A stretch of 64,000 nucleotides of DNA from Octopus vulgaris (taxonomy: Eukaryota). The number at the start of each line of letters is the position of its first letter. Within the stretch, counting starts at the first letter, position 1. The stretch is from positions 61,690,001 to 61,754,000 of the forward strand of contig OX597818.1 of the NCBI GenBank assembly GCA_951406725.2, given 5' to 3'. A program made the position numbers and the translations under genes. Shown piece after piece: positions 1 to 64,000 of the stretch. The notes beneath the pieces are model-generated. The model ran no database searches, had not been told where the DNA came from, and saw only the letters and a list, made by a program, of their open reading frames with translations.

Positions 1-160
1 ACACACACATATATATATATAAACATACAATCATACACACACATATATATATATATACAATCATACACATATATATATATATATACAATCATACACACAT
101 ATATATATATATAAACATACAATCATACACACATATATATATATATATATATACAATCAT

Positions 161-197
<37 letters not shown>

Positions 198-237
198 TTC
201 ACATACAATCATATATATACATATATTCACACACAAT

Positions 238-287
<50 letters not shown>

Positions 288-400
288 TATATATTCACAT
301 GCAATCATACACACACACATATATATACATATATATACACACATATATTCACACACACATCATCATATGTAAATATGTATACATAAATACAAATGTATAT
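1..400. repeat. Compound (TA)n/(CA)n minisatellite with acaatcatac spacers
   Basis: Read directly. Confidence 0.9.
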
Positions 401-1084
401 ATTTCTTTAATGGGTTAGTTGTTTACAGATTATGTTTCGATTCGGTTGTGACCATGTTCCATTCCTGTGAACTGAAACGGAATATATCCCGTAAATAAGT
501 AACCTATTAGAAAATATAAAAACACCATTCCCTGAGGTATTGAGTACTTTTATCCATTTATTTATTTGTACCTGGAAGCTATGTCTACAAAAACAAAATA
601 CAAGATTATATAAGAGAGATAGAGAGAGAGAGAGTGAGTAAGAGGGAGTGAGTGAGTGAGAGAGAAAAAGATGGTTACAAGTGGAACATATTTTACCATA
701 AGTCTGATGTTGTTTAAGCCTGGCATCAGTCTAAATAACATCTACTTCAGTGCATTGGTTATACAACAGCTATGCTTATATAAAGCAACCATAATGTCTA
801 ACTTGAAATCGCATCCGACCATTTTCAAAAATAAGACACTATACAGTTTATGAGACATTAAGTTTGAATAAAAGAGAAAACTGTTTCATGGTCAGAATAT
901 TGTTTTTTTTTTTTTTCAATACTTTGGTCTGGAGGAAGGAGATGTGTTCAGGAACTTGTTTGAGATTGGTGAAGTCTATCACTGTTCCTCTTGGACAATT
1001 GCAAGTTAATGGCAGCAGGAAAAAACATTGGCACGAAAAGATAAACAGAAAGAATTCTGGTGGGGGTGAATTCGGGGAGGATTA

Positions 1085-1350
1085 CAGGGTGTAGTAGTTA
1101 GTGCAAAGATTTGAGTGTTGCACCGATAATCACGAGATCATGGTTTCAATTCCTGGACTAGGCGTGTGTTGTGTTCTTGAGCAAAATGCTTCATTTTGCG
1201 ATGCTCCTGTTCATACAATTATAAATGAGTTACCCTCATTCAAGGTGAATGATTTGAGCTTGACATCCCATTCAAGGTGAGTGATTTGAGTTTGGTCACT
1301 TATATGCCATGGAATTGGACAAGTGGCTCTATGAGCCCTATGACTCGAGA
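1085..1350 (+). mobile_element. Old tRNA/CORE-like SINE
   Basis: B-box ggtttcaattcc and tgtgttcttgagcaaa block; related pieces at ~4450-4570 and ~18530-19020. Confidence 0.55.
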
Positions 1351-1625
1351 CAGTAAATTCTAGGGTGAATTACTTTACTGACTGGGCATAGGAGATAGTA
1401 GAGGCCCTATTAGAGAAAGTTGAGGGAACTTAGTGGTTATGGGGAAGAGAAACAGTTGAGTCAGGAATGCATGCATGAATATAAGATGAGACTAGAATGC
1501 TCCAGGAATTAGAGGCCATATCAGTAAGAGTAGAAAAGGTGAGTGCAAAGACAGGGTAGCTGTGGGTCAGACATGAGAGAGTGGAGGTAAGATTTTATGT
1601 ACTGGGAAAAGAGATTGGTTTTTCT

Positions 1626-1765
1626 TCTATTCTTTTACTTGTTTCAGTCATTTGACTGTGGCCATGCTGGAGCACCGCCTTTAGTCAAACAAATTGACCC
1701 CAGAGCTTATTCTTTGTAAGCCTAGTACTTATTCTATCAGTCACTTTTGCCAAACTGCTAAGTTA
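1626..1765 (-). mobile_element. SINE family A 3' fragment
   Basis: Matches the tail of 2648-2785. Confidence 0.75.
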
Positions 1766-2647
1766 GTAAGAATTTTTGTAGATTTCTGCCTAGATTGTGT
1801 AATTTCAAAACTGTTTTAAATGCGAGACCTGTATAATATTGTGGATCTCACTTGGGTTTTCATAAAAGGTTAGTAGTTGTTGGGGGATGAAGTATATTCT
1901 GGCCCCTGAAGAGGTCACTCAGTGTTTGCTATATTGAGGATGGGAGACCGAGAGAAACATTGTCATGATGAAACCTTGATTTTGCAGTTATTTTGAGGAT
2001 TCTAATTGAATGCAATTCACACATACATGCTTTATTTTTCTTTCTTCCTTTCTCTACATTTTCTAATTATTTATTTATTTATTTTACCTATGGCTGGTTC
2101 AGAGCCAAAAAGTAGCCATAGCACCACTTCCTGCCGGGTCTTGAGTGCCTTCAGGAGATTCACCCCTGTTGCAAGAATTTATCCCAAATGGTCTTGATGA
2201 AGAAAACTTCTCGTGATATGAACCAACAAGAGGGCTTCTAGATGGTTACTCAACCTGTTAGAAATAGCTATCAAATGCCCTCAGATCAAACCTTACTATC
2301 TTTAAGAAGGATTTACAAAGAAATACCGACAGTAAAATAGAGTATGGTTACTTCGAAGACTACCAGAACTGATGATAGTGGGTATGGGGAGAAACCATTT
2401 CTTCACATTCAGTTCTTGCATGCTGCTTTTCTTTTCCTGACTACATCACGAAAAAAGGAAAACAAAAAACTACAGCTGCTGCTGCTGCTACAACTGCTAC
2501 TTCACACCTTTTATGCTCTCCTCAACCATAATTCAGTGATAACAAAAATACAATTGTAAATGGTAAATTTTGCACAGTTAAAAAAACAAAAAAGAAAAAA
2601 ATCTTAGATGTATAGATTTTATGTACTGGGAAAAGAGAAAGGTCTTT

Positions 2648-3060
2648 CTTTTATTCTTTTACTTGTTTCAGTCATTTGACTGTTGCCATGCTGGAGCACT
2701 GCCTTTAGTCAAGCAAACTGACTCCACAGCTTATTCTTTGTAAGCCTAGTACTTATTCTATCGGTCTCTTTTGCCGAAATGCTAAGTTACAGGGACATAA
2801 ACACACCAGCATCGGTTGTCAAGCAATGTTGGGGGATTCAAACACAGACACACAAATACACACGCACACACACACACACATATATATATACATATATGAC
2901 TGGATTCTTCCAGTTTCTGTCTACCAAATCCACTCATAAGGTTTTGGTCGGCCCGAGGCTATAGTAGAAGACACTTGCCCAAGGTGCCACACAGTGGGAC
3001 TGAACCCATGACCATGTGGTTGGTAAGCAAGCTACATACCACTCAGCCACTCCTGTGCCT
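2648..3060 (-). mobile_element. SINE family A (tRNA-derived head, CORE-like ccttgggcaagt block, central TA/CA microsatellite, LINE-like tail)
   Basis: A-box tggctgagtgg and B-box ggttcagtccc on the - strand; about 20 homologous copies or fragments in the window. Confidence 0.85.
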
Positions 3061-3627
3061 GTTTGGATTCTCAGCAAAGTTTGTGTCGATATATTTAATA
3101 CACTGAGCATTCAAAAAAAAAAAAAAAGAAATTAGAAATAAAAGGTGAGAAAAAGACAATATTAGCTGAATCATTAATTTAATGGTTCTGATGAATATGG
3201 GAGATAACCCTGCATAACCATCAACTTTGCCAAGATAACGATGGGAGAATCACTAAAAAGATGGCCAATGTTGTACAGAAATCGGTTTGAAAATTAACAT
3301 ATTTTAGATAATAAATTACTCACAGAAATTGCTGGCAGATGCTATCAGCATGAAAAATAATCATTGACCCTATACTAAATAATGGTATCCAGGAACCAAA
3401 ATGTTCTTTCCAAAAGAGGTCCGTTCTTTCCAGCTAATAAAGCATTAGTTGTGTTGAAAATAATAGCTTGCACTATTTTCTGCTAATAAAGCATTAGTCA
3501 TGTTAGAAATAACAGCATGCACCGTTTCACTTGAAAAGAAAAAAGATTCTTGAAAAAAAATTCCTCCAAGAATTTTAGAATTTTAGATTCTACGACTGAT
3601 CTTCACTGCTATTCACACCAAAATCTG

Positions 3628-4275
3628 CGTGTGTGTGTGTGTGTGTGTGTGTGCATGTGCATAATGCATATTTTACTGCATGTGTTTCCATGTGCATGCA
3701 TGCATTCAAATGTGTGTGTGTGTGTGTACCCACAGGTGCATTCACCTTCAAGTGGGTATGAATGCATGTTTAAGAGTGTGAGCTTGCGCTCATGCATGCA
3801 TGCATGGATGCATGTGTGATGCATGAATTCGCATGTGTGTAGATGGATTTATGTGGATGTGCATAGCTTTGTGTGCATGGAAGTATTTGTGCATGCATGT
3901 ATGTGTGCATGCATGTATGTGTGCATGCATGTATGTGTGCATGCATGCATGTATTCGTAAGTGTATGTGTGCAGGTACTTGCATGGGTGTGCATGAATTT
4001 CTATGAGTGTGAGGATGTATTCATGCATGCCCTTGTGTGTGCATGTATGCATGTGTGCGTATGCAGGTATTTCTGCATGCATGACTGTGTGTGTGTGTAT
4101 CAACATGCATGTGTGTGTGTGTGTGCATGTAACTACTTGCATGTCTGTGTGTATGTGTCTGTATGTGCAAACGTATTTGTGTGCTTGTACATATTCATAC
4201 GTGCATGCACATATGTGTATGTTCACGTGCACCAGTGAATGTGTGTGTGTGTGTGTGTATCTGTGTGTGTGCTTG
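3628..4275. repeat. Degenerate TG/TGCA low-complexity tract
   Basis: Read directly. Confidence 0.9.
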
Positions 4276-4654
4276 CATTGCTATTTATTGGGGATTGGCA
4301 CATCATTGCATCTTGCATCCACTTCAATGGGAAACAATGCAATAAAATCACAGGTATCAATAAAATCACAGGTAACAATAAAATCACAGGTAAGCAAGTA
4401 TTTGGTTACAGGTGATTTTGCAATGTTAAATAATGAAGTACTGTAATGAAGGCATGAGGCCTAGTGGGTAGGCTGTTGCACTCATGTTCATCAGATGCTG
4501 AGTTCAATTCCTGGCCTGGGCAGTGTGTTTTGTTCGTGAGCAAAACACTTCTTTCCATTCTGCTCTGGTGCTCTGTGGGGACTGGCGTGACAAAGAATCG
4601 ACTTAAGTTTCATCTGTGCTTGAATACATCCTCACGCATGCATAGTCTTTTAAT

Positions 4655-4960
4655 TGTTTCAGTCATTTGACTGTGGCCATGCTGGAGCACCGCCTCTAGT
4701 CAAAGAAATCGACCACAGGACCCATTCTTTGTAAGCCTAGTGCTTATTCTATCAGTCTCCTTTGCCAAACCGCTAAGTTATGAGGACATAAACACACCAG
4801 CATCGGTTGTCAGGCGATGTTGGGGGACACACACAAACATATATGCACACACACACACATACACACACATATATATATACACATATATACAATAGGCTTC
4901 TTTCAGTTTCCATCAACCTGAACCATGTGGTTGGTAAGCAAGCTACTTACCACACAGCCA
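4655..4960 (-). mobile_element. SINE family A (internally deleted)
   Basis: Homology to 2648-3060. Confidence 0.8.
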
Positions 4961-5209
4961 CACACTTATGAATACATGCACACAGGAGATGACTAAAAGA
5001 GGTTGAGATAGAATTTGCCCTCCAATCTTATAAAACTGACACCAGCAAAGTCTACCCAAACGCACCTGTGGGTTGAAAAATTGTTGCCTGAGTGGTGCAT
5101 AGGCATTATCTGCCAAGAGTAAGGAATGGTACATGCAGCAACATGCTATTACAGCGTAAGCTCCCATACTACTTCTGTTAGTTTATTCTAATCTGTAACT
5201 CTACTACAA

Positions 5210-5610
5210 AGTTGACTTCGGTGGAATTTGAACTCAGAGCACAAAGACAGACGAAATACCTATTTCTTTACTACCCACTAGGGGCTAAACATAGAGAGGA
5301 CAAACAAGGACAGGCAAATGGATTAAGTTGAATATATCGACCCCAAAGAACCTCCATGTGGTCACTTAACTAGCTAAAAATAACAGCCAAATCCTTTCAC
5401 TTAAATCACACCCTACTGACTTTTATGAAACAAAACAAAAAAAAAAAAAAGAAAGAAAAGTAGGGGCCCTCATTAGACAATGTAATCGACCCTGAAAGGA
5501 TGAAAGGCAAAGTTGACCTCGGTGGAATTTGAACTCAGAACATAAAGACAGACGAACTACCGCTAAGCCTTTTTGCTCCACATGCTAACATTTCTGCAAG
5601 CTCACTGTCT
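5210..5610 (-). mobile_element. SINE family B with a 140-bp internal insertion
   Basis: Homology is broken at 5345-5485. Confidence 0.75.
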
Positions 5611-5898
5611 TACTATATTTAAATATCGATTACTCCTAAGCAGAGAGAATTATAAATCATAATCATTAATACCAATTATTGACTCCAATAATAATTAGCA
5701 CATTGCATGTCAGTAAGAAATTTGTGGTAAAGTTTATCATGAATGGAATTTGTAATAAATGGTAAGCTGATGCCTCATGAGTAGATGTGAAGTGTCAGTT
5801 TGGACAAAATCCTTCAACTTTCTTGGATTCTACTTATTGCTTTCCTTTATCAAGAATTTAATAATGTCTGAAGATCCTTATTTAACATATATCTCTTC

Positions 5899-6130
5899 TA
5901 AGGTGTCGAGCTGGTAGAATCGTTAGCCAAACAAAATCGTTAGCTAAACAAAAGGCAAAGAAGCATTTTGTTCGTCTTCACATTTTGTGTTCAAATTCTG
6001 CCGAGATAGACTTTGACTTTTGGGGTCAATACAATAGAATAAGTACCAGTTGAATACTGGGGGTCGATGAAATTGACTTACTACCCCAACCCCACCGAAA
6101 TTGCTGGCCTTGTGCCAGAATTTGAAACTA
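5899..6130 (+). mobile_element. SINE family B (older variant)
   Basis: Homology to the other copies. Confidence 0.7.
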
Positions 6131-6516
6131 ATATATATGTAGTGGAATGTGATGCTGCGGAATCAATATAAGTTGTCGGGTGTAGCAGATGATGTTTGGT
6201 GTGTTGGACCGGCACCAATGGAAAACAACGAAGAAAGAATAGAAATGTAGTTTGCCAAAAATGAGCCATGGCACCACGCTACATATATCTCTTGTATTTG
6301 CATTTGTAAAGAGAGAGCCTCCATGTACCCATTTGATCTGTCTGATATTAGAACCATGTCCCTAACAATGTAGCTAGATGTATCCATAAAAAGATGGGAT
6401 GGTCATGTCTGGAACAACTTTGAACATCAGATTGCTCAATCTGAGTAGATCTTGAGTTAAACACAACCTCCAACCATAACCCTCGTTGCACTCACTTAAA
6501 ATGGCTAAATTAACCG

Positions 6517-6735
6517 AAGAACCTCCATGTGGTCACTTAATCAGCTAAAAATAACAGCCAAATCCTTTCACTTAAATCACACCCTACTGACTTTTATGAA
6601 ACAAAAAAGGAAAAAAAGAAAGAAAAGTAGGGGGCCCTCATTAGACAATGTAATTCTAGATAAACAAAGATGTCACAGCTGGAATGCCTTTCATCATAGT
6701 TCTGTTGCATCTGGCTCACCTGGGAATAAACCAAC
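6517..6735 (+). repeat. Dispersed repeat family F (ctagaaatagcagccaaat...caaatcacac)
   Basis: Related copies at ~2240, 5345, 6315, 21470, 54445 and 56705. Confidence 0.6.
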
Positions 6736-7153
6736 ATCCAAGATTACACCAACTTCAAAAATTTCTCAGCAGTTTCTTTTCTCTTGTGGTGTTATTTCTG
6801 GCTGTTGTCACAGGCTGTGCCATCATGCTGAACTTACCATTCTGGCATAAGTATAAACATACAAAATTTTTGGCTATTTTTATACGCAATATGACTTCAA
6901 CTTCACTTAATCCTTTGGTCTGATGGTGTATCATTTCAAAACAAATTACAAGCATTTTATACCACAATATTCTACGAACAGAAATATTAGAAGAAAATTT
7001 ACTGGGTTTGCTCTATTGAAAATCAAAGAATTTATGACCCTTACAACAATACTCTCTTCAGTAAATTCATTTAAAAACAAGTTTTCTCCTACCTCTATGA
7101 AGTTCGTGTAAAGGGGTTAGTTGTCTCTTATGAAATATTAGAATGCCATCACA

Positions 7154-7619
7154 ATACCTATTTCTTTACTGCCCACAAGGGGCCAAACACAGAGGACAAA
7201 CAAGGGTAGACAAACGGATTAAGACGATTACATCGAGCCCAGTGAGTAACTGGTACTTATTTAATCAACCCCAAAAGGATGAAAGGCAAAGTTGACCTCG
7301 GCAGAATTTGAACCCAGAACGAAGTGGCAGACGAAATGGTGCTAAGCATTTCGCCCGGCATGCTAACGTTTCTGCATTTAATACCTATTTCTTTATTACC
7401 CACAAGAGGCTAAACATAGAGGGGACAAACAAGGACAGACATAGGTATTTAGTCGATTACATCGACTCCAGTGCGTAACTGGTACTTATTTAATCGACCC
7501 CGAAAGGATGAAAGGCAAGGTCAACCTCGGCGGAATTTGAACTCATAACGTAACGGTAGATGAAATACGGCTAAGCATTTTGCCCGGCGTGCTAATGTTT
7601 CTGGCAGCTCCCCACCTTA
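7154..7619 (-). mobile_element. SINE family B tandem dimer
   Basis: Two head-to-tail copies starting at 7154 and 7380. Confidence 0.8.
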
Positions 7620-7904
7620 ATACCTTCTGCATTTAATACCAGTGTTTCCCTACCATGCTGCATTGCACTTCGTACACAATTGTCCGGCAATCAAATGTTT
7701 ATTCAGAGTGAGAATCAAAGTTGAACAGAGTGAAAAAAATCCCTTACTCAAAACACAAATAAAGGCTGGTAACAGCAAGGACAACGGTCTGTTAAACAAT
7801 GTGTCTGAAAACAAAAAGTGAGGTGCTGGTGGTCACATTAAAAACATTCCGTGTACTTTGTGACATGGTTGGTGTTAGGAAGGACATTCAACTGTAGAAA
7901 CCAT

Positions 7905-8137
7905 TCCTATCTCTTTACTACCCACAAGGGGCTAAACACAGAGAGGACAAACAAGGACAGACAAATGGATTAAGTCAATTATATCGACCCCAGTGCATAG
8001 CTGGTACTTATTTAATCAACCCCAAAAGAATGAAAAGCAAACTTGACCTTGGCGGAATTTGAACTCAGAACGTAGCAGCAGACGAAATACCATTTAAGCA
8101 TTTCACCCAGCGTGCTAATGTTTCTGCCAGCTCGCCG
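7905..8137 (-). mobile_element. SINE family B
   Basis: Homology to 40333-40560. Confidence 0.8.
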
Positions 8138-9329
8138 ATTCTAAAACAGACAATTGGAGCCTGATGTGGCTCCTGGCCATACCAGTTCCTGTCAAACTCT
8201 CTGATCCATGCCAGCTTGCAAATGGACAGTAAATGATTATGATCACTAATTTCTTACAGATATGTGATTCGTGGCAACATAGAATATAGTAATCCTATGT
8301 AGCAGACACACAGACATGTGACTTTTACCTATCTCTGTAGATTGGAAAATAAACAAAAAAAAAACAATGGTTTGTTATAATTGATTTTTGGCACCAATAG
8401 TGTCTGTATTCTTTGTCCTGTTCCAGTTCTCTGTCCAGTTCAGAGAATCCGAGCTACTAATTAACATCCCATTAGTATTTATCACTTTAATTAATATCAG
8501 CAGCCTAAAAGCACAAGACTCTTGTATGAGATTTGAACTAGCAGCCTAGACGGTTCAATAGTTTATCCACTTGACCATTTCACATCTACTAAAGAAGTAT
8601 ACCTGTAGATGAGGAATAATAAGTCTCATTTTAATTTGTTCAACAAACTGAAGATCAGAATCTTCCGTTCCATAATTGAATTAGAAAATGGTATTTTTGA
8701 AAATTCTAACCAATGACAGCTTGAAAAAGTAATGGAAAATGTTAAAAGAAACAGACCGTTAAATTTATGGTTGTTTGATAACATAAAACTAGCATGTCAA
8801 TTGAGGTATTCACATGCCACTGGGAGTATATGTAACATCATACTGGAAGCCAACAAAGTATTCAACAGTTGGAAGTGTGCTGAAAGGAATGAATATATAT
8901 ACACACAAATGCATGCGCTTGTGCACATATGTGTGTGTATATCCATATATTTGTAAATATATATATTAAATATATATTAATATATATGTATGTGTATGCG
9001 TATATGTATACATTTATAAATATATATTAAATATATATTAATATATATGTGTGTGTATATCCATATATTTGTAAATATATATATTAAATATATATTAATA
9101 TATATGTATGTGTATGTGTATATGTATACATTTATAAATATATATTAAATATATATTAATATATATGTGTGTGTGTGTATATATGTATATGTGTTACATT
9201 CAGAAAGAGAGAGAGACAAAGAAAGAAAAGAAATTTCAAAAGCACAGAGGTAGAATTTCTATCAATAATCTTAATTATATCACAAATGAGAAGTTATTGG
9301 ATCAAGACAGAAAAAAAAAAAAAAAGAAA

Positions 9330-9361
<32 letters not shown>

Positions 9362-10272
9362 GAAAGAAAGCCAAAAGCTTTAAAGAAAAAGAATATACAT
9401 GATATATGTGAAAGAAATTTCTATAGGGCTGGATTTTATAGAGATTATTCTTAGCTTTTATTTTGGATTTTTCAACACAATGAACATACAGTACAGTCAA
9501 ATATTGTAGGAGTACACACTAGTTTTGCATTTCTGTACGAAAAAAACAACAACAAAAAAAAACGAAAACATCAAAAGAAAAAAATGACAAAAAAAAAAGG
9601 TGAAGAAATATGTCTAGATATCTAGGCAGCATTGAATATATTTTTCACAGCAGTGCTTTTCTCATGGACAAAACACTAACAGAATTCAAGAAGAATTCAA
9701 GAAGTGTAATTCTATGCCACGTTTTTTCATTGAAAAATTCCAAATTTTTAAGATTATGTTATATTCACATCAGAAAATATCAATAAAAAGGTGGAAGGAG
9801 GTGGAGGAGGAGAAGAAAAAAAAAATCAATTGAATATAGAACAATCCAGATTTATCGATCTGTGAGTGAGTCCTTGGTGACAGTCTTTACATAACAGAAC
9901 ATCTAATGCAACAACCACAACAACAAAAATTAAATACATACACGTGCATACATGCACATACACACACCTGAAGATGTAAATTCTTCTTAAGTATCAAAAA
10001 AAGAAATGAAAATATGAAAACTCTAAATAAAAATGAGGCGGGGTGGGAGGTTGAAGAGAAAATCCCTCAGACAAATAGAATGGCTTTGCCATCTTCTTGT
10101 TCAGACCAGTTAATTAGGAAGAAATTCATAAATCTTCAAACACACATGGAAATAGAGAGTTGGTGGTGTTGGAGGTGGTGCTGGTGGTGGTGAATGAGAG
10201 AGAGAGATTAAGGGAGAGAGCGAGCGAGAGAGAGTTAGAGAGAGAGAGGTAGAGAGAGAGAGAGAGAGATTT

Positions 10273-10324
<52 letters not shown>

Positions 10325-11009
10325 CTAGAGAGAGAGAGAGGGGGAAAGCTAGAGAGAGAGAGAGAGAGAGAGAATAAATGTGGGAAAAGAGTAAGAAATT
10401 TCTTTTCTTTCTTTGTCTCTTTCTGAATGTAATACATGTACATATATATATATATACACACATATATACACATGCATGTATATTAATAAATATTTAATAT
10501 ATATATTTATAAATATAAATATATACACATACACTCACACACACATACACACACACACACATCCACACACACACACACATACATACACACACACACACAC
10601 ACATACATACACACACAGATGAATTTGTGTATAATGAAAGTGAGATGAATAGATGTATGCGTAAAAGTAGTGACAGACAGACAGACAAAGAATGGAGACA
10701 CCGTCTCTGTCTACATCACAAATATTTCGAAGAGACACAAATAACTGAAGACTGTGTATCATGTGACCTGTTGAGAGAAGAATGCCATTACATCCATATG
10801 AAAATAATACAGCGAGTTATTCCTGAAATGTTATAACATTTATAGACATGTTTCTTATCTCTATATCTACGATGGGAGCTCTAAGCATCTTAGCATGTAC
10901 GCTGAAATATTTACCATTGTCTGTGAATATATGTCCCACTCTGTGGTGCTTTATGCAGGGAATTTATAGAAAGACTGTGTGCAGGAACTCATCATATACA
11001 CATATATCT

Positions 11010-11420
11010 CTCTTTTACTTGTTTCAGTCATTTGACTGCGGCCATGCTGGAGCACCGCCTTTCTTTAGTTGAGCAAATCGACCCCAGGACTTATTCTTTG
11101 TAAGCCTAGTACTTATTATATCGGTCTCTTTTTGCCGAACTGCTTAGTTACGGGGATGTAAGCACACCAGCATTGGTTGTAAAGCGATATTGGGGGGGGA
11201 CAAACACAGACACACAAACATATATACACACTTACATATATATATATACATACATATATATGACGGGCTTCTTTCAGTTTCCATCTAACAAATCCACTCA
11301 CAAGGGTTTGGTTGGCCCAAGGCTATAGTAGAAGACACTTGCCCAAGGTGCCACCCAGTGGGAATGAACCCAGAACCATGTGGTTGTTTAGCAAGCTACT
11401 TACCACACAGCCACTCCTAC
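11010..11420 (-). mobile_element. SINE family A
   Basis: Full-length homology. Confidence 0.85.
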
Positions 11421-11461
11421 GCTTACATGTATATGTTTCTCTCCCACTTTCTCTTCTCTCT

Positions 11462-11493
<32 letters not shown>

Positions 11494-11979
11494 GACACAC
11501 ATAAGTAAGGTACAGGCATGGCTATGAGGTTAAGGAATTTGCTTTTGAAGTACATGGTATTGGGTTCTGTCAGTCTCACTGCATGGTGCTTTGGGCAAAT
11601 ATTTTCTGCGGCACCAGGCAGACCAAAACCTTGTGAGTGGATTTGGTAAAGGGAAATTAAAAGAAACCTGCCGTATGTGTGTGTGTGCGTGTGTGTGTGT
11701 GTGTGTGCGTGCATGTGTATGTGTTTGTGTGTGTGTGTGTGCGTTTGTATGTGTGTGTCTCCTTAGGTTTGACAGTGTGTGGTAGTTGTAAATGAGCCTC
11801 ACTGTCATACAAGCAGTGTCATTTGTTTCCAATATTCTATGAAAACATTTCCAGCTGTGAGAAATATTAGTTTGCTTTGAAACAAGCATGGGGTGACAAC
11901 AAGAAGGACATTCATCCAGATGTGTACAAAAAAATCTGCTTCAAGTCCTATCTCAGCCATGCAAACATGGAAAAATAGA

Positions 11980-12387
11980 CAGGCGTGGGTGTGTGATAAG
12001 AAGCTTGCTTCCAAACCACATGGTTCTGGGTTCACTCCCACTGTGTGGCACCTTGGGCAAGTGTCTTCTACTATGGCCTCGGCCCGACCAAAGCCTTGTG
12101 AGTGGATTTGGTAGATGGAAACTGAAAGAAGCCCATCGCATATATATATATATATATATACACATATATATTTTTATGTGTGTGTAATTGTGTCTGTGTT
12201 TCTCAACACACCGTCGCTTGGCAACCAATGTTGGTATGTTTACATCTCTGTAACTCAGTGGTTTGTCAAAAGAGACCGATAGATAAAGCACCCAGCTTAC
12301 AAAGAATAAGTCCTCAGCTTGATTTCTTTAACTAAAAGGTGGTGCTCCAGCATGGCCACAGTCAAATGACCAAAACAAATAAAAAGA
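11980..12387 (+). mobile_element. SINE family A
   Basis: Full-length homology, + orientation. Confidence 0.85.
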
Positions 12388-12421
12388 TTAGAATGATGAT
12401 GACAACACATATGTGTATATT

Positions 12422-12767
12422 CCACACACACACACACACATGCACACACACACATGCACACACACATGCACACACACATGCACACACACATGGACACACA
12501 CATGGACACACACACATGCACACACACACATGCACACACACATGCACACACACACACACACACACACACATGCACACACACATGCACACACACATGCACA
12601 CACACACATGCACACACACATGCACACACACACATGCACACACACATGCACACACACATGCACACACACATGCACACACACACATGCACACACACATGCA
12701 CACACACATGCACACACACATGCACACACACACATGCACACACACACATGCACACACACACATGCAC
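12422..12767. repeat. (CACACACATG)n compound micro/minisatellite
   Basis: Read directly. Confidence 0.95.
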
Positions 12768-12995
12768 GTTCATATCTCTCTCTTTTACTCTTTACTCTTT
12801 TACTTGTTTCAGTAATTTGACTGCGGCCATGCTGGAGCACTGCCTTTAGTCGAGCAAATCAACCCCAGGACTTATTCTTTGTAAGCCCAGTACTTATTCT
12901 ATCAGTCTCTTTTGCCGAACCGCTAAGTGACGGGGACGTAAACACACCAGCATCGGTTGTCAAGCAATGCTAGGGGGACAAACACAGACACACAA

Positions 12996-13046
<51 letters not shown>

Positions 13047-13047
<1 letters not shown>

Positions 13048-13405
13048 GAAATATTAAAATAACTAAGTCTCTCTAAAAGAGAACAGCGACAGCGTTCCCG
13101 GAAAATAATAGTTATCGCCATACTAATATGGCATTCTTATAAAAATAAGAAAAAAGCTGTCCGCTTATTAGCTCCATGAGGCCATCGCCTACTGGTCTGG
13201 CTACGCTACATTGAAAAGGGGCAATACCCCGAAACGCGTCTGTAGCTGCCGGTCAAGTAGTGTGGAGCGACTGACCTCCCTTGTTCGAAGGTTATATGGA
13301 TACAGTTTGTGTATCAAATAGCTAACTTAAGGCGATGGCCTCATGGAGCTAATAAGCGGACAGCTTTTTTCTTATTTTTATAAGAATGCCATATTAGTAT
13401 GGCGA

Positions 13406-13412
<7 letters not shown>
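13047..13412. mobile_element. Penelope-like terminal-repeat fragment with an 83-bp inverted repeat, inserted in the (TA)n of a SINE
   Basis: Perfect inverted repeat 13108-13190/13330-13412, a minimal HHR in the spacer, and (TA)n on both sides inside the family A SINE at 12783-13640. Confidence 0.8.
13205..13246 (+). ncRNA. Minimal type I hammerhead ribozyme, U3-A8 core variant
   Basis: gctaca-TTGAAAA-gggg caata cccc-GAAA-cgcg-TC-tgtagc: 6-bp stem I, 4-bp stem II, palindromic mini stem III (acgcgt), GUC cleavage site. Confidence 0.85.
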
Positions 13413-13473
<61 letters not shown>

Positions 13474-14203
13474 TACGACAGGCTTCTTTCAGTTTCCGTC
13501 TACCAAATCCACTCAGAAGGCATTGGTCGGCCCGGGGCTATAGCAGAAGACACTTGCCCAAGATGCCACGCAGTGTGACTGAACCCGGAATCATGTGGTT
13601 GTTTGCAAGCTACTTATCACACAGCCACTCCTGCGCCTATATAGATACGTTAGTTTTTGGTTATTTTTCACAAACTGTTATTCATATCCTGGTACTAACA
13701 ATTGAGCTACATTCATGCTGGGGCACTAGGTTTATGATTAATCACATCAACCCCGACACTTCTTCCAGTCTGCTACTTGTTTACCATTCCTGACATAAGA
13801 AATGCAACTCGGTGCAGCATTTTATACCAGAATATGCAAACACACACACACACACACAAAGCGTAGAAACCACATACAGTCGCAGATAATGTTATTAAAC
13901 AGTGGTTCTTATCGAAATTACAGGGTCCCAGACTCTTTATTTAAAATGAATTAAAAATTACCTGCTTATGAGAATCAAAGCTGCAGATATTGTTATCAAC
14001 AGTTTCAAGTAAATTGCTGTTCGACTACTTTTACTAATGTATTGCCTGCAGAGATCAAAAGCTAAGATCAAAACAAAAGCGAACATGGAGACGAGGTAGG
14101 TGGTTGGCAATGGTGGTGGATGGTGGTGATGGAAATACGGGTTGGTGCTGCTGGCTATGGAGATACTGGTGTGGTAAGTTGGTCAGTTTGGCTTGCAGCA
14201 TTG

Positions 14204-14246
<43 letters not shown>

Positions 14247-14371
14247 ACATTAACAATTAAGGAACGGCCATAATAGGCCATTCACCCACTAGAAATAACA
14301 GCCAAAGCTTCTACCGCAAATAAAGATCAATTCCGTAAACAGGAGAAAATTAAAAAAACATTTACCCTGTA

Positions 14372-14478
14372 ATTTCTTGTACGGTATACCGTTTCATCTG
14401 CTGTTTAATGGTAAACTAACCTGATTAAATTAAATCAAGCCAATCTTCCATAAGCCCTCAGATTCTTCAGCAAGAAAT
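14372..14478 (-). ncRNA. Type I hammerhead ribozyme (- strand copy)
   Basis: Reverse complement of 15037-15143. Confidence 0.9.
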
Positions 14479-14855
14479 AGCTCAAGTCGGAACAGATATT
14501 TACACGAGGCATACCCAATCCTGCCTCGACAATATCTGACCTAAAATTTTCAAATCGTCGCACTCGCGCCAAATTTATCGGCAGCAAATAAATCGTCGAT
14601 TCCATTACGGAATTAACCAAAAAATTCATAATTAATCAATATAGGGTGGCAAGGAAAATTTTGTAGAATTTTTTTGCCACCAGCGCCCAGTGGGAAAAAA
14701 TTAAATAGTCATAGACCATTTTTAAGTTCAACATTAACAATTAAGGAACGGCCATAATAGGCCATTCACCCACTAGAAATAACAGCCAAAGCTTCTACCG
14801 CAAATAAAGATCAATTCCGTAAACAGGAGAAAATTAAAAAAACATTTACCCTGTA

Positions 14856-14962
14856 ATTTCTTGTACGGTATACCGTTTCATCTGCTGTTTAATGGTAAAC
14901 TAACCTGATTAAATTAAATCAAGCCAATCTTCCATAAGCCCTCAGATTCTTCAGCAAGAAAT
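14856..14962 (-). ncRNA. Type I hammerhead ribozyme (- strand copy)
   Basis: Reverse complement of 15037-15143, 484 bp from the 14372 copy. Confidence 0.9.
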
Positions 14963-15036
14963 AGCTCAAGTCGGAACAGATATTTACACGAGGCATACCC
15001 AATCCTGCCAAGGCAATATCTGATCCGACTTGAGCT

Positions 15037-15143
15037 ATTTCTTGCTGAAGAATCTGAGGGCTTATGGAAGATTGGCTTGATTTAATTTAATCAGGTTAGT
15101 TTACCATTAAACAGCAGATGAAACGGTATACCGTACAAGAAAT
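15037..15143 (+). ncRNA. Type I hammerhead ribozyme with extended stem II
   Basis: Stem I atttcttg (15037-44)/caagaaat (15136-43); core CTGAAGA (15045-51); stem II atctg/cagat enclosing a long G.U-rich hairpin; GAAA (15120-23); palindromic stem III acggtataccgt; GUA cleavage triplet at 15133-35. Confidence 0.9.
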
Positions 15144-15520
15144 TACAGGGTAAATGTTTTTTTAATTTTCTCCTGTTTACGGAATTGATCTTTATTTGCG
15201 GTAGAAGCTTTGGCTGTTATTTCTAGTGGGTGAATGGCCTATTATGGCCGTTCCTTAATTGTTAATGTTGAACTTAAAAATGGTCTATGACTATTTAATT
15301 TTTTCCCACTGGTCGCTGGTGGCAAAAAAATTCTACAAAATTTTCCTTGCCACCCTATATTGATTAATTATGAATTTTTTGGTTAATTCCGTAATGGAAT
15401 CGACGATTTATTTGCTGCCGATAAATTTGGCGCGAGTGCGACGATTTGAAAATTTTAGGTCAGATATTGCCTTGGCAGGATTGGGTATGCCTCGTGTAAA
15501 TATCTGTTCCGACTTGAGCT

Positions 15521-15627
15521 ATTTCTTGCTGAAGAATCTGAGGGCTTATGGAAGATTGGCTTGATTTAATTTAATCAGGTTAGTTTACCATTAAACAGCA
15601 GATGAAACGGTATACCGTACAAGAAAT
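15521..15627 (+). ncRNA. Type I hammerhead ribozyme (second + strand copy)
   Basis: Same sequence as 15037-15143, offset by 484 bp. Confidence 0.9.
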
Positions 15628-15851
15628 TACAGGGTAAATGTTTTTTTAATTTTCTCCTGTTTACGGAATTGATCTTTATTTGCGGTAGAAGCTTTGGCTG
15701 TTATTTCTAGTGGGTGAATGGCCTATTATGGCCGTTCCTTAATTGTTAATGTTGAACTTAAAAATGGTCTATGACTATTTAATTTTTTCCCACTGGGCCG
15801 CTGGTGGCAAAAAAATTCTACAAAATTTTCCTTGCCACCCTATATTGATTA

Positions 15852-15892
<41 letters not shown>

Positions 15893-16324
15893 TATATATG
15901 TACATATATATAGATGATGATGATGATGATGATGATGATGTGTGTGTGTGTGTGTTCGCATATATAATCATTAATGTCATCATCATCATCATCATCATTG
16001 TTTAAATGTTCAATTTTCTTTGCTTGCATGAGTCAGACAGAATCAAGAGATTTTCTACAACCAGATGCTCTTCCAGCTGCTAACCTTTCCCTTTTCTTAA
16101 AGAAGGTGATATTTCTTCATAGGCAGAAGTTTCCATAGATTATAAAATGAACGATGCCATGTGTATGGTGACGCTTATTTATAACAATTGTGCGATGGCA
16201 AGACAAGGGACACAAACATTCCCCCCCCACACACACAGACACATGGTCAGCTTCTTTCACTTTCTGCCAAAACAACTCATAAGTCTGGTTTGCTGAAAGT
16301 GCCATGAAATGAACCAATCCTATG

Positions 16325-16529
16325 CCATGTTAGTGCCACCTGACTGGCTCCTGTGCCAGTGGCACGTAAAATGCACCCAATACACTCTCGGAGTGGTTGG
16401 TGTTAGAAGGGCTTCTAGCTGTAGAAACATTGCCAAATCAGATTGCAGCCTGGTGCAGCCTCCTGGTTTGCCAGTCTTCAGTCAAACCGTCCAACCCATG
16501 CCAGCATGGAAAATGGACGTTAAACGATT

Positions 16530-16560
<31 letters not shown>

Positions 16561-16565
16561 GGATG
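16325..16565 (+). mobile_element. Repeat family C
   Basis: Homology, ending ggacgttaaacga(tga)n. Confidence 0.75.
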
Positions 16566-17301
16566 AAAGTAGTGAGAAGCCAGCATCATTAGCACTCCTG
16601 GGCAAACTGCTAAATGGCATTTTGTTTGCCTTTAGATTCTGATTTGAAAATCTGCTGGGGTTACTTGACCTTGCCTTTCATCCTTTCAGGGTCAATCAAA
16701 TAGTGGTTGATCACTTTGGGTCAGCATAAACAACTTTCCCCCACCCTTGAAACCCCTATTGGGATATATCTAAGGGATTTGAGCTGACCAATTTGTTAGG
16801 ACATTGAAGAAAATATCAAGCAGTATGACTTCTGGTTCTGGATATTCTGGTTTCAAATCCCACTCAAACGAACCTTGAATTTTTATCCTTTCAGGGTTGA
16901 CAAAATCCAGTACCAGTTATTTAGTGGGGCATGGCGCTTTTAACAAACTCCCTTCTCAGAAACTTTTAGGTTTTGTGTTTTACTAGAAATAATATTTAGA
17001 TATTATCTCAGCCTGGCTTTGATTCCCCTCCATGGAAACACTTAGGAAATAAAATAAAAAGGAAAGATTGGTGACTAGTAGAATTGGTAGAGCAACAGAC
17101 GAAACTGCTTTGTAGAATTTATATGCAACACTTAAGCTTTGGTTTCAAATTTTGCCGAAGTTGGTTCTGCTGTTCATACTCCTGGGGCAGAAAATAATTT
17201 GTTATTCAAATACTTAGAGTAGATTGTGGTGGAGTGGGGGTCAATAAAGTTAACTGTTTCAGCCTGCAAAATTATGTGACTTTATGCAATTTTTATATAC
17301 T

Positions 17302-17345
<44 letters not shown>

Positions 17346-18143
17346 AAGGTTCAATTCAATCTGTCAAATTTGTCTTTCATCTTGTCGAGATGAATAAGTA
17401 CAAAGTACGAAGAGAGATCGATGGAATTGATTCCAGCTCCCCCACCCCATGCACTCCCATCCCACCCCCACCCCAACCCCACCACCACCACCACCCCATT
17501 CCTCATTTGTAGTCTTTTGCCAGCACAAGAAAATCGTTATTATTGACAATTGGCAACATGCTTCTTAAGCCTTGTAATATTTGGCCTAACATTAGCAGTA
17601 CAAATACAGCTGAACAAAAACAAATACTTGTAATGTAGTTTGTACATAAAACGTACTAAAGAACAGTCACACAATTTGTTGATGCTGTTGTTGTTGTTGT
17701 TGTTGTTATTGCGAAAGCCAACTGAAGGACTGACCGGAAGGACGACCAACTTGTGTTTGGTTATGCAGATATGAAAGTGGTCAGCATGTTGATCATTATT
17801 CATAGAATGTTTTCATTATATTGGTCAACCAACCATTGTCATTTATCTTTGTCTTGACCGTTATCGGCATAATGTCCCACCATAGTCGACCTTTTAAAGT
17901 TTGTGTTCCATCATTGTAATCATAACAGACCGAAAGATTTTCAGCTGATGCGACAGGTCGACTTAATTTATCTAATCATATGATCTTGCCCCAAACAAAG
18001 TTTGTGGCAGCTGAAGCATAAGGGACTGCAAAGAACTGTGATAAGGGGCCCACGACAAATTTAAAAGATGTCAATTGACAAATATCTTAAAGGACCGAAT
18101 AAAATAGACTTAGCGAAAACAAAATAATGGTAGCAAGTTCCGT

Positions 18144-18520
18144 AGGTGCAGGAGTGGCTATGTGGTAAGTAGCTTGCTTACCAACCACATGGTTCTGGGT
18201 TCGGTCCCACTGTGTCGCCTTGGGCAAGTGTCTTCTACTATAGCCTCAGGCTGACCAAAGCCTTGTGAGTAGATTTGGTAGACGGAAACTGAAAGAAGCC
18301 CATTGTATATATATATTTATATATATATATGTATGTGTGTGTGTATGTTTGTGTCTCTGTATTTGTCCCCCCACCATCACTTGACAACCGATGGTGATGT
18401 GTTTACGTTCCTGGTCTCAAAAAAGACCAATAGAATAAGTACTAAGCTTGCAAAGAATAAGTCCTGGGGTTGATTTGCTTGACTAAAGGTGGTGCTTCAG
18501 CATGGCCACAGCCAAATGTC
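18144..18520 (+). mobile_element. SINE family A
   Basis: Head aggtgcaggagtggctatgtgg through tail cagcatggccacag. Confidence 0.85.
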
Positions 18521-18654
18521 TGGAGTGCCTTGTGTTCTTGAGCAAGACACACTATTTCACATTGCTCCAGTCCTTTCCACAGGATAGAATGAGATGTATT
18601 TCAAAGGGCCAACTCTATCATGTTCTGTGTAATGCTAAATCTACTTGAAAACTA

Positions 18655-18935
18655 CATTAAGAGTATGTGTGTCATTAAGGGTATGTGTGTTATTAAGGGT
18701 ATGAATGTCATTAAGGGTATGCGTGTAATTAAGAGTATGTCCATTATTAAGAGTATGTCTGTTATTAAGGGTATGTGTGTCTTTAAGGGCATGTGTGCTA
18801 TTAAGGGTATGAGTGCCATTAAGGGTATGAGTATCATTAAGGGTATGTCAGTTATTAAGAGTATGTGTGTTATTAAGGGTATGTGTGTTATTAAGGGTAT
18901 GTGTGTTATTAAGGGTATGTGTGTGACTAAGAGTA
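18655..18935. repeat. 18-bp minisatellite (attaagggtatgtgtgtt)
   Basis: About 15-16 tandem units. Confidence 0.95.
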
Positions 18936-19530
18936 TAGAGTACTGAACTACTTGCATGCTAATTTCATGAGTAGGTCGTTCCATTGATCACATCAAATAG
19001 AACACATGTCATGGTAACCAAGAGTCCTGCCAGTTTCTTTTACTTTTCCCATAATATGGAAATCGGGTAACCAATTCTATGAGTCCAAGGACTTGAGGCA
19101 ATAATGTACAGATGATGATGATGATGATGAATAAAAATATGGCACACTCTCTCAAGCACTGCATCAGACATTAGGAAAACTTACTGATTAAAAAATAATT
19201 CTTTTAGACTAATTATGTTGATTAGCACAGTATTTTTTTTTAAAAAAAACATGTTTACGCACAAACTTTTTAGTAAAATAATAGTAAATTTCATTTTACA
19301 TTTGATATTTTTTTCTTTTGTTTGCACATTTTTGTGAAAATCAAGTGGAACCATCGTCTGAATTGCTACAATTCCGAGTGAACCAATATTCTCAGACCAC
19401 TTAAACACTGCCAGCCTCTTTTTAACCCTGTGGTGTTCAGATTAATCAGTCAAATGAAACATTTACCAATTCACATGGTTTTGAATTAATCATTTCTTAT
19501 TTCAGAGGTTTGAGATTTCAATAATGCAGT

Positions 19531-19933
19531 TACTCTTTACTCTTTTACTTGTTTCAGTCATTTGACTGTGGCCATGCTGGAGCACCGCCTTTTTGTCGAG
19601 CAAATCGACCCCGGGACTTTCTCTTTGTAAGCCCAGTACTTATTCTATCGGTCTCTTTTGCCGAACCGCTAAGTGACGGGGACATAAACACACCAGCATC
19701 GGTTGTCAAGCAATGCTAGAGGGACAAACACAAACATACAAACATATATACACACATATAATATATATATATATATACTTATATATGACAGGCTTCTTTC
19801 AGTTTCCGTCTACCAAATCCACTCACAAGGCATTGGTCGGCCCGAGGCTATAGCAGAAGTCACTTGCCCAAGGTGCCACGCAGTGGGATTGAACCCAGAA
19901 CCATGTGGTTGGTAAACAAGCTACTTACCACAC
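19531..19933 (-). mobile_element. SINE family A
   Basis: Near full-length homology. Confidence 0.85.
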
Positions 19934-21007
19934 CAAAACTTGAAACAGCCATCACCAGCAGCTGTTCAAGAATTTGAACCTGGAGATCTCCATTTCCAGC
20001 GACTTCGAGGGCCACCTCCCAGTGGTGTCGGGTGTTAATGAAAAGCCCTCAACTACAACAAGACGACCAAAGTTTTTTTATTTTTACTTTCCAAGGTCTG
20101 GGGGTCTCCCGCCCCTAAGCCCTAGACCATCACGTAATCACCCTTACCCGTCTTGTTGCTTAACAACAACAACAGCAGCATGCTGGCAGAACCATTATTG
20201 CATCAGACAAAATGCTTGTGACATTTCTTCTAGCTCTGTGTTCTGAGTTCAAATCCTGTTCAGGTCAACTTTGCCTTTCATCCTTTCAGAGTTGATAAAA
20301 TAAAGTTCCAACCAAGCACAAGGGGTCAGCATAAATGCCTGACCACCTACACTCAAGCCAAAATTAGAAAGAAATACTATTTTTATTACGATTCTTGCCG
20401 TTGTTTTTGACTCTGACAAGTGCTTTGAACATAAATTGCAGAAAATTTAACTGACTTTATATAGAACTATTAAAAAATAATGAGAAGAAATTCTAAAAAT
20501 TCAGGTAGAAGCACTCTTTTTAAACAGGAAACCATCATAGACATAAAAATAAAATATAAATAAAATTTGGTATAATGAATAATAATCGTACAAGAAACAA
20601 ATTTCGCATAGTACTTGTATAAAGCATTTATAAACATTTCCTTCTGTCTGAATGTTAAGCCATACAAGTTTAACTCTGAATGTAACGATATGGTGTTATC
20701 AAGGCAAAATATTGACTAACTGCATAACAGCCTGGACACAACAAGAATACTGGTTGCTTGTTTTTGAGTTAATGGCTCTTCCAAATTACTAAATACAGCT
20801 CCGATAGACAGTAATGAATACTTTCAAAGAAATCTGACATTTTTATGGGTGAATAAAAAAATGTCTAAACAAAGAGAAAATTTATAAAAGATAAAAAGGA
20901 AAGTAAAATCTACAATGAAAATATATTTTCAATGATTTTTTTCATCTTTTTTAGCCTTTTAGTTTTATTACTATTATTATTGTTATTATTATCATTATTA
21001 CTATTAA

Positions 21008-21041
<34 letters not shown>

Positions 21042-23972
21042 GTTATTATTATTGTTATTATTAATTTCTGTTTTTGTCATAAGTAGTAGGTAAAAATAAA
21101 TTTTAACGAAAACTAACTTAAAAAAATAGCAATCAAATATATGAAAACTGTACGTTCATCAACGAAATCTTGCTGAAGACATGTCATAAAACAAAAATAG
21201 AATTTTTTTTTCCCTCTCTGGAAAAGATATATTTGTATGAAAATGCTATAAAAATTGATCACGCAAACGCCAAAGAATATTTTCGACATAAAGCTGTAAC
21301 TCTTAAAATATATTCTAAATATTGTATGATTTTTACAAAACATCGCTAATGGTTGAGTAAAGTTATGTTTCCGGAACTACCATAACAATCATTCTTTCTA
21401 ACTTGAAGCTAAACTGAAGATGTATAAACTCTTTCATTTTATCTAGGACATTATTTTGGATTGAAAGGGGAGCCACTATACACTTTCTCAACCTACTAGA
21501 AATAGCAGCCAAAATCTTCCTCAAATGCTGTCTTTAAAAAATTAAAAATTAAAAATAGATTATGTAATGCTAGATGCACAAAAAGATGGGATAGTCAGGA
21601 GTGGAACATCTTTGATCAATGAGAAATTGAAGAAACTGCCCAATTTCTATGTTGATGCCACAGCAAAAGCCCTTTTTTGCACACCCCACTAAAGGGACTG
21701 ACTACTGAACAAGCAGGGGAAAAACGGTGTTGATATGTTCCTTTAAACCCGTCTCACCAAGGACTTGACCTCTTCTCTAGTGCTGGTCCAACAAAAATGC
21801 ACCCAGTATACATGACAAAGTGGACATCAGAGGAGTGGTGAATGTTTTGAGTTGAAAGGACCTTTTAGTCTTGTCCTGTTGAGGACTTAACGCCATGAGG
21901 AACTGCACCCAGTACACTCTTTTAAAGTAGTTGGGAACAGGAAGCACATTCCAGCTGTTGGTATTTCATTGAGTTTCTACATTACTTCAGTTCATATGGC
22001 TTTCAAGAATAGGGACCCAGTTATTAAAGAAAGTTGCCGGTAATAGATTAGCTTTATACTTGGGAACCAGAGGTAAGCATTAGCTCTTAAAAACCTCTTG
22101 TGGACTAAGGGGACATTTACATATTTTTACATTTTTCTTATCTTACGAACAAAAAAACAAAAAACAAACCTGAAATGTTAGTTTATGAAATTTCCTAATC
22201 TTCTAAAACATCTGATATGACATTGGTTGTATTTTCCACTACAGTGTGTTTGAATCAATAACTAACCAGCCGAAGCCAGCTAATTTTCTCCCTGAATAAA
22301 ATACATTCTCAAACCCCCAACCCCTTTACATAAGCATATCACTGCATAATTTTCTGCTGAATACTAGCTAAGATGTCGAACTATTCATCTATTCTACCAC
22401 CAGGTAACTGATATTGGCTGTAGATAACATTTCAAAGGGTTTTCCCAAATGGCTAACTATTTCAATAACGGCTTGCAGCTTATCAATTACTTTAACATCA
22501 ATAAGCTGGCAAGATATGAGAGTTTCAGCACCAATTTCTATTATATATACACATATATAGATCTGAATGTATTCGTGGCATAGTAATACCGTGTAAAGAC
22601 TAAATAATTGTTAAATAGGTATGAATAAGTTTAATCTTTGACTTATATTTTGCTTTGTTAGCTGAATGGTTAGAAAAACTGTGGGAAAAGCAAAATCAAT
22701 TGTTTTAGAGAGGAAGTCAGTTCTTTCTCACTTAACACACAGTTTTCGAAATGAACACACAATCAAGCTTAATTGAAATTTGGAAAAATCTTTAAAAGAA
22801 AATAAAAAAAAAAAAAAAAAGAATTCAATGATGACTGAATCATTTTTGAAAAGACAAAAAGACAAAAAAAAATTCTATTGAAACACTTTAAGAAAATTGA
22901 AGATATTGTATTTGAATTCTAATGAAATTTCAGTAAGTGAAAGTAAAGAATTTGACAACTAAGGACAGAGATATTTTTGGTCAATAATAATATTAAAGAG
23001 ATTTTATAAACTAACCCATATTTAAGCTGTTCTGCTCTTTGAGAAAACTAATTTCCTCTTGGTGCAATATATTGACTGAAAATCCATTAAAACAAGTAGA
23101 AAATTGTAAAACAAAAACGAAAATAATACCCAAGTAGAATATGAAGATATTCATGCCCTACATTTGTACAAAGAGACAAAGCTGTAATAAAGAAGATAAT
23201 AGATGGCTTTAAAGATTTTTCAACTTCATTTTATAAACTGCTGTTATAATACGGTTTGTCAGATTTGTCAAATCTATTTCATATAATGTAAGATTCAAAA
23301 TAGGAAATTGCTTTTTTATTGACAAAAATATGTAAAAGAAATAAGCCTAAAGCAAACCTTAAATGCAGAAATCTGGAAAATATTTAATGAAAGGAAGTTC
23401 AATATTTTTCTTTGCATATAGAGATTAGTGTAAATCTCCCTTTAATGTGTATTAAATACATGAACAATACTGTATTGGATTGATAGCGAAATGCTTGGAT
23501 GTTCGGAAAAATTGAAGCAGAAAATGATATTTTAAATGTTCCCCCCACTAATAAATAAATAAATGAATAAACAAATAAAAACTTCATAGGGTGGGTTTGC
23601 TTGGACAAATTTCAAAATATAATGGGAGGACTATGAAGTTTTAAAAATGTCTTTCATCTAAGTCACATGGAATATGAATTATATTGGTTTATTATTTTTA
23701 CTTTATTCCTTTTTTTAATTTTTTTGTTCTTTTTTTTTTTTATTTCTTTGTCCATTTTCCCATGTTAGCTGTGTTTGTACAAATATATTATTCAGGCGTT
23801 GTTTTCCAGTTGGATGCCCTTCTTGTTGCTAACTCTTAACTGTTTTTCAAGTTTGGGGGGTCTTTTATTTCACTCATCTTTGAAGATGCAAAACAAGTGG
23901 ACAACATGTTGACAGAAGGGATAACACTGCTGCACATAGATGGTCACTTGTGTACAGCATCCATGTAAACAA

Positions 23973-24025
<53 letters not shown>

Positions 24026-24311
24026 ATCATTATTATCATCATCCTCACTTGTGTCCATCTTTCCATGTTTTCATGGGTCAGATGAAATTTCTTGGGGCAG
24101 ATTTTCTACAATCAGATGTCCTTTCCATTGCTAACCCTCACCTCTTTTCCAGGCAAGTAATTAATTCCCCGGGGCCAGAAATTGCATTCCGTAGAATACT
24201 TGAAATGAACAACATTGTTCATTTCAAAATCCTGGGGCTAATTGGCTTGACTAAAGGTGGTGCCCCAGCATGGCCACAGTCAAATGACTGAAACAAATAA
24301 AAGAATAACAG

Positions 24312-24350
<39 letters not shown>

Positions 24351-24353
24351 TTA

Positions 24354-24760
24354 TTCTTTTACTTGTTTCAGTCATTTGACTGCAGCCATGCTGGGGCACT
24401 GCCTTGAAGGAATTTCCATCAAATGAACTGACCCTACCACTTATTTTCTTCTTAAAGCTGGCATTTATTCTATCGGTCACTTTTGCTGATCACTAAGTTA
24501 TGGGGGATGTAAACACACCGACACCAGTTGATAAGCAGTGTGTGGGTGGGGGTGACCAGGGACATAAAGTCACACACACACATGTATATATATATATATA
24601 TATATGATGGGCTTCTTTCTGATTCCATTTACCAAATTCAATCACAAGGTTTTGTTTAGCCAGAAGCTATAGTAGAATACACATGGCTAGGTGCCACACA
24701 GTGGGACTGAACCAGGAACTTTCAGGCTGGCAAGCAAACTTCTTGCCACACATCCATGCC
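24354..24760 (-). mobile_element. SINE family A (older variant)
   Basis: Diverged homology; tail-to-tail with a + strand tail fragment at ~24232-24307. Confidence 0.75.
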
Positions 24761-26221
24761 TTCAACATGCTTTCTCACAGTTTCTGCCAGCCAAATCTAC
24801 TCACAAGGTTTTCGCCAGCCTGGAGCAGCGGCAGAAGGCACATGCCAAAAATATAGTGCTGTGTTGTGGGACTGAACCTGAAGCCAAACAGTTGGAAAGC
24901 AAATGTCTTAACCGCATGGCCATGTCTGAGCCCATAAACCTAATTTTTTTTTTTATTGGACAATGATTATGGCAAAAAGACAATGAAGTCAAAAAGCTAC
25001 ACAATGGACCACACCACAAGGAGTTCAAACTGTAGGTCTGTGCTGGGTTAGGAATGACCCAGGGCTAAATAACGATTGTTGAGTCTTCTAGAAAATGCTA
25101 TCATCTCATACCAACAGTGGGCATTAATTATTCTAGATCTGATTAGGAAATATCTTTTGGATCAATAACAAACCAAATTCAATAGAAAAATCATCTAATT
25201 ATTATTATAAGCATTGTTGCATGACAACAGACTGTGTTTGTGTGAATCATAATGGGTGCAGACGGAATGTCTACAGAGAAATGCCGACAAGACAAAATGC
25301 TGACAGTTAAACGCTGACAGTCACATTATGAGCATTCAGTATGCCAACAGATCTTTTTTCTTTCTTTTTTTTTTTTCCTGTTGTATTTTGCAAAGCTAAA
25401 ATAATTCACTTCAAAACCGAAGCAGTTTATTAAAAAAAAGAGGTTGTTAAAAATTTTGTAGTTGGTGAAAAAAATTAAATATTTTTTTGTTGTTCTTAAA
25501 CTGAAGCAATTTATTAAAAAGAAGATTGCCAAAAATAATTTGTTTTAAAATTAAAGCAATTTATTAAAATGAAACTTAATTGTGAGCCACTGACCTTAAG
25601 CAAAAGACTGGGCCTGTTGAATAAGCTGCAAGAATTTTATTTTAATGTAATCATTAACCTTAGCATATTTATTTATTCATGTCACATTAGCTCTGCAAGA
25701 TATTTTCTTCAAGAATTAATTCAGTGTTAGCTTGTTTGAGCTAAATTTTCAAGACAAATTTACAGGCATGATCAGGTGTGTTATCAATGTGCTTCTGTTC
25801 AAAACTTGGTGCCTTCCTTTCTAAAATTTTACACTTTTGCATAGATCTGATTCTGTCAAGCACTAATGAACAAGCTAAGCAACGGTGAGCCATGGTCTCC
25901 CAAAACATTTGAAACCATTCATATAACATTATATGTGATTCTTCATTTAAGGTGCCCTCAAATTCATTATATAAATTGCAAACGTCTTGAAGGGGAAACA
26001 AATACTAAATTTCCCAGTTACTTGATGAAGTGTTTTCTAGATTGAATAAAATACAATGTTAATAACAAATTAATTGAAGTAAAAGCAGCAATCAAGGAAA
26101 ATGACCCTTTCTATCAACATCCAACCATGACACTCAACTGTTTCTTTCATTTTTCTCTTTCCACATTGTTGTGTTCTAAGACATGGGACAGCGAGCGAAT
26201 AACTTACTGTACAGATAAATA

Positions 26222-26282
<61 letters not shown>

Positions 26283-26789
26283 GTGTGTGCGTGCATGTAC
26301 ACACACACAGTTAGGTGCGTATATTAGGGTTGTCTTCAGCTCACTTTTTGACATTGAAGTTCTGATGACAAAATGGCAGATCAGGAGAGGCTTTTTCAAT
26401 GTGACCTGGTCCTCATAACGGAATCTGTTCAACTTTGAACCCTTGACCATACTTTTAGATTTGGAACCATTTCAACATTTTAAAGCTGATCACTAGTTAG
26501 TAACCAAAAACATCTTGGAAACCACTTTGCTTTATAGACAGAAAGTTGGTAGCAATTTGCTAATGTTAGCTTGAAGCTAGAAACAGATATTGTATACAGA
26601 AATATTTAACAGTATGAACACCAATGAATAATTAAAATGGTTCAAATGGTTCACTGGATCATTTCCAAGTAGCAACAACCAAGAGGTATTTCTCCATGCT
26701 GCACCAAGCATCTGTTTCTGATTATCTTTTGTAGGGCCTCAGTTCCATTTGTGTCGCTGAGTGGTTTTTGTCCTCCTCTATTGGTATCT

Positions 26790-27180
26790 TTCCTTTTACT
26801 TGTTTCAATCATTAGACTGTGGCCATGCTGGAGCACTGCTTTTAGCTGAACAAATCGAGTCCAGGACTTATTCTTTGTAAGCCTAGTACTAATTCTATCA
26901 GTTCCTATTGCCAAACTGTTAAGTTACGGGGGACGTAAACACACCAACATCGGTTGTCAAGCAATTGTTGGGGAACAAAGCACAGACACACATACATACA
27001 TACATTTGTATACATTTGCTACATACACACACACATATATATATATATAAACGACAGTCTTCTTTAAGATTCCGTCTACCAAATCCACTCACAAGGCTTT
27101 GGTCAACCCAAGGCTATAGTAGAAGACACTTGCCCAACGTGCCTCACAGTGGGACTGAACCCGGAACCAAGCTTCTTACC
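26790..27180 (-). mobile_element. SINE family A
   Basis: Homology to the other copies. Confidence 0.8.
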
Positions 27181-27269
27181 AGACAGAAGTTTCCAAAATA
27201 CAACATCCAGTATGGCTGGTAGCTCAGCAAAGTAGCAGGGTAAGCTTTATTTATAGGCCACTGCTATCT

Positions 27270-27500
27270 TTAACTCTTTTGATATCAACCCGGCTGAAAC
27301 CGGTTCTGGCTCTGTAGTACAAATGTCTTGTTTTCAAAAGTTCTGAATTCAAATCTTCCATCAAACCTTATTCACAATTTATGTTCCTAACACTAGCTTA
27401 ATGATAACCAAAGTTATTTTACTAAATTCTTTGTTATATCTAAAATTAATTGAAAGAAACACAGAACATCTCAACAGAAATATGGTAACAAAAGGGTTAA
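27270..27500. mobile_element. piggyBac-like MITE
   Basis: Terminal inverted repeats ttaactcttttgata and taacaaaagggttaa, with TTAA at both ends. Confidence 0.65.
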
Positions 27501-27728
27501 ACATACGAGATGAAGCAAAAGTCTCAAAGTATAAGAATGCAGTTGGTGTTACAGCTGAAACTACCAGATTATACCCACAGATCACAAAAACCAGTCAGAC
27601 TTGGGGATTTTTGTCCACTCTGTATTTGCTCCCAATAAAGGCTCACATCATACCATGAATGCTGCAGTAAGGCATACACAGCTGTTACCACACTCAACAT
27701 TTCATCTGCTGTTTCCCTACTACTTAAA

Positions 27729-27898
27729 TTAGTTAGTTAGTTAGTTAGTTAGTTAATTTGGCTCAAAAGCAAATAGCAAGGCCATGTAGGGGGACATGGA
27801 GTTAAGTACAGGGTGGTGTTCATGTAAAGAGTTCAGGCCACTTGAGGTCCAGGGAGGCTTTGAACAAAGCGGTCGTCGGCATCTTCACCATCTCGTCA
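27729..27898 (-). mobile_element. CR1-clade LINE 3' end (same family as 49610-49992)
   Basis: Reverse complement matches ~49830-49992, including the (TTAG)n tail. Confidence 0.85.
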
Positions 27899-28004
27899 TA
27901 ATCATCATCTAATGTTCATCTTCTATGCTGGCATGGCTGGATGGTTTAACAGGAGCTGGCAAGCCAGAGCACTGCACCATGCTCCACTGTCTATTTTTGC
28001 TTGG

Positions 28005-28141
28005 TTTTAATGCCAGATGTCCTTTTAATGCCAGATGTCTTTTGAATGCCAGATGTCCTCTTAGATGTCTTTTTAATGCCAGATGTCCTTTTAATGCCAG
28101 ATGTCCTTTTAACGTCAAGTGTCCTTTTAATGCCAGATGTC
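28005..28141. repeat. 18-bp minisatellite (ttttaatgccagatgtcc)
   Basis: About 7-8 units inside a family C remnant. Confidence 0.9.
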
Positions 28142-31100
28142 AACAATCATTTTACAGAGTATAGTGGGGGCTTCTTACGTGGCATAAGCACCAGCAAAAA
28201 ATACTCAAAATTTCGAATAAATTCTAATTCCTCATCCATTTTGTTTATGCATGGCACCAGTTTTACATACTGTTGCCATACCAACGAAAACGTTGAACAA
28301 AAGAAAGACCTGCATAACTGTTAAGTACAGACATTTTTAGCTAAATTTACTCAAGGATTTTCCTTTTTTTAACAAGTACTTGTATCATCTCTGATTGATT
28401 GCTAAAAATCAGTGAAAGTGTGCCACCATCACAGAAGGTTTTAACTCACTTATCTTTATTTATTCAGCACGAAACCATTACTGAAAACATAATGAAATTT
28501 CTGTTTTATGATATGCCATAAGTTTATGAGGTTATTCTTTATTTTATTCTATTTTAATTAAAGGAATTCTATAACAATGAATCATTAATAAGCGTTAAAT
28601 GGTGTTTAACTGTATTTATGAGAGGAAAACTTATTTTACAAATTACAAAATACAGCATTATCTAATTACTTAACAAGATTTCCTCAGAATTTCAAGTCAG
28701 AACATTACTCAAATAAAGCAATTGCCAGCGAACTATTGTACTTACTGTTTACGGATGTTATTTGTTATTTTTTTTCCTTCCATTGTAAAGGAAAGACAAA
28801 CAGCTTCATGCCAAAACCAATCCCTTTCTGATCATATCAGGATGTGCTTAATATTAGCATTAGGATGAATTATAATTGGACATTGATGTGTAATGTTGAA
28901 ATGCATTTGTAAATACACAAATGAGCTACGATCATCAGATAGAAGAAGAAAAATGATAGAAAAAAAAAACTACAATATGCGTGTAAAAAGAAAACAAAAA
29001 AGAAACATTAGAATATAAAAGCAAAATAAAAATCAGAACCCTTGCTATTAAATGTTGACATCAGATGAACTACAACCAATAAATACAATAAAGAATAGAA
29101 AATATATAAATGAGCCAACAAGATGGATAAACATTTGCTATTAGAGAGAGCAAGAGAACTGCAACAACAAGAAGTGAAGTAATGAATAAATAGAAAAGAA
29201 ATAGTATCAGACACGGTTTATAACAACAGATGTATTTTTAGGACTAAGCTCTTGTTATCACTGATAATTACAAACTGATACACTAATGAAATTAATGACA
29301 AATGAGGTTTTATTTTTGCAGTGAGTTTAAAGCAAAAGTGAGGGAGAGAAAAGATTTTAAAAAAACCCGTGATTTTGAAAGTAACTACTTATGACATACC
29401 CCACCATCCCTCTATATATTGTTTTTTTCTAGTTTATTTTGGACTGGTTTGTAGTGGAGATAAACCTACTAACATTAGAGGAGAGAGTGCATTAGAGCTC
29501 CAAGATTATATCTCTTGGTGTAGAGATTGATAGGGGAAAGAAGGGAAAAAAAAAAGTCCCCATTTGTCATTTAAACCTGGTGGCTATAATCATACACAGA
29601 ACAATCTCCTCTCCAGATATTAAAATTCTTAGAATGATTGTATTTAAGACACTTTTAACTGTAGTTATTGAGCGAGCAATAATTACTTTAGATCTGAGCC
29701 TGATATATAGGCTAAAGGGCCAGGAAGTAAAATACATCCTATTGAACAGAATGTCGAAAGATTTACTCGCTAAGCTCCGTGAAGTGACACCCTGCAGATA
29801 AATATTTACTGTTACAATGAGATATTTCATAATATGAAGGTTATTTACCATGTTATTAAAATTAGAAACTGGGGAAGAAATGCTTCTTCAGCAATTTTTC
29901 TCAAAGGAAATTTAACCTTTGTCTTGTGAAATAATACAGTGTTTGCTATATTACATTCTTTCGAAATGCTTTCGCATTAAGTAAGGAAATAAGAGAGTTT
30001 TGGACTGCTGGGTAAGCAGTGGTCATATATTCTTTGAGAAGAGCATTACTTCTTCTTTATTATTTCCTCCTTTAGGCCTACAGTTACGACAGGAAAAAAT
30101 GTTTGACACTAATTTTATTCCTGTTATTGTTCTTTTGTGTCTTTTTCTTTCTGTTTTTTTTCTTTCTTGAGCTCACTTTTGGAGAGAAAGAGAAAGTGAG
30201 AAGAGTGTATGTGTATGTGTGTGTGTGTGTGTGTGGAATGGTAATGTGCACGTGCCTGTGTGCTTGTGAGTCAATGTATGTGTTTGTTGGTAAAGACAAT
30301 GTAATTGGGTGTTACAAATGGTGTTGATGTGACAACAGTGTATTCTAATCAATGAAGCGCTGTGCTGATACACCACATCATCAACATAATCATCATTTGA
30401 GATCTGTTTACGATGCTGCTCATGAACAGAATGGTTTGAGAGGATTCAGGGAATTAAGGAACTAAGTCTTACTCAAATGTTTCATTCTTGGCATGGTTTC
30501 TACAGATGAAGGCCCTTCCTAGCACTAACCACTTTGCAGAGTGTATTTGGTGCACTTTTTTGTGGCAACAGCATAACAGAGGTTTCCTTGCCATCAGCAA
30601 GACTAAAGAAACCCCTCAAACTGCATTGTTACTGTTTGCTAATCACTTACAGATAACAGGGGCTTTTTATGGCAACAGTATTGTTGGTGTTGCCTTACAC
30701 TTGTCATGTAAATGAAAGACTCCTTGATGGATGAAACAAATTTGTTGTTTAATTTGTTGTTTTTGAGAGAATGGTAATGTGGGAGGTTACAGAGGGAAAA
30801 GAGTTGGGGTGAGAGTAAGGGAAACAAGAGAGCAGGGAAAAAGGTAGGTTAGTGTGAAGGAGGGGACAAAGGGGTTAATAATTGAGAAGGTGGTTGCAAT
30901 TAGGGAGTTGGCCAGTTTCTTGTCATACTAATATGGGTTGGATAGATTACCAGGGTCCAAGACAATTCTTTTCGTTGATACACAGATTTCTTCATGTGGG
31001 CACAAAGCAGCAGTCAATTAAGTTGTCCCTTGGGACTTTATTTTATTGACCCCGAAATGGACGAAAAGTGAAACTGACCACAACAGGATTTGAACTCAGA

Positions 31101-32172
31101 ACATAGAGAGCAGCTACAAATACCAGAAGGCATTTTGTCCGAGACTAACAATGGTGATGTGTGAACACATACGTCGGAAGCTAAGTGTAATCTAATGGAT
31201 ATGCAATGGAAATTTGGTTGAATGTCACTCACTATTGAATGGATTGGCTGGTACTAAAATATAATTATGTTACTATGGACATAATGAACATAGATTATGT
31301 GTGATCGGTCGAAATTTGTTTTAAGCGAGTGATTTATAACCGTTAAGAGAAGAGTTGGCCTTAGCTGGCACGGAGCAAGGTATTTAACTCCCATTTGAGA
31401 AAGTTAAGTCATATGGACACACTGACAAAAAGATGAATTAGCTGCAGACGAGAGAAATACTTCTCTACACCTGACTAATACAGGTTAATACAGCCAACGG
31501 GAAGGTTAAGAGGAAATGATGGTGATGATGATGATGATGATTGATTTTTTGGGCTTGTAGTTATTAAAAAAAAATAAAATAATAATAATAATAATGATAG
31601 TACCTCGGGTTGAATATCAATCTTATACTTTGAAATAAGTGTTTTCTATGTTGGCATGTCTAACATAAGTCTGTAAAACAACTGGTCTCTCAAACTTGCT
31701 GTCTTTGCAGTCATTAATCTTAATTTTCATAGCTCACTGAAGAAAGATCACATTTTACGCTTTCTTTATTTTATTTTTCCAATGGCTATCAGCATATATA
31801 TATATATATATATAAACAAATATATATTTATATATATATATATAGCAACAAATATATATTTATAAATAAAAAATTTGAGTGATTATCTCACTATGGATGT
31901 TCTAATGAATAAGAAGAGAAACAAAGAATGCTTTTTCCTTCTTTCAAGGCAGTCAAAACAACTCTTTTACTTGTTTCAGTCATTTGACTGCGGCCATGCT
32001 GGAGCACCGCCTTTAGTCGAGCAAATCGACACCACTACTTTCTGGCATTTCTGGTGCCTCTGTTAACCTAAACCAATTTCCAGGAGGAACTTCAGATTCC
32101 CATGGCTGCTAGCCTGGTTCACTGCATGCCCATAGGTGGCATTGTGTAAAATGTGATCACATGTATTATTTA

Positions 32173-32505
32173 TCATCATCATCATTGTTTAACGTCTGCT
32201 TTCCATGCTAGCATGGGTTGGACGATTTGACTGTGGACTGGCAAACCAGATGGCTTCACCAGGCTCCAATCTTGATCTGGCAGAGCTTCTACAGCTGGAT
32301 ATCCTTCCTAACGCCAACCACTCTGAGAGTGTAGTGGGTGCTTTTATGTGCCACTGGCACGAGGGCCAGTCAGGCGGTACTGGCAATGACCTCACTCGAT
32401 TTTTTTAACACATGCCACCGGCACAAGTGCCAGTAAAGCGATGCTGGTAACGATCACGCTCGAATGGTGCCTTGTATGTGCCACCGGCACAGAAGCCAGT
32501 TAGCT
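32173..32505 (-). mobile_element. Repeat family C
   Basis: Homology to 33618-33905. Confidence 0.75.
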
Positions 32506-33617
32506 GTACTTATCTGTGATGGGATCAATGTCCTAAGAGATCCCCTATTTATTTAGCATAACGGTACCCTTAGCTTTGATTACAACAGGCAGAGCAGCAA
32601 GAGCATCAGACACAAATGGTAAAGACCAATCCATATTGATCCAAGATAAAATAGAACTGTTGGAATAAATGGACTTCAGTATTTTTGTATTCTAATTGTA
32701 TAATTAGCAATTAGCTTATAATTAGTAGGTTATAGGTGGTTAATGAATTATTATTTCATGACAGTAGATGGTCTGGGTAAACAGTGAATCTGTCAAGGCT
32801 TTGGAGCCAAAGGATATGAGACAAACTGGTAGTTACCTGTGGGTCTTTTCCTTTTGGACAGTTAGTTGTCATTTGAGGAACATTTGGCTGTTATTGCTGC
32901 TAAATAGGTTAAGAAACCACTTTAGAGAGTTCCAGTGAACTTTACAGATGTCAGCAATGGTAGTGACTCACCATTGCTAAAGCTAACAGTCAACTAAATT
33001 AACGCTGTCATTCCATTTGTTTCTTTTCTAATTTTACTTTTTGTTTTCTTCTGACTTTAGGGTTGACAACTTCTTCTTTTTTAATGAATCACATGAGAAT
33101 ATTTTAAAATAACAAATAATTCATTTGTGATCTTGTTGGGTTGATCAAATTAACATCTTTTATGCACAGTTATATCATTGAGCTCCTTTGGGAAAAGAAC
33201 CACTTCAACATAGAATTTCTAGTTCTTCAACGAAATTATGTCAACCAATAATGAAGAAAATTACCAGAAAAACTAAAATGAATAAATAATTCAATAAAAC
33301 AAAACATTTGTAAATGTCAAAAATACTGAGAAAAATTTTCTTTTGTTATTCTTTTTCTTTTAAAGATGAGAGAGAACACATCTAATACTTTAAGCTTAAT
33401 GAGAGAGAACACACCTAATACTTTAAGCTTAAACTTAAGTACTCTTCATCATTGTCATTTTGATGTCCACCTTTCTAGGTTTGCATGGATTAAAAGGGAT
33501 TTGTTGAGGTGGATTTTTTTATCACTGGAAGCCCATCTTGTTCTCTGTTTCCAAACATGGTAATTTTTCCACTTGGGTAGAGACACTATGCATTGATGCC
33601 AGTATGATGGTGGTGTT

Positions 33618-33905
33618 CATCATCATCATCATCATCATCATCGTTTAACGTCCGTTTTCCATGCTAGCATGGGTTGGACGGTTCAACTGGGGTCTGGGAA
33701 GCCCGAACGCTGCACCAGGCTCCAGTCAGATCTGGCAGTGTTTCTACAACTGGATGCCCTTCCTAACGCCAACCACTCCGTGAGTGTAGTGGGTGCTTTT
33801 TATGTGCCACCGACACAGGTGCCAGACGAGGCCGGCAAACGGCCACGCTCGGATGGTGCTTTTTACGTGCCACCGGCACGGAGGCCAGGCGAGGCTGGGG
33901 CCAGG
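33618..33905 (-). mobile_element. Repeat family C (RTE-type (TGA)n tail, ggaagggcatccagctgtagaa block, internal sub-repeats)
   Basis: catcatcgtttaacgtccg...gcccttcctaacgccaaccactc...ggtgcttttacgtgccaccggcac; about 8 copies in the window. Confidence 0.75.
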
Positions 33906-34009
33906 CGAGGTGTTTACAATAATCACTCATTTTGAGACAAGAGGACAAAAACACTCACACAATATTATATTTATATATATTCACAATATCATATTCATAT
34001 AATAAGACA

Positions 34010-34200
34010 GCAAGCTGGTAAAAACGTTAGCATGCCGGGAGAAATGCTTAGCGATATTTTGTCTGTCTTTACATTCTGAGTTCAAATTCCGCTGAGGTCC
34101 ACTTTGGATTTCATCCTTCCAGGGTTGATAAATTAAGTACCAGTTGCATACTGGGGTCGATCTAATCGACTGGCCTCCTCCCCCAAAACTCCCCAAGCCT
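34010..34200 (+). mobile_element. SINE family B
   Basis: Homology to the other copies. Confidence 0.75.
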
Positions 34201-34883
34201 GTTATGGAAGACACTGGCCCAAAGGGCTGTGGAGTGGGACTGAACCTTTAAACTGAGGTCGGGAAGCACACTTCTTAAACACACAACCACACATGCATCT
34301 TTGTAATTTACATGAAAATAAAAAAAAACCAGTGTAAAGCCAAGAAAGATAAGAAATATTAGGATAAAAATACGAAACCTATTTTCTACAAAAGAATCAC
34401 TTGACTTTTGATTCCGTAGCTAACAACAACTATCAATGCATGTTCTAATAAAAATGTTGCTTTGCCAGGAAAATATCTTTTTTCTCTTCTTTCTGACGAA
34501 ACAATGAATTGTTTGTGATGGAAATATGCTGTCTATATACAAACATTGTCCATGTCTTTATATTTCCTTCAACGTTCGTGTTTCAGTTATGACTAACAGA
34601 ACTAACACCATGCAACCATTCTTACATTCCTGTTTTTCACGTTGTATGCATCATCATCTGTTTGGGATCCGGAGATAATAATATAAAGCAACAATAAAAA
34701 CCAATGAACAGAATTCTTAGATTGGGTGGAGGTGTTGAGGAAGATCTACTTTTGTTTTGTTTTTTTTTCTGCTGGAAGATAAATGGCCAAAGAAGAAGAA
34801 GAAAAAAATTATTCTTATGCAATTTTAAAGTTTAAAGGGCATGTGTGTGTTCTCTAGCATGTAGGTTGCAGGTTTGTGCCTAA

Positions 34884-35071
34884 CATCATCATCATCATCA
34901 TCATTGTTTAACATCCGCTTTCCATGCTGGCATGGGTTGGACGATTTGACTGAGGTCTGGCGAACCAGATGGCTGCACCAGGCTCCAATCTCATCTGGCA
35001 GAATTTCTACAGCTGGATGCCCTTCCTAACACCAAGGATGCCCTTCCTAACACCAAGGATACCCTTCCTAA
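34884..35071 (-). mobile_element. Repeat family C fragment ending in a 21-bp triplication
   Basis: Homology; ggatgcccttcctaacaccaa repeated about 3 times. Confidence 0.7.
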
Positions 35072-35476
35072 TGAGCTGAAATTTTGAAATAGGTATGGGT
35101 GGGGCCATGTGGTTCAAAAATTTGCCTCCTAACCACATGGTTTCATGTACAGTTCCACTGCATGGCATTTAGTGATACTGAAACAATATTAGGTGGGAAA
35201 TCATTTTTTTTTTTTTTGGTTCTTTAACCCAGGGAACCTGGAGTGAGGGTACCTAGGACACCAGGTATCTGGGTTTCAAAGGGTTACTGACACAAAAATT
35301 TCTATCTATTCATTGAAATTCATTCAAAGAACAATTTAGCACAGAAGTGAAGGGTTAAACAGTAAGTGTTTATTTTTGATTTTATGGTACTTCTCGATTA
35401 TAGTAAAGTCCTCTTGAGTAGATTTACTATTTTCACAATAAATATTATATTCTTACAATATTTTACTACTTTTATT

Positions 35477-35885
35477 AAGGTGGCGAGCTGACAGAAACGC
35501 TAGCATGCTGGGTGAAATGCTTAGCGGTATTTCATCTGTCTTTATGTGCCGAGTTTAATTCTGCTGAAGCCAACTTTGCCTTTCATTCTTTCAGGGTCAA
35601 TAAACTAAGTACCAGTTGCATTCTGGGGTTGATCTAATCAACTGGCCCCCTACCCCAAAATTTCGGGCCTTGTGCCTAGAGTAGAAAAGAATATTTCTGC
35701 AGCTATAAGGCGATGAGCTGGCAGAAACGTTAGCATGCCAGGAGAAATGCTTTGCGGTATTTCACCCCTCTTTGTGTGCTGAGTTTAATTCTGCCGAGGT
35801 TGACTTTGCCTTTCATTCTTTCAGGTTCAATAAAGTAAGTACCAGTTGCGTATTGGGGCTGTGTGCTTAGAATAGAAAAGAATAT
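35477..35885 (+). mobile_element. SINE family B tandem dimer
   Basis: Heads at 35477 and 35707. Confidence 0.75.
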
Positions 35886-36569
35886 TTTACTACTCTTGCA
35901 TTTGATGTAATTGGTAGTAAATTGCCAGAATCACGAGAGCCTGAAAATAATGACCCTTTTATTCTCTTTATGTTTGGAGTTAAAAACTTGCCACGGTCAT
36001 CTTGGAGTCAATAAAACAGAGTACCAACCAAGTACTGGAGAACAATCCATTCTCCTTCCATCCATCAAATCTTGATTGTTCCATTGGCTTCAAGTTTAAA
36101 AGGGTTGAAAGGGTGTGTGTGTCCTCTCATGACTATGTGAACATTGCAGCATGGTTCCTACAAATAATGCCAAATCACATTCAACAGAAAGTGTCAACCA
36201 TATTTTATCCTTCATTTTTGATGTTTAACCAGCCAAGAAGTATAACAAATGAAGATGAATTTGGTTGTACTTAAAGCTTCCAGCCAGAACCAAAATATGA
36301 TTTGTGATGAGAAAAAGCAAGTCAGTCTTCTGTTTTCTTAGACAAGCAGAACCTCATTAAAAATACAACATTTCAATGACTCGCCTCATTATAACTCTTC
36401 CCTTAAGAATAACATTCATCATAAATCATTCATGGTGTCAACAGCTCATAATCCACTCAAACTTGAAGATGAATTCAATAAGGTAGCTTAGGGAAGTGCA
36501 ATTCTCTGGAAATATTAAAATACGAATAGTTAATGTCTCTATTCTAATAAGGTAAAAAATATATGGCAT

Positions 36570-37380
36570 CATTGTGCGGTTAGGAAGCTTTCCTCCCAAT
36601 CACATGGTTTTGGGTTCAGTTCCAATCTGTGACAATTTGGGCAAGTATCTTCTTTTACAGACTTGGGCCGAACAAAATTTTGTCAATGGATTTGGCAGAT
36701 GAAAGCATAAAGAAGCCCATGGTTTTTGGGTTCAGTTCCAATGTGTGACAATTTGGGCAAGTATCTTCTTTTACAGTCTTGGACCAAACAAGACTTTGTC
36801 AATGGATTTGGCAGATGGAAACATAAAGAAACCCATTGTGTATATATATATATTATGGACTCTTTTGTCGTTAGATGACGTATGAGGGCTCGACAATTTC
36901 TTGGTGAACCACCACTCAGATGATTTGTTTATAGGGATCAAATGTTTGTGTAGACATAAGCTCAGTCCCTCCTTCTGATCGACATTACCTGTACAGGTGC
37001 AACTGGGTGCCACATGTCAGATGTCGAAATGATCGCAGGGCAACGTGAAATGAAGTGCTTTGCTCAGGAACACAACACAACACCCAGTCTGAGAATCGAA
37101 CCCATGATCTGGTAATCGTGAGTGCAACACCTTAACCCCTTTGCCATATATATTTGTGTGTGTGTCTGACCCCTAACACTGCTTGACAACTGGTGTTGAT
37201 GTGTTTGGGTCCCTATAACTTAACAGTTCATTAAATGACACCGATAAAACAAGTTCCAAACCTAGAGCAAAAAGACAAAAAAAGTACTGGGATTGATTCA
37301 TTTGATTAAGATTCTATACAGTGGTGCCCCAGCATGGCCACAGTCTAATGACTGAAACAAGTAAGAAATAAAAGATAAAA
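36570..37380 (+). mobile_element. SINE family A with an internal ~114-bp tandem duplication and a nested - strand tRNA-SINE (~36860-37147)
   Basis: The block catggttttt...gaagccc occurs twice (36603, 36718). The nested element has its own A/B boxes on the - strand. Confidence 0.7.
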
Positions 37381-38393
37381 TAAAAGAGATGCAAAAAAAG
37401 ATAAGTGGTCTCAGTCACCATGGAAACTGGGTGACTGGCCTTGAATCCTAGGGTGAAAGAAAAGGAGAAACATGAAGGAAATACGATATCTCCTGGTATG
37501 AGATCTATTTTTAAAATGGGATGGTTCCTAATTTAAAGAATTATAAAGAATATAGTCTCTTAGTGGTGCTAATACACATAAAAATATAAAAGTTTTCTGT
37601 GTAAACTTCATCTTGAGGGCATCTAAAATATTTAGTATTTAAGCAGATAATTATGAGAGATGAAATTGTACAATCTGAAATGAACCTGAACTAAAAATTA
37701 TTTCAGTATTAACCCATAATTAACTGTAACTACAATTCATTTTAATTAGTGCTTGTACAAATTATATCTGTTATAAATTAGACAAAACATTTCTAGTTTT
37801 TGGCAAGCAATGACATTTTTGACAAATATTTAAGAAAAAAATGTAATTTGCATTGCTCAAACTGTCATTATCTTAATGTATATTTTAATATTTTAAGTCC
37901 ATCATATAGGATAATGTTGTTGAGAAAACTTTAAAATGAGTTGTAATGATAAGCTAATGGTGCAAGTATTAATGCAAGATGCTGCAAGCAAAGATGCACA
38001 CGCTTCTGTAAAATAAGTAAACAAATCTGAGAAAATATGAATATTCTGTTTGGCTATGGTCTTGACCCTTCTTAAATCTAACTACATTAAAAACAGTGGA
38101 ATATGATTAGAAATTCATAATCTCTACCTCTCCACCAATTTCTAATTGGAAGACAAGAAAGCTTTATTATTTCGAGCAAGAAAATTTAAATTAAAAATCT
38201 GCAATGAAAAAGTCATTATTCATGTGTGTATATATACATATATAAAATATATACATGCATATAACCATAAGACCACAATTATTTCAAGCATTTTTAAGAT
38301 TATCATAAACAAAATACGTATTTAAGACTTAGTACCCCTCTCCTCCCACCTACAATAAATTAATAGAATATATATATGTGTATGTATATATAT

Positions 38394-38432
<39 letters not shown>

Positions 38433-38638
38433 AATCATTATCACAGCCATTATAATTATCCTGAAGATATAGCGGGAACTATTCAGATGATTAAAATTAA
38501 TTAAACCTATTTCGTGACATGATGTGTATGTGTATGTGTATTTTGTAAATGTATGCATACATATATATGCATATAGTTTCATATAGAAGAGTGGATTTAC
38601 TTATACATACACACATATTATATGTGTATATGTGTGTG

Positions 38639-38686
<48 letters not shown>

Positions 38687-38841
38687 AACCATATGTATAC
38701 ATATAAACCATAAAACCACAATTATTTCAAGCATTTTCAGATTAATATAAGCAAAATACGCAATTTGAGATTTAATTCTCCCTCTACGCCTACTTGCAAT
38801 AAATTAATAGAATGCCAATAATAATAATAATAATAATAATA

Positions 38842-38878
<37 letters not shown>

Positions 38879-38910
38879 TAGTATTAATAATTATCATTAT
38901 TATTGTTACG

Positions 38911-38948
<38 letters not shown>

Positions 38949-39713
38949 CATAATCATAATTATACTGAATTTGTACTGGGAAATACTCAGGTGATTAAAA
39001 TTGATTAAAATCCACTTCATGACATGTGTGTGTGTGTATGTGTGTATATATATATAAGTTTTGGTTTGTGCATAAGTAAGTGTGTGTATATATTGGTTTG
39101 TGCATGTGTAAGTGTGTATATAAGTATGAGTATGCCCATAACTAACTGCATAATTACATGTATATGGTAGTGTGTACGTGTATAAATGTATGGGTATTGT
39201 ATTTATAAGTGTTTATGGGTGCACACACATGCGTGTTATCTATTTACACATGCACACACACACACACACACACATTCAAACAATCTGATTTTTTTTTTAA
39301 ATATGAAATAGTGAATTAAATTCAAATTATGACTACAAAAAGTTTTTTATAATATAAATATAAATATATATACATACACACACACACAAACACACACATA
39401 TGAACTAAAGCAAGGAAATATTTTCTTTTTCTTTTTTTCTTTAAATAAATAATGAGTAGATAGATAAATGAACGAATGCCTGAATGGTGGCTGTAGTCAG
39501 AGAAGTATTCACAATGAAAACTAAAACTGTAACAATTTTCCGCAATTAAATGTCTCGGTTCCAATAGGTTATTCACGATTACATCGCAAACAATATTTTT
39601 ATATCTTTTCCATGATGATGCTTCGTTTTATAAAAGCTATATTGCCTTATAAAAAAAGTTAACAATAATTACTTCCACTTTATAATGCACAATGCTACTA
39701 CGGTTATTATTAC

Positions 39714-39747
<34 letters not shown>

Positions 39748-39931
39748 GTTATTAGTAATAATAATATGAAGATGCTATTACACAATTGCATGATAACCAT
39801 AGCAACATCTTTCAAGAAAGCTGATTGAAGCATGCACAGGAAAAATGCATGCCTCTTCAGATAAAAATAATCATTTCTTTATAGATAATAATAATAACAA
39901 TAATAATAACGATAAAAATAATGATGATGAT

Positions 39932-39966
<35 letters not shown>

Positions 39967-40332
39967 TTGGTGAAGCATTTTTTTAATGCTAGTGAGCCAG
40001 CTGCTTTTGTATGTAGACACCACTGTTGTGTGTGCAGAAGTCATTATGAAAAATCTTAATAGATGTTCGTGTTTGTTTTTCATTCTTTAACTAAACCCTT
40101 CTGTGATTGGAGGGTTGTTTGGGTAAAAAAAACCCATCTTTAAACTCTTTCTTAATAGCATTTGTATCTAACCAATGTAACTAGACTTGCCTAGATGTGG
40201 AAATTTTGGTTCTTCATTTGGGTTGTAATAAAAGAGAAGTAAAAGAATGGTAAATCTTCCTTTGAAATCCTTTAGCCTTTATAAGCAAACACAAGATATT
40301 ATTATTCAACGTTGTTATTCAATATCTTTCTT

Positions 40333-40700
40333 AAGGCGGTGAGGTGGCAGAATCGTTAGCACGCCGGGCGAAATGCTTGGTGGTATTTCGTCTGCCGCTA
40401 CGTTCTGAGTTCAAATTCCGCCGAGGTCTACTTTGCCCTCCATCCTTTCGGGGTCGATTAAATAAGTACCAGTTACGCACTGGCATCGGTATAATCGACT
40501 TAATCCGTTTGTCCTATCTGTGTTTAACCCCTTGTGGGTAGTAAAGAAATAGGTATTTCGCCTGTCGCTACATTCTGAGTACAAATTCCAACAAGGTTGG
40601 CTTTGCCCTTCATCCTTTCGGAGTTGATAAATTAAGTAACATTGGGGTTGATATAATGGATTTAACCCCCACCCCAAGCTGTGCTTGTGGCAAAAATTTC
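40333..40700 (+). mobile_element. SINE family B (tRNA-like head, central gcctttcatcctttcggggtcgat..aagtaccag block resembling the Meta-SINE domain), partial tandem
   Basis: aaggcggtgaggtggcagaa...gagttcaaattcc; many homologous copies in the window. Confidence 0.8.
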
Positions 40701-40734
40701 AAATTATTATTTAATATCTTTACAAATCACTAAC

Positions 40735-41160
40735 ATGGCCGATGATAGTACCGCTTGATTGGCACTCTTGCCAGTGAAACTTTAAAAGCACATCCAAGTG
40801 GGATTGTTGCCAGGGCCACGGATTGGCTCCCATGCTGATGGTATGTAAAAAGCACCATTCGGGCATGGTTGTTGCAAGTACTCCCAGACCGGCTCCCATG
40901 CACGTAGTACGTAAAAAACATCTTTTGAGTATGGTCATTGCCAGAACCTCCTGACAGGCCCCCATGCCGGTGGCATGAAAAAAGCACCCACTACACTCTC
41001 AGAGTGGTTGGTGTTAGGAAGAGCAACCAGCCGTAGAAACCTTGCCAGATCAAGATTGAGCCTGGGGAAGCCTCTGGTTCACCAGTCCTCAGTCAAACCG
41101 TACAACCCATGCCAGCATGGAAAACGGACATTAAATCATGATGATAATGATGAGGATGAT
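40735..41160 (+). mobile_element. Repeat family C
   Basis: Homology, including internal sub-repeats. Confidence 0.75.
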
Positions 41161-42283
41161 CTTTCTTCCAAACATGGGTTGGATGGGTTGACAGGATCTT
41201 ACTGGCCTAAAGACCGCATCACATTCCAGTGTCTGCTTTAACATGGTCTCTACAGCTGCAGGCAATTCCTAATGCTAACCACTTTAAACAGTGCACTAAA
41301 TGCATTTTTCGTTGCATTATGGAGCAAGCTTATTACCACGCAGCCACTCTTGCACAGAAACAAATATAAAAGTGCAAAAGTTGATTTCTTTGGTATTTGA
41401 AACCACATACTAAGCTTTTGAAGATATTATTAAATGAGAAATTTTGATAGCTCTGTATTCTTGTATATATTGTCTTGATGCAAGGTCAATAAAGAAAACT
41501 GAAAATGTATCAGTGAAAAAGAGAAAGAAAGAGTGTGAAGCAGAGAGAGGAATTTCCCCTCTGTTACAAATATCAACCCCTCGTTTTCTCTTTTCTTGAA
41601 TTATTCCTATTTTGTTTCCAGCAAGATCTTGGATTTCATTTTCTCAAAACTTTTCTGGAATTATTCTTTATATGCAAAGTTCAGAAAAAATTTCTTGAGA
41701 AAAGGTGATGATTGTCAACACAATGATTTGACATTTATAGATATAGTTAAAATACGCAGCTAATTTTCCTCGTTAATTTTGGAAATAATGAAGAATTTGA
41801 CGAGTTTTAGTAAAATAACTTTTTCATTAACAAGAAAATGTTTGGAATATAAGGTTCTTAGAAAAAATTCAGATGAAAGGTTTTGATAATGATGACAGCA
41901 GTGATAATAATGATTATGATGACAACTGTGATAAATGACTATGATGACAAAGATAATTAGCTCTAATGAAGATACGAATCGAGTGACAATTATCTAAAGA
42001 TCCTTGCTTGATTATTACATCGATTTGAAATGATCCTTGTCGAGATTATTAAGAAGGAAAGATACTAGTTGATGATAAGTAAATGACTATTGGCAGCCAA
42101 TGAGATTTAAATCGTTCTTTACAGGGAAAAACGAACAACTTGTTAATCTTCCATGGTAATATTAAACATAAGAAAAACAGATAAAAACAGAAAAAAAGGT
42201 GAGGTTACCGTGTCCTGAGTTTTATTTCACATGTTAAAAGTTATGAAAGTTGGTTATACTAGCAAACATGGAAGGATATAGGA

Positions 42284-42510
42284 TTAACCCATTAGTATTT
42301 AAACCGGCCATATCCGGCCAAAATATTTAATCTGCCTTACGTTCAAACTGACCAGATCCAGGCCCTCACACCTACCCTACAATGTCATTCTACATTAAGT
42401 AATTACACCATGAAGATGGTGAAGATATGAGATAATACATGATTAATTCAAATCAATGGAAATCAATAAGCATTATGCTTGATAGGATAATCAGAAAACT
42501 AAAGGGTTAA
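42284..42510. mobile_element. piggyBac-like MITE (TTAA-CCC...GGG-TTAA)
   Basis: Termini ttaacccattag and ctaaagggttaa; related fragments at ~51159-51300 and ~63540-64000. Confidence 0.65.
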
Positions 42511-43699
42511 GCAACTAGCTTTGTAATTATGGGGTTCCGAGTTTAATCACATTATGTAAAATCTTGGGCAAGTTTCTTCTACCACAGGAATGTAATTAGG
42601 CTGTCAGAAAAAAACTTTGCTGAAGCCTGATGGATTAGTCCTTAAGTTGGTAGTTTTAAGAAGGTGTTCAATTTAGTACTACAACCATTTGGTGCTTGTT
42701 TGTTTAAGTGGAGGCACATTTGGACCAAATCTACAATGAGAGAAGTCCTTTTAGTTCTTTGTCCCTTCACAAAACTCATTTTCAAATCCCTGCAAAAGTC
42801 AAGGGCTCTGCCCTTACTCCTCTCCCTAAATCATAAAAGTCAATCAACATATTTAATGATGTAAGATACACATTTTTCTCAAAATTCTCAAAACATCACC
42901 CTGGGTCCTATATGCAAAGCTGGGCCTTTCATAAGTTAACCCTGTTCCTGACACTTATTTCTCCCTGAAAATGTGTTGCTGAAACTGGGAAGCATCTAAT
43001 ACACTCATGCACCTTTTATGCCATCAAATACAGCAGGACCCTTAGCTAAAAACTAATTTTATATGAATTTCCATCAAATTCTTTGAAAAAATGTGCTGCT
43101 CAGTACCACCTGGGCCACACTGTGGAATGGTACAGGTTTTTAATTCACATGGAATCGAAAGTAAAAACAAACATTACCAAACAAACTCCCTGCAATGTCA
43201 TGTCACAAAAAACTTATTTATGACCATTTATCGAAAGCTAAAATGCATGTATTATATAAATGACACTCTACTTATGAGATTATAATTGAATTTAAATTTC
43301 CAGTACAGCATCAGTTGTCTTCCATCACTGTCTGACTGATAAGATCAACTGATGACTTGGTGACAGTTTGGTAACTGTTTAATTTGAAAAATGGCAGTGA
43401 GTTACAGGAATGGAAAGAGACACAAGTTTTTAGAGGTGCAAAAGAGCTTAAAAAAGTATGAAAAAATTTATGACAAGAATTATATGAAAAACAATTATTT
43501 AGTTTGTGATTGATTTGACTTTATTTTATCTATTATTTGTTTTTTCTTTATTTCCTATTTTAAACCCATTTTTCCATATTTGTATGGATTAAATTAATTG
43601 ATTGCTCTTCTTGCTATTAATTGCACAGGCAAACTAGAACAGTAATTACTTCTAATTAGCCTTTTCAATGTCTCTGCATTATATATCTTCTGTCTTCGA

Positions 43700-44090
43700 C
43701 TAGTTTCATTCATTAGACTGTGGCCATGCTGGGGCACCACCTTGAAGAATTTTTGGTTGAATTAATTGACCCCAGGACTTGCAATTTTTTTCATTTAAAG
43801 CTTGGTACTCAATCAATCTCTCTGTCTCTTCTGAACTGTTAAGTTATGGAGACATAAACACACTGTCACCAGTTGTCAAGCGATGGTGGAGGACAAATAA
43901 AGACACACACACACACACACACACTTATATACGATGGGCTTTTGTTCAGTTTCCATCTACCAAATCGCCTCACAAGTCTTTGGTCGACCCAAGACTATAG
44001 TAGAAGACACTTGCCCAAGGTACCGTGCAGTGGGACTGAACATGGAACCACGTGGTTAGGAAGTAAGCTTCTTATCACACAACCACCCCT
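43700..44090 (-). mobile_element. SINE family A
   Basis: Homology to the other copies. Confidence 0.8.
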
Positions 44091-44104
44091 GTGTCTATAT
44101 GTTT

Positions 44105-44406
44105 TGTTTGTTCCTTCTTGAGCCATGCCTGGCTCATAAGGGCCGCTTTCCCAGTTTCCTTGGCATTTAGGTTCCCCACCTGGATGGGACGCCGGTCCGT
44201 CACAGGTGACCTGCAAGATGCAGGAGGAAAGAGTGAGAGAAAGTTGTGGTGAAAGAGTCAGCAGATGTCCGCTATTACCTTCTGCCAGAGCTGCGTGGAG
44301 CGTAGGTGTTTTGCTCATAAACACACACATCGCCCGCTCTGAGATTCGAACTCACGATCCCTCGATCACGAATCTGCAGCTCTAACCACTAGGCCATGTG
44401 CCTCCA
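44105..44406 (-). mobile_element. tRNA-derived SINE family D
   Basis: A-box tggcctagtgg and B-box gagttcgaatc on the - strand; second copy at 57147-57446. Confidence 0.8.
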
Positions 44407-44511
44407 TGAGTCTATATGTTAAAATTAACTAAACTCGAATAAGTAGAGCCACCTGTTTTATTCAACAGCATAACATAGTAACTTGTAGTGGTAAAATTCA
44501 AACCCATCATT

Positions 44512-44751
44512 ATACACCCGGGGTGCAAAAGTAGGCATACAGTAAGTACCACATCAATGTTACAATACGTAATTAATAAAAATCATTAGCACAATAAATT
44601 AGTTAGCCTCATTTTTTATAATTTCAGTATCGTTAATCATAATAATACATTTATCGTAACTTTTAATTGCTTTTACAAAAACAAATGATCATTGTATGGC
44701 TTTTCTTTTCTCATAACTGTATAAGTAATTTTGCTGCACCCACCCCTGTAT
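44512..44751. mobile_element. Degenerate Tc1/mariner-like MITE
   Basis: Imperfect terminal inverted repeats tacacccggggtgcaaaagtaggcataca and tgtataagtaattttgctgcacccacccctgta, TA-flanked. Confidence 0.4.
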
Positions 44752-44816
44752 AATAAGCTAGCATTCAATATTGCACCTATAATTCACAGCCATATGTTTT
44801 CTGTGTGTATATATAT

Positions 44817-45226
44817 ACTCTTTTACTCTTTTACTTGTTTCAGTCATTTGACTTCGGCCATGCTGGAGCACTGCCTTTAATCGAGCAACTCGACTCCAGG
44901 ACTTATTCTTTTGTAAGCACAGTACTTATTTTATCGGTCTCTTTTTGCCGAACCGCTAAGTAACGGGGACATAAGCACACCAGCATCGGTTGTCAAGCAA
45001 TGTTAGGGTGACAAACACAGACACACAAACACACACACATACACATATATATATACATATATACGACAGGCTTCTTTCAGTTTCCATCTACCAAATCCAC
45101 TCACAAGGCATTGGCCGGCCCGGGGCTATAGCAGAAGACACTTGCCCAAGATGCCACGCAGTGGGACTGAACCTGGAACCATGTGGTTGGTTAGCAAGCT
45201 ACTTACCACACAGCCACTCCTGCGTC
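44817..45226 (-). mobile_element. SINE family A
   Basis: Full-length homology. Confidence 0.85.
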
Positions 45227-45249
45227 TATATATATATTTATATATATAG

Positions 45250-45516
45250 CTCTTCAATATCCTTTCTAAATGCCTGAGAGACCTGCATGGTGTGGATATG
45301 GGTTTCTTTAAAACTAAACTGGATCTCTTCTTGTCAGGGGTCCCAGATGAACCTACTTCTTGGCAGGAGACACAGATACAGGCAGCGGCATCGAACTCCC
45401 TTGTTGAGCAAGTGCCACATATCAGAGGTGGTTTCACATACTAGTGTAGCTCATTCAATGGTGGTGCCCCAGCATGGCCGCAGCCTTTGTGCTGAAACAT
45501 TTTTAAGAATTTAAGG

Positions 45517-45520
<4 letters not shown>
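45250..45520 (+). mobile_element. CR1/L2-group LINE 3' end whose tail is shared with SINE family A
   Basis: The frame 45250-45444 reads LFNILSKCLRDLHGVDMGFFKTKLDLFLSGVPDEP...AAASNSLVEQ...*; 3' UTR ggtggtgccccagcatggccgcagc...gctgaaaca. Confidence 0.75.
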
Positions 45521-45572
<52 letters not shown>

Positions 45573-46223
45573 TTATATATTTATATATACAGAGCTACAA
45601 GCAATAAGGTTATAGAAAAGTAAGCTGAATAGATAGATTACTAGAATGTGACTTGGAATATTGGAAGTGTTTCTTAAGTATGGCATATCAATTATCTGAA
45701 ATTTGTGAAAAGAAGTTTCATTACCATTCCACAATATCAAAAGATCGCCAACAATGCTGCAAGAATTCCAGTCTGAAAGGTATATTGCAATCTTCCAAGA
45801 ATTTAAGTAATTGACCACATTATCTTATGAATGATATATGGAAAACTGTTTAGGAACTATTAACTACACTTAAACTACCTCCTCTTTAAAATATTCCAGT
45901 ATCAAATAATATATTTTATGCATATACATACATAAATATATATACATATATATATAAATATGTATATGTGTGTATATATATACATATATACATATACGTA
46001 TATATATATATATATATACATACATATAAATATGTATGTATATATATATATGTATATATGTATATACATGCACACACATACGAGTAAATGATAGAAAATG
46101 GCACTCAACACCCTAAGTAAGAGTAATTATATTATTATTTAAAACAGTTTGATTTGGCTGCATGTGAGAAAGTTTCGCTGGCCTCTTACAGAAACCTACC
46201 TCATACAGGCCTACTATTACTGG

Positions 46224-46281
46224 TAATAATGATAATAATGATAATAATAATAATAATAATAATGATAATTATAATAATGAT

Positions 46282-46371
<90 letters not shown>

Positions 46372-46564
46372 TAATAATAATGATAATAATGATAATAATA
46401 ATACCCTTATCAGACAGGTAATCATGATGGGTATATTGGGCTTCGTATATTTTACCCCAGTGTCACTTTGATGGCATGCACTGCTCTCTCACTCAATAAT
46501 AATAATAATAATAATAATAATGATAATAATAATGTTAATAATAATAATGACAATAATAATAATG

Positions 46565-46613
<49 letters not shown>

Positions 46614-46650
46614 TAATAATAATAATAATAATAATGATAATAATAATGAT
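46224..46650. repeat. (AAT)n/(GAT)n microsatellites
   Basis: Read directly. Confidence 0.95.
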
Positions 46651-46734
46651 ATCATTTATTTGCCACAAGGGCAAAGATGAGGTGGGGGATAATACAAAGA
46701 CAGACATAAAGTGTTGGGGTTTACATATGAAATG

Positions 46735-47238
46735 ATAAAAAAGAAAGAAAGAAAGAAAGTATACCCTGAAAATAAGGGACACATGCTTAGCATACAAAGG
46801 TTTAAAAACGTAAAAAAGAAAGTGGCCGGAAGGATGACAGAGATGTGGCCCTCCTGATACAGGAAGGCTTCTATGGATAATTGAGGAACCCCTCTGTGTC
46901 AGAAATTTGTCTGAAACCCCAGGAGCAAGTGCCCTCTCCAGTTCCTTCTCTCTGACTCACAGGTTTACACTTAGAGAGGTACCATCCAGTCTTATCACTG
47001 TAGCAATTTTCACTCACCTTTCAATAAACTCACTCGAGTACAGCACTTCCCTCAAGAGCTCTCAATTTCTTCTTCAAGTGAAACTTGAAAAAGTCAATGA
47101 GAGCTCTACCAAAGAGGAACGTATCTGTCCTCATGCCTTTCAGCCTTGTCCAGCAAACAACCTCTTTCGCCACAGCCACCAGGCAAAGGAAAACTTCCTT
47201 GCCTGCCCAACTGAAGGAGGGCAGGGGTCTGATCATTG
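46735..47238 (-). mobile_element. Degenerate LINE 3' fragment, possibly an L1/Tx1-type ORF2 C-terminus
   Basis: FLCLVAVAKEVVCWTRLKG...LIDFFKFHLKKKLR resembles L1/Tx1 C-termini. It is frameshifted and flanked by (AAT)n. Confidence 0.45.
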
Positions 47239-47459
47239 AATAATAATAATAATCCTTTCTACTAAAGGCACAAGGTTTGAAATTTTAGGGGAGGGGACTA
47301 TTCGATTACATTGACCCCAGGATATTACTGATACAGTAGTAGAAAAGGAATTTTAGCTCCTATTTCTAAATTTGGTGCATGGTGGAGCAATTAGCTGACC
47401 CCTAATTATAATTATGTTTATGATTATTGAATATTTATGATGATGATGATGATGATGAT

Positions 47460-47685
47460 GATCATCATCATCATCATCATCATCGTTTAATGTCCGCTTT
47501 CCATGTTAGCACAGATTGGATGGTTTGACTGAGGACTGGCGAACCAGATGGCTGCAACAGGCACCAATCTATCTGGCAGAGCTTCTACAACTTGATGCCC
47601 TTCCTAACGCCAACCACTCCGAGAGTATAGCAGATGCTTTTACGTGCTACAGTCCGAGTGCCAGTCAGGTGGTACTGGCAATGGC
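47460..47685 (-). mobile_element. Repeat family C
   Basis: Homology to the other copies. Confidence 0.75.
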
Positions 47686-48040
47686 CACCAACCACATGGT
47701 TCCAGGTTCAGTCCCACTGCGTGGCACCTTGGGCAAGTGTCTTCTACTATAGCCTCGGGCTTACCAAAGCCTTGTGAGTGGATTTGGTAGATGGAAACTG
47801 AAAAAGCCTATCATATATATGTATATATATATGTATGCGTGTCTGTGTTTGTCCCCCCAACATCGCTTGACAACCGATGGTGGTGTGTTTACGTCCCCGT
47901 AACTTAGCGGTTCGGCAAATGAGACCGATAGAGTAAGTACTAGGCTTACAAAGAATATGTCCTAGGGTTGATTTTCTCAACTAAAGGCGGTGCTCCAGCA
48001 TGGCTGCAGTCAAATGACTGAAACAAGTAAAAGAGTAAAA
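47685..48040 (+). mobile_element. SINE family A (5'-truncated, fused to a family C copy)
   Basis: Homology to the other copies. Confidence 0.8.
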
Positions 48041-48054
48041 GAGAGAGTGAAGAG

Positions 48055-48086
<32 letters not shown>

Positions 48087-48898
48087 ATGGGCCGTCAGAC
48101 TTGGGTCTTTCTTTGGTTGTTTCAGCTTTCGTTTTCTTCCTTCCAAGTACTGCAATAAGCAGTGAAGGTGAGCTGCAACATTGAAGCTTAGTGCCCTTGC
48201 ACAGCAGGGTTCAAGATCAATCTTTGCCAAGCAGCTTCACTCTTTAGCTTTGTTACTATGGCAACAGTCCGGATACTTATCGACCAGACCTTGTATACTT
48301 GTGTGCACATGCATACATCTTTTATCCTTTACCTGTTTCAGTCATTAGACCGTGGCCATGCTGGGGCGCCACTTTGAAGAATTTTAGTCAAATGAATCGA
48401 CGCCAGTGCTTGTTCTTTTGTAAAGCCTTGTAAAAATGCAAGCACTGGTTGTCAAGGGTTGGCTGAGAACACACATGCACACGCACACACGCACACACAC
48501 ACTCACACACGCACGCACGCACACTACCACTTGGCAACTGGTGTTGGTTTGTTTACGTCCCCATAGTTTAGCAGTTCAGCAAAAGAAATTGATAGGAAAA
48601 GCACCTGGCTTAAAAATTTAAGTGCTACGAGGTGGGGGTTGGAGATGGATGTATTGAACTAAAATTCAATGTGGTGCCCCAGCATGGCCACAGTCTAAAT
48701 GACTGAAACAACTAAAGGATATATGTGTGTGTGCGTGCAACTGAAGGGGAAAAGAATTAAAAAGAAAACCCAGTTGTTTGGAAGAAATATCTGAGGAGAT
48801 AATTTTTCATTCATTAAGCACAAGTGTTGCCAGAAGCCGAAGCCAAGTCTTTGATGAAACGGAGCTTGGAAATGTATTAGAAATATTTTTGGTTGCCT

Positions 48899-49575
48899 GA
48901 GGCTGTGAGCTGGCAGAAACATTAGCAAACTGGGCGAAATGCTTAACGGTATTTCGTCTTTTTTTATGATCTGAGTTCAAATTTCACTGAGATCAATTTT
49001 GCCTTTCATTCTTTCAGGGTCGATAAATCCAGTACCAGCTGCATACGGGGGTCAATCTAATCAACTGGTCCCCTCCACAAAAATTTTGGCCCTTGTGCCT
49101 AGAGTAGAAAAGATTATTTTAAGGTGATGAACTGGCAGAAATGTTAGCACACCAGGTGAAATACTTAGTGGTATTTCATCTGCCGTTACGTTCTGAGTTT
49201 AAATTCCACCAAGGTCGACTTTGCCTTTCATCCTTTCGGGGTCGATAAATTAAGTACCAGTTATGCACTGGGGTCGATATAATCGACTTAATCCGTTTGT
49301 CTATCCTTGTTTGTCTCCTCTGTGTTTAGGCCCTTGTGGGTAGTAAAGAAATAGGTATTTCATCTGTCTTTATATTCTGAGTTCAAATTCAACTGAAGTC
49401 AGCTTTGCCTTTCATTCTTTCAGGGTCGATAAATCCAGTACCAGCTGCATACTGATGTCAATCTAATCAACTGGTCCCCTCTGCAAGAATTTTGGGCCTT
49501 GTGCCTAGAGTAGAAAAGATTATTTTAAGGTGATGAGCTGGCAGAAATGTTAGCATGCCAGCCAAAATGCTTAGT
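48899..49575 (+). mobile_element. SINE family B head-to-tail array
   Basis: Heads at ~48899, 49121 and 49527, plus a partial unit at 49352. Confidence 0.8.
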
Positions 49576-49609
49576 ATATATGATGGGTTTCTTTTAGTTT
49601 CCATCTACC

Positions 49610-49992
49610 GACCTTTATTCTCTAGATAAACGACGACGCCATGGAGATCTCATTCTTGCTCACAACATCATAAGCGGAAAGTATAACCTCTCGAAAGAGC
49701 TGTTCTTCACTCCTGCTCCAGAGCGTCGGCTGCGGGGTCATTCCGAAAAGCTCTATCTGCGACGATTTCATCTCGATCGAAGGAGAGGGGCTTTCTCCGT
49801 CCGGGTTGCGGATCCGTGGAACAAGCTGCCAGACGAGATGGTGAAGATGACGACGACCACTCGGTTCAAAGTCTCCCTTGACCTCAAGTGGCCTGAACTC
49901 TTTACATGAACACCACCCTGTACATAACTCCATGTCCCCCTACATGGCCTTGCTTTTTGCTTTTTGAGCCAAAAAATTAACTAACTAACTAA
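49610..49992 (+). mobile_element. CR1-clade LINE 3' end (ORF2 C-terminus, 3' UTR, (CTAA)n tail)
   Basis: The frame 49610-49909 is open: DLYSLDKRRRHGDLILAHNII...RLRGHSEKL...GAFSVRVADPWNKLP..., matching CR1 C-terminal motifs. It interrupts a family A SINE between ccatctacc and aaatccactc. Confidence 0.85.
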
Positions 49993-50488
49993 ATCCACTC
50001 ACAAGGCTTTGGTCAGCTTGAGGCTACAGTGGAATGTACTACAAAGTGCAATTCAATAGAACTGAACCCGGAATCATGTGGTTGGGAAGCAAGCTTCTCG
50101 CCACACAGCCATCCACGTATTCATCCTCAGCTTATTCTTAATCTTTGTAAAGAAAGAACATCTGAGGTTGAACAATAAATGATTTAATTGTTAAGAAAGA
50201 GGAAAATAGGGAGTAAAAAAAAAAAGAAAAACAACAAATACAAAACTGAAACAAAACAAAGCATCCATTGTGATTTTCTGCCCTTCTGCTCTCCACAATT
50301 TTGTCTTTATGGCAACCACCACCACCACCACCACCACCACCACCACGACCACCACCATCAATGCAGTTTCTAGGACAATGTAACTGTAATAAATGGAATC
50401 GGTATACAATAAGGGAGAACAGGTGGCACATAGTTACGTCCACATTACCCCACATACACGTGTGTATCTGTGTGCATGCATTTGTGTG

Positions 50489-50534
<46 letters not shown>

Positions 50535-51300
50535 TACATGCAAGCGTATGTGTGTGTCTGTGTGTCACATGTTATGAACGCGTGTGCAATGTGTGTGAAT
50601 TTAAAATGAAATAAACAAAAGGGAAATAAAATGGTAGAAAATGAAGTTATATAAATGAGCTGCCATAGAAACCGTAGCTAAAGCCGACTCCTCTCGACTC
50701 ATTTCACAGTTTGAATCTGTCATCATTCAGATTTCATCAGAGCCAAACGTGGTTGAAGCCTCTACACAATATCACTGGTTATCATTATTATTATTATTAT
50801 TATTATCATTCCAATATATACATTTCTACTGATGTTTACTTCTTTCATGATTATTGTATTACAGATGGAAATACGTAGTCTGTGCGTAGTTCAATTCTGA
50901 ATATAATTCTCAAGAATTGAAAAGATTTTATAAAATGACATTTTCATTGATAAGATGGTGTTTGTAATATAATCTAATATCGTCATCGTCATCATCCTCG
51001 TCATCGTCATCATCATCATCATCGTAATTGGTGTCATCATCATCACCATCATCACCATCACCATCACCATCATCATTATTTTGTGTCTGTAAGCTTCTTG
51101 AATAAAATTATGATAAAAGCTTTTAATCTTTAATATGAAGATATTAAATATCTTCATATTAATCCGTTAGCATTTTAACCAGCCATAACCGGCCATAACT
51201 GGCCATAACCAGCCCGAATATTCTTCCTGTCTTAATGTTCAAACAGGCTAGATCTAGCCTTTTGCACCTACCCTGCAATGTCATTCTAAAAATAGACAAT

Positions 51301-51476
51301 AGGCGCAGGAGTGGCTGTGTGGTAAGTAGCTTGCTAACCAACCACATGGTTCTGGGTTCAGTCCCACTGCATGGCATCTTCGGCAAGTGTCTTCTGCTAT
51401 AGCCCCAGGCCGACCAATGCCTTGTGAGTGGATTTGGTTGGTAGACAGAAACTGAAAGAAGCCTGTCGTATATATG

Positions 51477-51510
<34 letters not shown>

Positions 51511-51729
51511 CTTGTGAGTCTGTGTTTGTCTCCCTAGCATTGCTTGACAACCGATGCTGGTGTGTTTACGTCCCCTTCACTAAGCGGTTCGGCAAAAGAG
51601 ACTGATAGAATAAGTACTGGGCTTACAAAGAATAAGTGCCGGGGTCGATTTGCTCGACTAAAGGCGGTGCTCCAGCATGGCTGCAGTCAAATGACTGAAA
51701 CAAATAAATGAGTAAAGAGTAAAGAGAGT
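51301..51729 (+). mobile_element. SINE family A (full length, consensus-like)
   Basis: aggcgcaggagtggctgtgtgg...ggttcagtccc...gactgaaaca followed by a (gagtaaa)n tail. Confidence 0.9.
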
Positions 51730-52774
51730 AATTCCATCATTAAAACCAAAGAAGCATTGCATTTGACAGAGTTATTGTTAAGTTCCTGCTACACTTGAAG
51801 TGAGTTCAAATTCCTGGCTGAGCTTTATTAAGTTGTGGTTTAAACTGTTGACAGTTTTGGTAAGTAAAATGAAAGTATAAACAGGAGGTTGCAGAAGGGT
51901 TCGTTTCTGGGATGAAGAGAGATGAAGCAAAAAAAAAAAAAAAAAAAAGGTGGGTTCCATAGAGGGGTCTTTTGAAATAAGATACAGTGGAAGTATGTGT
52001 GTGTTGGGGATAGAAATAGTGAATTAATTAACTGGTTTTAGGTAGCAGCAGAACAGAGCTGGTGTGTGTGTGTGCACACATGCACATGAACAGGTGTGAG
52101 TGCATGTGTATACATACATACATACATACATGTATATATATATATATATATCATATATTTATATATATTTATATCATATATTTATATATATATTTATATC
52201 ATATATATATATATATATATCATATATATATGATATATATATCATATATATATATATATATATGGTATTATATATATGTGATATATATATATATGATATA
52301 TATATCATATATATATATATATATATGTATTCACACATGTACATACACACTCACATGTACATACACACACTGTCACATGTACACACATATATATAGAGAG
52401 AGATGTATATGCACATATATGTGTATGTCTACACAGCTGTTTGCATTAGTCATACTATTGTATGTGTGTGTGTGTACGTGTGTGTGTAGAATGAGAGGTT
52501 AGAGTACTAACAAAACATCTAAAAGACAGAACCATGGGAGCGTATCATTTGCGATAAAGGTGAAAGAGTGCATGTTATTTTAATGGCTGATGTGAGTTGG
52601 AAAAGTGTTCACTGATGAAGTGTGGGACTCTCTTAGGAGTTTACTGTTTTAATATTTTTGCTTTGCCCTTGAGATGGTTGTTCAGGGATGGTGGGAGAAG
52701 GTGGGGCTCAAGTCAATCCTGCTTGGGCAGAAGACGTCCTATGGAGGACAACTAAACCAAATCCTCAGGAAAAC

Positions 52775-52928
52775 TGTGGCTGTGTGGTAAGTAGGTTGCT
52801 TACCAACCACATGGTTCCGGGTTCAGTCCCACTGCATGGCACCTTGGGCAAATATCTTCTTCTATCGCCTCAAGCCGACCAAAGCCTTGTGAGTGGATTT
52901 GGTAGACGGAAACTGAAGGAAGCCTGTC

Positions 52929-52965
<37 letters not shown>

Positions 52966-53168
52966 AGTGTGTATGTGTTTGTCTCCCCAACATTGCTTGA
53001 CAACCGATGCTGGTGTGTTTACGTCCCCGTTCGGCAAAAGAGACAGATAGAACAAGTACTAGGCTTACAAAGAATAAGTCCTGGAGTCAATTTGCTCGAC
53101 TAAAGGTGGTGCTCTAGCATGGCCACAGTCAAATTACAGAAACTAATTAAAGAATTAAAAAGAATTAA
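52775..53168 (+). mobile_element. SINE family A
   Basis: Homology to the other copies. Confidence 0.85.
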
Positions 53169-53246
53169 ATTATAATCCAGTACTGAATGATTTTGTTAGT
53201 CATTTGGCTGAGTTTCCATGGATTTTAGGGGAAAAAAAATTCTATT

Positions 53247-53493
53247 CTATCATCATTTTCATCATTGTTCAACCCTGGTCGAGACAATGGAATTTACCAT
53301 GCTACGCCAGACTTCATGGTCCATCATGGCATTACGGAGGGCCTGTTGCTGGATGCCTGTATCCCTGGAGATTACATCAGGGTAGGAGAGTGTGCGCCCT
53401 CTGGTATTGCGAGTAGATGGCTTCCAGAGGAGAAGAGTAGAAATTATCTCTTTTTCAGCTCTAAAACAATGTCCAGCAAACTGGACTCTCCTG
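53247..53493 (-). mobile_element. RTE-clade LINE 3' end
   Basis: RRVQFAGHCFR...LLLWKP...RGRTLSYPDVISRDTG...LRNAMMDHEVWR matches RTE ORF C-termini; the stop is followed by a (TGA)-type tail. Confidence 0.8.
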
Positions 53494-54496
53494 TAGTGAG
53501 AAGCTTGCATCCCAATCACATGGTTTTGGGTTCAAACCCACTGTGTGGTATCTTGAGCAAGTATCTCTACTATAGCCTTGGGCTAGCCGAAAGCCTTGTG
53601 AGTGGATTTAGTAAAGAAAAACTGAAAGAAGCCCTACTTGTGTGTATGTGTGAATAGAAAACGAAGTTCAGATTGAACCCATTTCAGTACAAAAATGGTT
53701 TTCGAGCAGTAGTATATACATCCAAAATGTGATCAATATTACTGCAGATAAAAAAGTAAAACATTATACCATTGCAGATATAGAAGTATACGTAGGTGTG
53801 TGCATATGTGAATACACAAAAATTCTAGAATAAAGCTGCATGTTTCATATTTAGTATATTTTTTTTTCTCCCAGCTAACATTTTTATAATCATATGAGAA
53901 TACAGCTGCCTATATTTGTGTAGTTTTCACTTGTAAATAATTTTGTTGTTTATTCAAATAAATTACAACTATTAAACTCTGTTTATTCCAGCTTACTGCC
54001 ATCCTGACTATAATCTTCTACCACATTTATGACTGACAGCAGACATGTTGACAAATGATAGAAAAATTCTCTTTTATTAATAGTCAACAAATTAGCGAGA
54101 TTGTTTATCTCTATGATACACCAGATAAAAATCAGTGAAAAAGAACAAAAAAAAACAAAACAACTTTTTGTGAAAGTGAATTCTGCAATAGATATGTGAT
54201 GTGTGTAGTGACATCTGTCATTAAAATATCTAGTTTATAAAAACAACAAAAATTAGACAGAAACAAAGATAAGGAAACAAAAGTACGACTTTTATGACAG
54301 CAATTTAAAACAATTAGAAGCCATGGAGTCATATAAGCAATATCTATTTGAGCAACTATCTATGGTAAAGCAAATCTATCTCATGATATTATTAGGTACA
54401 GTATGGGGATAAAAATGCAATCTTTTATGTTGCAGGAACCAATGTGGTTTCTCTACCAACTAGAAATAGCAGCCAAACTTTCCTCAAATCACATAG

Positions 54497-54799
54497 ATTT
54501 ATTTACATTCGATGCACATTTGTCCTCATTTTGTTTGTTGTTAACACAGCGTTTCAGCTGATATACCCTCCAGCCTTCATCAGGTGTCTTGGGAAAATTT
54601 CAAACCTGGGTTCTCATTCCTAAGGTATTTTACGATGTTGTTGTTGTCATTATTATTATCATTATTATCATTATTATTATTATTATTATCATCATTCAGG
54701 CCAGCCAAAACGTTGTGTTAACAACAAACAAGATGAGGAGAAATATCTGTCAAACGTAAACAATGTGCATAATTCCTCATCTCTCAAATATAGAACTGT
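54497..54799. mobile_element. HHR-carrying SINE copy, 5'-truncated with an inverted 3' segment and 9-bp flanking direct repeats
   Basis: Homologous to 63651-63972. Diverged inverted arms at ~54501-54560 and ~54702-54762. ATCACATAG at 54488-96 and 54800-08 is a probable target-site duplication. Confidence 0.75.
54543..54588 (-). ncRNA. Minimal hammerhead ribozyme motif (this copy mutated)
   Basis: The - strand reads gacac-CTGATGA-a-ggctg gagggtatat cagct-GAAAC-gct-gtgtt. The inverted copy at 54702 (cagccaaaacgttgtgtt) implies an ancestral cagcc-GAAAC-GTT. Confidence 0.7.
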
Positions 54800-56227
54800 A
54801 TCACATAGCTTTATGTTTTACTTGTTTCAGTGAATAGACCGTGGCCATGCTGGGGTAATGCCTTTGATGCCTGGAAAGGGTTTTAGTTGGACAAACTTAT
54901 TTAAGTCTGGTATTGGTGTTGGGTTAGAGTAAAAGATTCCTGCTCACTGTCCCATGCAGTGGAAGACTGAATCCATAAAAAAGAACCTGGATATGACAAG
55001 TTGGTCACAGCTGGAATGTCTTTGAAAATAGTCCTGCTCAATTAGGATTGCCTTAGTTCTAAAGAATAATGACAAAAACGTCAATCTTAAGGTTTATAAG
55101 TTTGGTTTTATGGATCTTTAAACCATCTTCTCTCTCGACACCCGAAGCATTCTAACAAGCTGAAAATTAGATGCTTTCGTCTTTTCATGTCTCAAGAAGC
55201 TGATAATATTTGAAATTTCATGTACAACATGCACAAAAGGCCAAAACTGTATAAAAGGAAGTGTACAGCCAAGATATTCCAAAGTCGAAATTGAATTTGA
55301 AATATATGATTTCTGCGCATCATTCTAACCTTCTTCTCTTGAAGACGTGATTTATAACGCAGAACTTCACTCAAAAGTTTGAGAAATAAAGAAGAGACAA
55401 ATAACAAACTTGAAAGAAAGAAATGACCTGGTGTGAGGTGATAAACTCATCCCAGGTTTTAAAAGCTGCAGAAATATTTCAGCTACATGTTTTAAATAAC
55501 TAACACATACGTATATATTTTAACAATACAGTCTAGAGTTATATGAAATTCACAAGAAGGAAATATATTCTCATCCAATATATTTATTTCTTTTTCATCT
55601 TCCACATCAAATTTATTTCAAGGAGGTTTTGAGAATCATTAATATTTGATATTTTAAAAGATGCTAGACAGTTGAGTGTTGGCCATATTTAATTCTGTCT
55701 CTTCCAATTCTGTGTTTAAATCCCAATAGAGCGTTTCCTTTTTTTCCCCTCTCTCTCTCTCTTTCTCTTTCACTCACTCGCTGGTAGAATAAGCACCAGC
55801 AATACAGTCGAAATTGATTCATTCAACTTATAGTTCTTCTGTAATAGAATTCACCTGGTGCCTTTAAATGGAATCAATATTTCATATTTTGGCCCGGAAG
55901 TAGATTGACCATAATGTGGCAGGGGAGAAAATATATCAAATGGTAAAAGTGAGAGAATATGAATGGAATGTTTCTGCTGGTGAATGAAAGGAGGAAGAAC
56001 GGGGAATCATTATCCATCAGCATCGGTCGGAATCCCTAAAAGAGGATATATGGCTGACTGTACATTCGTAGATATCTATACCATCTGGTTAATAAATATA
56101 AAGCATACACCATGCAAGGGTTCTGGAGCCAGAACAGGGTAGTAGTAGTAGTAGTAGTAGTAAGTAGTAGCAGAAGTAGTGGTAGTAGTAACAAAAGTAG
56201 TAGTGGTGGTGGTGGTGGTAGTAGTAA

Positions 56228-56258
<31 letters not shown>

Positions 56259-57146
56259 GGTGGTGGTGGTGGTAGTAATAGTAGTAGGAATTGGTTGGGA
56301 ATTTACAGAGGGCCCCTAGAGTTAAACAGAAAGTGGCATGGATAAAGGGGGCGATGCTGGCATCTGTTGTTTTCTAGTCTACCCCCTAAACTGTCTGTAA
56401 TCTCTATTCTCACTGGACCTTGAAAAATATGTTTTCTCTTCTCTGTTCACTTTTTAAAGCTTCACTTGATGGTTATACCTTCTTTAGGAACCATTAAAAA
56501 TAATTTTTTAACTATAAAAATGAAGTAAAATTAAATAAGCCAAACCAGATCAAAGCTGTTCCTGGAAAAAAAAACAAAGGAATACAGAATACTTGTGTGG
56601 TCTTGTTACCCAACACAGTAGCTTTGGGGTTCGATTCTGGTCAATGGAACTAATAACATTCACTGATCAGTTTCTGTGAATTTCAATATGAAAATGTCTA
56701 TGAAGTCACTTGTTTTGCTAGAAATAGCAGTAAAATCTCCCTTAAATCACACTGCTATCTTAAAAATGGAAGTAGTCACTGGATAAAGGTCTTCTCCAAG
56801 ATAAAATGTTTGAATTGGTGAAACAGGATAGCCATGGCCAGAATGTCTCTGAACATAGGTCCACTCGGCCAGGGTCTGCATGGACAAAACACCACCATGT
56901 CATTTAGTTAAGAATTCCCTTTTATTACATTTGTAGAAATATTTTCAACAGCAGCATGTATGCAGGTGCTGCAATTAAATATCTTCTACAATCTTAATAC
57001 TTGAAGAAGTAGAAAACTAATTAAACAGACAATGTAACAATTAATTTTTAATGGAAAAAAACCCCCTCCTCCAAAACAATCAGTCACCTGGGTACATGCT
57101 ACAATAACCAATCTAACCAATCTATAAGAAATGCTGTGAGGATTCC

Positions 57147-57446
57147 TTGTTCCTTCTCAAGCCATGCATGGCTCATAAAGGCCGGTTTCCTGGTTTCATT
57201 GGTGCAACAGTACCCCACCTGGATGGGAAGCTAGTCCATTACAGGTGAGCTGCTAGATGCAGGAGGAAAGAGTGAGAGAAAGTTGTAGCGAAAGAGTCAG
57301 CAGAAGTTCGCCATTACTTTCTGCCAGAGCAGTGTGGAGATTAGGCGTTTCTCTCATAAACACACATATCGCCAGGTCTGAGATTCAAACCCGCAGTCCC
57401 TCGACCATGAGTCCACTGCTCTAACCTCTACGCAATGTGCCTCCAT
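57147..57446 (-). mobile_element. tRNA-derived SINE family D
   Basis: Collinear with 44105-44406. Confidence 0.8.
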
Positions 57447-58904
57447 GTGCAGTGAGGATTATTCTTAATCAAACACCACAACTTTATTAAATTTTCTTTC
57501 CACTTCTATTTAGACTTCAAACAGACCAAAGAATCTGACTTTTAAATCAAACTAGCTTTCAAAAGTAGCATCTCAAATAATTAGGTCTTTCTAAATGTGA
57601 TACAAGGCCAGCAATTTTGTGAGGCATGAATTAGTAGATAATAATAAGGTCTTTCTAAACTTGGCACAAGGCCAGCAATTTTGTAAGCAATGATTTAGCA
57701 GATTATATCAACTCCTGTGCTCAGCTGGTTCTTTATTCTATCAACTCTGAGAGACTAAAAACTTAGGTCAACCTTTGCGGGATTTGAACCTAAAACGCAA
57801 AGAGTCAGAAGAAATGCTGCTAAGGCATTTTGTCCAAGGAGCTGACTATTTTGCTATCTTAATGCTAATAATAATAATTCTTCCTACAAAAGGCACAAGG
57901 CTTGAAATTTTGGGTGAGGGGGCAAATCCCTCCCTACCCAAGTGGTATTTATTTTATTGCTTCCAAAGTGAAGAAAGGCAAAGCTGACCTCAGCGCAATT
58001 TGAACTCAGACAGAATGCCACTTACCATTTTGTCTGGCATGCCAATGGTTTTGTCAGCTCATCACGTAAATATTAATATTAATATTAATAATAATAATAA
58101 TATAATAATAATGATGATGATGATGATGATAATGATAATCTTAGTTTTAATATTGTCTTAAATTTGGTAACAAGACAAAACTATATCCTTTGTCATACGA
58201 CCGAACATTGATAAAAGTCCCCCACTAATTAATGTGTGAACTAAAATCTTTCATGAAAAAGTCAGCAGAAAGGTCATATCCACCAACAATTGATATGGAT
58301 GCGATAATGGATGTGACAATTATCAACTGTATGAATGTATGTATGCTTGTGTGCATCTATATATATATACATACATACATATGTATGCACAAACGTGCGT
58401 ACACATACCCACACACACACACGCACACTTATACGTATATATGAAATTTATTATTGAGGAGTCTTTCAAGTCATTATAAATGCTGCCAAGAAATGTGATA
58501 GCACCAATTAAACTAATGAAAGTATATAAATCTTATCTAATAATAATGGCAGAGAAAGGTTTGGAAAGATAAAAAGAAAAGTTAATTTAAGTATGGACAT
58601 GATAAGATTAAGAATATCTGAGAATAATTAGATATATTTCCAAAGATAAATTGTTTTGTGCTCAAAGGAGAAATAGACAACACAAGCAATAAATAAAAAT
58701 ATGCATGTAGAAATATATATACACACATATATATAGATGCTCATATTCATACATACATACATACATACATACATACATACATACATACGTACGTACATAC
58801 ATACATACGTACGTACATACATAGATGCATATATACATACAGAGTGTATTTAGATATATATGAGTGAAGATGGATGTATGCTTGTGTGTGTGTATGTATA
58901 TATG

Positions 58905-58942
<38 letters not shown>

Positions 58943-59040
58943 CGCACATGAACACATACATATGTATGTGTGTGTGTGAGTGCATGCGCATGTGTCCACG
59001 TGTATACATACATATGCTTAGTGCGTGGGAGTATACATGT

Positions 59041-59076
<36 letters not shown>

Positions 59077-59256
59077 ACATGTATATATGTATATATATAT
59101 ATCATCATCATCATCATCACGTTAAACGATGATGATGATGATGATGATGATATATATATATATATACATCCATAAGTGTGTGTATGTGTGTGTATGAGTG
59201 CACATGCATGTGTACATATATGTTTGTGTGTTAGAGTATACATGTATGTGCATGCA

Positions 59257-59321
<65 letters not shown>

Positions 59322-59738
59322 TAAGCAAATTCTCAAAGAAAAATAACTTAAAAAATATTATTTCATTAAAATATCTTCATGAAACACTAATTTGGGGTTA
59401 ATGAAATAGCGATTCATTTTATTTCTTTCATTAATGTTTACAAATCCATTTTCGACATGACCAATAGATAAAAATCAATCTATACAGTGAAACACTTGAT
59501 TGAAATAGTGATAGACTGATTTTACAGTAAGTTGCTCATGCTTGACCCTTATATATATGGATAATGTTTAACGCCTCAGTGGGTTTGACTTGTAACCTAC
59601 TTTCACTTAATGGTGTGAAGTGGTTTGCATTGCTACATTGTTGCTTTCAGCTTGATCTCAATTGGCAAGACCACAGGCTAGTGTCTTCCGCTCCAGCTTT
59701 GGATCAATGAATGCCTTGTAAGAAGGAGCAAAGAAGGA

Positions 59739-59770
<32 letters not shown>

Positions 59771-59772
<2 letters not shown>

Positions 59773-60398
59773 TCTTTTACTCTTTTACTTGTTTTGGTCA
59801 TTTGACTGTGCCATGCTGGAGCACCGCCTTTAGTCAAGCAACAAGACCCCGGGACTTATTCTTTTTTGTAAGCCCAGTACTTATTCTATCGGTCTCTTTT
59901 TGCCGAACCGCTAAGTTACAGGGACGTAAACACACCAGCATTGGTTGTCAAGTGATGTTGGGGGGACAAATACAGGACACACAAACATATACACACATAT
60001 ACATAAATATATAACGGGAAGCTTTATGAAAATAAACAAAAGACGAAGGCAGGTGGAATATAAACAAACAATTGTATTAGTATGGCGCTCAGGAATAGAA
60101 ATAGAAAAGGTCTTTTACGTTTCGAGCCTACGCTCTTCAACAGAAAGATACACAGAAAAGAAACACGGAGAGAAACAAGGAGAGAAAAAAAATGCGTGCA
60201 GGAGCTAACGATTCAACATGGCGTATATATGTATATACGAAGGGCTTCTTTCAGTTTCTGTCTACCAGATCCACTCTCAAGGCTTTGCTCAGCCTGAGTC
60301 TATAGTAGAAGACACTTGCCCAAGGTGCCACGCAGTGGGAATGAACCTGGAACCATGTGGTTGGTAATACAAACTACTTACCACACAGCTACTCATGC
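59771..60398 (-). mobile_element. SINE family A interrupted by an HHR element
   Basis: Both halves flank 60013-60223. Confidence 0.85.
60013..60223 (-). mobile_element. Penelope-like terminal-repeat fragment with a minimal HHR, inserted in the TA tract of a SINE
   Basis: Foreign ~210 bp in the central TA tract of the SINE at 59771-60398. The - strand at 60111-60148 reads tcttt-CTGTTGA-a-gagc gtag gctc-GAAAC-GTA-aaaga. Confidence 0.65.
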
Positions 60399-60440
<42 letters not shown>

Positions 60441-60675
60441 ATCTCTAATAGCAAAATATGAGCTCCTCTAGGAAATTACATACCACAGACAAGAAGCCTT
60501 TTTACCCATTCTACACAACAAATTCCTTGGATAAGGGAACAGCAACCTCAACATCCAGCATATATCTTTACTTTTATTTTCTTATTTCCCTTTATACTTC
60601 CTATATCTCTCCCTTTCCGAAATAACTTCTTATATTGAATTCTGCTACTTCCTTCTATTCAATCCTCTCATATAA

Positions 60676-60722
60676 TCTCTGATGATGGGATATGTTTTAT
60701 ATCCCTTGAAACAGCTGTAAGG
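60676..60722 (+). ncRNA. Degenerate type I hammerhead ribozyme motif
   Basis: tct-CTGATGA-t-gggatat gtttt atatccc-tt-GAAAC-agct-GTA-agg: 7-bp stem II, palindromic stem III acagctgt, eroded stem I. It lies in a ~360-bp segment next to (TA)n at 60405-60437. Confidence 0.6.
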
Positions 60723-60800
60723 CAACCCTCCTCTTTATAAAATGTCCTAGAAATTTCACACTGTCTTAGCTTTGTTATCTCATTTTATTTAACCTATATA

Positions 60801-61240
60801 TCATCATTGTTTAACACCCACTTTCCATGCTAGCGTGGGTTGGACAATTTGACTGACGAACAGTGAACCAGATGGCTGCACCAGGCTCCAACCGCTAGAT
60901 GCTCTTCCTAACGCAAACCACTCCAAGAGTGTAGTGGGTGCTTTCACATGCCACTGGCACGAGGGCCAGTCAGGCGGGACTGGCAACGGCCAACTCAATT
61001 GGTGCTTTTTACATGCCACCTTCACAAAAGCCAGTCCAGCGGCACTGGCAACGACCTCACTCGAATGCTTTTCACATGACACTGGCACAAGTGCAGTATG
61101 GTGAAGCTGGTAACAATCAAGTTTGAATGGTACTTTTTATGTGCCACAGGGACAGAAAGCCTGGCAACAATTACGGTGCTGGCAACGATCATACTCGGAT
61201 GGTGATCTTAGCAGGCAGCGATCATGCTCGGATGGTGGTC
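60801..61240 (-). mobile_element. Repeat family C
   Basis: Homology, including several ~50-60-bp sub-repeats. Confidence 0.75.
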
Positions 61241-61241
61241 T

Positions 61242-61272
<31 letters not shown>

Positions 61273-61521
61273 ATAGACTTAAATGTAACTCTGTCATAAG
61301 CTCTAGAGCTCATAAGGTCAGCGCTAAACCCACTGTCCATCATGTATCAGTAACTGAGATTTAAGTCAGAGTCAAGGTATAGGAACAAGGATCAAATAAC
61401 CATAAGCAGCAAATTTCTACCTCGCTGTAGTGGAAGCACAACCAGCAGCAGAATGGATGAGAATGAGTAACAGCAGGAACCGTAATCCTGTAGCGATGGA
61501 ATCAACTGTGTCCTCTCTCTC

Positions 61522-61920
61522 TTTACTCTTTTACCCTTTTACTTGTTACAGTCAGTTGACTGCGGCCATGCTGGAGCACCGGAGTTAATCGAGCAACTCG
61601 ACCCCGGGACTTATTCTTTTGTAAGCCCAGTACTTATTCTATCGATCTCTTTTGCCGAACCGCTAAGTAACGGGGACATAAACACACCAGCATCGGTTGT
61701 CAAGCAATGCTAGGGGGACAAACACAGACACACAAACACACATATATTTCTATATACATATATACGACGGGCTTCTTTCAGTTTCCGTCTACCAAATCCA
61801 CTCACAAGGCATTGGTCGGCCCGGGGCTATAGCAGAAGACACTTGCCCAAGATGCCACGCAGTGGGACTGAACCCGGAACAATGTGGTTGGTTAGCAAGC
61901 TACTTACCACACAGTCACTC
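61522..61920 (-). mobile_element. SINE family A
   Basis: Full-length homology. Confidence 0.85.
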
Positions 61921-62242
61921 ACTGCTGATAAAAGAACTGATAAAAGAGGTTTTCAATTGTTAATTGAGTTTCTGCGTTTTGGTAAATTTTTATACCTTGA
62001 GGAGAAAAGGACCAAGCATTTGGGACTAAGCTCTCAGCTAAGAGAAAAAGTAAAGATATCCTTTTTGATTTTTTTTGTTCAAGTACTTTCTTCTCACAGA
62101 CAAAGAGTCGGAACCAAAACACACCAGTTACCTCCTCTTGTCATCACCACATACAAACTTATCCAATCTCATTTACTACAGTTCCTACAGATGCAGACCA
62201 CTACCAGTTTACTGGGAAGCTTTTTGTCTTATTCTTTTAAAT

Positions 62243-62373
62243 TGCTGCTACGACTACTACTACTACTACTACTACAACTACTACTGCTGCTGCTACTACT
62301 ACTACTACTAGTAATGCTACTATTACTACTACAACTACTAATGCTGCTGCTACTACTACTACTACTACTACTT

Positions 62374-62469
<96 letters not shown>

Positions 62470-62514
62470 ATGCTACTATTACTACTACAACTACTAATGC
62501 TGCCGCTGCTACTT

Positions 62515-62555
<41 letters not shown>

Positions 62556-62593
62556 GCTACTACTACTACTACTGATGCTGCTGCTGATGCTAG
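62243..62593. repeat. (CTA)n/(GTA)n trinucleotide tract with an internal strand switch
   Basis: (cta)n to 62427, (gta)n to 62469, then (cta)n again. Confidence 0.95.
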
Positions 62594-62792
62594 TAAGAAG
62601 ACGATCAATATTTTTCTTCCTTAGCACCTGTAAATCTCATAGAACAATTCACGATTTTCCAGAATTCGATCAACCGATAATCTGTTTCTAATAACAAAGT
62701 ATAAAGATAAATTGCTGGTGTTTGAAACATGATATTTCAGTCAGATGTTGAAGATTTTTCAAAGAGATTATAGAAAACAGTTAGTTGTTTGC

Positions 62793-62850
<58 letters not shown>

Positions 62851-63163
62851 ATGCGCTTAGGATGATGAGAGAGAAAAATAAAAGATAAAATAAGGAAATT
62901 AGCAGCAAGCTGATTTGGATTCGAAAATAATCTGAGAAAACAAATACATGGCATGGCCATATGCTTGAGAAATTCACTTGCCAATCAAAGGGTTCTGGTT
63001 TCAATCCTCCTTCATTTCACATTGTAATCATGAGAACAATCAAATGTAAAAGATATAACATTAGTTAATAAAAATAGGTTTTAGCCACTCAAGATTATAC
63101 CAAGGAGAAGAATTGCCAAGAATCTGAAGAAAAACGCAATATTTTGTTTCAAAGGATGTTTCT

Positions 63164-63362
63164 TATTTCTTTACTGCCCACAAGGGGCTACACACAGAGG
63201 AGACAAAACAAGGACAGACAAATGCAGTAAGTCGATTACATTGACCCCAGTGCGTAACTGGTACTTATTTAATCTGTCTCATTAGCCGAACCTCTAAGTT
63301 ATGGGGACGTAAACACACCTACATCAGTTGTCAAGCAATGGTGGGGGAACAAACACAGACAA

Positions 63363-63405
<43 letters not shown>

Positions 63406-63532
63406 TATATACAATGGTCTTCTTTCAGTTTTCATCTACCAAATCCACCCACAAGGCTTTGGTTGGCCCGAACGCAGTGGGACTGAACCCAGAACCATGT
63501 GGTTGGTAAGCAAGCTACTTACCACACTGCCT
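63164..63532 (-). mobile_element. Chimeric SINE (family A head and body with a family B tail)
   Basis: Switches between families at the shared gtacttatt motif near 63262-63275. Confidence 0.65.
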
Positions 63533-63650
63533 CCGTTCACTTTATTTTCAATTAATCATTCATTATCTTTTTGCTTTGAGATTTTGATGACATGCCTGTT
63601 TATTTCTAGTATGACATCGTAGCGAAGGTGTGAGAGGCTGGATCTGGCCA

Positions 63651-63972
63651 TACAGTTCTATATTTGAGAGATGAGGAATTATGTACATTTTTTTACATCT
63701 GACGGATATTTGCCCTCATCTATGAGGCTAATGTACTCATAGATGTACTCTCCAGCCTTCATTTATGAAGGCTGGAGATGAAGGCTAATGTACTCTCCAG
63801 CCTTCATCAGGTGTCTTGAGGAAATTTCGAACCTGGGTTCTCATTGCTAAGGTATTTTTCTGATGCTGTTGTTATTATTATTATTCTTATTATTTGGGTC
63901 ACTGCCTGGAATTGAACTCGGAATCTTGGGGTTAGTGGCCCGCACTTTTAACCACTAAGCCATATGTCTGTG
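63651..63972 (-). mobile_element. tRNA-headed SINE with an (AAT)n linker and a rearranged hammerhead remnant
   Basis: A-box tggcttagtgg (63952-62) and B-box gagttcaattcc (63908-19) on the - strand, then (AAT)n, then gacacCTGATGAaggctgg. The 3' tail matches 54760-54800. It sits inside a MITE-like sequence. Confidence 0.7.
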
Positions 63973-64000
63973 GTCAGTTTGAATATAAAACAAGTAGAAT

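Follow-up and report, generated by a model that had tools for sequence, protein, structure and literature searches.

An important question raised by this locus is what kind of element occupies positions 14246-15854 of the 64-kb window (the whole stretch of octopus DNA that was analysed), and how it came to be inserted there. A sequence-only reading had placed a repeat with a 484-nt unit at these bounds, with (TA)n on both sides, and the analysis reproduced all three features. Its estimate of about 3.3 tandem copies holds for the amount of unit sequence but not for the layout: the element is not a simple tandem array and consists of two divergent arms of 1.6 and 1.7 units on opposite strands (14246-15023, minus; 15015-15854, plus), with four hammerheads in total (Table 1). 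Tandem Repeats Finder reported only 1.8 copies of the unit in the window. The claimed absence of a reverse transcriptase (RT) or transposase was also confirmed, as no open reading frame (ORF) of 120 aa or more overlaps the element; judged on ORFs, it has no coding capacity and no LTR-type structure, as is typical of retrozymes. The modal unit of the family is 485 nt long (42 of 130 full units are identical), and both full units in the window are one base short of it. Overall, the window element is a real feature, one young copy of a protein-free mobile repeat.

Table 1. Positions of the element, its parts and a related short motif in the window.
Feature	Position	Strand	Remarks
Short-repeat motif	5374-5391, 6545-6562, 21491-21526, 54455-54477		like unit positions 59-96
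Left target flank	14205-14246		(TA)n
Left arm	14246-15023	-	778 bp (1.6 units), from unit position 326 at the inner end to 134 at the outer (S1)
Conserved hairpin 1	14262-14283	-	about 13-16 nt before S1
Further copies of hairpin 1	15232-15253, 15716-15737, 14746-14767		
Type I hammerhead	14372-14478	-	predicted cut between 14380 and 14379
Cut-to-cut monomer	14380-14863	-	484 nt, 99.2% identical to the plus-strand monomer
Type I hammerhead	14856-14962	-	predicted cut between 14864 and 14863
Head-to-head junction	15015-15023		arms share 8-9 nt at a unit-internal inverted repeat
Right arm	15015-15854	+	840 bp (1.7 units), from unit position 365 at the inner end to 235 at the outer (S2)
Type I hammerhead	15037-15143	+	68-nt stem II arm; predicted cut after 15135
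Cut-to-cut monomer	15136-15619	+	484 nt
Type I hammerhead	15521-15627	+	predicted cut after 15619
Tail	15751-15854	+	105 nt, S1-to-S2 stretch; at the right outer end, almost wholly missing at the left
Conserved hairpin 2	15803-15839	+	about 15-17 nt before S2
Further copies of hairpin 2	15318-15354, 14645-14681		
Right target flank	15855-15912		(TA)n

Each unit contains a complete type I hammerhead (8-bp stem I, CUGAAGA, GAAA, palindromic stem III and GUA). A loose hammerhead descriptor matched the window four times, always within the element, and matched none of 5000 dinucleotide-shuffled units; together with the self-comparison, it bore out the earlier claim of one complete ribozyme per unit with predicted cuts after 15135 and 15619. 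The statement that all copies carry it stands in so far as four hammerheads are present, two of them lying on the minus strand. Across the retrieved family loci 408 hammerheads were parsed, and in the predicted local fold of the window unit the hammerhead is the minimum-energy structure. The covariance-model search that had been proposed as a check returned no Rfam hammerhead for the element, neither at gathering score in the whole window nor among the 21 matches at E up to 10. This is likely due to the long stem II, and a match to a library model is not required by the published definition of non-LTR retrozymes.

Comparative evidence for the ribozyme came from 10 full units of relatives that are 77-91% alike. 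Eight of the 17 core pairs of stems I, II and III have changed on both sides, and over the whole unit structure so have 10 of 81 pairs. None of 500 shuffles scored as high, and slid controls gave at most 2 pairs. Since the sequences are related and the structure was taken from the first row, these values are support rather than a probability; with this reservation, the covariation indicates a hammerhead structure kept under selection, as in retrozymes. Position 7 of the hammerhead shows all four bases. Circular folds gave z scores of -6.5, -6.3 and -3.6, with 60 shuffles for each. In A, B and C (see below), stem III reads as a full or near palindrome, which would permit a two-unit ribozyme, as described for amphibian retrozymes. 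The octopus unit carries a predicted self-cleaving motif.

The genome searched comprises 2.8 Gb in 227 contigs, about 30 of them large. With the monomer as a query, 266 matches were found in the 40 scored of 1293 candidates, and exact patterns returned at least 209 subfamily-A hammerheads and at least 681 junctions of the outer end S2 with (TA)n, while the reversed-pattern controls gave 0. The family therefore has at least 681 dispersed insertions, and the proposed copy-number check excludes a single-locus unit: hundreds of dispersed copies have (TA)n flanks. Subfamily B has a unit of 491 nt (91% alike) and family C one of 490 nt (77%); intermediates exist as well, and all retain the core. Tracing the diverged contig ends led solely to further ORF-less subfamilies. 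Arrays reach 14 units per arm, head to tail and with nothing in between. Moreover, the earlier suggested check for a linked PLE (Penelope-like element) ORF with RT and GIY-YIG domains showed none joined to the element in 40 of 40 loci of a position-ordered set. Tandem units each with a type I hammerhead (four of four in the window), the dispersed multi-locus distribution, the absence of a joined ORF and the covarying hammerhead support the identification as a retrozyme. As far as sequence can tell, the octopus family is a real, young family of non-LTR retrozymes, a class already known.

Several peculiarities of single copies and of the window were recorded as well. The longest array (L060:737-9594), one arm of which has 14 units, is a mosaic with respect to two variants; about 300 bp away from it lies an insertion of subfamily B. 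At two loci (L048 and L062) deletions and AT-rich stretches mar the outer units, probably through read or assembly error beside (TA)n. In one minus-strand unit of the window, three substitutions at 14526-14529 (unit positions 336-339) perfect a local hairpin, and two of them match subfamily B; they may stem either from template switching between subfamilies or from quasi-palindrome correction. Families A, B and C all conserve a stretch of 18-38 nt within unit positions 59-96, and common short repeats at other places in the window have a motif similar to it. Finally, an 18-bp minisatellite with 15.6 copies is found at 18656-18936.

Numbered from the predicted cut, the outer ends of the arms fall at one of two sites: S1 (125-136, mostly 131) or S2 (228-246, mostly 237), each about 13-17 nt past a conserved hairpin. 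Among the 61 two-armed loci of A and B, 55 pair S1 with S2, six have one off-site end and none has the same site twice. In subfamily A (39 loci, L058 being left out as a duplicate of L057), 27 loci are two-armed, of which 24 show S1 + S2 and 3 have one off-site end, with 0 same-site pairs; the corresponding numbers for B are 34 of 40, 31, 3 and 0. Both of these sets were picked by score. For the position-ordered set, 40 further loci were drawn from the list of S2-(TA)n junctions as they follow along the chromosomes, one already sampled being skipped. Its inverted arm ended at S1 in 30 loci and at S2 in none, was off-site or tiny in 4 and was missing in 6. In family C (30 rows), S1 + S2 was found in all 19 two-armed rows, 17 of them distinct. 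The earlier notion that arms start and end at unrelated phases is therefore right for the inner ends, which vary, but wrong for the outer ends, which are fixed at two family-wide sites. An inverted 5'-truncated copy together with a tail on one end is what defines PLE insertions, and the footprint of the octopus element is this PLE "tail plus inverted copy", with a tail of about 105 nt here instead of 30-40 bp. The previously suspected PLE link is supported by it (cf. Craig et al., 2021; Frangieh et al., 2024). In the available text of the papers compared (PMC7229834, Li et al., 2026, PMC8557442, PMC11167929), the retrozyme unit and the PLE footprint of inverted copy and tail are not joined.

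Sequence variants tell what the two arms were copied from. Variants fixed in one arm were also fixed in the other in 105 of 105 comparisons (A 43/43, B 62/62), where one variant can score once per direction. Eighteen variants that are private to one locus among those sampled occur, at 13 loci, in every unit covering the site, and 13 of these variants span both arms. Moreover, 139 variants are confined to single units, so the assembly does keep differences between units, and 14 are partial, in 8 loci; four unit types occur among the 16 units of L060. These patterns indicate that in most insertions a single monomer sequence was read over and over, a minority being mosaic. The use of one S1 and one S2 at the outer ends, in turn, argues for priming at two sites.

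The reading we favour is a non-LTR retrozyme inserted by a PLE RT-endonuclease that twin-primes both cut strands on one RNA, probably a circle, and we hold it to be right on a modest balance of probability. More specifically, the insertions may be fossils of twin-primed rolling-circle reverse transcription, in which a PLE dimer sits on two hairpins of one 485-nt ribozyme-made circle and each subunit extends one strand; for this fuller version the chances seem slightly short of even. We infer cleavage, a circle, a dimeric PLE protein and twin priming in the following order. The units would be transcribed, the hammerhead would cut out a monomer of roughly 485 nt, and a host ligase would close it. 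The PLE protein (a dimer by others' prediction) would bind the structured domain with hairpins 1 and 2 and nick both (TA)n strands. As the end statistics suggest, priming would start near +131 (S1) from one DNA end and near +237 (S2) from the other, leaving the one-sided 105-nt tail. Both RTs would re-read one monomer past the cut site, which, going by the variant patterns, would give arms of up to 14 units. Judging from the junctions, the two cDNA ends would join at short overlaps, often at unit hairpins, and repair would fill the palindrome. Biochemically, a PLE protein was found to cleave and extend both strands, with starts at two internal RNA sites, which Frangieh et al. (2024) tied to the inverted copy and the one-sided tail; against the favoured reading, that study saw no strand difference in start site in vitro, and the hammerhead was dispensable. 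The available part of that paper (PMC11167929) states that the steps building the tandem, inverted and tail structures of PLEs are unvalidated.

The same twin priming might also proceed without a covalent circle, the RT jumping from the 5' end to a 3' end of linear cleaved monomers or reading through a long, uncleaved multimer. We regard this as unlikely, though by no means negligible. The inner ends speak for it in two of three sets: in the position-ordered set (off-site and tiny inverted arms excluded) 14 of 69 arms end at +1 to +30 past the cut against 4.6 expected, and among 42 long A arms 10 do so against 2.7, whereas subfamily B shows no enrichment (6 of 70, 4.5 expected), the phase being biased there by the query. 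Such a pile-up points to some linear, cleaved templates; the RT may have run off a cleaved 5' end, or pausing and the local U-rich tract may be the cause. Mosaic arrays (L060, L171, L172 and L186 among them; 14 cases in 8 loci altogether) are likewise not explained by one circle alone. Furthermore, unprocessed RNA was the main in vitro PLE substrate (PMC11167929, available part), and 8 of 9 Xenopus retrozyme dimers did not cleave (available text of Li, Clavereau and Pollet, 2026, 10.64898/2026.07.22.740005). On the other side, the 69 position-ordered arms cross the cut site 72 times, and the head-to-tail joints are exact in nearly all units. Copying round a circular or multimeric RNA, as envisaged from the sequence at first, fits the homogeneous arms in general, but a multimeric donor leaves a private variant fixed in every unit of both arms unexplained. 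Circles, moreover, are shown for coral, mussel and axolotl retrozymes in the available text of PMC7229834.

Quite improbable is that the units are truncated pseudo-LTRs (pLTRs) of an unsampled autonomous PLE and have no life as monomer RNA. Precedent exists, as 24 of 57 Xenopus retrozyme families resemble known elements, nearly all PLEs (Li et al., 2026, available text), and of 6136 GIY-YIG candidates in the octopus just 150 were scored and 50 loci read. In these 50 loci blastn and nhmmer turned up no helper resembling the unit in sequence, which counts against the favoured reading; they gave just an independent insertion and an 18-nt match (E 0.4). The uninterrupted head-to-tail arrays are hardly what truncated pLTRs would leave, and the structure is kept around the whole unit in families only 77% alike. 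An RT + GIY-YIG ORF, the mark of an autonomous PLE, is absent from the element and joins it at 0 of the 40 position-ordered loci; RT pieces near 8 screened loci were separate wherever coordinates or sequence were compared. Two such fragments, near L178 and L064, were considered as parts of the element and rejected as separate insertions. One insertion outside pure microsatellite (L178:3094-3856) has an apparent target-site duplication of 11-12 bp, a single case that hints at the stagger of the two nicks; within (TA)n such duplications are unreadable.

A single priming, after which the cDNA snaps back and copies itself, the tail being made by endonuclease resolution of the second end, at the other site, is very unlikely. 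It would account for the concordance of the arms and for junctions at unit hairpins, and Craig et al. (2021) ascribe the tail to endonuclease resolution (PMC8557442, in the part available). However, in 18 of 84 loci, the window element included, neither arm is contained in the other, which indicates that both target ends reached the RNA, and either arm can be the longer one (the S1 arm in 34 of 84); snap-back was rejected as a general route because neither arm fits within the other in those 18 loci. DNA-level satellite expansion, palindrome formation or an assembly artefact is scarcely credible: perfect palindromes in microsatellites do assemble poorly, and the ends of L048 and L062 are error-rich, but hundreds of dispersed loci have fixed ends, unit-specific variants are kept, and the unit, the head-to-tail joint (which also exists in DNA) and the (TA)n junction are present in contigs of independent runs.

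Eight contig sets were compared for signs of expression; as these are assembled contigs, starts, ends, strand and level cannot be read from them. In three sets guessed to be RNA (X1, X4 and X6), A>G and T>C made up most of the changes, and some loose ends were heavily altered. Two large sets taken for DNA (X15 and X16) showed a mixed spectrum, and X2 and X5 had no excess of A>G or T>C. At a site separating A from the older subfamilies, the older letter made up 9% of summed depth in X6, 86% in X15 and 73% in X16 under the same settings, the kinds of run being guessed. Together, spectra and depths hint weakly that the units are transcribed, that fold-back RNA undergoes A-to-I editing and that A is preferentially expressed, with run kinds guessed and animals differing. 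At window position 15820 (unit position 201), A>G accounts for 57-94% of contig depth in three guessed-RNA runs and is almost absent in two DNA-like runs. The same change is genomic in all covering units of L061 and in one unit of L062. This could mean that edited RNA has been retrotransposed, or else that most expression comes from one locus of this kind. Run X2 had a dip in depth at the cut site, which was discounted because X1 lacked it.

Paired ends were also found in two other families. The genome has a young, intact two-ORF PLE family (16 copies, L101-L116) encoding a 479-aa ORF1 and a 781-aa ORF with an RT domain and, at its C terminus, a GIY-YIG domain, which we take to be Neptune-like from its domain order and cysteine motif. 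Its terminal repeat is roughly 500 bp long and its tail 40 nt, and it contains a hammerhead-like motif that is degenerate, having U3 and A8. Twelve of the 16 copies end at one site and 4 have the 40-nt extension, nearly all into (TA)n; the two that are two-armed both pair a short end with a tailed end, which speaks for the PLE link of the octopus retrozyme. An unrelated second retrozyme insertion lies 800 bp upstream of the element in the window (13043-13413), with a 362-nt unit, two arms in (TA)n and a short hammerhead with a UUGAAAA core. In that family two fixed ends 63 nt apart are paired in 14 of 16 distinct loci, the exceptions being an off-site end (L301) and a possible same-site pair (L304, 226/238). 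Since both families pair their ends likewise, the rule may be general.

So far, co-occurrence and likeness to pLTRs have been the grounds on which a helper and a way of copying were proposed for animal retrozymes. Hundreds of young octopus insertions give three rules: two fixed starts are used, one of each; one template serves both arms; and the ribozyme site is passed repeatedly. The model names a 485-nt RNA, two hairpins and two start positions, and so can be tested in an existing in vitro PLE assay. If it is true, twin-primed rolling-circle reverse transcription would explain by a single mechanism both how retrozymes move and how PLEs in general come by their pseudo-LTRs, inverted copies and one-sided tail.

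In LINE-1 twin priming, two target ends prime on one RNA and leave two parts inverted head to head, with microhomology at the join; these parts have little overlap, and the position of the second site is arbitrary. In the octopus element, by contrast, neither site varies, and the two arms read the same sequence again. The likeness to metazoan non-LTR retrozymes lies in ORF-less tandem units with one type I hammerhead each, a G+C content under 50% and coexisting PLEs (PMC7229834; Li et al., 2026; available text of both). The monomer is not unusually long, as had been supposed, since its 484 nt lie inside the 51-972 bp given for metazoan units in the accessible part of Li et al. (2026). Those retrozymes are described as tandem arrays only, as far as the available text of the same two sources goes; the divergent second arm, the fixed sites and the tail belong to the octopus element, and so does a stem II arm of 68 nt, which is missed by the Rfam models. 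For metazoan retrozymes, circles and cleavage have been shown (PMC7229834, in part), whereas for the octopus unit they are predicted. In the giant squid genome 235 hammerhead loci were counted, the elements not being described in the available text (PMC6962438). The literature searched, mostly without subscription papers and without Repbase, so that a prior description is possible, held no description of a cephalopod retrozyme or of retrozyme twin priming. Like Chlamys MRC1, the octopus family would be a non-autonomous PLE partner with multicopy head-to-tail insertions (PMC8557442, available part). With EN+ Penelope-like elements, as portrayed in the accessible text of PMC8557442 and PMC11167929, it shares the inverted 5'-truncated copy at the 5' end, a tail on one end, two internal RT start sites, AT-rich or (TA)n targets and a hammerhead upstream of the starts. 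It differs from them in having no ORF, a tail of 105 nt against 30-40, arms that reach 14 whole units, a hammerhead that is full and not minimal and, unlike the in vitro study, a strict use of one of each site.
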